Source: Neophaeotheca triangularis (taxonomy: Eukaryota). Taken from it: a stretch of 64,000 nt of DNA. The notes under the pieces were generated by a model, which was not told the origin of the DNA, searched no databases, and saw only the letters and a program-made list of their open reading frames with translations. A program made the translations under genes and the position numbers. The stretch lies in NCBI GenBank assembly GCA_054600435.1, contig BAAIJX010000039.1, positions 124,001-188,000 on the forward strand, given 5' to 3'. Shown piece after piece: positions 1 through 64,000 of this stretch (positions within the stretch are counted from its first letter, which is position 1; every line of letters begins with the position of its first letter).

Positions 1-1
1 T

Positions 2-709
2 CCGTAAATTAGACGGCTGGCCCCTAAACCGATCATCACCAGGCGGTATCTCCAGCGCAGCTTCGGACCCCAGCACCTCCCGCACAGCCCTCACAAACAT
101 CCCACGATCCAATTCCTCGGGCCCCGTAATCTCTCCAACCCAAAATTTCACCCTTCCCCGCTGGAGCTTTCTCAGTGGCGACAAGATCCTGGCCTTTTCC
201 TCCCAACCATGCGTTGCTGTCGTATCCACCCAGCTGACGGTGACAGCATTCAACTCCGGAGCCTGGAGCAAGACATCGCAAGCCCTGTCAGCACGACGTC
301 TGATCTCGGCGCAGAAGCTTTCCAGTCCAAAGCTGGGGTACTCCTTTAAAAGCAAGATGTCGCAAAAGAAGACGACTTCCACTTTGCGTAAGCGCTTCAG
401 ACTAGGGCTACGTTCGAGTTTGACGAGGTCTGGGTCTACGCGGAAGAAGTTGAAGGCGTGGCTGAAGATGAGCTTCCACGTGGTTATCTTGTAGAAGTGA
501 TCGAGTAGCTCGGCGGTGAATGCAGGGTGGATTAAAAGTAGACCCAGCGATGGCGGGCGATGGGACACTGCTGTTATTCCTACTGATGGCAGTGGGTGTG
601 AGACGTTTTCTTGGGGGATCAGATGAGTCCAAATCTGATCACGGAGTTCGACCGGGAGACGGAGGATGGGAGGAGGAAGTTCAGTCGGGGACGGTAAAGA
701 CAATGACAT
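2..709 (-). CDS. Hypothetical protein with N-terminal F-box-like motif; 3' end runs off the window
   Basis: Not in the ORF track because no stop falls inside the window. Manual translation from ATG 709: MSLSLPSPTELPPPILRLPVELRDQIWTHLI...LLLIHPAFTAELLDHFYKITTWKL... stays open to position 2. LRLPVELRDQIW is the typical fungal F-box-like signature. Confidence 0.75.
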   Translation of the reverse strand, partial: MSLSLPSPTELPPPILRLPVELRDQIWTHLIPQENVSHPLPSVGITAVSHRPPSLGLLLIHPAFTAELLDHFYKITTWKLIFSHAFNFFRVDPDLVKLERSPSLKRLRKVEVVFFCDILLLKEYPSFGLESFCAEIRRRADRACDVLLQAPELNAVTVSWVDTTATHGWEEKARILSPLRKLQRGRVKFWVGEITGPEELDRGMFVRAVREVLGSEAALEIPPGDDRFRGQPSNLR

Positions 710-947
710 GATGATGCTCCCAGAGGTGTTTGCAGGAATTAATTGCGGTTTGGGACGAGGCTAAGGACTTTGATTTTGCGAAGAATTAGGTAGGTCGATC
801 TCAAATGCTCAAGTTCGACAGCCTACTACTACCTAAGTAGTAGTGAGTACCTAGATGATGGGATGCATTGTCTTGGCGACGTGATTGACGTGGATGTCGT
901 GTTTGACTTCCCGCCCCCACAGATTGGACAAATGCTGGTTGGCTGAG

Positions 948-953
948 ACGCGT
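948..953. promoter_or_regulatory. MCB box (ACGCGT) upstream of SLD3
   Basis: Exact ACGCGT about 170 bp before the SLD3 ATG. Confidence 0.45.
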
Positions 954-1121
954 GCGGCGCGTCGCTCCGGATCTTTAAACATCGACTTCATCAATGCCGA
1001 ATATACATACATACACGCAATTATCTTGATATTGCAGTACAGTGTTGCCTCATGGCGTATCTCCATTCTTCCAGCACGAACGTATGACTTACGATGATAG
1101 TTTTATCACTCACGGCCGAGC

Positions 1122-3713
1122 ATGTCCATTCCTAGCCATGCATCCAACAACGCAAGAAACATAGAGAGGCTATCTCAGAAACGGAAGCGAGACGAGAGCG
1201 AGAATGGAGAAATCAACGAAACACCCTTCACTATCCAGGTGTGTGTCGACTCTACGCACTTGTCTTCATGCCCGTGTTGCTGACTACGGCGCCAGCCACC
1301 GTCTTCTGATCCTTTCGGCCGCCCTCTAGTACTTACTCCAATCTGTCTCGTGTCGCGTACTCAGCTTCCCCTCGCCTACCTCGACACCACATCTTCCGGT
1401 GGCCAACTATTCTCAGCAAACATCCAGCCACTAGATGCTGCCATAGACCACGGGCACGACCGGTGCGTGCTCGTCGCTGCTGACGAGAGGGAGGGTCGTC
1501 TACATGCCATTGAAAAGGCGGGGCAAAGGAAATATGCTTTGTGTATGCTTAGAACATGGGTGAGAGAGGACGACTTGGTGAATCGAGCGAGTAGGACCGG
1601 TCATGTGGAAGAGAGGCCCGTCAAGAGATTGGGAAGGGAGCAGAAGCCTGGCATAGCGCAGCCTTGGTGGGCTATTTGTGCCACTGACCCACCAGCTGGC
1701 GCTGAAGATGGCATCGAGGGCTCCAAACAGCCCAAGCTCACGATGCTTATTCCGGAGACAGTACTCGAACAATCGCGTCAAGATGCTGCCCTACCGCACG
1801 GGAACGGTGCCGTCGCCTCGGCACCTGACGAAGCTACGCTGCACTACGACGACAATATGACGACGATACCGACAGAGACTGTGTTACGAGAACTTGGCAA
1901 GCAGTACCTCGATGCTCTCTACACGTCTAAAGCATCACTGGCCTTCTTTGCCAAAGGACCACTGGCACGTGCAAGAGCATGCCTCGCTAGCGAATTGGCA
2001 TCGGCAGAGCGGTTGGGCGAGTTGATAGGTTTCTTGAAAGAAGCTATAATGCCTGTCTCCGTCATGGAGAAGAAGTATCGAGATGCGGTACCTACGTTCA
2101 TCGAAGATCTACCGCTTCGACCGGAATCAGAGACAGAAAAGCCGAAAGCGAAGAAGAAACGGAAGTGGAAGGCAAAGCGAGACAAAACGGGGATGCTGCA
2201 CAACGAGAAGGAATACATTGAAACCTGGTGGCGGGCTGACGAGGGAGTAATGCCAGTGATGAGTACGACAGAAGGCCGAGAATCTGCAGTAAGGCGGCGC
2301 ATGCCACAAGTCCGAAGTAGAGAGACGTATCTTCAGATTGTCTTAATACTAGAGGTCTTCGCGCTGGAGACGATGGCTAAATCCAGATCCGCGCACGAGA
2401 TTCGAGACAGCTGTCAAACAGTCGTGGAGGCGAACAACGATGGCAAACCGAAGGCGAAGAAACCATTGGACCTAGACACCACACTTGACTCACAGCTTGA
2501 TAAACTGTGCATATGGCAGTCATTAGAGGCAATCTCCCCGCTCAAACAAAGCAAAGACGGATCCGGCCAAGAAGAAAACGACCTCGACGAGCTTAAACGG
2601 TTCTGTGTAGAAGTGATTTTGCCGTTCTACATGTCGCGAGCGCCGAAACACGCTACAAGCGTGAATAAGAAGTTGGGAGGACCAGCACCAGCCGCGACTG
2701 CTAAGCAATTAACGTCGACGTCTCGACGACCAGGCGAACCCGCAGTGAGACAGCCGCCAGAGAAAAGATTCAGGAAGTCCCTCCACCGCACTGCGACAGA
2801 GACCTTACCTCCAAACTTACGAGCACCACCATCCTTGCAGCGCTCAGCAACGGATTCAAGGATGCTGGAACCGATCAAGCGCGAGTCCAGTGAGGTTGCG
2901 CTAGACAGCATACCTGCTGCCAAACCTCGCCCCGGCCCACGCCAGCGTCCTAGCGTCCTTCACACACTAACCGCCAACCGGAGAGAAGTCGATCTCTCCG
3001 CAAAGTCGCAGGCTAACGCCAGAAGAGTCAAACAAAAGGCCGAAGCGGAACAGAAGAAGGAAGAGGCCATTGCAGCATTGAGAAAACCTAACAGGGGCCT
3101 CGCAACGCTTGAAACAGCCGAGAATGCAGACAGGAGTTTTGCACGAGCTACTGCGAAAAACAAGCCCGCGCAGCCACCGCGGAAGAGAGCTAGTGAAATG
3201 GTCACAGCCACCCCAGCGCGGCCCAAAGCCCCACCTCCCCCAAATTTCAGCAATGTCGCGTCGACAGCATCAATGGTCCCTGCAACCTCTGCCAGATATT
3301 ACGATCACCCGCAAGCGGCGGTACCAGGCTCAGCGGTACCACAAAGCAGCCGCAAGCCGCAGTATGGCGTCGAAGAAACACCGTCGCGCGGTTTCGCAAA
3401 ATACATGCCGCAAGCCCTGGCCAGAGCGCCCGGTACGCTTGAGTCTCCGGTTGCGCAGCGCAAGAATAGCAACGTTGCCATCATGGCCACGCCTTCAAAG
3501 CCTACAAAGACGTTCACACTACCGCAAACGCCCATCCGAAAGCCTTCACTACCCACAGAGGCTTTGACGCCGTTGCGGCAGACACCTGCGAAGACGCAAG
3601 GGGGCGCGGTTGAAGCGGCAGGAGATAGTGACATGACGCCTGAGCCGCTGGGGGAGCCAAAGAGCGTGTATGCTGCTTTTGGGTGGGAGGACGAGTACGA
3701 AGAACTTGCATAG
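1122..3713 (+). CDS. SLD3: DNA replication regulator Sld3
   Basis: Exon 1 1122-1238 (MSIPSHASNN...PFTIQ), intron 1239-1295 (GTGTGT..GCTGAC..CAG), exon 2 in frame with the 787-aa ORF. Motifs YLDALYTSKASLAFFAKGPLARAR, RSRETYLQIVLILEVFALE, LDKLCIWQS and FCVEVILPFY. The C-terminus is rich in S/T-P CDK sites. Confidence 0.88.
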
Positions 3714-4192
3714 CATTGAATCAGGCTTGCTGCGTTATGAGCGTTGAAGCAGTAGGTTACTCCATTTTATTCAGTCTGCGCACATGCTTCCAGTAACCTC
3801 ACCTCACCTCACATTGCTTGACCTCACCTCTTGTCGCGTTCACGTGAATACGAATCGAATGCCACGTCATAACTCAACTTCACGCGCGCGTTGTTATTGC
3901 CTGAAGCGGAAGGTACACGTCTAACTACCCGCGCTTTCCTCGAGCTCCTACTTTCTACTTTACATCTCTCGAGAAGAGCCTTGCAGCAACACCGACTTCG
4001 AGTCCACGCATCATTGCTGGGCTTAGGAGTATCTGGTCATATCTTCATTCGTTTTCACTGCGCTTGTGCAACTCAGCCTCCTCGAAACCGAAGTCACCTG
4101 AGCCAGCAACCAACTACACCCCTTTCCAACGCGGCAAACCCGAGTCACCGAGAACTCAACACCTTCAAGCTACGTCCACACCATCAAGCAAC

Positions 4193-5173
4193 ATGGACAA
4201 GCTCGAGGTCAAATCAAAGGCCGCAGCCTCAGACAAAAACCCTCACGCGAAGAAGAAGCGCAAACTCAACATCCAAACCACCTCACCCCCCTCCACGCAA
4301 TCCCCCGAACCCTTCACCCCAGGCCTTATGCCCAACAACCGCTCCCTAATCCTCGAGCTGGCCGCCGAACTGCGCAACAACATCTACACCAAAGTGCTTG
4401 AAGACCACCCGCAAGCCTTTCTCAGCACGGGCACCAAAGCCAACCTCGCCACAACCAGCCGCCTCATCAAAGTCAACAAGCAAATCCACCAGGAGTTCCT
4501 CTCAGTCCTCTACACGCACGCACCACAGATTATTGCCCGCGTCAACAACTTCAACTTCACGCACATCGTTACCTTCTTCAACCGGCTGTCGGATATCGAG
4601 CTCAAGACCATCCCAGCGGAGAAAGTGCAAACGTACGCCGAGATTGTAGCCGCGGCTGAAAACACCGACGCCAACACCGCCGCAGCCCGCTTCCAGCGTC
4701 GTCGTCGTTCCCGCCAGCGCAAGATGACAATCGAGCTCTGCTTCAAGTACAACCGGCCCCTAAACATGCACCTGCTCAGTCGCTGGCTCAACCGCCTCGC
4801 CGTGCCGAGCAAGAAGGGCTCGAATCTCAAAACTTCTTACACTGTTAAAGCCGGTAGCAAAGCGCCTTACAAAATATTCGAATTCATCGAAGACTTGCTC
4901 GACGCCATGACAGATGAGGGGGATGGCAAGGAGGACCCCTGGGACGCCAGGAGGGGCGAGGAGTTGTTGCGGATGCGCGCTTCCATGAGTGGCGGGTTGA
5001 GGATGGGGGTGGAGAACGGCGGCCCTGGTTCTAATATTGTGAGTGAGACGGTGGAGACGATGCTGTTTTGGCCTGAGAAGCCGCCGCCGGCTTATGTGGA
5101 TTTGACGGAGGATGGTGAACAAGGCGGGGCAGTAGACTTGACGGGAGATTCGGGTTCCGAGTCGTCGTCTTAG
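4193..5173 (+). CDS. Hypothetical protein with F-box-like motif
   Basis: Long ORF; first ATG at 4193. LILELAAELRNNIY motif followed by LIKVNKQIHQEF, typical of Dothideomycete F-box-like proteins. Confidence 0.75.
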   Translation: MDKLEVKSKAAASDKNPHAKKKRKLNIQTTSPPSTQSPEPFTPGLMPNNRSLILELAAELRNNIYTKVLEDHPQAFLSTGTKANLATTSRLIKVNKQIHQEFLSVLYTHAPQIIARVNNFNFTHIVTFFNRLSDIELKTIPAEKVQTYAEIVAAAENTDANTAAARFQRRRRSRQRKMTIELCFKYNRPLNMHLLSRWLNRLAVPSKKGSNLKTSYTVKAGSKAPYKIFEFIEDLLDAMTDEGDGKEDPWDARRGEELLRMRASMSGGLRMGVENGGPGSNIVSETVETMLFWPEKPPPAYVDLTEDGEQGGAVDLTGDSGSESSS

Positions 5174-6065
5174 AATGCTGGCGCAGATGCCATGGCGTCC
5201 AATGGAGACGACGCTCAGTCTTTGGGCTAAGGAGAATGGTCTAGACTGTGCATTGAGGCTTGTCACCTTTACGCCGTGCGCCGCTCCGGGTGGAAGGGAG
5301 ACAATGAGCTTTGGAGCTTTTTGACTCGAAAAAGGGAAAAAGAGTCGACGAGCAACGGGTACTGGGTACTGGGTCGGGGTAGCTTCTCCGGTTTCAAGGC
5401 GTCAACGGCACGCCTTGGCTTCATGGGGTCACCAAAAGTAGTTGCTAGTAGTTGAACATTTCTAAACTGGCAGTATTTCACAACTCTCTCCATGTCACTC
5501 TTGGACCGGACACTCCACCAAGCTCAGCCAATTCATCAAGTCCCATCGCAACCCGCAGATCGCGAAGTTTCAAGCTTCTTCGAGAGCATGGAAGGCACGT
5601 CGAAAGCATCTCACGCCGAAATAGGTCATTGTAGCGAACCCACTTAGCACCCGCGACTCCTCCCAATCCCGCGCAATCGAGGCTCAGGCAAGTATCGAAG
5701 GGTAAGTGCCGAGGACTATCACACTCTCAGTCATGGCCGAAAACCGAAGTTCCATCTCCAAGCCAGCGCGTTTCTGGCCAGGGACACGGCGGTGGCTCAT
5801 GCAAAACCAGCCGCTAAACCAGGGAGAAGCATCACTATCCAGACGGCCACGGCAGCCCTGGGAAACGCTGGCCTCGATCCATCCAGTCGTCGACGTGAGA
5901 GAACTCACACCCTGCGGTTGAAACAAACCCATGATCAAACTTCTCCTCCAACCTCCATCGAGGCGACGTTGATCGCCTTGCAAACCATGTGCTTCACGTC
6001 GTCGAAGAACCCCCGACACTTCCGGCACCGGCTCACACGGCGCAACGCAAACCAACCTGCGAATG

Positions 6066-6925
6066 TCGCCGGGAAGCTCAAGTGCCCATCCCTGAGCTAG
6101 CGTATCCCTTGCTCAGATTCGCTATTGGCTGCCACTTCGTCAACGCTAGTAGACGGCCGTTCTTGGCATCCCGGCGCGCCGTCTCAAAGTCTCAGGACTT
6201 CTTGCACAGGCTTGCTGTTATGCGAAGGCAATGGTGTTTGAGCCGCTCTCAGCGTCTGTCACTTTCTCGTCAGAGCGGCCGTGAGCAAGCGAAGAGAATC
6301 GGAAGTCGGCTGGGCAGGTCGATCTGCGGGCGGTTTCGACAGTTTTGAGGTGGTCAAGTTGACTACATAGTAGGTACTTCAACTCGCAACAGCCAGGGAG
6401 GTCACAAGCGACAGGAGCACCGTAATATATACAGGTACTCGCCGGGAGCCATGGGATCCGTCCCTAAGCTAGTGTGTTTTTCGTTCTGGTTCTCCATTGG
6501 ACGTTTCTGGAAGAACGCTAGCTAAGGGACGTTCTTGGCATCCGGGCAAGGCATGTCAGGATCCCAGGGGTTGTTTTGCACGTCTATCCTACCGCAGGAT
6601 GGGCTCTTTCGATGTATTAGTACATGCGGTCATTCCGCGAGACGCGCCGTGAGAGTTGATTATGGAACAGCTGTCGGCCTCAAACCGAGTTTCCCGGCAA
6701 GTTCTTCGGATTTCCATCTTTCAGTCAAGTTCGCCAAAGCCCGTCTGTCCTCCGACATCTTCTTACTCCGTGTGAAGTCAGTAGCGAGCACCTGGAAAGC
6801 CTCCAAGGTCGCCGGGATCGCAGTAATCCGTCCCTAAGCTATCGCGCTCTTCATTTAGTTATGCAATTCGTCCAAAATGCGATGGGTCTAATTGAAGGGC
6901 TTTTTGGGCGTCTGGGCAGACGATC
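6066..6925. repeat. Diverged tandem repeat, ~372-bp period, at least 3 copies (possibly a decayed TPR-array gene on the - strand)
   Basis: TCGCCGGGA at 6066, 6439 and 6809, each followed by TCCCTRAGCTA. AACGCTAG...CGTTCTTGGCATCC at 6142 and 6514, with a weaker third copy near 6888. Confidence 0.65.
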
Positions 6926-7408
6926 CCCCGCTCGATACGTAGTAAACTGAGAAGCCTCCCTCAGTTCAATTCAGCCAATCTTGGAGTCTGGGAGTTGGTC
7001 GAGAAGCGTTGTCGAGCACGAAGCATGAGATCGAGGTCTCTTCCGGCAAGAAAGCTAATTATTACAAAGAATGTTCTAGGATATTTAGTTGGCACGTTTC
7101 TCCCCCCAAATACGTAAGTGACCGTTTGGGAATCCCACCTGTTGTATCTGATTTGCAAGATTTTCTTTCTTTGCTCTTTTCCGCCAGCTCAGGAGCAGGA
7201 CGGAAAGACTTACAGGTACGTCCGTCCCGAGACAGGACAGTGGTGGGTGGTGAGGCAGTTCTCGGACGGGCGAGGGCATTCTGATTCCCTTCCTCGAGCA
7301 GATTTCAATCGCTACAGAATGCATACGTTTCACTACAACAACAACTTGTCCCGAATCCAGCACGAAACTCACCACCAGCGTCTCTCCTCCACTGATCACC
7401 GAGAGCCC

Positions 7409-7858
7409 TCACCACAACTCCCGATGCTGCTTCGCTCCCTCAATCGGCAGCAACCACTCAGGCCTGTGCTTCACAAACAGCTCATCCGTCGGCTTGGGCA
7501 CAAGCTTCGCACAATCCTCTCCCAGGATCCCAGCTTTGATCACCATCTTATCCTTCAACGCAACAGGCTCAGACCAAAGAGTCGTCCCGCAGTTGCCGCA
7601 CCAGGAGGTGACACCACGGGTTCGGGCTTCGCCTTGCAAGAGCGTAAAGTTGGCTTTGGGGATGATGATGTTGGTGGAAAAGAGCGTGGAGGTGCGGACT
7701 TTGCAGTTGGTGCAGTGGCAGAGTGCCTGGTTGATCGAGGGGGTGGGGTTTAGTGGAAGAGTGGAGGTTGGGGAAGCGGTGGCGTGGCGTACCGAGCTTA
7801 CTATGTCTCCGGTGAGTTCTATGCGGATGTGACCGCAGCCGCAGGTTGCTGTTGGCAT
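7409..7858 (-). CDS. GFA/Mss4-like (CENP-V family) zinc-binding protein
   Basis: MPTATCGCG..., intron 7727-7792, then ALCHCTNCK...WCGNCGTTLW...ELFVKHRPEWL. The CxCG / CHCxxC / CxxCG pattern is that of the GFA family. Confidence 0.85.
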   Translation of the reverse strand: MPTATCGCGHIRIELTGDIVSSVRHATASPTSTLPLNPTPSINQALCHCTNCKVRTSTLFSTNIIIPKANFTLLQGEARTRGVTSWCGNCGTTLWSEPVALKDKMVIKAGILGEDCAKLVPKPTDELFVKHRPEWLLPIEGAKQHRELW

Positions 7859-8151
7859 GATGGGCGATGTTGATGTTGACAAGCTCCTGGGCTTGGGTCC
7901 CAAAGGCTGGCGCTATACACCACTGGAGCCTTGGAAGGATGTCGGCTATGCACAATGACGTTGGGCGTCACGGTCTCTTCAAAGATGCTCTGAAGTCAGA
8001 ATCTCAGCCTGGAAACTTCAATTTGGTTCTCGGTGAAATTTAGCTCCCTGGAATGGATGTCTTGACATCGCACAAAGCCCCAACGTCCGGCGGGGGATCA
8101 GGCGGAATGGCCAGTGCCAGGAGAGACCAGCCCTTCATGGCCGGAATCAGG

Positions 8152-8400
8152 CTACTCCAACGCTCCGACTTTCTTCAGCATGTCAACGATCTCCCAGTGC
8201 TGATCCCTGGACGCAGTTTGTAACGCAGTACCATCGTTCACTCTTCGACCCGCTGTCAACGACAGCGAGACTACATTTTCCCTGCCCAGCTGCCAAGCTA
8301 ACTTGAGCTCGTGGTAGCCATGTCTTCGGAAGCTCGGTAATTGATCTGAGAGCGCCGCTCTGCCATCTGCAAGCACGCGGACTACTTTCTCATTGCCGTG
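8152..8400 (-). pseudogene. Ankyrin-repeat gene remnant
   Basis: HGNEKVVRVLAD...GRENVVSLSL...GTALQTASRDQHWEIVDMLKKVGA resembles C-terminal ankyrin repeats. No usable start codon or upstream exon was found. Confidence 0.5.
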
Positions 8401-9070
8401 TAAGATTCAGCGAGCGCTTGGAGCTGCGGCGGCTATCCACAGCTGGTTTCGTAGCCAGACAAGCTACCTACCAGAAGGGGCATGGCCGCCTTGTCGAATG
8501 TAACGTACATATAATAGATCGCTACACAGCTCCCCTTTTTGGAACTGCACCTCCTACCATTCTGCTACCTTCACCGATTTATGAAGCACATATAAGCTGA
8601 CAAGGGATGTAGGTACGTGCAGCTTGGGCCAGTGAAGGGTGATATGATACCTTAGGGCGCCATCCACTAAGCGCTTACTTAAGCGAGCTATGAGGGGACG
8701 GTTTAACTAGGCGTAGTGACAGACGGAAGAGTTTAACTAATCGATGTGACTGGCCTCAAGTAAATCTCAGGCCGTCTACAGTGAGAAGATAATTCGGGGT
8801 GTATGTACAAGCAAGATTGAAGAGGGCATGAACAGCTCAAGCTTGAGCGAGACGGCGGAGGTGTGGTTGGTTGAAGGGGCTTGGCGCTCCCGGCGCTTCC
8901 CGACGACTTCCTGCCAACACTCAAGTCACCTAGGTAGAGTCCGAGACAACACTTGGAGCATATAGGCGTTTAGAACACGTTCGAAGACAATCCCACATCT
9001 TTCACTGCCCGGCAACCTTTTTAGCTGGTCTTCAAAGCATTTGGCATCTGGAGGGAGCCTTTGAACCGAC

Positions 9071-9510
9071 ATGCTGGAAGAGCGTAAGCTGGCTTTGGAG
9101 CCCATCGTGCAGGAGAGCCTCCAACACAATGCTCGCGTAAGTCCATTACCCAAATCACTCTTGCTTCTCCGATACACCAGAAATCAGCAATCTAGCTTCA
9201 TCTGAAAGCTCCCCAATGAAGCGCACCAAGCTAATCCATCACCCAGACCGTCTCCAACATCCGCTCCCTAACAGCATCACTTTTCGGCGTAGCAGCCGGC
9301 ACTCTCGGTCTCGAATCCTGGCCCGGCTTCGTCTTCTACTTCATCGGCACCGCCATTGTTTCGTTGCTCATCTTTACTCTCAAGACTGACGGCAAGGCCG
9401 AGGTGTACTTCTTCCGGCCCATCAGCGGTCTCTGGATCGGCGACATGTTTGGCGGGCTGATGAGTTTTGTGCTTACTTGGACGCTATTCTATGGGCTGTG
9501 CAAGGCATGA
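9071..9510 (+). CDS. EMC6: ER membrane protein complex subunit 6
   Basis: Missed by the ORF track. Exon 1 9071-9136 (MLEERKLALEPIVQESLQHNAR), intron 9137-9246, exon 2 9247-9510 (TVSNIRSLTASLFGVAAGTLGLESWPGFVFY...GGLMSFVLTWTLFYGLCKA*). Confidence 0.92.
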
Positions 9511-9964
9511 CGGGGGGTCGGTGGATCTTTGCGAGGGGCGTGCGATGGAGCATGCTATCATTTTCTGTGGCGGGCTACAGGGCACCCTACTCCGATTCGC
9601 AAACGCGAGTCCGAGACGAGATCGCGATGCCGAGCGCTTGCTGAGCGCTCCATACCAAAGCGGCCAATCTTTGCCTCAGGCAATGCTGTTTCTGGGCTAC
9701 CCACCGCGGCGACTAACAGCAATCAAGCCGCACGTGAGGCTGAGAAGACCACCTGCAGATTCACCTCAGCGCATTCGGCGACGAGAGGGGCAAAGAAGGT
9801 TTGGAGATTTCGATGGGATTGGTTGTGGAGCGGGAGACGACTTCTGGGTCTACGAAGCACTATGACCCTACGCCGTGCTCATCTGTTACCCTCGATTCCT
9901 TCACGCGGGATGAACCTTATCACGCTCTCTGCCCTTTGATAACCTCTTGATATTCTCCTGTAAT

Positions 9965-10139
9965 ACGCGTCTCAAATTTCAAATGGCCACTTCATTTCTG
10001 TTATCAAACCCGGAAATTTGTCCATCAACCGTTCCTATCTTCTTGAGATGTAATGTATGTATTGCACATACTGTAAGCGGGGCGCAACTGAAGCTCGGAC
10101 CAAGTCACCAACCACTTTACGCGCTAATCGCGAACGCGT
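9965..10139. promoter_or_regulatory. MCB box cluster in the PCNA promoter
   Basis: ACGCGT at 9965 and 10134, ACGCG at 10119, and TCGCGA between the last two. Confidence 0.6.
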
Positions 10140-10300
10140 CGTCTGAGAAACATTTCCTTTCCTCCAGCGTTGCAACTCCAACATCAACATCAAACACATT
10201 CACGCAACCTTCAGCTCGTCACCTCTCTCCGCAACCACACAGCTTCTCATACGCTGCAGATTCTCCTCCTCAAGCTCTTTCGACCAACACACTCGACAAT

Positions 10301-11305
10301 AGTGAGTAGAGCCTCCAGAGACGTTCCTCAAACACAGTAGGCTAACAATCGCCCAGTGCTTGAAGCAAGACTAGAGCAGGCGCAGCTGCTCAAGAAGGTG
10401 AGAGACGATCGCGTTGGGTGCTACTAGCCTCCTGCTAACGACGTGAACAGGTTGTGGACGCGATCAAGGACCTGGTGCAAGACTGCAACTTCGACTGCAA
10501 TGACTCCGGCATCGCGCTCCAAGCCATGGACAACTCCCACGTCGCTCTCGTATCCATGATGCTCAAATCCGAATCATTCTCTCCTTTCCGTTGCGACCGC
10601 AACATCGCTCTCGGCATCAATCTTGTTTCCCTTACCAAGGTCTTGCGCGCTGCTCAGAACGATGACATCCTCACTCTCAAGGCCGAAGACGCGCCAGACG
10701 TCGTCAACTTGCAGTTTGAAAGCAGCGAGAGCGACAGGCTGAGCGAGTACGATATCAAGTTGATGGATATTGATCAAGAGCACTTGGGTATCCCGGACAC
10801 CGAGTACGCGGCCACAATCAGCATGCCCAGCGCCGAATTCAGGAGAATTTGCACGGATCTGAATGCGCTCTCTGAGTCTGGTAAGTCAAAGGCGCAAAGC
10901 AAGGTCGTACACAGGAGCGCGCTAACGCCGTCTTCACAGTTGCGATTGAGTGCACAAAGGACGGCGTCACATTCAAGTGCACGGGAGACATTGGCAATGG
11001 TGCCGTTACCCTGCGATCCCACACCGACGTCGAAAAGCCCCAGAACAACACCGAGATCAATCTCTCCGAGCCCGTCGCACTTACCTTCTCCCTTAAATAC
11101 CTTGTCGGATTCTGCAAGGCTAGCGGCCTCAGCGACCAGGTTAAGCTGTGCCTGAGCAACGAAGTTCCGTTGTTGGTGGAGTACGCGCTCAGCAACAACA
11201 GCTACCTGCGCTTCTACCTTGCGCCTAAGGTGAGTTTCTCATTTCTACCACTTTTTTCGAGAACACCATACTGACTATTTGCTACAGATTGGCGATGACG
11301 AGTAA
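10301..11305 (+). CDS. POL30: Proliferating cell nuclear antigen (PCNA)
   Basis: Exons 10301, 10357-10397, 10451-10880, 10940-11229 and 11288-11305. Protein [48 protein letters not shown]...[14 protein letters not shown]. Confidence 0.98.
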
Positions 11306-11744
11306 GCGGGCATTGCGAGGGAAGAGCTGGCTATGGGGTTATCAAAGATACGGTGCAAGCTGAACATGGAGGCAATGCATCAAACGGTGTTGAGGGCGCT
11401 ACACGATATCACGGAGGGCATGTTGCGTTTTCGAACGAGCTATGGGTTGAATGAGGGTTTTCCGAGTAGCTGCACTTCTGTAAAGATGGCTGAAGCAATG
11501 CAGTGTTTCCCACCTTCCTGATTCGTCACGTATCCCACTTGCCCCACAACGCGACGACCTCGCACGACGCAGATGCAGATAAGCGACGTCGTTATCAGTG
11601 TTGTCGAACCGACCCCAAGACCTTTGAAAATACTACCAGGTAGGTAGAGCGACCAAACCTTTTTCTCTCGTTCAGACCCAAACCTCGTCTTTGCTCACCA
11701 ACCCGAGCTTCCTGGCTTCTCGAGACGTACTAGCCCCAGCAACA

Positions 11745-13157
11745 ATGGCAGAAACCGAAGTGCCAGAAACTCACGTCCTAGCCATAGCTAGCCATGTGGG
11801 TGCTCCCATACCATCTCGAAAGATGCCACGATGGCTATAATGGCTGACACTGCCTAAAGGTCACATCTGGGTAAGCACCATACCGACTGGAAACCAACCA
11901 CGACCATCCCCGAGGACTGACACCTCAATCCAGCTATGTCGGCAACACAATGGCAACATTCGTGATGCAGTCGCTAGGCTGCGAGGTTTCTGCAATCCAC
12001 ACAGTCAACTACAGTGAGCAACACCCCCTCTCCACCACTCCACGAGACCAAGCTCACACCCTCTTTCCCCGAAAGGCAACCACGTGGGCTACGGCACCTT
12101 CAGCGGCCGCAAATCCACCGCCGACGAAATCAGCACCCTCTACGCCGGTCTCAAAACCACCCACCTCGACGACCAAATCTCCATGCTGCTATCCGGCTAC
12201 TCACCCTCCGCGGCCATCGTGACGGAAATCGGCAAAATTGCCCGCGAGCTCAAGACCCGCAACTCCCTGCACCCGGGCCGCTTCTTCTGGGTCCTGGACC
12301 CGGTCATGGGCGACAATGGCCGCGTGTACGTGGATAAAGATAGCGTGCCGGCTTACAAGACGTTGTTGCGGGATGCGGATTTGATTTTGCCGAATCAGTT
12401 TGAGGCCGAGTTGTTGAGTGGAGTGCAGATTAGGGATTTGGGGAGTATGGCCAGAGCCATTGGGGTGTTGCATAAGGAGTTTGGGGTGCCGCATGTTTTG
12501 ATTACGAGCGTGAGGTTGCCGAGCACGGGCACTAGTACGCCTGTCGGTGGGGAGCAGGGGGATTTAGGGCGGGAAGGGAAGCTGACGGTTGTGGGGAGCT
12601 CAGCGACGGAGGACAGGGGGTGTAGATTGTTTAGAGTCACGGTGCCTGCGTTGCCGGTGTTTTTCTCGGGGACAGGGGACATGTTGGCCGCATTGACGGT
12701 TGCGAGGTTCAGGCAGATGGTTATGAAGGCTGGGGTCTTAGACAAGGCGAGTTGGAGGAGTTCGGACGAGGTTGGTGCGACGGAACTGCCGCTTGCTAAG
12801 GCCACTGAAATGGTTTTGGCGAGTATGCACGCTGTGCTCAAAGATACAGCGGCGAGGTATGAAGAGGAGGTGGAGCAGATGAGTCAGGAGCGGAGACGCA
12901 GTGGGAATGAGGGTATTGGAGAGGAGGCAGGCGAGGATAATGAGAGGCAGCGACATATGCGACTGACGAGGGCGGCAGAAGTGAGAGTCGTGAGGAACGT
13001 ACGTCATCTACGCGATCCGCCAGAACTTGAGGATTTCAGAGCCGTGCCTGTGGAGGTCGAGGTGGAAGGTGATATCGCCCATGAACCTGATGAGCTGGGT
13101 GTGATTAAAGCTGGCCCAGGCGGCGAAGGCGCGGTGCACCTGGCAAATACTGATTGA
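11745..13157 (+). CDS. BUD16: Pyridoxal kinase
   Basis: MAETEVPETHVLAIASH|VTSG|YVGN...HTVNYS|NHVGY across three 5' introns. Ribokinase-family motifs VLDPVMGDNG, ILPNQFEAELL and FSGTGDM. Confidence 0.92.
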
Positions 13158-13422
13158 TAGGATGGGGCTACGTTCAGGCATGGCATCAGTAGTAAAAAGT
13201 CGGAGATAGAGCGCCGTATACCCCCTTTCTGGTCCTATGGATATCCCTTTCAATCGCAAACGCCTCTCCACACTTGAAGTCTGTGTTGAAGTCTCGCATG
13301 CATGTCGAGACATTTATCAACTTTCTCCCTGTCTTGTTTCATGGGTAATCGGCCTGTCGGCCGTGCTGGACCGATTTCAGTCGTCAGAGCCTCTGCTTGG
13401 ATTACTCAAGCGACGAAGACCC

Positions 13423-14342
13423 TCACACAGCAGGCCCAGCTGATGCGCCAGGAAGCGTAGAACCAGGCGCACCATTGGCACCAACCAGCGGCGCGCCAAA
13501 TCCACCAGTAGACCCGAAACCACCAGCCCCACGCACAGTCTCAGGCAGCTTGTCCACAACCATGACCTCAGGAGTAACAATCTGTAAAATTCCAAGTCAG
13601 CACCAAACCGAGTATCCCATAACGCCGATCACTGCAACCCAATCCCAAACGCCACCCAACGAAAGTGCAAACTCACCACCTCCAAAATAAGCTGCGCAAT
13701 CCGATCCCCCGCCTGCACCTCAAAAGCCTCATCCGTCAAATTAAACAACAGCACCTTGACCTGGCCCCTATAATCCGCGTCAATCACCCCAGCTCCCACA
13801 TCAATACCATGCTTTACCGCCAATCCACTCCTTGGCGCCACACGGCCATATGTGTTGGGCGGCACGGCAACGGAGATGTCCGTATCGACCAGCGCCCTGT
13901 TCCGAGCGGGTATCGTGGCTGCTTTGGAAGCGTAGATGTCGTGGCCGGCGGCGAAGGTGGAACCGCGCGTGGGTGCTTTGGCGGTCGGGGAGAGGAGCTG
14001 GACTTGGAAGAAGGGGCGGGATCCGCTGCTGCTGCTGCCGAGGTGGGTGGGCATTGAGGGGAGGGTTTGGGCTTGTTGCTGGGGCGCTGGTGCGGTCATG
14101 ATGTTTGCGAGAGGGTCGGCGAGGTTGGCGGTGTCAGGGGTGGGGGTTGGTTGGGCTTCGTTGAGCATGGCTGGGGTGAACGGGTTAGTTTTGATATGTT
14201 TTGCTGTTGGGAATCGGGTTTGGGGGGACGCTTTACAAGCTACCGAGAGGTTGATCGGCTCTTCCTTTTTGATACGCTTAGGATGTGGTGAGCGTGGAGA
14301 GCTGGGCACTTGCTCGGGGGCGGGAGTGGTTTCGTCTGCCAT
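13423..14342 (-). CDS. DUT1: dUTP pyrophosphatase (dUTPase)
   Basis: Motifs [26 protein letters not shown] and GDRIAQL. The last exon, after an intron at ~13582-13676, carries motif 5 [10 protein letters not shown]. Probable extra intron 14171-14236. Confidence 0.95.
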
Positions 14343-14992
14343 TCTTGTGGGTTTGGTGAATGCGATTTTAGTGTAGAGAGGACGGTGCTTGTATTGTCTG
14401 TGCTAGCTAGCTAGGCATGTACTAAAGCGCAATGACGCGAAAGTCGCGCGCTTTCTTGGCAGGGCACAGCAGCCTCACCTCATATCTTCCTTGATCTAAC
14501 ATTGCCGACCTCGTTATCATACTTCAGACATCACCTGACACCCTGTTTTATGCATCGCTTCGTATTTATTAGCCTGGTTTTTGTGTATAAGCTCGTAGAA
14601 CGTCCATCGCCCTATCTTGGGCCGTTTAATCGGCGGCCTAGGATCAATCTACGGTCAGGAAGAGAACCCGAAAATAACGCTAGGCCGACTGTCAAGCTCT
14701 TCAAGTTGATCGATCGCGATGCCAGAATGTGGCCTTTGGCTAAATAGCCGTCCCGTCCTGAACCAGGCATTCCTACGGTCTCGAACCCGCTCATCTCGAG
14801 CCACTTCTCGGCTCTGCGCTCCGCTCCTTTCCACTAGACTTGAAATGTCGGGGGAGGTATTTATTTCACCGTGAAACCGATCACTTGAGCACTACCAAAG
14901 GTACAGTCTCTGTATGCTGAGCATTTCAGGCGCTCTCAACCGTGTGGTAGCCAAATGCAAGAACCGAACATTCAAGCCCTCATTTCGATCCA

Positions 14993-15875
14993 TCATTGCT
15001 CTAGTAAACGTCCGTAATCGTTCAAGTATCTAGATGAAACAGGTCAGTGAGGCTTTGAACGTTGCTCAAGAAGACAGCCATACTGTTGCAAATGCGCCGG
15101 GAGTGTGTAACCAGGCACCGCAGAGGCAGCACGCAGAAGCTGAACAGCCCTTTTGAAATGCGGCTCGCTGGCTCTAGGTCCTGAAACGTTGCCCAATGAC
15201 ATGTACGCTTCTGCTGCCTGTCCTCCAGAGTTAGCTTGACGTGACATACAGCGCCGATATCGTTGCAAAACTCACCGTCACTAGCAGGTCCCCTGACAAC
15301 GCCTTCTGCGCTCCAGCAGTCCTAACAGCACGCTCCAGATACTCACTCGCCGGCTGCACCATCCCCCTGGCCTCGACATAATCCGCGCTACCTGCCCTTC
15401 TCTCCGCCTCCTGCCTGGCCTCTGCAGCCCTTTTCTCCTTGCTCTCCTTCTTACCTCCCGTGCTTGCATTCGATCCAACACTCCCATCTCCCGAGGCATC
15501 GTTCTCACCCTGCTGGATCCTGGCGAGCGCTGGCTGCGCCCTTGCTAACCAAATCTGCCCCAGCCCCTTCAACGCGCCGACGTTCAAAGCATCTCGCTGG
15601 ACGATCAAGAGCCATTGGCGCGAACACCAGGCCGCGATGTCGAGCACGCCGCCGTTGTCCGCGTCGATGAAAGCTAGGCGCTGCAAGGAGGCTATGATCC
15701 AGGTTTGTTCGGCTGTGCGAGTGGTTTGGGACATGAAGGTCGTGGCGTCGAGGTGGGCGGTTATCTGCCGGGCGAGGGGCAGGTAGGAGTGGTAGTCTTG
15801 CGGGGAGGTGGAGAGCATGGTCGTGATGCGGCTGGTTGAGGTCTTGCAGACCGTTATGCGTTGTTCTTCGTTCAT
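14993..15875 (-). CDS. Conserved fungal hypothetical protein, helical/TPR-like
   Basis: The 214-aa ORF splices through two GT-AG introns to AAEAYMSLGNVS...GYTLPAHLQQ|YLNDYGRLLEQ*. GLGQIWLARAQ and SEYLERAV look like helical repeats. Confidence 0.75.
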
Positions 15876-18587
15876 TTCTGGGAAGGTGAGGGGGTTTTGT
15901 GGTTATGAAAGGGGTGATAATCGAAGTGGTATAGCAACGGTGTTTTGGCATGATTGAAGCTCTCGCATATTTAAATAACCGTGGGCTGCAATCACCTGCT
16001 TAAGGATCAAGCGCTCTACACCGCTCAGCGACAGGTGTCGTGGACAGAGTATCTTGATCGTGAATGGCTCAGCGTGATGGCGGGCGGAACGCACGCACCA
16101 CGCCCATAGTGTCGATACCGTGCCATCGAGGGCCGCGTGATGCGCTTCACGGTGTGGCAACGTGTGTCCAGTAGCGACGCTGTCGCTGCAACGCGCTTGA
16201 ACGAGGAACCAGCGAGCAGGATAATGACAAAAGCGAGCTCGATAAAGGGAAAAGAAAAGGAAGTAGAGAAATACGGAGAAGCTGCCCCTTCGAGCCTTCC
16301 AAGCAATACAATCCTACCTTGAAGACGGTGTCGCCGATAGGTTCGATACTCTTGATTCGAACGTTTCTGTTCTCGGTGTCTTCGGTTGCTAATTTGGCGG
16401 GAGCCTCAGAGGCCGTATCAAAAGGCAGAAGTGGTACCTGAGAGCATACCAGCCCTAGCAGATACACTGTCGCCTTAAGGGACCGTGCCTGGGTGAGTCG
16501 TAAGGCTCAGCCTCAAGGGTAGCGGCTCTGCGCATAGTGCTGACCGGGTAGAATGACACCACTCATGGAATGGAAAAGGATCAGAGGTCGATCCCAAGGA
16601 TGATGATTCACGGAAAGCGGAAATAAGCCCTACGAGCGCTGACTGTGTGTTTCTGCCCACTGAGAATCGCCAATTGTGAATGATAGATTTTGTTGACGGC
16701 AAAGGCGCAGCACGACGTCGTATTGAGCCTAGATCACCTGTTGTTCTCTCTCAAACGTATGTTGACGCCTGTTATGCGAGATGAGTCGACGCCGAGATGC
16801 CAATGTGACAGTATCGAAGGCCATGTTGCCCGCTCGCGATCGCATGTCGTCAGCTTCGAGGACCCTGAGGAGCTGAAAGACTGCCTTTGGTACAGGAGAA
16901 GGGCGTGGTATGGGCAACGAGCAGTTTCTTGCTTGCAAATGCGTTTGTTCTCGAGGCTGGAGGAGTTTCTCGCCGCGTGAAAAGCATTTGCAATCGTATG
17001 AAACTTTGCAAGCGGTACGCCAGCTTTGGATGCAAGCAAAGGACAGCCTTGAAATTGTGGTGTTGGTGATTACGGAAGCCGTATTCCCTCTCTCTCAGCC
17101 ACTGACGTCCGGCTCGCATGTAGTGCTCGCTGTCTTCGTTGATCGTGAGGATGATCGTTCAGGATGAGCGACCGAGCCAAGCGACGTTTGCAGGCTGCGT
17201 TGCTTGCGCCGGCCAGGTAGACTCTTCTCCTCCTTAATGTGTCTGTCGTAATAGTAGTAATAGGTAAAAAGACACGGAATCTATTGTCGTCCGTTCTTCC
17301 ACAGGCGCTGCCAGTGCCTCCGTCTGGTCGAGTTCCCCACGATTATCCCCTGAACATAAACGAGGGGAGAATGAGGTAAAGGTCCGGGCGGTGGGGGCAA
17401 TGGGGATGGTTGGGGGCGGGGCGTCCATAGGGTAGGCGGGGCAAGTCCGGGCGGGTTTTCTTGGTCGCCTGCCTTGGCACGCTCACTGACTCGACTCGGT
17501 GAAGTCTCGCCCACCCCTGGGCCTGCAAGCGTCGATACCACCTTGAAAGATATTCTCCTACTCCTAAACCACCTCAACATAGGGAAACACGGAGAGTCTC
17601 ATGACACGGCGAGCTAATAATACAGATATATACATCGCTGTGTCAAGTCGTTTTTGTGGCGGTTGGAGCGCCGTCCATGGATTACTCGGAGCGTTATCGG
17701 CCGATAGTCGTCGAGTGAGGAACTCCGACTTCTCCTCCCCATGAGCGGCGAGCCAAGGTGTCTTCTTCCCACCAGACTGGCAGCACTGGACTTTCTCCGC
17801 CCCGCCCACGTCCTGCCATTGCCAATGTCGATACCAAGGCCGCGTATCTGCCGAATCCAGCGCTCAAATGCAATAACCGTGGTACGAGTACTCCCCGCGC
17901 TCAATAATATGTAGGCTTGCGATGTACCTAATATCGGTACTCGCCTGATATCGGTACTCGACGCGTTCTCCAATGGCGAGGGTTCCTCTCCGCACTCACA
18001 AGGAGCTCGTACACACGTAGTATGGACTACCTACGCAATGCCAGAATGCACTCACGATTTCAAACAAGAAAAGATCTACCAGGCCAGACCTTCTCTCCAC
18101 GCTTCTCCTCCAACTGCAAGCACCCACCATTGCTTTCCCAGGCTTGGTCCATTGGCATCGAGGAAGAATCCCACCTTAAAAACACGCTTGTCGAATCCGC
18201 CGCATATGATTCGGTCCAGACAGCCTGGGCAGCTCGCTTTTTGTCTCGAATATCATGGCATTCAGCCATGGCGCATTGTTGGCGCTGCGCGGCGCTCGTC
18301 TTTCTGAAGCACACTCTACGATCTCTACTCCGCGAGATGTGTCGCGTGAATGGAAGCCACTACCCACGCAAACTCCCCTCACCCCTCATGGGAGTCGCTT
18401 GGCCGTACAACATAGCTTGTGGGGGTACAGGCGATGGGTCGTCAAGTAAGTACTTAAAGGCAATGTCGCCTGCTTCGCTGGAAAGTTGGCGCTTCTCCTA
18501 AGGCCGTTTTCTTTGGTGGTATCAATCCTAGCGCAATTGTTCTTCCAAATTTTGACCTATCAAGCAAGCCCCCTACACACAGGGAAC

Positions 18588-20443
18588 ATGGCGGATGAAA
18601 AGCGATCCCAGGACGGGCAGGTCGCAACAAGCGACCACTCGCAAAACATTGAAAAGGGGCCACCGGCGGATCCAGTCGAAGTGGTACCTCAGAAGGTCCT
18701 CACCGACGATGAGGAAACCAATCGACTATACGCACAGTTCGCGGCGGCAGACGAAGACTGGCACAAGAAATTCGAAAAGAAGCTTATGCGCAAAGTCGAC
18801 CTCAGACTGGTGCCACTGCTGGTTATCATGTACATCAACAACTTCATCGACAGGTCTGCTCTCGGACAAGCACGACTGGGTACCCTCGAGGAAGACCTGG
18901 GAATGGATCCTGATGGCACTCAATTCAACACGGCGATTTCCATTCTCTTCGTTGGCTACCTGACAATGCAACTGCCGTCAAACTTGCTCCTCTCACGCCT
19001 TCGCCCTTCAGTTTACCTTGGCAGCACGATGATGGTCTGGGGAGCTGTCTGTGCTTCAACCGCTGCAGTACAAAACTACGGCAGCTTGCTGGCAGTTCGC
19101 GTCTTCCTTGGTGTGACCGAGGCCCCCTTTTTCCCGGTGAGTCTTTCTCAGGAGAGAACTTTGATACGTTTGCCAGCTGACTAGTGACGCAGGGTGCAAT
19201 CTTTCTCATGTCATCGTGGTACACTCGTACCGAGTTGACAAAACGCATTGCCTGGTTTTACAGTGGTGTCGCCATAGCCAATGCCTTTGGTGGACTCATC
19301 GGAGCCGGTGTACTTGGAAACATGGAGGGTGCAAGCGGTATCGCAGGATGGCGCTGGTATGATCAACCCTGCCAGCTGTAAAGAGATCGTGCTAATGTGT
19401 TGTACAGGATCTTCATCATTAACGGCGTGATTTCCATCTTTTTCGCATTTTGCTGCATATTCATCATCCCGGACTTTCCCAGCTCGACCAAGTGGTTGAC
19501 ACCCGAGCAACGTGCGTATGCATCCTACCGACTGAAGATGGATGCCGAAGAGGAAGACGACCGTCATGCCACCGGCGTTGGCCAGGGACTGCTTATGGCG
19601 CTCAAGGATTGGAGACTTTACGTCTTCGCGCTCATGCTACACGCAAACACCCTCTCCGGCACGTTCCAATACATCTTCCCGTCAATTGTTGGGACTTTGG
19701 GGTACGGGACTATCCAAACCTTGCTGCTGACGGTCCCGGTGTGGTTCCTGGCATGGTTTGTTGCATGTAAGTAGAATTCAACCCAAAAGCGAGAACACCA
19801 CACTGACTCACATCTCTTCAGGTGGCATGACATGGAACGCAGATCGCACAGGAGATCGATCAATCCATATCATCGTTTCGTCCCTGATATCGTGTCTTGG
19901 CAACATCCTTGTAGGATCTTCGTCAAACATTGGTGTACGCTTCTTCGGCATGTTCTTGGTAAGCAACCTCCAACTTTTTCCCGCCCTACAACACCGTAGC
20001 AGTCTTCTAACACGCCCTACAGATGCCCTTGGGGGCTGTCCCCGCATTCCCAATCATGACTGCTTGGATCGCAAACTCCTTTATTCGGCCATTGGTTAAA
20101 CGAGCCAGCGCAATCGCCATCTGCAACGCCTTCGCCAACGCCTCTTCCGCGTATGGTTCTTTCATGTACCCATCCCGTCACGAGCCTCAGTAAGATTCGA
20201 CCCTTCCCACAATAGAAGAAACTCCGTGCGACTATGCTAACGAATACCAGGTACATGCCCGGCAGCATTGGTAACGCTATGGTGTGCATTTGCGCGGCGT
20301 TGCTAGCGTTGGCTCTGCGTTTCATTCACAAGCGCGAGAACAAGAAGTTGGAGGAGAAGGAAGCAGCGGGCATCGCGGACCCGGCAGGTGTTGGTGTTTC
20401 AGGGGCCGACGAGAGAGGGTTTGGCTTCAGATATGTGTACTGA
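18588..20443 (+). CDS. MFS transporter, anion:cation symporter (Dal5/Tna1 allantoate/nicotinate permease) family
   Basis: LMRKVDLRLVP, NFIDRSALGQARL, GYLTMQLPSNLLL, EAPFFPG, SSWYTRTEL and GWRWIFII spread over six exons with canonical introns. Confidence 0.93.
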
Positions 20444-21479
20444 GGAACAGCGTCCGCGAGAGGGGGTGGTGGCTGTTGTCACCCACAAATGCTCGCTCTA
20501 CGACGCAATCATATCGACTGTGGAAGTAATATAGAATCGAGATATCACGTACATCAAATGCATCTCATCAAAGACCACGTGAATCAGCTGGGTCAGCTGA
20601 CCCTTCTTTCACGTTCAATAGTGATCCTGCCTCGACTATCTTCGCTTTTGACTTGGAAAACGTCTTCTGACTGACAGTCTCGACGTAGGACAACGTACTT
20701 GGTATTGTGTCGACCAGCATCGTGCGTCCATGCAGTTAGGCATGAGGCCAGCGCTGGCACTCCCACGCCCTCATTCCCCGCCTGCACATACGCGTGCCTT
20801 TCTGTACGCTGCCATAGCCTTGAAGTAGGAGGTGATGTTAGTCTCCCCCGAGGCCAGCAATCCTCTAGCCACGCTCCAACGAAGCGGCCGGGAGAGGATT
20901 GCCTCACGGAAGTCTGTAGAGTATGCGATTTATCGAAAGCGTCTCCGGCAAGATGACAACGCCATTGACCAAGGGGACTATCGTGGTATCCGCTGTGTGA
21001 TGGAGGTCGGGCAGCTTATTTGTTCGACAATCACAAGGCGATAGGATAGAAGAGGCACGAAGACACGAAGAGGTCATCACTCCATCGTCCTTTCGAACCT
21101 TTCGACGTATCCGGCGCGGCTCGCGGCCGTTAGTAAGCGAGTGCGGGCTTGAAGCGCCCCTGAACCTTACGCGAGCGCGTAGTGTCTTCCGGAGTCTTGG
21201 TTGTTGCCCTCGGTGCCCTGTTGTAATTAATTAGCTGCAACATCATGCCGCCAGCTGTCTCAACTCCCGTCTCATCTCTAGAACAAACACTCGTGTAATA
21301 GTAGGCTCACCAGACTGTAGGTGCTTTTTCCGAAGCTTTTTCCTTCCACTTCTTCGCCACTATCAGAAGGACAGAGCTATCCCTGTTCAAGCAAGCGAGC
21401 GCAGGTCACGACTCGCGTCAAGACATAACATTCATACGGCGGAGGGCAGAGCAGTCATGCTGCCTTTGAAGACGGCATA

Positions 21480-23417
21480 ATGGAGATGATATATCCCGAA
21501 GGTCACCCTTTATCCGCCTATTTCGAAGGTATGTACCCATGCAGCTCCCCGCCGAGGTGTCTGGCGGGCTGCTAACGCGCATCAATAGGAGAAGGGTCTC
21601 TTGAGACAGAGCTAAGACACGATGCATCCTCAAACGAAGACCAAGGCGAAGCCAACATAGACATGCCAACCTCCTTCGCACCTCCGAATGCCATGCCACG
21701 ACAGCCGCGAATACTAGAAAGGTTGCAGCCTATCCAGACTGTGCAGCAAAAGATGCCTACCCAGAGCTCGTGGCGGACACTCCACCATGCTTGGTCAACC
21801 GCAGTCAACTCTCGGATCGGTCGCGCAGACAATGCAAAGTTCATGGAGCATTTTAGGTATATAATAGTGGCCTCGCAGCTGTTGAATGAGTACCTCGACC
21901 AAGGTGTCACGTCACAAGCACCGACTGTGGACCCAGGGAGCTTGGTCGGCAAGACGGAGGAAGCAAATTTGCCTACCAGCTTCTACGGTGCAACCGCGAC
22001 GGCGCTCGTAGCGTTTACTGTGGTCTACATCATCAATTGGGCACGAAGTCGCGATGGAGGAGTTAGTAAGAGCCGGGTTGCTTTGGTACTGGCCGGAGTC
22101 GCGGTGGTCGCGATAGTGGGCTACTCATACATCCGGCGCCAGTGGCTGAAATATCTACGACAGCAGGCAGTGGATGCAGTCTCCACGCTCACTACGAATT
22201 GGCAAGCCTACGAAGTTGCGGGGACGTCCACCTTGGCCTTCATACAAGAGGTGGAGTTGGTATCCAAAGGCTACAGACTTAGCACACCTTTGCCTCCGGC
22301 CTCGCGTATAGAGGACTCCGGGACTGCAAGAAGATGTGGCAGGCTGCGCAAGGCGCTCTACAAGGCTTATGCAGCAGTCATTCCTGCTTGCATAGAAGCA
22401 TGCGATGGACTCGGAGCTCTGATTGATGAGGACGACCTGGAGAAGTACTTCGACATCTACGACATTAGCCCTCAAGACGCCAAAGAGGCATCCGGCTCCG
22501 ACGCCTTGAGCCCACTCGACGACGACCCAGAATCGCTGAAGTCTTTGCGCGTGCTGAGCTACCGCTGCAATGTGCTGCGCAGAGTAATTTTCTGTTCTCT
22601 GATGGCAACCGAAGCTGACGGTGGCAAGCCAGACTTTCAGCGATGGCGAACAGCCACGGACGTGATGGTGTCGCTCGGCCAAGTGACAGCCATTCACGCT
22701 GAGAAGTTGCGCGTCATGCTCGGCGAGATGGAGACTCTCAATGTGCCAAAAACGCCGGTCAAGTCTCCACAGCATGGACCCGGCCGCGAGCGAATACGTA
22801 CCCAGGTGCGCAAAATCGGCGCCCTGTCCTCTGGGATCCGTGGCCTGCAAGCCAAGATGCAAATCCTCCGCGAGGAATCGAGCAGATCCATCGAGCAGAC
22901 TGACGACCTAACAGACTTGGGTCCAAACCTGATGGCGCAGTACGAATCCATCGGCGCTGACCTGCGTGAGTTGATGCAAGCCTGGGAAACCGGCAAAGCC
23001 TCATTAGCAAGCAACATTACAAAACAAGAACGCCGCATCTCCCTAGCCTCAAGCGGTTTGCGCTCCCCAGTCTCTAGTCTCGGAGGCCTGACCGCAGTCG
23101 ACGAAGACGGCACACCCTCTGACGCCCTGAGAGCTCTCAACGGCGGCTCAGACTCAAAGAGCAACCGCTCCAGCCTCGCAACGACCCCTTCCAATGAAGA
23201 TGAGGAAATGGTCTTCGAAGCCATCGCGATTCCAAGACAACGCAGCACGCTCACACGTGAAGAACGCATTTCCAAAATGTACGAGGAGCGCGAACGCCAG
23301 GCTACTGTCCGGGCGAAGAGGGAGTCGAATACTAATATGATGAGGGAGCTGGAGTCGGTTATCAACTGCCGGCCTAGGAAAACTGGCGATCGCAATCCGA
23401 GGATTACTTCCATCTAG
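21480..23417 (+). CDS. vezA: Vezatin-domain protein (VezA-like)
   Basis: Exon 1 21480-21528 (MEMIYPEGHPLSAYFE), intron 21529-21588, then the 584-aa ORF. Motifs NSRIGRADNAKFMEHFRYIIVASQLLNE, two TM helices and FIQEVELVSKGYRLSTPLPP, plus a C-terminal coiled coil. Confidence 0.82.
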
Positions 23418-23991
23418 GTGACTGGGGGGTCTTAATGCTTGATGAGGGATGTTTTGGGATGAGGTTTTGGGGGTGTAATGCATGGCATGGCATGGCATGG
23501 CTTTCGGATGGTGGCTTTTCTCTTTTGTTTTAGGACTGCGGTTCTTCTTGCATTAGCGATTTCTTTGGTGCAAGAGATACCCTGACCCTCGCATGGTGCC
23601 GTTTTCGGGCTGAGGGTCCGTTGTCGGGTTTAGCGAGGCGTTTGTTGGAATCTACCTTATTTTTGAGCTATTTGGGGCACCCTGTGCTAATAAACTGTTT
23701 CAGTTCTAGCTTGAACTCCCTTCCTCCAACTCCCCGTTTCCCCACTGTACATCGTTCTACATCTGAAGAAGGACGACGGGTGTGTGAACAGTAAATCGCT
23801 TAGCAAGGCTTCGGCATTTTGCGTTACTTTCAGCCATAGATCACCGGCTCCGCGCTCAAGAACCGGGGCTGAAAGTCGATATATCTTCTCTGCGTCCTTG
23901 ATAGAAACATGAAAGACACGTCTCGGGATGGCGACCTGAACAACAAGAAAGAGGACATCAACCCGTCAACACTACATGCTACATACTACGA

Positions 23992-24672
23992 TCAGTTCTT
24001 CAAGGCGTCGTGTCCCCAGTTCTTCAGGGATTTATAGCTCTTGCTATTAGTATCCTGCTTAGCCTTTTCCTCCTGCGCCAAATGCCGCTTGCAATACGCG
24101 ACAACTTTACGCATCTATAAGCGGGAAAATCATGGCGTCAGCATCGGGGCGGGCCATTGACACCAAAAGAAAAACCAACCCCCCAGCAGCGAAAAAAAGA
24201 GGCGATGCGGGCCCAGACTCACATGCTGAAGGTCCTCTTCCTCATACTTCCCCGGCTCCTTGTTCGGGTTGCGGGACAGGATATCGATGATCTTGCGACC
24301 ACTGGCGGAGAAGGGGTCGGGTCAGCAAGCGAATGGAGCCAAGAAAGAGAGAGAGTAGTAGTAGTAGTAGTAGTTGCTGCCCCGGGTTTTCTCTCAGTTC
24401 TTATTAGAGAGCTCGGGTACTTGGTAACCTGAGTAGGAGGGTGCTTGCTTACGATTCGTGCCCGACCGTCTCGCCGTCGTCCTTGGCTTGCCCCGAGCCG
24501 GAGGAATCTTCTTGTTGCAGCCAGGTTTCCAGCTCGTCGGCGGTCATGTTTACGATTTCGTTGAATTCTCTGTCGTGCAGGTGGTGAGGACCGTGGATGC
24601 TGGACGGGGTGGGATTGTGATGGGGAGGGGTGGGTGAGCGTACTGGATTACTGTGTCGTTGTCTTTGACCAT
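23992..24672 (-). CDS. DUF3140 family protein
   Basis: Missed by the ORF track; four exons: MVKDNDTVIQ|EFNEIVNMTADELETWLQ...GETVGHES|GRKIIDIL...EEDLQH|MRKVVAYCKRHLAQE...SYKSLKNWGHDALKN*. Confidence 0.88.
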
Positions 24673-25125
24673 TTTGGCGGTGTTGGGGGTTGGTTTGCTG
24701 GATCTTCTCAGGGAAATTGATGTCTTAAAGAATTTACTGTCTTGATTTAGAAGTATCTTGTTTGTTGGAATGTTACTACTCGTTGCTCGGGTTGCTTGAC
24801 AATGGACGTTGGGTGAGTTCGTGGTATGGCATGACATCACGACTGAGGCGCTGGAAGGTTTCCACCATCCGATCCACCGGGACAATGTTAAAGACCTCAC
24901 ATTACCATCGCAAAGGTAGAAGAAGTCTTCGCAATCTGGAAACTTTGAAACTTTTCAAAGAGATTCGTAAGTTATGGCACTGTGCCGTTCTGCCCAAAAG
25001 TGCGCCCCGTTCCCGTCTATCCCCGGCCCAGTTTGCTTCTCACTTTAATTTACAAAGACTCCTGGCAATGCTACCCAGCACCCTCAGGGACCTCTCCCTC
25101 CGCGCGCAAAAACGAGCAGAACTGC

Positions 25126-26500
25126 TTAGTCCTGCAGAGTACCGCTTTGAGCGGCGCAAGACTCGGCAGCACCCGCCGAGGTCGTGGTCTCGTAGTTGGT
25201 GATGCTGATTTCATGTTAGCTTGTTTCTTCTTTTGACGCAGTCTGCAAAAATGAGACGCGGCACTTACGTTGTCCTGTTGGTGACGGTGGTAGTCCTAGT
25301 GGCGATCGCCCTGCGAACAGTGCGGGTGCGGGTCTCAGCGTCGGCGGTGATGGTAATGGTCTCGATCATAGTACCCTGCTCGATGGTGACGGGCTCGGGG
25401 GTGATGGTGGTAGACTGGGTGATCTCATCGGTGTCAATGACCGTTGTCGTGGGAGCGGTGCTGGTGACCGAAGTCGTAGGGAGACCGCTCGTGGCGGTGA
25501 CGGTAATAGTGCGCTCATCGGGAGCACGCTTGTTGATGGTGTCGCGCTTGAGCTTCTCGGAGCGCTCCTTGATGAAGGCGCGCTTGATCTCCTCGCTAGG
25601 GTGACGACCCTCGAGGATCTCGCGCTTGAACTTGGCAGAGCCGGTGAGGGCGGGAGCCTTGTGCTCGACTGGCACCGAGCGCTTGCGGCCCCAACCGAAA
25701 AGGCCGCCGATGACTCTGTTCAAGAGAGAGTCGACGGTGCCCAGGGTGCCCTCGATTGTGTCTCTGATGACGTCGTCGAGCGGGCCGAGAATGGTAGGAA
25801 GGATGGTCGCCAGAGGGTCCTGAACGCGGTTGGAGGTCGGCGTAACGCAGGATGCCGGGACAGTCGAAACGGTGGATGCAACGTCGGTGGTCCTGATGGT
25901 GCGGACGATATTGAGGAGACCGATGGTGGTCGTCGTGGTTGATTCCCGGGGCCTTGTTGTTATGGTGGCGACCGAGCTGGCTTCGGGTACGGTGACCGTC
26001 TGCGCGGGCAAGGTGGATGTGACGAACGCCGTAACGGTGGTTGTGGAACTCTCAACAGGAGTTGTGACATCCTCAACGGTGATGGTAGGCGTTACGGTCT
26101 CGGTGGACTGAGGACCGACCTCCAAGCTAAAATCACGCTGGTTGGCGAGCGGGTCTCCGTCACCGTTGTTGCTAATGATGAGAAGTGTCCAGTCCCCGGA
26201 GTAAAGCTCGTTCTTGGGGAATGTTGTGCAGTTGACAAGGCGAGGAGTATCGTCGGGTGTCAATTCCGTAGTGGAACATTCTGCCTGATCGCCATCTGGT
26301 GTGATGAGGATGTTGTTCGAAATGTCGTCCTGGCAGCCTTCGAATTCCTGGAGAGCAGTGAAAGGCGATGTTGATTCGGAGTTCTGGAAGTAAACGCCTC
26401 CGCTTTGGAAGTCGATACCAAAAGAGTTACATTGTTGAGCAAAGGCGTATTGAGCAGAAGAGAGCGCAAGCCCGAGGCTTGCTAGACGAAGGGAAAGCAT
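25126..26500 (-). CDS. Secreted Thr/Ser-rich protein
   Basis: Signal peptide MLSLRLASLGLALSSAQYAFA, Cys-containing N-domain (CNSFGIDFQSGGVYFQN), Thr-rich mucin-like tracts and several KR sites. Short last exon after an intron at ~25205-25269. Confidence 0.85.
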
Positions 26501-28598
26501 TGCGACAAGTGGTTATATAGCGAGTGTTGTTACGAAAACGAGTGTATGGAAAGGTTTCAACGAAAGACAGGTGACAGGAACGAAAAGCAGGAAAGAGAGC
26601 AGGCAGGGCCTCATACAAAGTATATCAACTCCCCTCAAGTCTCAACGAACATTTCTACCTGCGCTAGACGTTCTATCGAATACTCCGACGTTGCATACTA
26701 TTGCACTTGGCAGACTGTGCAAAGACAGTAGCAGTCCAAATATGGTACTACCGATGGATCAAATAGTGGGCTCTATAGACTCTAGCCGACGGTTGAACTT
26801 GAAGCGATTCACGGTGTACGTGTGAAGAAACGCCATCCTTAACCAAGCTCGCCCGTCGTCTGAAGTATCTAGCGGGTGTTTTCGATAATGGTTTCAACTT
26901 TCAGCGCGCATGAGGTCCCGCTGAACTCTAACATGTATTTTTGGGTTTCTGACTAGAAACCACATGAACGGGCCCCACGCTGAATCTGCAGGGCGCACAT
27001 CAGGGACATCCCATTACCTAGGTAGTAGTAGTAGGTAGTACTGGGTCTTGATGGCTACGTGCTTCTTGCATATTCGTCTCGATCGGATTTGGCCCTACCA
27101 AGGTATGACAGCCGTGCGTCAGGTTGCCGTTCAGCCGGCTACCCAATTGGATTTCTGATATGGATCTGTTGCCTTGTTGACCGGTGGAACAGCATCAATG
27201 AACGGAGGTACAAGACCTGCATGGTGATTATGGTTGAAGGGCAGTGGTTGAATAATGCCTTCCTCCTACAGAGTCCTACTATTGAAGAGCTCGGCCGCTA
27301 GTCTGACACGGCGGCATGTCCTCGTCAGAAACTACCTAGGTTGGAGATGGCCACGTCGGTCCAGCAGTCCAGCTATTCGATCACAGAAGGCTCGTTCGCG
27401 ACCCTGCAGACGGGATCTGGGAGCGTGGAGATCCCTTTTTCCGCCTGAGTGAGCGCGTATGACGGTGCAAGTTGCAACTGACGCAGGTCTGGCACACGGC
27501 ATTGAGATTTTGTCGGGCCTAGCGGGTGACAAGGACCAGGAAAGGCGGTTTCCGAAGACGTTTTGGGCCATGTTTGGTTTTGGAGAGTCATGCTCGAAGC
27601 CTCGAAGTCGGAATTTTGAGAGGCTAACGATAAGTTTGCGACGCGAGCGTTTCAGCATGTCAGGGCAAGGTTGACGATGTGAAGCGTTGGTAAAGTCTAA
27701 GATGGCAGTATAAACATTATTCGTCTGCACTTGTCCGTGCGCCTCCGGATGGGGGTCTTCGGATCGCCTGCTGTCCCGAAAACGAGTCTTCGAGTCGTTC
27801 TCGTCTTCGAGTCTTCCGGTGCGGTGCGTCTTGGGTTGGCATCACATTATCCACGACTCGGGTCGTACTGTCCCTTGGCTATCGACTGACAAGGACATAG
27901 TCGCGATGCATACCCGAAGACGTGAGGTCGGGTCGTAAGAGAAAGAGACAAACTATGTAGGCAATAAATTAATAATTAGTAATGCCTCTGGCGCAAGATA
28001 TATAGGTACATATTCGCATCAGGCAAAGCGGGACCTTGCACGTGTGGGGGTTCTTTGCCGAGATCTTCACCGATGATCCGCCTACCCCCTATCTAGACTC
28101 TACCTAGTTTAGTACCTAGGTAGTAGTAGACTGCCAGTATCTCCTCAAAGTTGCCTTATTTGGCATGCCTTTGGGTTAACGGCAAGCAGACTTCGGCTTT
28201 CAATAAGTAGTTCTTCACGAAAGATTCATCCCCGGCGCTCCGTCGACGTCGTCCATGTAGAAGTTGCCGTTCCGGGGGGCAATGGTAGGCGATAACGTAG
28301 GGGGCTGCAATTGGCGAATATCTGAATTCCCAATAACTCACGGGCTAGCAAAATACTTTGCGAGGCGATCTTTTACAAAGGAGAAGGTCTCTAATAGTAG
28401 TAATGGTGGGCAGTATATTCTCGCAAGGCTCGCGCGTTGCTGTCGAAGCAGCAGCAATTTTACATTCCATACTGTCGAAAAGGAGTAGAGCATGATTAAT
28501 TTACAAATGTATGCAACCCTTACCAAAAACGAAAGCACTCCAGTCTCTTCCACATTTCTCCAGAGCAAGGAAAATGGCAAAAAAGAAGTAAATCACGC

Positions 28599-28694
28599 CT
28601 CCCACGGGTGGGCTTGAACCACCAACCTTCCGGTTGCTTGACTCAGGTCGAGTGATTAACAGCCGAACGCGCTATCCAATTGCGCCACGAGGGA
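28599..28694 (-). tRNA. tRNA-Asn(GTT) with a 22-nt intron (28635-28656)
   Basis: TCCCTCG TG GCGC AATTGGATA GCGC G TTCGG CT GTT A [intron] A CCGGA AGGTT GGTGG TTCAAGC CCACC CGTGGGA G. The intron is at the canonical 37/38 position, the discriminator is G, and a T6 Pol III terminator lies ~15 nt downstream. Confidence 0.95.
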
Positions 28695-29057
28695 AGTTGG
28701 TACATCGTTTTGTTCTTCGGTATATATGTACAAAATTATGATGTCGCAGACAAATCAAGTTTGTTCGCCCCTTGCAGAGCTGCTTGGACTTGGTTTGCAG
28801 CATCGCCTGAGGTGCTGTTCGCCACTGTGCACGCTTTACTTAACATAGCTTGAGCCTCGAATCCTTCGACACGTAGGCTCCTCTCAACCAACCAATGTCA
28901 CAGCCATCATGCACTTTGCCAGAGCTCTTATGCAAGGCGAAAACCGCAATATAGCCTCTTGCCGCCCGTTATATACACCATGCAGGCGTCCAGGTAGGTT
29001 GCGAATTTGACATTCTGTTTCTACACCTACGGAGCCTAAAGACTACACCTCGCAAAC

Positions 29058-29984
29058 ATGGCGTCTTCGGGGTACTCGACGCTGGGCCAACACGATAGAA
29101 GACCCCGCCAAATCTCTCTGGGCGGATCTTTTGAGCTGCAAGAAGTACCCTTGGAAAGGGCAGAAACCAACGCCTCTGACGCACTCCTTGAGGACCTGGC
29201 GCAGGAATGCTCGGATGCTTTCTTCAGGCCCTCGAGCTGTGATGATGCTGGGACCGATTCATCATCGCGCGAGCGCTACGAGCCCTCGAACGAGAGTTGG
29301 GGGCACAGGCGGAGCGATTCAACGGAATCTAATGAGAGACCAGACGACTCTCGTGAGGCTGTATCAGAGAACCTCGATCAACATGAAAACAGCGCTCACT
29401 ATTACGTTCCAAAATCTACTGAATTGCAGGAACTCCGAAGGGCAAGGTAAGAGAGTACTAATCCGAATCTTATGCCTCAGTTGGTAAAATCAAAAGCTCA
29501 TCTCGCTGCTCTAGAATCGCGACTCATCGCTCCCCAAAAGCTGCTCTGCCCTCACAAGGAATAAAGAGTCACTGCTGAGTTCCCAAGAGCATGAGGATGG
29601 GGCAACATGCTGACACCCGGTGTAGGACGGAGCTACAAAACATTGGGCTACAGGATTGGGCCGATTATACGTTGCGCCGTGCTAACCTTCATACTTATGT
29701 TGGTAATAGTGGGCATGGGGTTCCGCAAATTTCCTAGTGCTATGCCAGTGGTAGGGTCTTGCAGTCTCGTGATCGCTGCCGCCTGCCATCCACCAAAGGA
29801 CGATACCGACGCAGCCGTACTACCCGTGCAATGGGGCGACACGCAGCCGGACGAGCCCATGGGACATTGCACCTTCACTTCGAAGGACGTCAGCCCGCTG
29901 GTCATCGGGCGGCTGTATGCTGGACGGAGCACGGCCATTGAAGACACTGGAGAGGCTAGGCAGCGACGTGAACTACCTTCTTAA
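29058..29984 (+). pseudogene. Internally deleted remnant of a DUF6536-type membrane protein gene
   Basis: A hydrophilic N-terminal ORF (29058-29450) and a C-terminal piece with MPVVGSCSLVIAAACHP...AVLPVQWG...GHCTFTS...GRLYAG. The multi-TM core between them is missing. Confidence 0.55.
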
Positions 29985-30612
29985 CGGATGACGAAGGCTA
30001 TATTATTGCTGGTCGAGTGATCCGAGGTATGGTCGACGTTACAGGGCCTTGCAAGGTAGGAACACAATTGCCGGGTTATTGGGAAGGACATGCTTTCGGT
30101 TGATTGGTGTTTTTTCTGACTTTTGTTCTTGGTTTTCGGTTTTTTTCCTGAGGAACAGGAAGTCAGGAGAAGGTTTTAACAGATTGTCTGACGTATATCG
30201 AGCGATTTTTCATTATGGACATTATTTCCGTGGCATCTACTTCTTCCTCATGAACTCGGATGCCGTCACTTCTACTGTTCTCTCTGCGGTTGTATGCTTT
30301 GATACACTCAGTGCAGTTTTGAGTGTCGTAACGCCTTTTAAATGAACCTGTCAAGCTGGCTCGAGCGCGTATTTGCTCGCGGCAGTGCGGCGGCCACCCG
30401 CTTGATCGCTGGTATGGGCGTTCCCAACCTGTCGCTCTCTGGGAGCATCACATTGGACCAGCGAATGGAATGGAGGGCACCGCACGGGGTGACTTGGTGT
30501 AGGCTTGCATGCCTACGCTTCTCATCGTCTACCTTCCCTGCTTCAGGGCAAGCGCCCGCCTGTGTCGACGAATCTGTCCATGACTCTATGTCTGAAAGCA
30601 ACCCCATCGCGC

Positions 30613-31679
30613 TCACTTCGCATGCACGAGCATCTGCTCATAAAGCTCATCCGGAATCTTGCGAGCAAAGTTGACAGTAAACTCAATGACCTTCTTCGCC
30701 CTCAACGGCTTAAAGTCCGGCTTCGGGCTCGGGCTGTTGAGCAATTGATCCCTAATCAAAACAAGCTGCGAAACAATACACAGCAGGTTCAAATGCGGGC
30801 CGTACGCGAATAGAAAATCCCAAAGCTGCAGCACTTCTGGCAGCGGCGGCGTGCAAGCGCACATGGTGAGGACGCTGGGGAAAGCGTAGATTTCGGCCTT
30901 CATGCTCTTTGAGAGGAGGTGTTGTGCCAGTTTTGGGTCGACGATGGCTAGGATTTTGTCCACGAGTGCTAGGCCCTTATGTACGCCTTCCATGCTTCCG
31001 CGAACGTATCCAGGGCATTCATAGGCGATGCAGCGGTCGAAGGCTGCAAAAGCTTCTGCCTCGCTACGGGCGGCGTAGAGGAAGGGCGCTGCTAGCACGT
31101 TCATGCCTTGCACGTATCCCATTTGGCTTCCCGCGTCGCCTGCTTCAGAGCCCTCGGTCATGGAGTCCAGGGTTTGCCTTGTCGACATTGAGCCCGGGGA
31201 AGGGAAGATGTTGTCGCCGTCGACGCTCTTGGGCACGCCCAATGTGGGCGGGGACATCCAGCCATTGACTCGTGCCTCGTTCGCGTCGTGCAACTTCCAT
31301 GCTATGGCGTTGAGGACGCGAGTGAGACTGTTTTCGGTGACGCGGCGACGGAAAAGAGGGTCGGTCGTGAGGGTTCGGAAGGTGTCGTTGCGGATCTTGG
31401 TGTAGGCTGGCGACGCGCCTTGTCGAACTAGGTCGAGGTAGGCATCGGTGTTTTGAGGGGGCGCGTTTAGAAGGATGAGCCAGATGTAGATACGGAGTTC
31501 GGACTGGTGTGATTGTCAGTGTGCTGCTGTGGTGGCTGGTCTTTGGTGAACAAGCTCACCATGCCATCGTTGTTGCTGGGTATGCCGTCGAGCAACACTG
31601 TCCGCCTAAGCTCCTCGAGCCCTTGAGATAGGTCGCCATTCCTGGGCCCTCTCTGAAGGAATGAATCGAGGTGTGTCAT
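30613..31679 (-). CDS. BUB2: Mitotic exit/SIN GTPase-activating protein Bub2/Cdc16 (TBC domain)
   Basis: Exon 1 ...LEELRRTVLLDGIP, intron ~31505-31559, then LRIYIWLILL, KIRNDTFRT, YVQGMNVLAAPFLY, YAFPSVLTMCACTPPL and LWDFLFAYGPHLN. Confidence 0.93.
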
Positions 31680-31982
31680 GTCCGCGACCTAGCAGCGAAT
31701 GTCGGTGGTCTGATGTATGTTGTGAGCCGTTGTTGTGGAGTGCTATTGAGCTAAGCCGAAACTGGAAGGCACGTCTCGAGGTGTGGGGAAGATATACCTT
31801 AGGGCAAGAGTTGGTGTTGATTTCACTCGCATCGATACCAACCCTCGTGCTCGCCCTCGTTCTATATACCCAATTGAGTACATTCAACGTTTCGGTTGAA
31901 GTGTTCAATCCGCTCATAGGTGCACTTTGGAGCCGAACGGCTCTTTCTTTCTCGATCTTCGACAGAGCACTTACACAGAAAC

Positions 31983-32993
31983 ATGGACAAGCTTACGCAT
32001 GAAGACCTGACCATCTGTGTGGCGTGTGGAACGCAGTTCGACCAAACGTTAGGGAGCGCAGAACAACCAGCGAACTGCAAGATATGCGACGTAAGTCGAG
32101 TACAAAACCATAGGCCGTTTACAATACTAACACCTCCCAGGATCCTCGGCAATACGTCCCGCCCCAAGGCCAAACCTGGACCGCACTCCGCCGCATGAGA
32201 GATACCTACACCAACACCATCGAACAAGTCCCCGAAGAGACGAACATGTACTCTATCACCACGACGCCCAAGTTCGGCATCGGCCAGCGCTGCATCCTGC
32301 TCAGCACGCCCCATGGGAACGTGCTTTGGGACTGCATCACCTATCTCGACGCCGAGACTGAGCAGTTTATCAAAGGAAAGGGCGGGTTGAAAGCGATTGT
32401 CATCAGTCACCCTCATTACTACACTACGCACCTTGACTGGGCTGCGGTGTTTGGGTGTCCTGTTTGGTTGGCTGCGGAGGACGGTGAGTGGTGCAGTCGG
32501 GAGGATTCGCAGGGGTCACGGCGGTGGATCGAGGAAGGAAAGGGGGTGCAGGAGATCGTCGACGGAGTGAAAGCTATTAAGATTGGCGGGCATTTCCCAG
32601 GTAGCTTGGTCATGTGGTGGCAAGGTAGGCTACTAATCGCCGACTCCTTTATTACGGTGCCGGTAAGTACTTTTATTATCCCAAACATTTTCCACCACAC
32701 GATGCTGACAGATTGTGGCCAAGTCGGCGCTGTATCATGTCAACCGACCGCCTGGTACGACCTCCTATGCTTTCATGTGGTCAATCCCTAACATGATACC
32801 ACTGCCACCCTCGGAGCTCCACAAGATGTGGCAAGCCCTTCGGCCCTTCGAGTTCTCCAGCACACACGGTGCATTCACAAGCCACGAGGTACGGGATGAG
32901 GGGGTCAAGGGCCGTGTCCTTGAGAGCATGAAGATCCAGGTTCGTGGCGAGGGATGGAGTGAGCACGCTCTCCTCGAAGAAAGCTGGCCGTAG
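31983..32993 (+). CDS. Metallo-beta-lactamase-fold hydrolase with an N-terminal CxxC..CxxC zinc ribbon
   Basis: ICVACGTQF...CKICD|DPRQYVP, GIGQRCIL, VLWDCI, ISHPHYY, GGHFPGS and FMWSIPNMIPL; two introns. Confidence 0.9.
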
Positions 32994-33049
32994 TCTGCAA
33001 TTATTTGGAGCAAGGTATCGTGTTCTTGCATTATTCAAGATCCAACTCA

Positions 33050-34273
33050 TCATCTCCCCCCCAAAGCACGAACCCTTTTTTCAAGGTCCTTAACCCACCC
33101 CTCAACTACCATTCCGTTTCTCCCGTTGGCCTCATCGGCCCTGCCCACCACTTGCTCTACTTTTTCCAGGCCCTGCCGCCAAGTCTTCAGCTCTTGTTCC
33201 ATTTCAGTCTGCCGCGTTTCGAGTGCATCCAAATCTTCCGCCGCAGAAGCAGCAGTCGAGTGTAATTGCCGCAAACTTCTCAGTCGCGCTAACAGTGGCG
33301 GCACTGTGGGAGAGAGATTCTGAAGGGTCGGCAGAAGCGGGTAGAGTGACTGTAGCTGTTGATAGTCTTCAGGCGAAAGAACGGCAGTTGCGGGTGTCCC
33401 GTTTCCATCTTCTGACGCAACTTGTTGTGGTAAACCCTGGTTCCGCGCGGCCGCCAGCTCCTCAGTGTACTTGCGCACCCGCCCACCAACTGCTTCGAGA
33501 TTCGTGAGAGAAGTTGCTGATGTGATAGCACTAAGCTGTTGATCCAAAAGCGATAACGTGGGCAACAAGGGGGTAGCGGCGGTGCTCCCGTCTGAGTCGC
33601 CAATGGCCGCATCAAGGCTTTGAATACCCAGCGCCGTTTCCAAAGAAGCAAGCCGTGTATCAAAAGCAGATACGCGCTGCAGAATCTGGTCGTCCGTCAA
33701 GTCTTCTTCTTCCCTGGCATCTGGGGCCGCTGTCTCCTGCTCATTCTCAGCCGGTTGCCGCGCCTTTTGTTCCTTCCCTTTCCCTTCAACTTCGATCCCA
33801 GCCAACATTCGGCTAATAGAGTTGATCTCGTCTTCAGCCGCTTCCCCACCAGCACCAGCGTCAGCTTGATCACCCTCCTTAGCAAGCACCCTGCACTCCT
33901 CAATTTCACGTTTTAGCCGCGCAATCCGCGTCTTCAAACCCTCATCCTCGTCTTCTTCGCGCACACCCCTAGCCTTATTGACACCATACCCTCTCCTACG
34001 CCCATCGACTCGGTCGCTCAGATCAACGCCCTTAGTCTCGACCCTCTTGTCCGTACGATCGAATCTGCTCCTGGCTCGTTCGGGATAGAGACGCCGCCTA
34101 CTGACACCGTAGCTCTCGTCGCCATCTTCATCACTGGTCGCAGAAGAGATAGCAGGCGAAGGCGAGCGCTGGTTCGTCGAAGTGGAGGTATCATCCGTCA
34201 ATTCTGGCGTTTCGTATATCTCCTGTTGCTGGTCGTAGCCAGGAAGGTTGGCGTAACGATTGGTTTCCGCCAT
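33050..34273 (-). CDS. DCTN2: Dynactin subunit 2 (dynamitin/p50)
   Basis: N-terminal RYANLPGYD...IYETPEL, coiled coils, FDTRLASLETALG and VPPLLARLRSLRQLHSTAA. Confidence 0.88.
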   Translation of the reverse strand: MAETNRYANLPGYDQQQEIYETPELTDDTSTSTNQRSPSPAISSATSDEDGDESYGVSRRRLYPERARSRFDRTDKRVETKGVDLSDRVDGRRRGYGVNKARGVREEDEDEGLKTRIARLKREIEECRVLAKEGDQADAGAGGEAAEDEINSISRMLAGIEVEGKGKEQKARQPAENEQETAAPDAREEEDLTDDQILQRVSAFDTRLASLETALGIQSLDAAIGDSDGSTAATPLLPTLSLLDQQLSAITSATSLTNLEAVGGRVRKYTEELAAARNQGLPQQVASEDGNGTPATAVLSPEDYQQLQSLYPLLPTLQNLSPTVPPLLARLRSLRQLHSTAASAAEDLDALETRQTEMEQELKTWRQGLEKVEQVVGRADEANGRNGMVVEGWVKDLEKRVRALGGR

Positions 34274-34586
34274 GTTAAATAATTCCAGCAGAGATCTCAG
34301 AAAATAGCAGTACGGCTGAGCCGTTGTCTGATTTTATTCGAGAAAAGACGACTTTGTTCCTGTACCTATGTAGTTGACGCCGTAGACCTCCCATGAAGGT
34401 GCTCCTGCAGCAGACGACATCACGGCTCCACGTCGGTCAAACACACGCGACAACGCGCGATCACATGGCGATAAGCTTATCAGCTTCCATATCCTACACC
34501 TACTACCTACCTCCTGCCATGCAACCAACCAACCTCCAACTCCAACACTCCCGCCCCACGCGTATCCGGAAACCCCCGTCAACACA

Positions 34587-35174
34587 ATGGCCGAAAACGA
34601 ATCCCAACCTGGGCGCCCCTATTACGAATCCCTCCGCAACAATCTACGACAAACCCTCGACAAAAAGCGCAAACTCGATCAACAGCTCACGGAACTCGAA
34701 GACCAAATCTACAAAACCGAGGGCGCGTACCTGGAAGAAACCAGCGCTTCGGGGAACATCGTGCGCGGTTTCGATGGCTGGGTGAAGGGCGTAGTAGTGG
34801 GCGGGCGGACGGGCGTGGATGACAGGCGCAGAGGCAGGATTAGGGATGAGGATAGGGTGTTTTCGCGGAGCTCGGTGGGGTGGATGAAGGTATGTTGTGT
34901 TCAACGCGTTTTTTTTGGTGGGGTGTGAGGTGAGGTGAGGTTTGAGAGGGATCTGGTGCTGACGTTTGGTTTCTTGGTGAAGCAGCAAGATGGTACGGAT
35001 TCGAATGCGACGTCGCATGCGGCTACGCCGACGACGTCGGTGCCTGGAAATGCTGGCGCGGGTAATGCTGGGGCGAGCAAGGCGAATAATAAGAAGAAGC
35101 GGCCGCAGGAGAAGGAGGAGGACGAGGATGCGAAGGCGAATAAGCGGGGAAAGATCACTTATGCGAGGGACTGA
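34587..35174 (+). CDS. EAF6: NuA4 histone acetyltransferase subunit Eaf6
   Basis: LEDQIYKTEGAYLEETSASGNIVRGFDGW and DEDRVFSRSS; one intron from 34890. Confidence 0.93.
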
Positions 35175-35959
35175 TCTGGGGAGGGGTTATTGGAGTTTTT
35201 TGTTCGAGCGTTCTGAGCATGGTGTTAAGGCGCGATGGGATGGCAATGCTATGGGCTTACGGAGGTGGAATCCTTGCTTTTGCTTCAGCGACAGTGCTGA
35301 TGGTACAGAGTGCCTTATACCCAACTCCGTACTACAGAAAATCGGTGACTACAGAGATTGGTGGTGCCTTGAACGCAAGGACCCAACTACATGAAAACGC
35401 TATGCGCCAACTCCAACCTTTCATCCGCTCCATACGGTGTTGGACGAATTGAGAAGGCAAATGGTCAAGCACTCATGCTGACCGCAGCTCTGCTCTGGAA
35501 GCTCACAAGTCCTCGTCATCTGCCAAAGTTAGCATCAAACTGGAGCTCAACCGCTAGATCCCACATTACGCACCTTCGGAAGGGTACTGAGACCTTGGCG
35601 TCGGACTGTAGCTAGCATGCCTTGGAGATCTACCGCCACTCACGTTAGTCGTCTCGAAGCCAGGGTTGAGTCTGCTCTTCCCGGAGCGAGACTTTCCAAT
35701 AGAAAGGCCAGTTATGCCGGGAGAAGGGTATGGGGTTTCGGGTGGCGTGGCTGGGAAGACATTGCTGGGGCAGGGCCGTGGTTTACGAGCCTTGAAGATT
35801 TATTTGTGGTCTCTTGGTCGAGTCTTGTGGGCTTCGAAGAGGAGCGGCGGTTGTCTGGCGTTGAGGGCTCTGGTGTATTGCTGGAAAGGGCGTTCGTATC
35901 TCCGAAGACTTTTCCGCTCAGTTGCTTGTCTGTGCCTAGATCTGTTGGTTCCAGCGATC

Positions 35960-36504
35960 CCGCACGATAGTGTAGTCATCATTGCTGTTGCGAATCAAAC
36001 CCGGTTAGTCCACTAGCATAAGGTGTGGCTGGTTTGGTCCGCAGATCTCTGCACGAAGGACATCGTGATAGAAGGCACCACTGCCGCTAAGCCGGGCCAT
36101 GTGCGCGGCCGCTGACTCGATGATGCTTGGAAAGTCTTCTGGAGTAGCCAAGTCTTCGCTGTGAAAAGAGGACAAATGCTCTTTCTCCTCCAGGGACCTG
36201 GTCGGAGCTGGCTTTATCGAGACCGAAAAGTTCTGAATGGTTTGACTGGGTCATTGCGAATCACCAGCTCCGACGCAAAGCGGGTCTGAAGCCGGTCGCC
36301 AGCTGGGAATCGAACTTGAGATATTGCTTACCAAAAGGAGCTTTTGCCTGCCGATTGATCGCCGCAGACGAGGAGTTGAGGAAGGTCTAGTCCGTCGTGT
36401 AGCAGATTGATCGAACGCAATTTGTCAACAACATCAAGGAGCTGGGCCTGGTCCTCAGACTGCAATTGGCGCAAAGCTTCGTTGGGCTGCTCGGTTGCTT
36501 CCAT
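35960..36504 (-). pseudogene. Dynamin-family (Mx-like) GTPase pseudogene
   Basis: LDLPQLLVCGDQSAGKSSFW*AISQVRFP..TRFASEL, a frameshift, then VSIKPAPTRS...DVLRAEICGPNQPHLMLVD*PGL. There are stops just after G1 and inside G3, and the rest of the gene is absent. Confidence 0.85.
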
Positions 36505-38454
36505 GACTGGTGTTGGTCTCGTATGGTTGTTGGAAGGATGCGAGATGTGGATCTTGGGCAGAGTAGCTAACAAACGACGGAGAATTGATTTGCAGACCAG
36601 GCTGCAGCTAATATGGGTTGTAGAAAGCCACTGGACAGGAGAGGAGCGATGTGGAAGTAATTAGGAAATCTGTTCTGGCAGTCACCTGACCCTTCAGAGG
36701 ACGGCCGGCATTATATCTTCTTCTCTCAACATCGACCCAATTGACCAAATTTAGTACTCGATATCTGCGTTTGAAAAGCCGCTTTGGGAACAAGCCACCT
36801 CATCGATTGGAACAGTCAATACCATGAAATAGCCTCGAAGCCATGGTCTCCTCAAGTCCAACCAGCCTGGAAGCTTGCTAGGAGCCTTGGCCGGTGAAGA
36901 GAAAACAACGAAGCCAATCGCTAATGTTGAGCGCTATCTAGCGACCTGTGCTGCAGTAAGGTAGTGAGGGAGATGGCTCAGAGCAGTACTCTGCATAATT
37001 GACGACGTGGCAAACGGGTTCCATTATGGCTAGGCGAGAAGATTTTCACCATGGCTCCGAGGTTTACATCTGATTACAGCGTCGCTAGGTCAGAGCCCCA
37101 TAGGTAACGCGTGACCGCTGTAAACTCCGGCATTAGCATAAGGTCCGTCATATCGTCTTTGAGAACCAAGATAGGTATGCGGTGTGGTAGTAGTAGTAGG
37201 TGCCTATACGCGAACGGCTTTGATGAGAACCCGGCGCTTAAGCAAGCAGAAGCACGGCACTGCTTTTCCCGCTCTACCTCCAAGCACTACAAGGGCTGCG
37301 CGAGAATAGTGAATGTATCTTGTACTCCTGGAAGAGAAAATCGGACATTGCCAATTGATAGCCCTTCGTTCTTGCCTGGGTAATGTGCTTAGACACATCA
37401 GGTTCTCAGATTACATTTCTTGTACATGCCATGAGACTGCTGCGAGGCCTGATGATTCCTTGATCTCCACGAAACCCAGTTTGCGATGTGACAACCGGGG
37501 TAGATGCACAAGGGAACCTTGGGATGCCGTCGAGATAGGAGGCTCGATGGACAGACATTGGAGGACTGCATGCCGGGCTTGAAAGAGTATTGTCGGTCAT
37601 GTAGATGAAGATTGGATGTTAAGCCCACGTACGGTGTACCTCCTATGGCGGGTCGACGAATGATCTTAGGGTCTTGCTGGAGGTGACGTGTTGGAATATG
37701 ACACTTGAAACGTATGGAGCAGGTAAGGTACATGGTATGTATCGTGTTGACGATTGGGGGGGAGGGTGAAGCTCCTTTAAGCATGATTGACTTGCGCCGA
37801 GCCAAAGTTTATCCTCTTCAGACTTCTTCAGGGCGTAGAGTGGAGATTAAGGTACCGCCCTGACAGCAAGAAAAAGAAACATCAACCCCATTCGCAATAG
37901 TAGCTACATGGAGGTAGATAATGAATGACAGCAAGTATCATGACTGTTTGTCTCGCCGCCAACAACAAAAGTGACCAAGTAGGTAACTGATTATTATTAC
38001 TGTGCGGTCTGTAATAAGGAGATAATAATAAGATTACAGTACCACGACCGTTTGAAGGCGGTCAAGTGGGGCCAGCAACGTTATACACCTCACTACTCAC
38101 CTAAGTTACTAAGGTAGTCGGGTATTACCTTAGTTAAGGTCGGGTAAATTAAACAAGGCGAACCTCCTGGCGACTCCGCGCTTGTGATGCATGCGACACA
38201 CCCACCCACCACCCACCCCCTTTCCCCCCTTATCCTGCACCCAGCAGCCCATCACCCTATCACCCTACCACCCTATCACCCTATCATCAGCCCTGGAGGC
38301 GCTGCCTCACTAACTTACTACTGGCCCTCCTCCCTGCACCCGACACGGTACATCTCGCAAACGCGGGTCGCCGTCATCCATTCATTCATTCGTTCAACTC
38401 ACATTCACCTGCACTCATTCTTGTTTCTGCCTCCTGCTGTCTCCTGCCTTCTGC

Positions 38455-38456
<2 letters not shown>

Positions 38457-38486
<30 letters not shown>
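38457..38486. repeat. (TG)15 microsatellite
   Basis: Perfect dinucleotide tract upstream of MSB1. Confidence 0.95.
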
Positions 38487-38488
<2 letters not shown>

Positions 38489-38842
38489 GATCATAGTCAT
38501 TCATTCCTTTTATCTAATCGAGCTTTGTCCTTCTATTGTCATCAACGACCCGCACGTCTTGCCCAAGAGAAGGGGTGTAATAACACGACCACGGTATAAC
38601 CCTGACAATAGACACGACGAGGCTGTTCAACGCGACTTGACGCGCCCCAAGTACTGTACTTCTAGTCAATGTCGTAGAGTTGACTTAGTTGTTACATGTC
38701 AAGCGCCTCCAAGCTCATGCAACTTTTTGCCCCCGAACTGCGACTTCCCGGCCTTCTTTGAGTGCACTTTCCGTCGATCCGACCCAGCACTTCTTACATG
38801 GATGCCACGCCGTACATATCCACCACCTGATCCAATCCGAAG

Positions 38843-41800
38843 ATGCCCTTCTTTTCAAAGTTTAAGAGCAAGGGCTCGCAGCCAGCAAAGGTCAAGGGAC
38901 ATACTCAGCGAGTTGAGGACAAGGTCCCTACCGAAACACAGCCAGTCCAGCCCAAATGGCAGACGTCATGGGCGAGCAAGGAGGTCGTGCCAGACGAGGT
39001 GGAGGAGCTTGTGCATGCTTGTACCGCTGAGATGAAGCTGCGAGGTACGTGGATATCATGTCGAACTCAAGGACGCGATGGGGTGATAGACACATCTACT
39101 GACTTAGGAACAGCCGAAGCACTCAATTCACCCTTCTTACTGCTGCCCTTCCGGCCGGACTCCGATCCTAGCTCAGCGCGCTCCTTCATCACCAACTTCT
39201 TCAAACACAATGCCGAGGGATCACATCAGTATCGAGGGCAGGGATTACAACAAGAGCTGCGGCTCGCCGAGCCCGTCGCTCTATGCAGCATCATGAAATG
39301 GTGCTGGAGCAGGATGCCGAGAGGCGTGGTGACATGGCAGGTCTACGAAGGCTTCAAGATTGGAGAGCAGGAGTCGCACAAAGCGCGCAATGCTTTCCAC
39401 ACTTTTGTGCCGATGACTGCTGGTTCGGAGGCTCGCACGAACATCATCTATGACTTTTTCGATCTTTTGGCGGCTGTTGCGGCTCACGGCAAAATGAACG
39501 GATTGGGAGGTCGCAAGCTGTCCAGGCTAGCGGGATGGTGGGCGTTTGCGCATTTCGATGATGGTAATGGATTCGAGGGAGGCTACAAGCAGTGGCTGCT
39601 GGCCGCTGACGCTTCAAGCCATCTGTTCTTCGCCTACCTGCGCTCACTATCACCCGAGGCGGACCCCAGCATGAGCGTAATCGAGCGTATACCGAGATCT
39701 TTGCAGGCTCTGCTGGCGCAGACAGAGTATCCTCCAGCGGCTCCTGCGCTGCTACAGCGAACAACACCGAGAGTGGTCATGCTTGTCGACAGCGTCTCGC
39801 CCACACCATTTGCTCTGCTTAGGCGCGCTAAGCATTTCGAGTACGGCGAAGATGACCGCGTGCTGAGAGAGCTGTCCGAGTTCGAGGACCCAGTGGACGC
39901 CTTGACCGACGAGTGCAAGCGCGTGCTGGTGGCAATTTCTTCCGTTAATACCAAGACTGCCTTGTCACGTCAGGGAAATCTCCAGACTGATGAGTCTTGG
40001 TCCACGTTCCAGAGTCTAGGCTTCTCCGATATGACCGGGAACACTGCCAAAGAGCAGCAAGATAGCACCCTCAACGGTTCCCCGAAGCAGTCCGGGCAAG
40101 GACTAAGATCAGCACCTCGCTCTAGAGCTACCGACGACCATGGACGACCTACCACTCCGTCCTGGGCGGACTTCTTGTCCTCCGGATTTCCCGAAGATGA
40201 GTCGCCAAATTCCCCGCCGCCAACCTTACCGTTACCGCCAGACAAGCAGCTGCCTCCTATTGGAAGTAGAACCCAGACTCCAAACACGCCCCAGAACGGA
40301 ATCGATGAAAACTTGGCTCCAGGCGAGTTGGCAGCGGTTACAAGTGTTGAGCTCGACGACGCTTTCTGGTGGGTGTGGATGACAAGTCTCGCGAGCGAAG
40401 AACACAACGACAATAAGGCGGTCTTTGGGCGCTGCGCTCTGATCGAGACGACCATCATGAACGGTAAATGGCTGATCATGGAGGAGCAGATCAAGGGCGC
40501 TTCGCCAGAGCCAGCCGAGAATGTGCAGTTCGTTGAGAAGAAGAGTCGGTTTGGCTTTACGAAAAGAGGGAGGCTTGGCCGTAAGCGCTCAGTGGTCAAG
40601 AAGCCTTCGCCACCGCCGCAGGAGGCGGCTGATCGCAGCACTTCCGACGACACGACCAGCAAAGCGAGCCTTGGAGCAGACCAACATGCCAAGATCAAGG
40701 CCGCAGCCGCGGAATTGGCTAGTAGGGAGACCATGGCCGACACGGAGGGTGCGACTAGGCGAGGCAGACACGAGGACGCATACTCGACAAAGACCAACAG
40801 TGTGCTTACCATGGGAATGAAGAACGAAGCCGACCCCGCTATGAAATGGGCACATGCCTACGACAAGGATGCTATTAGGAAGCAGTATCTCGGAGACAAT
40901 TTCGCGGGTCGTGGGATGAGCAGAGGTTTGTTAGCCTCGAAGACCAGCTCAATGGTTTCTAGAGGCGATGCAAGCAGTGTTGGTCCGTTGTCGCCAATGT
41001 CTCAGCCAGCTGTTTCCGCGCATCCGAAAGAGCCCGCACAAGAGAGGGACCTACCAGCCTTACCATCTCAAGAAGCGCAAGCGGCCGAGGGCATGCCAGA
41101 CGTCCCTCCAAAGAACGAACCACAAAGCCCTTTGCCTGCTCCTTTGCCACCTCAAGCTCCGGAAGTGCAATTGTATGGAGCGGAGGAGGAAGGAGCGCAA
41201 CACCAGGCTGAAGAACAGCCGCTTCCTGAAACTACGGCAGCAGCGGAGGCGACAAATCCGTTGGACAAAGAGACGGCACCCGAAGAAATCCCATCATCTC
41301 CCAGCGGAAACAAGGTCGAGCGAAAACCAGTTCCAGTCCCACGCACGAACAACATACAAGATCATCCAGCCTTCCGCCAACAAAGTGTGGACGAGACCCC
41401 TGTTAGCCCAACGACCACTCACACTCCAGCTGCTATTGCTGCGCAACATGCTATGTCGTCAAGCCCGGAGTCACAGAAGCCGCACCTGAAGCCGAAAAAA
41501 GCTACTGGCGGCGGAGGATTCAAGAAGCTATTCGGCCGTAAGAAGGAGAACAGCAAGAGGAATTCGTTTGACATGGGAGCGCATGGCAACAGCAGCCTAT
41601 CGCCTCCATCCGATGGAAGTCTTGGCAGACGGCTGTCAATCATGCGCAAGAAAACGGACAAGTTCCAATCTCAGCACCAAGCAGCTGCAGGAGTGCCAGC
41701 TCAGCCAGCTCCTGAGACTTTGGCGGGACCCTCGGAGCCTGTGGCCCCTTCATCTCCTCCCGACTATGAGCCGATAGCATCACGCGTCGAGTCTCAGGAC

Positions 41801-42418
41801 AGAGAAGATGCCGAACACGCTTTCTCACGCTTCGATCAGGGACCAATGCCAGACATGCCCGCAGCCGCCCCGCGTGACTCTACAGACGACGGGGGCTCCC
41901 TTGCCGAGGACGAAGCGGAAGAAGCACCTTCTCGGGCCCAATTCAACACTTCCACTGCCGCCCGTATCGCTCCTCAGCAGCCACAGAAACAATCTTACCG
42001 TCAGGATACTGCTGATGCGTCCCCGGAGTTCGCCACCCCAATGGAGCGAGGCGACCCAATCACCAACGACGCGGACTCGGAGTCGTCCATCGACCCGCCA
42101 CAAGTCGCGACTGGTGGTGCGCCAGGCCGCCCTTCGCAGGACAGATGGGCGCAAATCCGCGAGAATGCGGCCAAACGTGCGGCGAGGGCGAGCGAGGAAC
42201 AAAGCATGCAGAGTCGACCTAGCGCTAGCCAGAGGACAGAGGATGGAGAGACCAGTGGCGAGGAGAGTGAGTACTTGCATCATCTAATAGTGCGAAACCA
42301 GGTATGGAGAGAGGATGCTGACGTTTGTTCCGCAGCCATTGAATCCCGTGTCGCTCGCATCAAGGCTAGAGTCGCCGAGCTCACCGGTGCTCCCGAGGGA
42401 CCTGCCAGCGGACGCTGA
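38843..42418 (+). CDS. MSB1: Morphogenesis protein Msb1/Mug8 family (RhoGAP-like DUF1708 domain)
   Basis: PFLLLPFRP, KWCWSRMPRGVVTW, KMNGLGGRKLSRLAGWWAF, DDAFWWVWMTSLASEE and C-terminal IESRVARIKARVAELT. Introns 39045-39113 and 42267-42335. Confidence 0.88.
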   Translation: MPFFSKFKSKGSQPAKVKGHTQRVEDKVPTETQPVQPKWQTSWASKEVVPDEVEELVHACTAEMKLRGTWISCRTQGRDGVIDTSTDLGTAEALNSPFLLLPFRPDSDPSSARSFITNFFKHNAEGSHQYRGQGLQQELRLAEPVALCSIMKWCWSRMPRGVVTWQVYEGFKIGEQESHKARNAFHTFVPMTAGSEARTNIIYDFFDLLAAVAAHGKMNGLGGRKLSRLAGWWAFAHFDDGNGFEGGYKQWLLAADASSHLFFAYLRSLSPEADPSMSVIERIPRSLQALLAQTEYPPAAPALLQRTTPRVVMLVDSVSPTPFALLRRAKHFEYGEDDRVLRELSEFEDPVDALTDECKRVLVAISSVNTKTALSRQGNLQTDESWSTFQSLGFSDMTGNTAKEQQDSTLNGSPKQSGQGLRSAPRSRATDDHGRPTTPSWADFLSSGFPEDESPNSPPPTLPLPPDKQLPPIGSRTQTPNTPQNGIDENLAPGELAAVTSVELDDAFWWVWMTSLASEEHNDNKAVFGRCALIETTIMNGKWLIMEEQIKGASPEPAENVQFVEKKSRFGFTKRGRLGRKRSVVKKPSPPPQEAADRSTSDDTTSKASLGADQHAKIKAAAAELASRETMADTEGATRRGRHEDAYSTKTNSVLTMGMKNEADPAMKWAHAYDKDAIRKQYLGDNFAGRGMSRGLLASKTSSMVSRGDASSVGPLSPMSQPAVSAHPKEPAQERDLPALPSQEAQAAEGMPDVPPKNEPQSPLPAPLPPQAPEVQLYGAEEEGAQHQAEEQPLPETTAAAEATNPLDKETAPEEIPSSPSGNKVERKPVPVPRTNNIQDHPAFRQQSVDETPVSPTTTHTPAAIAAQHAMSSSPESQKPHLKPKKATGGGGFKKLFGRKKENSKRNSFDMGAHGNSSLSPPSDGSLGRRLSIMRKKTDKFQSQHQAAAGVPAQPAPETLAGPSEPVAPSSPPDYEPIASRVESQDREDAEHAFSRFDQGPMPDMPAAAPRDSTDDGGSLAEDEAEEAPSRAQFNTSTAARIAPQQPQKQSYRQDTADASPEFATPMERGDPITNDADSESSIDPPQVATGGAPGRPSQDRWAQIRENAAKRAARASEEQSMQSRPSASQRTEDGETSGEESEYLHHLIVRNQVWREDADVCSAAIESRVARIKARVAELTGAPEGPASGR

Positions 42419-43772
42419 GAACGACGAACCCAGACAACTTTGCCCACAGGACCAGCGAAGGAGACCACTCAGCCAAACCTCAATTTTCCTCTAATCTCAT
42501 TTACCTCCAACCCGCCTGTGTGTCTAATACCCACGCCCGAATTCCTCAGCTCGCAACACGCAGAGGGGTTCCCCTCAAAACTTTTACTCGCGCGATTCTA
42601 AGACCCCCTTGCGATGTGATGCGATGCAATTGCGAGTTCTCACTTGACCTTACTTTACACCAGATGATACCAGCCTAGCGTTTTTTCTTTTATCTTCTTT
42701 TCCGAGTTGCTCTTCTCTTGCTCGTTGCTGCTTTTCCTGATACCACCCTGATTCTTACATGGAAGGGGTTTGATATTTACGGGAAGCTAGGGGAAACGGC
42801 GGGAGGCGTTTGTGTCTTTGTTTGCGAGGGGATGGCATGGGGATTGTACTTAATTACGCTGGAAGGGGGAAATGGGCTGTAGTAGTGGTAATTGTCTTGC
42901 TGATTCGAGTGACCTGTCCAGTCTTTACATCTCTTGTTGCGGTGGTGTTGCAAATACCGCGCCATTGACTGGGGATGGGATGTATTGCTCGTTGCCATGT
43001 ATTCGTAGTGAGCGTAAGGTATGGGTAGTAGCAGATTCATGTACACAGTAGTGCAGTACAGCTGCCCAGGTGGTCGGACTGGGACCGCTCTCAAACCTGA
43101 GTCAGCACCAGCCAGACCCCAGCCAGATTAAGTAAGGTTGCCTTAGGTTTCCATTCGAGCTTGCTGCTTGCTTGCCTCAAGGTTGCCCTGCCCTGCCTTT
43201 GCCTTGTAATAAGTTGTGGCTGTCGAGGCTGTTTCATCCTAAAATAACATCTTCTTCACCTTTACCTGACTGCACACACCACTCCAAACCCTACTACTAC
43301 CACTACCACTACCACTACTATTCCCACCGCAGCTCCACGCGACTTGAGCTGCCTCATAGCGCGCGCGCGCGATTCTTTATTTCGTCATTTTGCACGATAC
43401 CTTCGATTACTATCGTCGCGCGCTCTCTCTCTCTCTCTCTCTTCGCACCGTCGTCCATCCATACCGTACAGACCTGTTTCATAACCCAACCCAACCTCTA
43501 ACCCTCGCACTGGTTGTCCTCTCGCGCTCGGGGCTTCGCTTGTCCGCACGCACTGCTTGCTTGCCTCAACCGCTCGCCTGAGCTGGCGCGCGTTTTTTCC
43601 ACGCTGGCCTCGAACACGTGCACGCGCACGTTGTTTATCGATCGCTTTTCCACTACCGGCATACGCGCGACGACACGGAACGGGAAGAAAGGAACCCAGC
43701 GCCGTCACTGCCTCGGCCTTTAGAACCAAGGCGCGTGCGGCTGGGCGATAAGCTCGCTGGAGCGACTTCATC

Positions 43773-46003
43773 ATGGGTCGACGCAAGATCGAGGTATGCT
43801 TACACTCGCGAGAGTCGTTTTGGGGATGTTGACAGTGTACTGACGAGTTTGCGCGCAATTGCAGATCAAGCCCATACCCGATGAGCGCAACCGCTCCGTC
43901 ACCTTTCTCAAGCGCAAGGGCGGGCTCTTCAAGAAGGCGCATGAGCTGTCGGTGCTGTGTTCGGTCGATGTGGCTGTCATTATCTTTGGGCATAATAAGA
44001 AATTGTATGAGTACTCGAGTGGGGATATTAATGAGACGGTTGGGCGGTTTCAATATGTAGGTTTGGTCGACAAGTGACGAGGGAATTGGGATTGGATGGA
44101 ATTGCTGACGGTGTTTATACAGTATGGCAGCGCGCACGAACACAAGGGACCGGCGGACTTTGCTGACAAGGGTGGAGGCGACGGAGATGATGACGATGAG
44201 GATGGAGCCGCGGGTGATGAAGGAGGTGATCAGAGGGCGACGCCTGAGAGACCCATGATGCAACCGCAGATGCAACATCATCCTGGTTTTCAGCATGTCA
44301 GACAACATACGCCCGGCGCGCAGAACTCACCGCCGATGCCGAATGGAGGGATGCCGCAATTTCAGCGAGGACCGTCGCCGCTGCCGCCGGGACATCCGCT
44401 GTCGAGGCCTTCGTCACGCGCTTCACAGCATCAGACTCAGCCGCAGCATCTCAGACGGACGAGCTCGAACTTGGTGCCGCAGCAACATGCGCAGAACCAG
44501 GGTCCCCCTCCCCAGCCGAACTATGCTTACACGCCTAATCCGCCCTTTTACAACCCGCAACAAGCTGCTGCCGCAGCGCAGATGCAACAACGTCCCTCGC
44601 AGCCTGGCCAGCCGATGCCAGCTGCCACGTACCCTCCTACCTATGCGCAACAGCATCCGCAGCATCCACAACAGGGTCCCACACCCCAGCAAATACAGCA
44701 GGCGTACATGCAGGACAGCAGACGGCAATCCATGCCACCAGCCTTTCCACCGCAGCCTGGTCCACCTCAAGCGCCAATGTCGAGACATCCTTCTCAAGAC
44801 CACTTACAGCCGCCGCAACAAGGTCATCATACGCCGCAGCAACATCCACGACCCATGCCGTCGCCTCAACCGCCGCAACAAGAGTTTCCAAAGCAGGAAT
44901 TTACCAGCCCCCAAATGCCTCAACCCAAGCCTCTTCCAGCTCATGCTAAAAACCACAGTATCTTCACGCCGATAGACGACAGCAGATCACTCTTGGCGCA
45001 GCACTGGGGATCTACAGGTAACGCAGAGCCGCCGCGCTCCGAAACCACGATCAAAACGGAGAACGAAGCTGGACCTCGACCGGCATCCATCGATGTAGCA
45101 GCCATGCAGCGACAGAAGAACGCCAACGGCGCCATGTCCTCACCACGTCAGCGACCCCCGCAACCGCCTTCCAGACCCCTGCCGAAATCCCCTCAACCGC
45201 CCCCGCGCGCCGCCAGTGTTACAGGCGCACCTACCCCTCCCACCCGCGCCGGCACCAACCAATCCGACGCCGCCAAGCGCCCCCGTCTCCGCGTCGCCAT
45301 CCCGAGTGAGCACTCCGGCGACGAAGGCGGCAATACCGGGAGTGCACCCGACGAAACCTCTACCTCGCAAACCGCCGCCACGACAGGTGGGGGAGGAGGC
45401 GGTTCCCTCTTCCAAACCACCAACTCCGGGCCCGGTGCACCCGCCCATGGCGTCGTACTCCCCCCACCCTCCCCCTCGCACGGCGCGCTCTTATCAGCAG
45501 GCGCCCAAGGCCCTCCGAACCCCTTCGCCCGGCCCCCACCCCCCATGTCCACAAATCCGCACGCCATGAACCGCGACAGCCCGGCGCAGCAACAATCCCA
45601 ACAACAATCCCAACAACAACAGCAACAACAACAACATCAATCGCAACAACAGCCCCAACACGCCCCAACCCAACAACTCCAAAACCAATCCCAAAACATC
45701 GAAACCCCCATTTCGGCACTCCCTTCGCGCTTCATGTCCGATAATTTGCTGCCCTCGCCAAGCACCTTTTACCCCGAATGGGGTTTCGGCCGGTCCGGGG
45801 GCGAGAGCGGGGTGAGTCTGCCTAGTCCGATGAATTTCCAGACGCCGGTGGTGGGGAATATGGCGCAAGGGTGGGGAAGGAGTGGTGGGACGGGTGGTGG
45901 GAATGGGAACGAGGAGGAGAGGGAGAGGGAGCGAGAGAGGAAGAGGGGGGCTGAGGAGGAAGCGGGAGATGGAGGGAGGGAGGGTAAGAGGGGGAGGTTG
46001 TGA
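43773..46003 (+). CDS. RLM1: MEF2-type MADS-box transcription factor
   Basis: [48 protein letters not shown]. Introns 43794-43864 and 44057-44122. P/Q-rich tail with [14 protein letters not shown] and [17 protein letters not shown]. Confidence 0.95.
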
Positions 46004-46616
46004 GGTGAGGTTGTGAGGTGTGGTTGTATGTGCTGGGTTGAATTGTTAGGAGGTGCGTTTGTTCGGTTTTTGTGGGGGGTCTAGCTATATACCATGGTTA
46101 TTTTTTTTTCTTTCGCTCAGCGAGATGGTGGATGTGCTCATGAGGGTGGGGTGCGTGATGCTGCTATGGACTGTTAAGGTAGATGGAATAAATATACAGA
46201 CATATCTGCAGTGTTAAGTAGTAGGCACCGCTAATGCTGGTATACGGAGGAGTGTTTTCTCATGTTGTAAGACAAAAGATTATTGAGTTCAGAGTAATGG
46301 CTAGAGTGTCTCGTTTTGCAAAAGGCCTTCAAACCATCACCCTCGCTTTTGAAAAGAAACCCAAGCCCCCTTCGACCCTAGCCACGTACGCCTCGAAAGA
46401 ACGCCTCGCTCACTTGCTCAGCCATCGCACTTGGAGGAGTTAAAGGCTCATTGGGAGAAAAGAAGTCGGCTCCCTTGAGACAGACCATCACCTCTTCGCA
46501 TCCGACAAACGAAACTCGAAGCCAGAGCATCAATAGCATGCACCCCCCGTCGTTTGTTAAAACCCTCCACTCTCCCATTACCCACGACAAACCCGACTCA
46601 CAGCTGTAGTTCCAAT

Positions 46617-47410
46617 CTAGAAGACCGAGCACCCAACAATCTTAACCTCCTGCACAGGCTTATCCCCCTGCCCGGTCCTGACGCTCCCCAACCTCTCGAC
46701 AACCTCCATGCCCTGCACGACGTGTCCGAAAACGGCATGCTTGCCATCCAAGTGCGGCGTGGGCGCCAGGGTGATGAAGAACTGCGAGCCGTTTGTGTTG
46801 GGGCCGGAATTGGCCATGGAGAGGGTTCCGGCGTCCGTGTGGCGCAGCGACGAGACGATTTCGTCTTTGAACGGTTTGCCCCACATGGATTGCCCGCCGC
46901 GGCCGGTGCCCGTCGGGTCGCCGCCTTGGATCATGAAGTCCGGGATGATGCGGTGGAAGGGGACGTTGTTGTATTTTCCCGTAGCCGCGAGAGTGGCAAA
47001 GTTGAGGCAAGTCTGTGGTGGGGGGTGGGGGGTTAGTGGGATCGTTCCTGTTAGACGGGGTTTTGTGGCGGCCATGGGGATAATTTCGTGACTGTTTCGC
47101 GCCGAGGTTTGCTGGCACAAGTGAAGGAGGGGCGGGCTGTTCTTGGCATGAGGGTGGATTGAGGACTTACGTTTGGGGTCTGGTCTTTGAAGAGAGCAAT
47201 GGTGATGTCGCCGACGGTGGTCTTCATGATGACGCCTTCAGCCTTGGAAGGGTCGACGTTGCTTTGGGATTGCTGGGTGCCGGAGACGGGGGGTTGACCG
47301 GTCTGAGGGGTGGGCTGCTGGGGCTGTTGGTATTGCTGCTGGGAGGGGGCGGAAGAAGACGAGTTGGAGGAATCGTCGTCCTTTTTGAAGATCTTCTTGA
47401 TCTTGTCCAT
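46617..47410 (-). CDS. Cyclophilin-type peptidyl-prolyl isomerase (PPIL1-like) with a Q/S-rich N-extension
   Basis: Exon 1 MDKIKKIFKK...GDITIALFKDQTPN, intron ~47015-47170, exon 2 TCLNF...FHRIIPDFMIQGGDPTGTGRGG...SMANSGPNTNGSQFFIT..LDGKHAVFG. Confidence 0.93.
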
Positions 47411-47737
47411 TGTGGTTGTAGGAGGAGTGTGGTGGTCGGGTCGAGTTGTGAAGGTTGATATGTTTCGGTGGTGAAGTGTGTGTGTGTGGGTGTGAGTGTG
47501 GGTGTGTGTATGAGTGTGTGTATGAGAATGTGAGAGTATGTGGTTGTGGGTTGGAAGGTCGAGGGTCAGCAAGTAAGGTGGTTCGAGTCGTGGAGCTCTA
47601 TTTGAATGTGTTTCCTTGTTTGGCAGGTACCGTACCTTAGCAAAGGCAGGGCAGCTTGGAGCCTGGAGGTAGAGAGCTGTACGTCATGAGGTCTAGACCA
47701 GGCACGTGAAGCTACCTCAGGTACCTAAAACCCTCCA

Positions 47738-47765
47738 CTACTAGTAGGTAGATACCTACTAGTAG
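47738..47765. repeat. Perfect 13-bp inverted repeat CTACTAGTAGGTA-ga-TACCTACTAGTAG
   Basis: The arms are exact reverse complements. It lies in the divergent cyclophilin/DUF1295 intergenic region. Confidence 0.85.
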
Positions 47766-48363
47766 ATCCTAGATCCTACCTAAGATGCTAGATAGGTAAA
47801 GAACGCTTATCGATACCACTACTTGACTGGCACGTTATTAGGTATTCAATAACTCTTCCATGGGCGAACGTACACTACGTCCGCTCAATCCCCGTCTCAC
47901 GGTACACGTACAGTGGACGGCTGTACAACGTCAATATTTCCATCGTCTTACTAATTACTATAACTACCTGTATGTTACTCGTACTAGTACCGGCGGGCCG
48001 TTTGAGATCGGGATCGACCGTTTGGGGCTGCACAAACAGTCGCGTCGATCCGATCTCGAGAGTCTCCATCTATGGAAAGTCGTGACGTAGGGCCAAAAGC
48101 AATCCATTCCATCACCATCTCATCCGCAGTAGGTTCAGAAGGCTTTAACGTTACGGTACCGCAGGACACGCGATATCAATGTTCGGCCGTATCCATTAGC
48201 CGTAATCCATCCACTGCGCCTCGAGGCCAAGGAACCGCCTCATCCCACATAACTAGACTCACATTCCCCCATCTCTCGGTTTTCCATCGTCAACAACCTC
48301 CTCTCGACTCTAAACCGCAACAACATCGTTGACTGAGCGTCTACGACGACCTAACCGCCCACC

Positions 48364-49416
48364 ATGCCCACCCACGACACCACCCACGTCCTAGACGACT
48401 ACTACCTAGCCATAACCCTCCTAGTAACCGTCGCCTACCAACTAACCGGCTTCACAATCGCCTTCACCCTCAAGTTCGACAAAATCACCGACTTCATGGG
48501 CGGCAGCAACTTTGTCCTCCTAGGCATCCTCACCCTCGCCCTAAGCGGCACAACCCACGCCCGCCAAATCATAACCTCGCTCATGCTCATCCTCTGGGCC
48601 GCCCGCCTCGCCGGCTTCCTCCTCTTCCGCATCCTCAAAACCGGCAAAGACGACCGCTTCGACGACAAACGCGACAAATTCCTCCCCTTCCTCGGCTTCT
48701 GGCTCTTCCAAATGCTCTGGGTCTGGACCGTCTCCCTACCCGTGACCCTGCTAAACTCGCCCAACACGCGCCAATACCCCCAACCCGCCTTCGGCAAAGC
48801 GACCGACATCGTCGCCATCATCATCTGGGCGCTGGCGCTCGGGCTCGAAGCCCTCTCGGACGTGCAAAAATACCGCTTCAAGCAAACAGCGGCGGGCAAA
48901 GCCCCCGGCGCCATCTGCGACGTCGGCTGCTTCCGCTGGTCGCGCCACCCAAACTACTTTGGCGAAATCCTGACCCAAGTGAGCATCTACATCATCGCGA
49001 TAACGCCCGCGGCGTACGGCGCGCTCCCGGCCGACAGCGGCATTTACGCCGCCCTCTTCGCCAGCTGCGTCGGCTTCCTCTTCCTCTCCACGCTGCTGCT
49101 GTTCGTCTCGGGGCTGCCGTTGCAGGAACGCCCCGGCGCCAAGAAACGCTACGAGAACGGCAACAATTGGCCCGCGTACAGGCAGTGGTTGCAGGAGACG
49201 AGCATCCTGATTCCCATGCCCAAGGCCGTGTGGAAGCGGTTGCCGGTGCTGGTCAAGCGGACTGTCGGGTGCGAGTGGCCCATGTATGTCTTTGACCCAG
49301 AGAAGCATGCCGATCAGAGCAAGGTTTCCGAGAGGGAGGCTGAGCAGGGGAGTCATGGTGGTAGTGGGCAGCAGGGAAATGAGGGTCAGAGGCAGAGTGA
49401 GGAGCCTTTGAGGTGA
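48364..49416 (+). CDS. DUF1295 (steroid 5-alpha-reductase-like) membrane protein
   Basis: FDKITDFMGGSNF, FLLFRILKTGKDDRFD, SDVQKYRFK, WSRHPNYFGEI and SGLPLQE. Confidence 0.9.
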   Translation: MPTHDTTHVLDDYYLAITLLVTVAYQLTGFTIAFTLKFDKITDFMGGSNFVLLGILTLALSGTTHARQIITSLMLILWAARLAGFLLFRILKTGKDDRFDDKRDKFLPFLGFWLFQMLWVWTVSLPVTLLNSPNTRQYPQPAFGKATDIVAIIIWALALGLEALSDVQKYRFKQTAAGKAPGAICDVGCFRWSRHPNYFGEILTQVSIYIIAITPAAYGALPADSGIYAALFASCVGFLFLSTLLLFVSGLPLQERPGAKKRYENGNNWPAYRQWLQETSILIPMPKAVWKRLPVLVKRTVGCEWPMYVFDPEKHADQSKVSEREAEQGSHGGSGQQGNEGQRQSEEPLR

Positions 49417-49899
49417 AGGAGGTTGTAATTGTATTGGAATTGGAAATGGTGGTCTATATGGCTTTTGGGTTGCGTTCTGAGCGTAGATTTCTTGATTCCG
49501 TGTTACCATAGAAAGACTTGTTGAATTTTGGGATACCCGACTGCATGAATTTACCTGCACTGTCCTCGGCTCGAATACTCTCCGCCATCACGCCCGAATG
49601 CATAAATATCTTGCAATGACTATACACGATCTGATATGTAGACTGATTTCCAAATAATTCTCTAGATTCGTGCAGGTCGGCATAATGTTATAGTACGACG
49701 GTCTGACGGTCGAATAGAAAGCACTCCGAAAAACTGCGCCCCGATTCCAGCCAAACCATTGCCCCATTCACCAAGTCTCCCATCCCATGCCAACGCGAGT
49801 ATTATACAGCCATAGCACCCTCACATACAACGCCAGCCGCCCTCCTGGGTAGAACGCCTCTTTTCAATCTCTCACCCACCCAGTCCATTAGCAACCCTA

Positions 49900-51210
49900 C
49901 TAATCCCTATCCTTCCTATGCCTCAGACTTCCAATCCTCCTCTTCAAACCCGCCTTCAAGCTGCCACTCCTGCCAATCCCACCGGCCGACGAGTTGGGCA
50001 AATCGCGATCATTGGCGTGCTGCAAATCCGCGTAAGCACCGTCGTCTCCCGCAATCTCCACCGGGTCGCGAGCATCCAGTTTCCCCTTTTGGCCAGCTTC
50101 GCGGTGTTCCTTTTTCAGGTGCGAGCGGTCTTGCAACTCCATCTCGCCGGAGTCGGAGATCTTGTGGGCTTGGAGGGCTTTGTCGAGGGAGTAAGCGGGC
50201 TCGCCTTTGCCGGCTAGGTCATCTTGATCATAGTCCTAGAGAAGTAAAGGCATTAGTACGCTGGCGTGAGGGAGTGGGGGAGGGCGTGAGAATTGTAGCT
50301 TACCGTGCCTGGCCACCGCTTGTACCCAGCATTGGTCGTGGCGCCCTCACGCATCATGTCCGTACCCTCTTCGTAATCGTACACGCGCCCGAACTGGTCT
50401 GGCTGGCCAGGCGGCACGTCGGCGACGTGGTCAAGCGGCTTGTGGCCCTTGATGGCATCCTTAATGACCTCCTTGGGCGTCGCGTTGATGGCCTCCTGGT
50501 TGCTGCTCTCAACGGCAGCCAGCGGCGCGCTCTTGTAGCTCGTGTTCCTCGCCAGCAGTGCGGCATCGAATGGTCCCTCGTGGTGGTAGGCTGCGCCTCC
50601 AATGGCTGGGTCGAGACGGTCGATCATGTCAGCACCGGGCTGGTGCTGCTTCCTGAGGTGCGGCGAGCGGTGCGCCTTCTTGCTGTCCCGTCTAAGGATC
50701 TCGAGGGGCTGGTTGCTCATGTCGCCTGGGTGACGTTCCTTCAGCGAGCTGCTACGGCGGGAGCGGTTAGCTCCTCCTGCTGTGTCGGAGCCGGCACGGC
50801 TGTGGCGGGCGAGGTCTCCAGAACGACGTTGGTCACCGCTGCGACGGCGGGTGGGGTCCATGCCTCCGAAAGCCTCGTCGCGGTAGGATGGGAAGGGAGC
50901 GCTGGGGCTGCCGGATTTGGGGTTGCTGGCTTTGCGCGGAGGGTGGCCTTGGCCGGTAGAGGATTCACGGAAAGGGTTGTTGGTGCTCAGCGAGGAGCGT
51001 CCGGTGTCGTTTTTGCTGGCGGGTGGATTGGCTGGAGCGAAGGTGCTGCCGAAGTGAGAGCCCGGGCCAGTGTCTTCGGAAGGGTCCGTCTCGGTCATTG
51101 GATCGATCAGGACGGCGGCAGCCTGGGGGGAGGAGTCAGTAGTTGTCCCATGCGAAGCACATGATTCAGAGACATGGACTTACGTCTTTGGACGACACTG
51201 GCTGAGCCAT
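49900..51210 (-). CDS. PAL1: Pal1 cell morphology protein
   Basis: Exons 51184-51210, 50304-51122 and 49900-50235. NNPF motif, DMIDRLD...YHHEGPFDAALLARN..APLAAV, and GYKRWPG|DYDQDDLAGKGEPAYS. Confidence 0.88.
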
Positions 51211-51745
51211 GATGAGTGACTGTGACGGTGATGTTGTTGCTGTTGTTGTTGTTTCGGCACAATATGGCAGGTCGAGGGTTGAAGGAAGAGGAAGAGGAGG
51301 CAGAGTCGGGGGTTGTGGTTGTTGTTGTTGTAGTAGTCTACTAAGTAAGTCACTCGCACTTGGGCCCAAGGAAAGCTGAGCAAAAGTCAACGCGGCTCGC
51401 CGGGATGAGGTCGACGTCGCACGCAAGCAAAGCAAGCACGACACCCCGATTTGGACGAATGGACCTGACACCTGCTCCACATCGAATCCACACCACCACG
51501 TCATTCGAGGTGTCTTATCGTCTTATCGCCTTATCGTTGGCCGCACGAGACAATCTCTTATCTGAGACACGCGTTCCAAGAGTGAGATCTCCATTGCCAA
51601 GACGTCATTACTCCTGTCAATAATTACCTGAAATAATAAGGTAACTTACCCGACATTCATGGATGACTTGAGGTATCTACACACAAAGACGTACATCACG
51701 TACATCACGTGCATATTATCAGATATATCTCACGGTACACTCGCC

Positions 51746-52897
51746 ATGGCGTTAGTCGACTACTCAGACTCGTCGGAAAGCGAACATGAGAAAGAAGAGG
51801 AAGGAGATTCAAAGGCTGTTCTGCCTCCCAGCAAGAAACGCAAAACCTCAAGCTCCGAGGTGCCTCTGGATGTTGAGGAAGACAATAATGTCGTCAAAGA
51901 CACCCCCATCTCGTCCATGCCACCACTACCTGCCGCCTTTCTAAACATGTATTCATCGACGGTGAGGAAGAGTGGCGGCGACGACCCATCCATGCATCAA
52001 GGAAGAAAACGAACAATCCCACACATCGAAGGCGCCTGGCCCACCCACATCTTCCTGGACTGTAGGTCTAAATATTGAAGCTCTTTCTCATCGTCTCTCC
52101 TGTAGCTCAAGCACAAAAACAATCGTACTGATGTGACAAAAGGGCACCCAACCCCACAAGAATCAGAATCCCTAACAGAAATCATCACTCAACAAATCAA
52201 ACTCAAAGAATCCGGACTGGCCACCACCACCACCACCACCATCAACCCCCAAGACCCCAAACAAAAAGTCCACAGCTTCCTAACCAACCATCTCGGCGTT
52301 TCCCAACCCCTCCACATCTCCCTCTCACGCTCCCTGACCCTACAAACCGAGCAACGCGCCCCCTTCATCACATCCCTCAAAACCGCCATCCAGCAAACCC
52401 CCGTCAATCCCTTTGTCTGCGTAGGCACAAAACTCAAATGGTTCCCCAACGACGATCGCTCGCGCTGGTTCTACGTCATGGGCGTCGAGGCCGTAGAGCC
52501 GAGGGGTGATGAGTTACGGCTGTTGCTGAGGGCTTGCAACGCCGTTTGCGAGCGTTTTGGGCTTAGGGGGTTGGGGGATAAGTTTCATGTCAGTGTTGCT
52601 TGGAGTTTGAGTGGGATTGGAGAGGGCGAGGAGACGGTGGGGTCGATTTTTGAAGAAAAGGGGAAGGGTGTTGGTGACGACGATGGAAAAGCACGTGGAC
52701 TTGCAACCAAAGGGGAGAATGAGGGAGCTAGAGGAGGAAAAGCTGGCGGTGATGGTGGCGATGATGGATCCGGCGGAGTATCGCTCAAGGGGATTAGAAT
52801 TGCCTTTTCCGAAGTCAAGGTGCGAATTGGGCAGGACGTGCATTGTTTGCCATTGGGGCAGGGAAAGACGATCACGCAGAGGAGCTTATTTGGCTAA
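51746..52897 (+). CDS. USB1: U6 snRNA phosphodiesterase Usb1
   Basis: MALVDYSDS, HQGRKRTIPHIEGAWPTHIFLD|WHP, and two HxS motifs (LHISLS, FHVSVAW). Intron 52062-52142. Confidence 0.92.
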
Positions 52898-53296
52898 GCG
52901 TTCAGGGTGGGCAATCGCACTTCCAGTCAGTGTCACGAGCTGAGGCATACCTTACTGAAGGCAAGCGATCTACTGCACCAACCAAACGCATTATCAAACG
53001 CGTATCGAAGAAGACTTGTGGTAGCAAAAGCAAAAACAGGTTTCATAGCTCACACCGTAAACCAAGCCATAAACAATACCCAAAACCAAATGAACCTTGA
53101 AACCTCAAAAAACCACACCTATTCCCACAAAAGACCGTCGCATCGTTCACAAGGAGAAGAAAAACCAGGAAAAGAAGCATCCAACACACCACCCAAAATC
53201 AAACCCCACCCATACTCCACACCCGCAGTCAAAACAAAAGCCCCGAAAAACCAGACCCGCGAGCATAAACAAATACCACGACCGAACCCCACAACC

Positions 53297-53920
53297 TCAA
53301 TCGCACCTTTCCTTCCTCCCCGCCCCCACCCCAACACCACCCTCGTCCCCAAACCCCAAACTCCCAGCCCCAACACCCTTCACCCCCTCACCAGCCCAAA
53401 CACACTCAACCGCAACCCCCGTTTCCAAATCCAAATCATCAGGCTCCGGAATCGGCGGCAACGGCCTCGGCGGCCTCGGCTCCCACGGCCCCGGCGTTCC
53501 AGGTCCACCACCCGATGACAATCCCGCGCTCTCCATCAAAGCACCGCTCGGCCATTGCCGTGGACCCTCCTCCTCCTCTTCCTGCGGCGGCGACGGCGAA
53601 GGCGGCGAAGGCGTCCTAGGCGGCGGGCACGGAAGCGGTAGAGGTCCCAGAGGCCCGGGCTCGGGGTAGGGGTTTGGGTAGGGGCGGGTGGGGTCCGGGT
53701 GGGGGTCGGGACGGGGATCTGGGCGGGGGACGCGCGGGGACGGGGGTGGGGTGGTGGTGTTGGCGGTGGTTGGTTGGTTGGAGTATTGGGTCGTGAGGTT
53801 GTGGGAGTTGATTGGACCGAAGGGTTTCTCGGGGTGGGCTTTTGGGTCGCGGTGGTGGGGGTGGTTTTGAGTCCGGATTGGAGCGGCCATGGTTGCGCTT
53901 TGGCTTGAGGACGGAGGCAT
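53297..53920 (-). CDS. Possible proline-rich hypothetical protein
   Basis: ATG-initiated 207-aa low-complexity ORF with (PDP/PRP)n repeats and no recognisable domain. Confidence 0.3.
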   Translation of the reverse strand: MPPSSSQSATMAAPIRTQNHPHHRDPKAHPEKPFGPINSHNLTTQYSNQPTTANTTTPPPSPRVPRPDPRPDPHPDPTRPYPNPYPEPGPLGPLPLPCPPPRTPSPPSPSPPQEEEEEGPRQWPSGALMESAGLSSGGGPGTPGPWEPRPPRPLPPIPEPDDLDLETGVAVECVWAGEGVKGVGAGSLGFGDEGGVGVGAGRKERCD

Positions 53921-54385
53921 TGCTGATATCGGCGTCGGTTAAGAGTCGTTTTGTCGTTTTGTCGTTTTGTCGGTGGGTCGTATACGTTTGACAGAGGTTG
54001 ATTAGGGCGGGTTTGAAAATCGTTTTTGGTTGGTAGAAAAGATGATTGGAAGGATTTGAAGAGGGTTGGATTATGAGAAGCAGGAAAGAAGTAGAGCATG
54101 CCGTATATATACCCCCCTTACCTTCTTCGACATTGACGGGGAAGAGAGATGTTCAAATTGACGAATGTATTCTACTATATCAGCTAAACTACTCCAAACG
54201 TTTACCTATGCTGGAGCTATCAGTTACGTTTAGGCTAGTTTGCTTTCATGTCAGTAGTCGTGGTCGTAGTCATGAACACCTAGTATTTCCAGCGCTTTGG
54301 GTGCTTTTGTTTGACGATATTTCGACGCGCAAATAAGCTGTTGCGAAACCGGATTGCCACTTGCCCCTATCGTCGTTTGATCAAG

Positions 54386-57300
54386 CTATGCCAGCTCGTC
54401 TTCGCTACCTTCGACGTCCTTGACAGGCGTACTAGCATTCTTGCCATTCCTTACGGTCTTGACGTTAGAATGCCGGCGGGGCAACGGTGCCTCACGAGTG
54501 TTTAGCGTAGACTTTCTTCGATTGGGTTGCTTTGCCTTCTTGATTCCTGGGGCGGATGCCGGAGTCTTTACTTTGGGATTACTTGCCGAGGCTGGCGTAG
54601 TCTTCTTTCCTTTTTGTGACGCGCTGGCTCTTGCGTTTGCGGAGGTCGTCTCTTGCACAGATGGCTCGTCTTGCTGCGTTCTCGAACCGTCGACTTTTGC
54701 AGGAATCTCGTCTGGAGTCGAGCCATTGCTGGACGAGGGGGCTCTACTGGTGTCGATAGCAGGTTCCGAAACGTCTGTTGCTTCCTCGCGTTCTTTAGGG
54801 GATGAAGCGATCATTCTGGGAACCATGGGAGCGTTCCCGCGCCGCAATAGTGCCACTTCTTCCAAATTATCGATGGACACACTGGCATCTTCGTTCGTTC
54901 GCGAGCTCGACTGCTCAGCCGCAGAGGTCGAAATTGCTGGATGCGATGGAGTTTCTGGAACTGCGTTGGACGACGCACGCTCTCGGCGCTTTGAAGAGCC
55001 GATTAGTTCGTGCTTCTCCGGACTCAACATCGGGGCACCTTGCGCCTCGCCCTGCCCTTTCTTGGCCAATAAGTTGCCTTCCACTGTTGGATGAACAGGC
55101 TCCATCACAATGTCCCAAGCATCAGAAGGTGCAGTGGCCAGGAGTCCTTCGTCCAGCGAGCGCGGACAAGGCGTTCCACGGTCGGGAGCAGCGCTAGGAT
55201 CAGCAGAATTACTCTCATCCACAGTCCCACTAGCAGGATCAGCAACCTGTGCGTGCTTTGCGGGAACCGTAGCTGGAGAAGCGGTAGGCCTGGAGTAGCT
55301 CTCCAACAAGTCAAGGGTAGCCTTGCTCGGTGTCATTCTGGCATTGGCTTGATATTGCACCAGTCGACGCTTCGATGTGTTACCAGCGTGTCCCCCGTAA
55401 GTTCTTGGAGCCAAGCTGCACTCGTTGCCACCTCTGAAGCAAGACGTGCATGGTTTTCGACCATCGCAGTGTACATCGGCAGTGGTGCAAGAGTTGCAAG
55501 GTTTGACTCCGTGCTTTGAGTAGAAGGGAGGGCTCGACGACGAAGTATCGGCATTTGGAAGGTTGGTTGGATTGCTTTTGGAAGCTTGATCGTATTGATT
55601 GCTGGTGAGTACTATGCTCCCCTGCATGGGCGATGATGTAGTAGGGTCCCGATACACATCGGAAGTAGGCTGGGCTGCACTTGGTCTTGGAGACCCAGCT
55701 TGAACAGCAGAGTCGAGCTGTGGCATGTGGCTACTCCCAGTTGTGGAGATGAGACTGGGATCGTAGGCATCGAGCCCGTCAGAACCGGCGCCGGAAAGAC
55801 GTATATCGCTGCCTGTGGTAGCCCTAGCGGCATCTCCGAGAGTCAAATCTCCATTTGCAAGCCGCTGGTCTTCAACGCAAACGTGACAGTGCCAGGCATC
55901 GTCGGACTGCAGCGCCGACTCAGGAATTGGAGGCGCGTGGCAATCTGCATGAAAGCAACGGTTGCATCCGTCACAGCAGACCACTTCACCACCACCGTTG
56001 CAAGCAGAGCAAAAGTCGTCATGCGAGTCCTTTGCCCCTTGTTCTTGTAAGTCCTGGAACCCTTGGGGTATGGCGCTCTCATCAGAGGGAACACTGCGCG
56101 AGAACGTCCACTTGATAGGCATGCTGTCGGCTACCTGGACGAAGAGAGTCTTGTGCCGAAGTTGATTACGCAAAGTACTCTTCAAGCTCAGCTCCCGGGT
56201 GTAGTCGCTATACTCCTTGCGGAAGTACTCAAGGTTTGCCTGCATCCACTTGGTCATTTGAGCTACTGTCATTATTTGGTCTTCTGCCGAGCTCAGAGCC
56301 ATAATGATGAGGTCGCTCCAGCCGTGCCCGACCTCTTTCTGGGGGGAGTTTTCCATCATCACATTTGCTGTCTCATTGTGGACCTGCATATGATGCCCAT
56401 CGGAGCTGCGCCTGGGCCGTCTAAGCTTGCCGGCCACAGTGGGCACTGGATGCGGTGTTTGGTCACTGGGTTCGGCATCTAGGTCGCGTCTGTGTGAATT
56501 TTCTTGGCCGGATCCATTGATCGAAGCTTCTTGCGACGCTGGCCTGAACATAGGTGCTGGCGGTGGTGGAGCGAAGTATGGATGGCCTTGCGCAGTCGAT
56601 TTAGCGGGCGTAGCAAAGGCGGTTGCATGCCGTGCATGGCTGGGTGAATTGTGCCCTACTGCTGGCCCACCAAAAAGTGATCCATCGCTTCCTTCATCCA
56701 CTGCCTGGGTAGCGGCATTGGGTGTAGTTTCAACCGCTTCCATGTCAACACCCTTCGCGGGTGGATTTGGGTGCAGCGTCTTGTAGGCTAGCATCTGCCT
56801 GAGCGCGGGTGCAGGGACATCCTGATGCTCTCCATCACGCTTCTTGCCAAGAACGGTAGCGTAGCGCTGCTGTAATGCATTTGCGCTTCTAGTTGGGAAG
56901 TATCGAGCAATGATATCCCAGGATAGTTGACGCTCATCCCTAAGCTCGACAAGCATGCTGTCTTCCTCTTCACTGTAAAACTTGCTTGCCGAAGCTGTGC
57001 TACCAGGAGTGAAATCTGCAGGGGGGAGGCGCAGATTCGCCGGGAGTGGTGTCGCTACCTCTGTAGGTATTCCGGTCTCTCCTTCGGGACCCGCCAAGGC
57101 ATGCGAAGCTCTAGTGGGTGGCTTGGGTTTTGTGCTCTCTGGGCGCAGGATTTGGTACCTGTTTCTGACACCATCAAAGGTTCTGCCGCGCATGGCCCTG
57201 GCAACTTGGGGCCAAGTTGCCTTTTTAACCTCCCTCATCCAGATGAGAGCCTCGTCCTCAGCTGAGGTGTATCTTCTGCTTGATTTGGCAGCGCCAGGCG

Positions 57301-59365
57301 CTGTAGCACTTTCCGGTAGGCTCGCTTTCATAGCCAACATGATGCTCTGCTCTTCATCAGCGCGATCAGGCTTAGCTGATGGATTTGGAAGAGTTGGAAG
57401 GATTTTGCCTTCAATGTCCCGCTTGTAGCGTTTCTGCATGGACAAGGCAGTTCGCCCAGGGATCTTCACTTGTATTGCCTCCCAGCTGAGGCCGTCTTCT
57501 TCCCTTAGTTTCTTGATGAGCACATCGTCTTGGACGGTATACCGGCTGTGGGGTGCTGTGTCATTCTGCTCAACATGGGGCACTGTGTGGTTCCGCTTCC
57601 TCTTCAGAGGCGCAACAGATACGTCGACGGCCGTTCCTCCAGTTGATTCTCCCTTCAGTGAAAGGTAACGTTGTTCTACGGACTCTCGGCTCCGTTCAGG
57701 TAGGAGTGCAGCAACTTGATCCCAGCCAAAGGAGTTTCCATCCCTCAGCTGTACCAGGAGCTCGTCTTCGTCGCGGGAGTAGAACTCTGCACCCGCGTTT
57801 GCATGTGCTGCGCCACCCTTGTAGTCAGGAAAAACGTATCCTTGCTCAACCAAAGCATCGCGAGCCTCACCGGGTCGATCGAACAACTTTTTGCTATACC
57901 TGCCTTGGCAGGCGTGGCTTGACCGACCCCCCAAATGCTTCGACATCGCCTCCCAGCTCAAATTGTCGATTTCTTTGAACTTGATGAGAAGCATGTCTTC
58001 GTCTAAGGTGAAGCGCGTGTGCCTTGTACTACTCGTGCTACCACTGACTCGACGGCCGATATTGGCTACGTTTGGTGACGGATTGCCTTCCACAAAACTG
58101 TTCGAGATTTCTTCCTCGGGAGCTTCCTGATGATATCGCAGGCGGTCGAGAGGTTTCAGAAGGCCATATCGATACCAATACATGCCGCAGGCGTTACAAA
58201 GATTTGATGCACCACCTGGCCCCGACCTCCAACTGGGCGAAACAGTGATGCCACAATTCACACATCCTTTCCGACCTGTCGCGGCTACAGCAGCCTCTAG
58301 TTGCTCTCTGAGAGCCCCACCATCATCATTCTGCGGGGCTGCCTGTTGCTCGCCGTGTATCCCAGGCGTAAAATACGGTAGTTTTGCACGAGCCTCCATG
58401 ACCTTGCGCCTAGGACGAATGAACTTGGGGTGCTCCGGGGCTGCCCATATAGACTCTTCGTTTCCGGGAGAAGTAGGAAAAGCCTTGTCTCGCATCGATC
58501 GTGTGGTGGGCGGTTGAGCTGGTTGACGTTTTGGCTTTTTCGATTCAGGAAGCTCTGGAAAGTCCCACATGGTGTCCCTGCTTCGTTTCTTTCCTTTCTT
58601 AGCTCTCTCTGCTGTGTTGCCAGCCATGAAGTCGGCGATCTGTTTGGCTATGCTCTGCCCAAGAGCATTGATGGCGTCTGGATCGACAGAGCCTTCTTCT
58701 TTCGCCCTTGCTTGCAGCGTTTTCATCGACTCTTGGAGCGAAGGCAATTGCTGCAACAACGTTGGCTGAGCGTGCGTTTCTGAAGCAGCATCTCCACTGT
58801 CCCCTTCAATACTACTCTGAGTCTCTTCCTGCGCAGCAATGAGTAACGACGGCGAGAGCCTAGGCCGTTTCCCGGTCGATCCTGGAGCGGTAAATTGGCG
58901 CTCATGCTGTGCGCCTGAGCGTGACAACTCAGCGTCGACAGAGGGCCCCCCGGGCTTCAAGCGTGGATCGATTACGGGAGCATTGTCGCCACGCCTGCCT
59001 TCACTGCCAGATTCTGTATCCTGTGTAGAGTTTCCATCATCGTCACTGCTCCCGTCTTCTCCTTCCTGCTCTTCAAGCGATGCGGCGAAGTCCAGCATAA
59101 ACCTAGAAGCTGGTGCTTGGCCGGGGTCGACTTCGTGACGCATTCCAGATAAATGTCCATTGTCGACAACGACTTCCCCAGTCTGCAAATCAATCTCGTC
59201 TCCAACATCCTCAAAATCCTGCCCGTACTTTCTGAAGATGTGTTCGAATCGACCCTTCAGACGCTCATCGTTGGCTTGACGGTCGCGTTCAAGTTCGAGG
59301 CTTGGATCTTCTTCGGTCCCGTAAATCGGTCCTTCTGAGCCTGCTCGATCCGATGTATGCTCCAT
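54386..59365 (-). CDS. SCM3: Scm3-domain (CENP-A chaperone) protein fused to GATA, 5x Myb/SANT, forkhead-like, PHD and Zn2Cys6 domains
   Basis: N-terminal RQANDERLKGRFEHIFRKYGQDFEDVGDEIDLQTGEVVVDNGHL is the Scm3 signature. The other domains are detailed in the findings. Single uninterrupted 1659-aa ORF. Confidence 0.85.
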   Translation of the reverse strand: MEHTSDRAGSEGPIYGTEEDPSLELERDRQANDERLKGRFEHIFRKYGQDFEDVGDEIDLQTGEVVVDNGHLSGMRHEVDPGQAPASRFMLDFAASLEEQEGEDGSSDDDGNSTQDTESGSEGRRGDNAPVIDPRLKPGGPSVDAELSRSGAQHERQFTAPGSTGKRPRLSPSLLIAAQEETQSSIEGDSGDAASETHAQPTLLQQLPSLQESMKTLQARAKEEGSVDPDAINALGQSIAKQIADFMAGNTAERAKKGKKRSRDTMWDFPELPESKKPKRQPAQPPTTRSMRDKAFPTSPGNEESIWAAPEHPKFIRPRRKVMEARAKLPYFTPGIHGEQQAAPQNDDGGALREQLEAAVAATGRKGCVNCGITVSPSWRSGPGGASNLCNACGMYWYRYGLLKPLDRLRYHQEAPEEEISNSFVEGNPSPNVANIGRRVSGSTSSTRHTRFTLDEDMLLIKFKEIDNLSWEAMSKHLGGRSSHACQGRYSKKLFDRPGEARDALVEQGYVFPDYKGGAAHANAGAEFYSRDEDELLVQLRDGNSFGWDQVAALLPERSRESVEQRYLSLKGESTGGTAVDVSVAPLKRKRNHTVPHVEQNDTAPHSRYTVQDDVLIKKLREEDGLSWEAIQVKIPGRTALSMQKRYKRDIEGKILPTLPNPSAKPDRADEEQSIMLAMKASLPESATAPGAAKSSRRYTSAEDEALIWMREVKKATWPQVARAMRGRTFDGVRNRYQILRPESTKPKPPTRASHALAGPEGETGIPTEVATPLPANLRLPPADFTPGSTASASKFYSEEEDSMLVELRDERQLSWDIIARYFPTRSANALQQRYATVLGKKRDGEHQDVPAPALRQMLAYKTLHPNPPAKGVDMEAVETTPNAATQAVDEGSDGSLFGGPAVGHNSPSHARHATAFATPAKSTAQGHPYFAPPPPAPMFRPASQEASINGSGQENSHRRDLDAEPSDQTPHPVPTVAGKLRRPRRSSDGHHMQVHNETANVMMENSPQKEVGHGWSDLIIMALSSAEDQIMTVAQMTKWMQANLEYFRKEYSDYTRELSLKSTLRNQLRHKTLFVQVADSMPIKWTFSRSVPSDESAIPQGFQDLQEQGAKDSHDDFCSACNGGGEVVCCDGCNRCFHADCHAPPIPESALQSDDAWHCHVCVEDQRLANGDLTLGDAARATTGSDIRLSGAGSDGLDAYDPSLISTTGSSHMPQLDSAVQAGSPRPSAAQPTSDVYRDPTTSSPMQGSIVLTSNQYDQASKSNPTNLPNADTSSSSPPFYSKHGVKPCNSCTTADVHCDGRKPCTSCFRGGNECSLAPRTYGGHAGNTSKRRLVQYQANARMTPSKATLDLLESYSRPTASPATVPAKHAQVADPASGTVDESNSADPSAAPDRGTPCPRSLDEGLLATAPSDAWDIVMEPVHPTVEGNLLAKKGQGEAQGAPMLSPEKHELIGSSKRRERASSNAVPETPSHPAISTSAAEQSSSRTNEDASVSIDNLEEVALLRRGNAPMVPRMIASSPKEREEATDVSEPAIDTSRAPSSSNGSTPDEIPAKVDGSRTQQDEPSVQETTSANARASASQKGKKTTPASASNPKVKTPASAPGIKKAKQPNRRKSTLNTREAPLPRRHSNVKTVRNGKNASTPVKDVEGSEDELA

Positions 59366-59773
59366 AGCCGGGGTGTAGTCCGGGAGAGCAAAAATGGCGT
59401 AAGTAAGCTAGTCCATGATGTTGTTTGTTGTAAGATCTAAGAAGAAAACCGCGAGTATTCTCGAAGACGCGTAACTGGGTACTTTAGATAGAAGGTAAGT
59501 GCAGCTTATCTTATCTTATCACTCGTCGGCTCTGCATAAAGTACACGACGCTTGGCGAGGTGTTCTCCTGCATAAAGCTTGTGCCGCTTGCCTTCTAGGA
59601 GGTACGACAGCTTCAATACATGTAGATGCTATGACGAGACAAAGACATCCCAGGCAAATGTAACTCACTCCAGACCCATGAGAACACAGGCTCGTCAAAC
59701 TTTGGCAATGAGAAGAGGGGACCGCGCTTCGTTCAAGAACTGTCAGCAGTCCCGGAGCACCTAACTCTCAGCC

Positions 59774-61219
59774 ATGGCTGGCATGCGTTGCCAGAAGTGT
59801 CGGACGCCGCTCAAACTGGATGGCTCCCTGGAAGATCTAAATCCAGCCTCTTTCAAGATTCTCGCAGACGCTGCACCGGTATTGCAGCCAAAAGAGCCCG
59901 ATGCTCCTCGCTCAGCCGCGGCGAAGGAGCGTCGACAGCTTTACGATGAAGCCTCCCAAGAAGCAGGTCAACCAATCCATAAGAGGCTCTCCAGTTTAGG
60001 CCAGCACTCTGGAAGTAAAGCTAAACCAGATATGTCGTACATCATGCTATCTGATTCACAAATCGCCGCCCCAGACGAGTCGTTCGCGAACGAGACCAAA
60101 GGAGGGGCGAAAAAGCCTCCCTCGACTGCTCAAACAGGCGACGCTCCACTCTCACAGAAGATGGAGACTGTCACTCGTCTGTTTGAGATAATGTCTGCTC
60201 GCTCTGACATCGACCAACCAGTCTGTTCTGACTGCACCGAACTCTTGGTCGATGGCCTACAAAAGCGTCAAAGTAGCGTTGCTCGAGAACGCGACGCCTA
60301 CGTTGACTTTTTGAAGCAAGTACAAAGAGACATTCCCACCGATGAGGAGAAAGCCCAGACCTCGAAAGATCTTGAAGATGCTCAGCTACGTGAGAAGCAA
60401 GCGTTGGAGGAGCTTGAGGCGCTCGAGGCGGAGAAGGCGAAGATGGAGGATGAGATCGCTGCTTTGGATGCTGAGGCCGAGGACCTCGACGAAGAGGAAG
60501 AGCGCTTCTGGCGAGATCGAAACGCTTTCACTGCGGAGCTCACTGCCTTCCAAGAGGAGCGTGACAGCCTTCAGAACCAGCTGGCGCATGACACGAAACT
60601 TCTCGAAAGCCTGCAGCGAACAAATGTGTACAACGACACCTTCTGCATTGGGCACGATGGGCTTTTCGGAACCATCAATGGCATGAGGCTGGGGCGGTTG
60701 TCAGAGCATCCCGTTGAGTGGGCAGAGATTAATGCCGCTTGGGGACAGGCAGTACTACTACTGGCCGTCGTCGCCGAGAAGCTTGGCTATACGATGCAAG
60801 GGTACAGACTGCAGCCTCTCGGCTCGACATCAAAAATCGAGAAATTCGAGTATTCTCAGGGTTCGTCAAACGCTCAGTCTCGTCAGGGGAAGCCTAACGT
60901 CAAGCCCATGGAGCTCTACTGCAGCGGAGATCTCCCACTCGGGTTGGGATTTCTTCACCGCAACTTTGACAACGCCATGGTAGCTTTTCTAGATTGTCTG
61001 CGGCAGCTTGGCGAGCACGTAGAGCGGACATCGCAGACTCATCAGATGCCGTACAAGATTGTCAAGGACAAGATCAACGACACCAGTATCAAACTTGGCA
61101 ATTTCGGCCAGGAGGAACAATGGACAAAGGCTTGCAAGTACACATTGACTTGCTGCAAGTTTCTCTTGGCCCACGCCTCGCATGTCGATAGCGTGAGCGA
61201 CTCGAAGCCCGGGAGGTGA
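59774..61219 (+). CDS. ATG6: Autophagy protein 6 / Vps30 (Beclin-1)
   Basis: CQKCRTPLKLDGSLEDLNPA, SARSDIDQPVCSDC, coiled coil, TNVYNDTFCIGHDG.FGTINGMRLGRL, EWAEINAAWGQ and WTKACKYTLTCCKFLLAH. Confidence 0.96.
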   Translation: MAGMRCQKCRTPLKLDGSLEDLNPASFKILADAAPVLQPKEPDAPRSAAAKERRQLYDEASQEAGQPIHKRLSSLGQHSGSKAKPDMSYIMLSDSQIAAPDESFANETKGGAKKPPSTAQTGDAPLSQKMETVTRLFEIMSARSDIDQPVCSDCTELLVDGLQKRQSSVARERDAYVDFLKQVQRDIPTDEEKAQTSKDLEDAQLREKQALEELEALEAEKAKMEDEIAALDAEAEDLDEEEERFWRDRNAFTAELTAFQEERDSLQNQLAHDTKLLESLQRTNVYNDTFCIGHDGLFGTINGMRLGRLSEHPVEWAEINAAWGQAVLLLAVVAEKLGYTMQGYRLQPLGSTSKIEKFEYSQGSSNAQSRQGKPNVKPMELYCSGDLPLGLGFLHRNFDNAMVAFLDCLRQLGEHVERTSQTHQMPYKIVKDKINDTSIKLGNFGQEEQWTKACKYTLTCCKFLLAHASHVDSVSDSKPGR

Positions 61220-61264
61220 ATGCCTACGGACGCAGTATAAACAAATTGAGGACCGCAACAGAGA

Positions 61265-62362
61265 CTACTGCTCCACAACTTCATGCAACGGACGCCCACG
61301 ATGATACAGTTTGTCGCAAACCTCTTTGCTCGTGTCATCAAGATACTCAGCCGGCGCACGCCTGGTGAAACCTCCACTCGGTCCAGCTTCTAAACACTCG
61401 CCGCTCACATCGCTATCCAGGAGACTTTCAAAGGCATCCACCACTCCTTTCATTGGCGTCAGCAACTTTTGAGCCTCGAGGCTGTCGTAGAAGGTTCCAG
61501 TCGAGATGTTCGTGCGAACGACATTCGGACAGATGGCATTGAGAGTGATGTGCTCTTCCGGCAGGTATTTCCCATAAGAGCGGACGAAGCCCACGGTGGC
61601 GTGCTTGGCGGCGGTGTAGACGGGTAGTGCTAGTGTATGTGAGTATCTGTCCGCTCGTGAAGCTGTTTGAGACGGGCGTCCGCTTACTGGGGACACAATA
61701 GAACCCGCAAACCGAGGCAACAGTCACAACTAGACAGAACGCATCAACATTACAACCCACATCCAAGCCAACGACGCAACGTGAAAACTCACTCTTCCCC
61801 CTGAACCCGCTCTCATCCCTCCCCTGCCTGCGCATCTGCTGAATCGCCAAAGCCATGGTGAACATCAAGCCCTCCAAATCCACCTCCAACACTTTCAAGT
61901 CCGGTTTCACAAAATCACCACTCCCCTTTCCCCCATCGTTGGGCACAAACCTTCTCTCATTGATGCCAGCAATGGGATAAACGTAATCGATACGACCGCC
62001 CAGTTGGTCGAGAGCGCTCTTGAAAGCCGCGTGCTGTGACTCCCAGGACGTGACGTCGGTTTCGAGAGCGATGTAGGTTTGCCCGGAAGTGGTGGGGAGG
62101 TTGTTGGCGACTCCGCGAGCGCCGGGGAGGTTTTGGTCCGCGAGAGCTACAGTTATGCTGGGTTGCGTGTCTCAGAGGAAGGTGGGCGGGATTGAGGAGG
62201 GCTCGAGGTGGTGATTACCTACCCTTTGGATGCGAGCAGCTCTGCTACTGCGCGGCCTATGCCGCTTGCACCGCCTGCGGTGTGCTCAGCTGGGGTATCA
62301 ATGTACTATGGATTGGCTCGGGTTGGGTTGGTACCTGTGATGTATGCTGTCTTGGAAGGCAT
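61265..62362 (-). CDS. Short-chain dehydrogenase/reductase (15-hydroxyprostaglandin dehydrogenase-like)
   Basis: MPSKTAYIT|GGASGIG, DVTSWESQ, RIDYVYPIAGI, catalytic YTAAK and LNAICPNVVRT; four introns. Confidence 0.9.
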
Positions 62363-63139
62363 TCTGTTTGGACGTCAAACGATCTTATGGTCTCTAGCGT
62401 GGGCAGCCTCGAAAAATGTTGTCAATCGATGAAGGCTTTCACTAGGAAACCCGGTTGTGATATCTCCATTGCATGAGAGACTGCGTCGTCTTGAAGAGGG
62501 GCAAGCTTTCCCCGCCGAGGTGAGTGAAGGAGGGGCTGCGGTACTATCGAGTCGGAATAAAGACTTGAGAGTGCTCATTCGAGGTCTATCACATGACGCT
62601 GTCTACATGTATCGTAACTCAGTCTTTGCAGAAAGGCTACAGCGCGTAAACACATGTATTCATATGCTGGAATTGTCATTGCGAAGTCCAATCGAAACAC
62701 ATATCTCTCAAAAGCGGTTACCCAGCAAGTTTCAACGAAAGACTCTGCAGTACTGAGGCTTCAGATAACTCGACCTCACCCCTGAAGATTTCTTTGGCCA
62801 TCTATTGTGGCAGTGTTCGTTGTCGTGGCACCCTTAGACCACCTGCACCTCCCTGCTGTGAATGGTGAATCCTGTGCCTTTCGTCGTGCAAAAAGTCACA
62901 GAGCGCACTGACCACTATCCCGAACGGAAGCCGCGATCCGACAATTTGTTCGCCAGCAGTGAAGCTCATGCTCACAGCGCAACCAGGCAATCACTTCCCG
63001 TCGCCGAACCTCCCACTCCACATCACATCTCAGCTCTTCGCCGCCAACCCTTCAAGTAATACCGAATAAAACCCTCCTTCGAATCCTCCGCGCAACCTAT
63101 TTATACCGAACCTACCCACGCGCGAAAAGAACCGCAACC

Positions 63140-63627
63140 ATGCCTCAACAGCAACCCGACCTCAAGAAGGTACCAACCTCCAACAATCTGGAGCCTCGTA
63201 GCAAGGAAACGCCTTATACTAACACGGCATACTCTCCAGTACCTCGACAAGCGCGTCGAAGTGCAAATGAACGGCGCCCGCAAAGTCCAAGGCACCATGC
63301 GCGGCTACGATGTACGTCTTCCCCGCTAGCCCTCTGCGAAAAGAAGAAACACCCCAACCCCAGCGTCCACCACTTCTCTTCAGCGGCGCATCGGTTCTCA
63401 ACAAGCAAAAAGCTAGCGGCTTGCTAACAATGCGCTCCCTTCACGGCCTACAGGTCTTCCTCAACCTTGTTCTCGACGAAGCGACCGAACAGAAGGAGGG
63501 CGGAGAGAAGTCGCGCTTGGGCATGTGCGTGATCCGCGGGAACCAGGTGTCGGTCATTGATGCCCTTGATCGTATTGGCGGTGGCGGCGGAGGTGGCGGT
63601 GGTGACTTCCATAGGGGTGGGAGGTAA
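63140..63627 (+). CDS. SMX2: Small nuclear ribonucleoprotein G (SmG)
   Basis: MPQQQPDLKK|YLDKRVEVQMNGARKVQGTMRGYD|VFLNLVLDEA...GMCVIRGN; Gly-rich RGGR tail. Confidence 0.93.
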
Positions 63628-64000
63628 AGGGGCTATAGCCGGGCGGACACTGTAGTGTTGGTTTGGGGAGAGATGCTTCTTTGAGACCTTGGAGAGGCTG
63701 TGGGGAGGATGGAGAGCTGAGAAATTGATATCCTACAGCGATGGCGTATGGCGCATGGCGCAGGAAACGGGCGAGACTAGATGTCCGTAGCTGGAATTGC
63801 AGAACTTTTGCACAACGACGACGATCGCGCCTCCACGTTGATGTGATTGAGACAAGCTTGCATGATCTGAAGGGGTGCGTGAAAGCAGCGCTATAAGGAT
63901 GAATGTGAGTGGTATCAAAGGACATGGCCACAGGTCACTGACTTTCCATGATCAAGATCGACGTAGATTGCATTAGAGAAGACACGATACATCCACAACA

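Follow-up and report, generated by a model that had tools for sequence, protein, structure and literature searches.

The protein encoded in the window (the whole 64,000-nucleotide stretch of DNA analysed here) by the reading frame listed first in Table 1, and called P0001 below, is probably an Scm3/HJURP ortholog of the long Dothideomycete form, into which a PHD finger and a small six-cysteine zinc cluster have been inserted and which is held at its site of action by avidity. On this reading, an N-terminal Scm3 segment would be followed by one GATA finger, five Myb/SANT-like repeats, a divergent forkhead, long disordered linkers and an acidic C-terminal motif; and in the lineage of P0001 and one relative, P0002, the PHD finger and the six-cysteine cluster, the latter with a conserved segment of ~50 aa, would have been gained in the stretch that separates the forkhead from the C-terminus. 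The Scm3 segment would hold CenH3-H4, while the GATA finger, the Myb repeats, the winged helix and a basic tail would make weak, mostly low-specificity contacts whose avidity tethers the chaperone to centromeric chromatin, and the PHD finger would further recognise the H3 N-terminus in its unmodified state (H3K4me0), on H3 nucleosomes that lie nearby or serve as placeholders. The frame itself is uninterrupted and intronless, 1659 codons plus a stop with no internal stop in 4980 nt, exactly as originally predicted, and all six domain classes claimed for it can be detected there (Forkhead and Zn_clus below their Pfam cut-offs) at positions that agree with the prediction within a few codons, and to the nucleotide for the GATA finger and the zinc cluster.

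Table 1. Features of P0001 in window coordinates.
Feature	Residues (aa)	Position	Strand	Basis or remark
P0001, whole ORF	1-1659	54386..59365	-	Scm3/HJURP-family CenH3 chaperone (probable), long Dothideomycete form
Scm3 domain (CenH3/H4-binding segment)	25-76	59138..59293	-	Pfam PF10384
Conserved unannotated block (LPSL...ALGQSIA...FM)	~200-250	58616..58768	-	no Pfam family; alignment consensus
GATA-type zinc finger (C-x2-C-x18-C-x2-C)	368-402	58160..58264	-	Pfam PF00320
Myb/SANT-like repeat 1	449-495	57881..58021	-	Myb_DNA-bind_6 and sequence reading
Myb/SANT-like repeat 2, net charge -4	526-572	57650..57790	-	Myb_DNA-bind_6 and sequence reading
Myb/SANT-like repeat 3	606-653	57407..57550	-	Myb_DNA-bind_6 and sequence reading
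Myb/SANT-like repeat 4, net charge +6	695-742	57140..57283	-	Myb_DNA-bind_6 and sequence reading
Myb/SANT-like repeat 5 (best Pfam stretch 798-842)	794-842	56840..56986	-	Myb_DNA-bind_6 and sequence reading
Divergent forkhead winged-helix domain	1014-1100	56066..56326	-	ortholog profile, AF2, Foldseek
PHD finger (C4HC3), lineage-restricted insertion	1119-1163	55877..56011	-	Pfam PF00628
Zn2Cys6-like six-cysteine cluster, lineage-restricted	1290-1316	55418..55498	-	exact Cys spacing
Conserved segment after zinc cluster	1317-1365	55271..55417	-	no family
C-terminal tail, conserved acidic motif (G)SEDELA at end	1640-1659	54389..54448	-	alignment

Scm3/HJURP proteins escort CenH3-H4 and deposit it at centromeres, and membership of P0001 in this family, the core of the original prediction, is borne out. 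The N-terminal segment matches PF10384 at 82.7 bits (cut-off 24.3) over profile positions 1-52 of 53, and it aligns with the Scm3 part of the solved single-chain Cse4-Scm3-H4 (2L5A, E 6.8e-6) and with K. lactis Scm3 (2YFV, E 0.0034), the same search giving no match to HJURP. In an alignment of 23 sequences (P0001, P0002 and 21 orthologs) this segment is the best-conserved part of P0001, with 88% identity to P0002 and 66% to the 21 orthologs, compared with 21% for the forkhead. Chaperone activity and localisation at the centromere are inferred. Two stretches that belong to no domain are also conserved in that alignment, namely aa 211-240 (41% identity to the 21 orthologs at 99% occupancy) and the last nine residues (64%), and an acidic C-terminus of the EDEL/DEL type ends 12 of the 14 relatives inspected. 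The GATA finger scores 42.9 bits against PF00320 (cut-off 26.8), has its cysteine pattern at aa 368-393 and is 89% identical to that of P0002, and the Myb repeats, whose limits were set by reading the sequence by eye instead of by Pfam borders, match Myb_DNA-bind_6 (PF13921) in five stretches at 98.1 bits, above its cut-off, and PF00249 in four at 78.3 bits. The GATA, PHD and six-cysteine spacing patterns each occur once in P0001, and together these clusters take up 19 of its 21 cysteines; the protein contains no AT-hook-like GRP motif.

Most of this architecture is ordinary among relatives. Scm3 was found in 52 of the 61 representatives scanned, and among these 52 a GATA match is present in 50 and a Forkhead match in 33 (29 of them reaching the cut-off of 27), leaving 19 without one, so that the forkhead is common, not universal; a PHD match occurs once, in P0002. 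A separate Scm3-domain search, using precomputed Pfam assignments for 34 proteins besides P0001, gave GATA in 27, Forkhead in 10 and PHD in one. Since these proportions are so high and the named relatives with GATA or Forkhead add-ons are all Dothideomycetes, the order Scm3-GATA-Myb(n)-Forkhead is the norm for that class, and the Scm3 proteins of Septoria linicola (P0050, whose source names it 'Putative centromere protein Scm3/HJURP'), Cladosporium, Recurvomyces, Vermiconidia and Meristemomyces run from Scm3 through GATA, Mybs and forkhead to an acidic C-terminus just as P0001 does. The original prediction had presented the combination of domains as exceptional, which it is not: four of the six classes form an architecture that is already common, an outcome which the prediction had itself named as refuting it, and rarity is limited to the PHD finger and the Zn2Cys6-like cluster, both confined among the relatives scanned to P0001 and P0002 and missing from the other Dothideomycete orthologs. 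Judging by these profile searches, then, what is unusual in P0001 comes down to the PHD finger and the small zinc cluster. Both sit between the forkhead and the C-terminal SEDELA motif, and because SEDELA is shared by orthologs that have neither, both modules are internal to the orthologous frame. The ESM Atlas gave no usable match.

The PHD finger scores 30.9 bits against PF00628 (cut-off 24), with a complete C4HC3 pattern, and its best PDB matches by phmmer are CHD4 (2.4e-13), Cph2 (1.6e-12), AIRE PHD1 (1.3e-11), PHF12 (4e-11) and Rco1 (2e-10). The fingers of ING, BPTF and TAF3, which read H3K4me3, are absent from its 40 PDB matches at E<=1e-4. It was modelled twice: a first AF2 model stayed below pLDDT 60, and a second, built on a deeper alignment, reached a mean of 77.8 and was placed by Foldseek on AIRE PHD1 (2KFT, target TM 0.77, rmsd 2.0), with Rco1 in Rpd3S, BHC80, CHD4/5 and TRIM24/33/66 as further matches. 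By sequence and predicted fold, the finger is thus closest to the PHD1 of Rco1/Cph2/PHF12 and to AIRE PHD1, all of which read unmodified H3K4. The traits of such readers are an acidic residue before the first cysteine, the Asp of a CCDGC motif and the lack of an aromatic cage; in 18 aligned PHD fingers the zinc-ligand columns are invariant, the Asp two residues before Cys1 is nearly so and the Asp in CCDGC is invariant, and P0001 has both. Similarity and these residue roles together suggest H3K4me0 specificity. The two-PHD layout in the alignment and the PDB matches are also consistent with a finger copied from an Rco1-like gene; among the nine clusters of nearest PHD-only proteins none carries an informative name (one is just called 'hypothetical protein').

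The claim that a single protein reads both DNA and the state of H3 has to be divided. Reading of the H3 state is plausible, given a finger of the Rco1/AIRE type, and the DNA half of the claim is weakened, since the canonical Asn and His are missing from the forkhead and basic residues between Cys2 and Cys3 from the zinc cluster. A bolder view, less likely than not, is that P0001 is a CenH3 chaperone with a built-in reader of the H3K4me0 tail, a candidate zinc contact module and a forkhead that docks on nucleosomes. The PHD finger would then recognise the tails of neighbouring or placeholder H3, and perhaps that of CenH3 too; the six-cysteine cluster and the tail after it may constitute a new module for protein or DNA contact; and the forkhead of Dothideomycete Scm3 may dock the chaperone on nucleosomal DNA in the manner of a linker histone or pioneer factor. 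If so, CenH3 deposition would be coupled directly to the local histone state, a coupling that normally runs through separate licensing factors.

The strongest form of the DNA claim would have centromeres specified genetically and epigenetically at once by this one protein, with GATA, Myb, forkhead and Zn2Cys6 modules reading DNA and the PHD finger reading H3. All the modules do lie in one conserved ORF, the GATA and Myb parts are conserved across the class, and among PDB entries the zinc cluster comes closest, if weakly, to Cep3, a Zn2Cys6 protein that reads centromere DNA within budding-yeast CBF3; even so I consider it unlikely, on account of the forkhead and the zinc cluster. The forkhead is real as a fold, notwithstanding a Pfam score under the cut-off (23.8 bits, E 4.8e-5, aa 1016-1081), to judge from three results: a profile built from 32 ortholog segments, with P0001 and P0002 left out, scores 48.6 bits over aa 1009-1114, and Pfam Forkhead itself gives up to 62.5 bits at this position in orthologs; the AF2 model of aa ~1019-1089 has a pLDDT of 94-98; and Foldseek superposes it on the DNA-binding domains of FoxO1 and FoxO4 (target TM 0.73-0.83, rmsd ~2 A), which together with FoxA and FoxP head the list. 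Its recognition helix, however, reads LKSTLRNQLR where FoxO has WKNSIRHNLS, and the Asn and His that contact bases in canonical forkheads are both replaced; the helix motif can be recognised in 16 of the 32 orthologs, three of which have N at the first position and none H at the second. The segment has a net charge of 0, which makes even non-specific DNA binding by it uncertain.

The zinc cluster is a similar case. The spacing C-x2-C-x6-C-x5-C-x2-C-x6-C is exact in P0001 and P0002 and never arose in 20000 shuffles of the protein, yet Zn_clus scores 16.9 bits (aa 1289-1319, E 0.007; 19.2 bits in P0002) against a cut-off of 21, and this part of the AF2 model, where the alignment is two sequences deep, stays below pLDDT 50. 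Eight of the nine PDB matches at E<=10, all of them weak, are Zn2Cys6 proteins, the ninth being a capsid protein. In Gal4-type clusters the basic residues between Cys2 and Cys3 contact CGG; here they are missing, P0001 having TTADVH and P0002 TSAGVR in their place. I also rejected the Cep3 match (E 0.037) as a sign of centromere-DNA reading, as it is barely better than those to Pho7 (0.18-0.21) or Gal4 (0.26). With the canonical base-contact positions not conserved in either module, sequence-specific reading is doubtful, and neither the forkhead nor the zinc cluster is likely to recognise a particular DNA sequence.

One could instead regard P0001 as chiefly, or additionally, a transcription factor whose GATA-Myb-forkhead body regulates genes, histone genes for example, and in which the Scm3 segment plays an accessory part. 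It does contain DNA-binding domains of three transcription-factor classes, relatives bear such names as 'MYB transcription factor 8' (Cladosporium cladosporioides) and 'GATA-type/Myb-like domain-containing protein', and the fission-yeast GATA factor Ams2 activates core histone genes, according to abstracts (PMC2910015). Those names are automatic, however, and the segment that would have to be the accessory is the best-conserved part of P0001 (66% identity to the 21 orthologs, the forkhead 21%), the architecture goes along with Scm3 in 52 representatives, and neither an activation domain nor any further mark of a transcription factor could be found in P0001, all of which makes this view very unlikely.

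I think it equally improbable that the PHD finger and the zinc cluster are mere passengers, captured recently (from an Rco1-like PHD1, for example) and playing no part at the centromere. Their presence in just two known proteins, their location in a long, poorly conserved and indel-rich linker region, the Rco1-family PHD1s as closest fingers, which would suit a copied module, and the zinc cluster's place under the Pfam cut-off could all be read that way. Neutral modules should, however, have diverged as far as the linkers have, and the conservation peaks speak against the passenger view: against an overall identity to P0002 of 54%, the PHD finger keeps 78% (the linker before it 22%), the zinc cluster 63% and the segment after it 61% (aa 1317-1380, compared with 30% for aa 1381-1600), while flanking linkers keep 22-40%, and neither protein has lost a zinc ligand or either of the two conserved Asp residues. 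Identity above that of the linkers, with all ligands kept, argues that both insertions are under constraint.

Finally, that at least two neighbouring genes, or a retained intron, have been read through as one frame is extremely improbable, for even if intronless 5-kb genes are uncommon and no RNA contig spans the entire ORF, there are the 4980 nt without a stop, the identical order of parts in P0002 and in dozens of relatives of 1300-2100 aa, and the bracketing of all parts by an orthologous N-terminus (Scm3) and C-terminus (SEDELA). An assembly chimera, which had been named as a danger, is excluded because P0001 is colinear end to end (53-54% identity, 99% coverage) with P0002, a protein of 1654 aa from an independent contig. 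In metatranscriptome data (one run), 6% of the sampled words are present and the match is limited to a single 618-nt RNA contig over 54195-54812, with eight differences, which covers the final 142 codons and runs on for 191 nt past the stop; a full-length transcript of the ORF was not found there.

What, then, does P0001 add? That fungal Scm3 proteins gain lineage-specific DNA-binding modules has been known since 2007, according to a passage in PMC8997354, and for this reason P0001 adds cases to a known trend, not a new principle. The fusion of Scm3 with GATA, forkhead, PHD or winged-helix domains was not found, by title or abstract, in the searchable literature; one paper mentions Scm3 and forkhead as separate proteins (10.1101/721753) and another says nothing of GATA, forkhead or PHD domains on Scm3 (PMC5889037). 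The forkhead winged helix emerges as a normal component of Scm3 across an entire fungal class, with a recognition helix that lacks the canonical base-contact positions, and a forkhead of this description is absent from the same searchable literature, to which Aravind 2007 does not belong; nor did that literature yield a chaperone for CenH3 that carries its own reader of histone tails. Through an Rco1/AIRE-type PHD finger, such a chaperone would directly and physically link the state of histone tails to CenH3 loading. Given that in the related Zymoseptoria tritici the centromeres lack a consensus motif, and that no histone mark tested there follows CenH3, according to PMC4589918, this link offers a simple and testable hypothesis for what marks a centromere site, one whose generality is limited by the occurrence of the finger in two proteins.

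The individual modules each have known counterparts. The P0001 finger shares its acidic residue before Cys1 and its CCDGC motif with those of Rco1/Cph2/PHF12 (Rpd3S/SIN3B deacetylase complexes), AIRE PHD1, BHC80 and CHD4 PHD2, its best matches in sequence or fold, and the titles of structure entries show such fingers in complex with peptides from the N-terminus of H3, in some cases unmodified ones; these fingers, however, reside in deacetylase, remodeller or transcription-regulator proteins, and that of P0001 in a histone chaperone. With the FoxO subfamily the forkhead has in common the winged-helix fold and an extra stretch before helix 3, and it differs from FOX domains in its sub-threshold score, replaced recognition residues and lack of net charge. 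The six-cysteine cluster has the exact spacing and the CDG..PC core of Gal4, Pho7 and Cep3, and is set apart from them by its internal instead of N-terminal position, its low Pfam score and its missing basic residues. As for whole proteins, the Scm3 of budding yeast is about 200 aa long, has no DNA-binding modules and is brought to point centromeres by CBF3; it is the CenH3/H4-binding segment of the S. cerevisiae and K. lactis proteins that aligns with P0001. Ams2 (a GATA factor; abstracts, PMC2910015) and Mis18BP1/KNL-2 (Myb/SANT) are separate proteins of the CENP-A pathway, whereas in P0001 GATA and Myb modules are fused to the chaperone itself, a likeness that is an analogy by domain class only. 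The long fungal Scm3 proteins of Aravind, Iyer and Wu (2007), as summarised in a passage of PMC8997354, combine an N-terminal CenH3-binding Scm3 segment with a variable C-terminal DNA-binding extension, as P0001 does, and to the modules named in that summary P0001 adds three that it does not name: forkhead, PHD and Zn2Cys6.

The 1659 codons and stop at 54386..59365 (minus strand) form one open reading frame, and its protein, P0001, is judged by sequence an Scm3/HJURP ortholog, whose Scm3 segment, better conserved than any other part, aligns to the Cse4-H4-bound segment in 2L5A and 2YFV. The original prediction, that this CenH3 chaperone is fused to five classes of DNA- or chromatin-reader domain, described a real arrangement with coordinates correct to within a few codons; Pfam finds all six classes, although two of them, Forkhead and Zn_clus, fall below its cut-offs. 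A pattern scan places the GATA, PHD and Zn2Cys6 cysteine patterns once each in P0001, 19 of its 21 cysteines lie within these three clusters, and the Zn2Cys6 spacing appeared in none of 20000 shuffles of the protein. A helix-like block without annotation (LPSL...ALGQSIA..FM) is also conserved in 21 orthologs, with 41% identity to them at aa 211-240, and the alignment consensus shows the shorter motifs DP.W.YPELP and SLWAP C-terminal of it.

Features of the Scm3 frame and its surroundings, with identity to the relative P0002 taken from a 23-sequence alignment
Feature	Position	Strand	Evidence	Identity to P0002
Scm3	aa 25-76	-	Pfam 82.7 bits, curated cut-off 24.3	
Unannotated helix-like block	58616-58768, aa ~200-250	-	alignment of orthologs	
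GATA	aa 368-402	-	Pfam 42.9 bits, curated cut-off 26.8	
Myb_DNA-bind_6	five stretches	-	Pfam 98.1 bits, curated cut-off 22.9	
Forkhead	aa 1016-1081	-	Pfam 23.8 bits, E 4.8e-5; cut-off 27 not reached	
Forkhead-PHD linker		-		22%
PHD	aa 1119-1163	-	Pfam 30.9 bits, curated cut-off 24	78%
PHD-Zn linker		-		40%
Zn_clus	aa 1289-1319	-	Pfam 16.9 bits, E 0.007; cut-off 21 not reached	
Six-cysteine cluster	55418..55498, aa 1290-1316	-	exact Zn2Cys6 spacing	63%
64 residues after the cluster		-		61%
Distal region	aa 1381-1600	-		30%
(G)SEDELA motif	54389-54448	-	conserved end of P0001; no Pfam family covers it	
Metatranscriptome contig	54195-54812		618 nt	
Low-complexity ORFs	53090-54099	both	proline-/arginine-rich, overlapping	
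Atg6/Beclin ortholog	59774-61219	+	APG6 BARA domain 245 bits, APG6_N 130.7 bits	

That the frame is a single gene is supported by P0002, a 1654-aa protein from an independent contig that matches P0001 at 53% identity over 99% of its length with the parts in the same order (54% overall in the 23-sequence alignment). The frame starts with the orthologous Scm3 segment and finishes with an acidic (G)SEDELA motif, present in 12 of the 14 Scm3 relatives printed, so the PHD and six-cysteine modules sit within a frame that orthologs share and do not come from read-through of a neighbouring gene. Transcript evidence is limited to one metatranscriptome run, which contains 6% of the sampled words of the sequence and yields the single contig listed; this spans the final 142 codons plus 191 nt beyond the stop and is compatible with one message as well as with several. 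When the C-termini of P0001 and P0002-P0080 are considered together, the acidic motif is often preceded by RVV.TP.R, and it has the look of a site for docking or phosphorylation particular to these long Scm3 proteins. Just downstream of the stop, the low-complexity ORFs, in a kilobase of 59% GC, are probably untranslated or simple sequence and not genes; elsewhere in 1-kb bins, G+C reaches 0.641 at 45001-46000 and 0.626 at 50001-51000 against a window average of about 0.54. On the other side, the Atg6/Beclin gene is divergent from the Scm3 gene, 408 bp from its start codon, and the two would have a short bidirectional promoter region in common.

The combination of domains had also been thought exceptional, which proved mostly unfounded. 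When aa 342-1361 of P0001 were searched exhaustively by HMMER against 1.84 billion representatives, 41 matches fell below 1e-30, and Pfam was run on 61 of the top 150 matches, the long ones and a few short; Scm3 was present in 52 of these, the remaining nine being either fragments that lack the N-terminus or Myb/WD40 proteins without relation to it. Among the 52, GATA was matched in 50 and Forkhead in 33, located C-terminal of the Myb repeats and at or above the cut-off of 27 in 29 cases (best 62.5 bits), while a PHD or Zn_clus match was found in P0002 only, part of the scan having listed matches at E <= 0.001, where weak Zn_clus matches could go unseen. When every protein gathered up to that point was scanned for the cysteine patterns, the six-cysteine spacing occurred in P0001 and P0002 only, and none of the other proteins with Scm3 showed the C4HC3 pattern. 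Seeding a search with the Scm3 segment brought up 34 proteins besides P0001, partly overlapping the HMMER set; in their precomputed Pfam annotation, 27 have GATA, 10 have Forkhead and one, P0002, has PHD. A search seeded with aa 1000-1340 returned P0002, one unrelated PHD protein and nothing else. The named relatives with these modules are all Dothideomycetes (Septoria, Cladosporium, Recurvomyces, Vermiconidia, Meristemomyces, Oleoguttula, Baudoinia, Lecanosticta, Cryoendolithus, Rachicladosporium, Viridothelium and Polychaeton, the last with Scm3 and Myb only), and the one Sordariomycete match, from Sodiomyces, has Scm3 alone. Thus Scm3-GATA-Myb(n)-Forkhead is the ordinary Dothideomycete form, and only the PHD finger and six-cysteine cluster are special to P0001 and P0002. 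Public records name the orthologs P0191, P0197 and P0021 "MYB transcription factor 8", "GATA-type domain-containing protein" or "Myb-like domain-containing protein", and fungal catalogues of transcription factors probably include these centromere chaperones by mistake. The near-identical orthologs P0006 and P0155 (one 90% cluster; Meristemomyces, Oleoguttula) are 1947 and 2346 aa long, some 400 aa apart, which suggests that start or intron calls for the family are inconsistent across public annotations.

Could the two additions be decaying passengers? Their identity to P0002 speaks against this, since it peaks at both modules (see table) and all zinc ligands are retained, and the insertions therefore behave as selected modules. 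Against the PDB, the PHD finger is closest to CHD4 (2.4e-13), fission yeast Cph2 (1.6e-12) and AIRE PHD1 (1.3e-11), then PHF12 (4e-11), SP140, Rco1 (2e-10) and BHC80, with TRIM24/33/66 lower and no ING, BPTF or TAF3 finger among the 40 matches at E <= 1e-4. The closest PHDs among representatives have the Rco1-family layout, in which a conserved block separates the first PHD from another, and when the nearest are aligned the Asp two residues ahead of Cys1 is nearly invariant and that of CCDGC invariant. The model from that alignment (mean pLDDT 77.8) matches AIRE PHD1 (TM by target 0.77), Rco1 within Rpd3S, BHC80 and CHD4/5, and the titles of several matched entries name an H3 N-terminal peptide, in some cases unmodified, as the bound partner. 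PHD fingers of the Rco1/AIRE type read H3K4me0 through those two Asp residues, and I infer that the finger of P0001 may do the same.

The six-cysteine cluster is harder to place. Its spacing is exactly that of Zn2Cys6 in both proteins, and the Zn_clus score of P0002 (19.2 bits) is, like that of P0001, under the cut-off. Eight of nine PDB matches at E <= 10 are Zn2Cys6 proteins, all weak (Cep3 0.037, Pho7 0.18-0.21, Gal4 0.26), and the structure model is unreliable here. In clusters of the Gal4 type, basic residues lie between Cys2 and Cys3; at that place P0001 has TTADVH and P0002 TSAGVR. The cluster is best called Zn2Cys6-like, its family membership being unproven and its reading of DNA doubtful. 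The best of the PDB matches, Cep3 (7K7G chain M), is the Zn2Cys6 subunit of the budding-yeast centromere complex CBF3, a resemblance that is probably coincidental given the margins.

For the sub-threshold Forkhead, a profile built from segments of 32 orthologs, excluding P0001 and P0002, matched P0001 at aa 1009-1114 with 48.6 bits, P0002 with 41.7 and the more distant relative P0005 with 35.7. An AlphaFold2 model of aa 990-1340 from a 23-row alignment has pLDDT 94-98 at about aa 1019-1089, and the highest-ranking Foldseek entries were all forkhead DNA-binding domains, from FoxO1 and FoxO4, with TM by target 0.73-0.83 and rmsd about 2 A. Taken together, the fold of this region is therefore forkhead. 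Compared with FoxO, the recognition helix is non-canonical, LKSTLRNQLR against WKNSIRHNLS in FoxO4 and FoxO1; a simple helix motif was detected in 16 of the 32 orthologs, with N at the Asn position in three and H at the His position in none. These two residues contact bases in FOX-DNA structures, and the net charge of the P0001 domain is 0. The domain is best described as a divergent winged helix of the forkhead type, and it probably does not recognise the FOX consensus.

Fungal Scm3 proteins carry lineage-specific DNA-binding domains, as reported in 2007. Full-text literature searches, judged mainly by title and abstract, returned no publication on a fused Scm3 (with GATA, forkhead, PHD finger or winged helix), so far as those summaries tell, and the class-wide forkhead fusion seems undiscussed in print; since it is visible in public precomputed Pfam, it is known to databases nonetheless. 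What remains new is that, in two known proteins, a CenH3 chaperone carries a PHD finger and a Zn2Cys6-like cluster. Many weak contacts, made by the basic tail and by the GATA, Myb and winged-helix modules, would probably tether the chaperone to centromeric chromatin, and in the lineage of P0001 and P0002 the PHD finger may add recognition of the unmodified H3 tail. Such an arrangement agrees with a report on the related Dothideomycete Zymoseptoria tritici, whose centromeres are without a consensus motif and where no single tested histone mark tracks CenH3 (PMC4589918).
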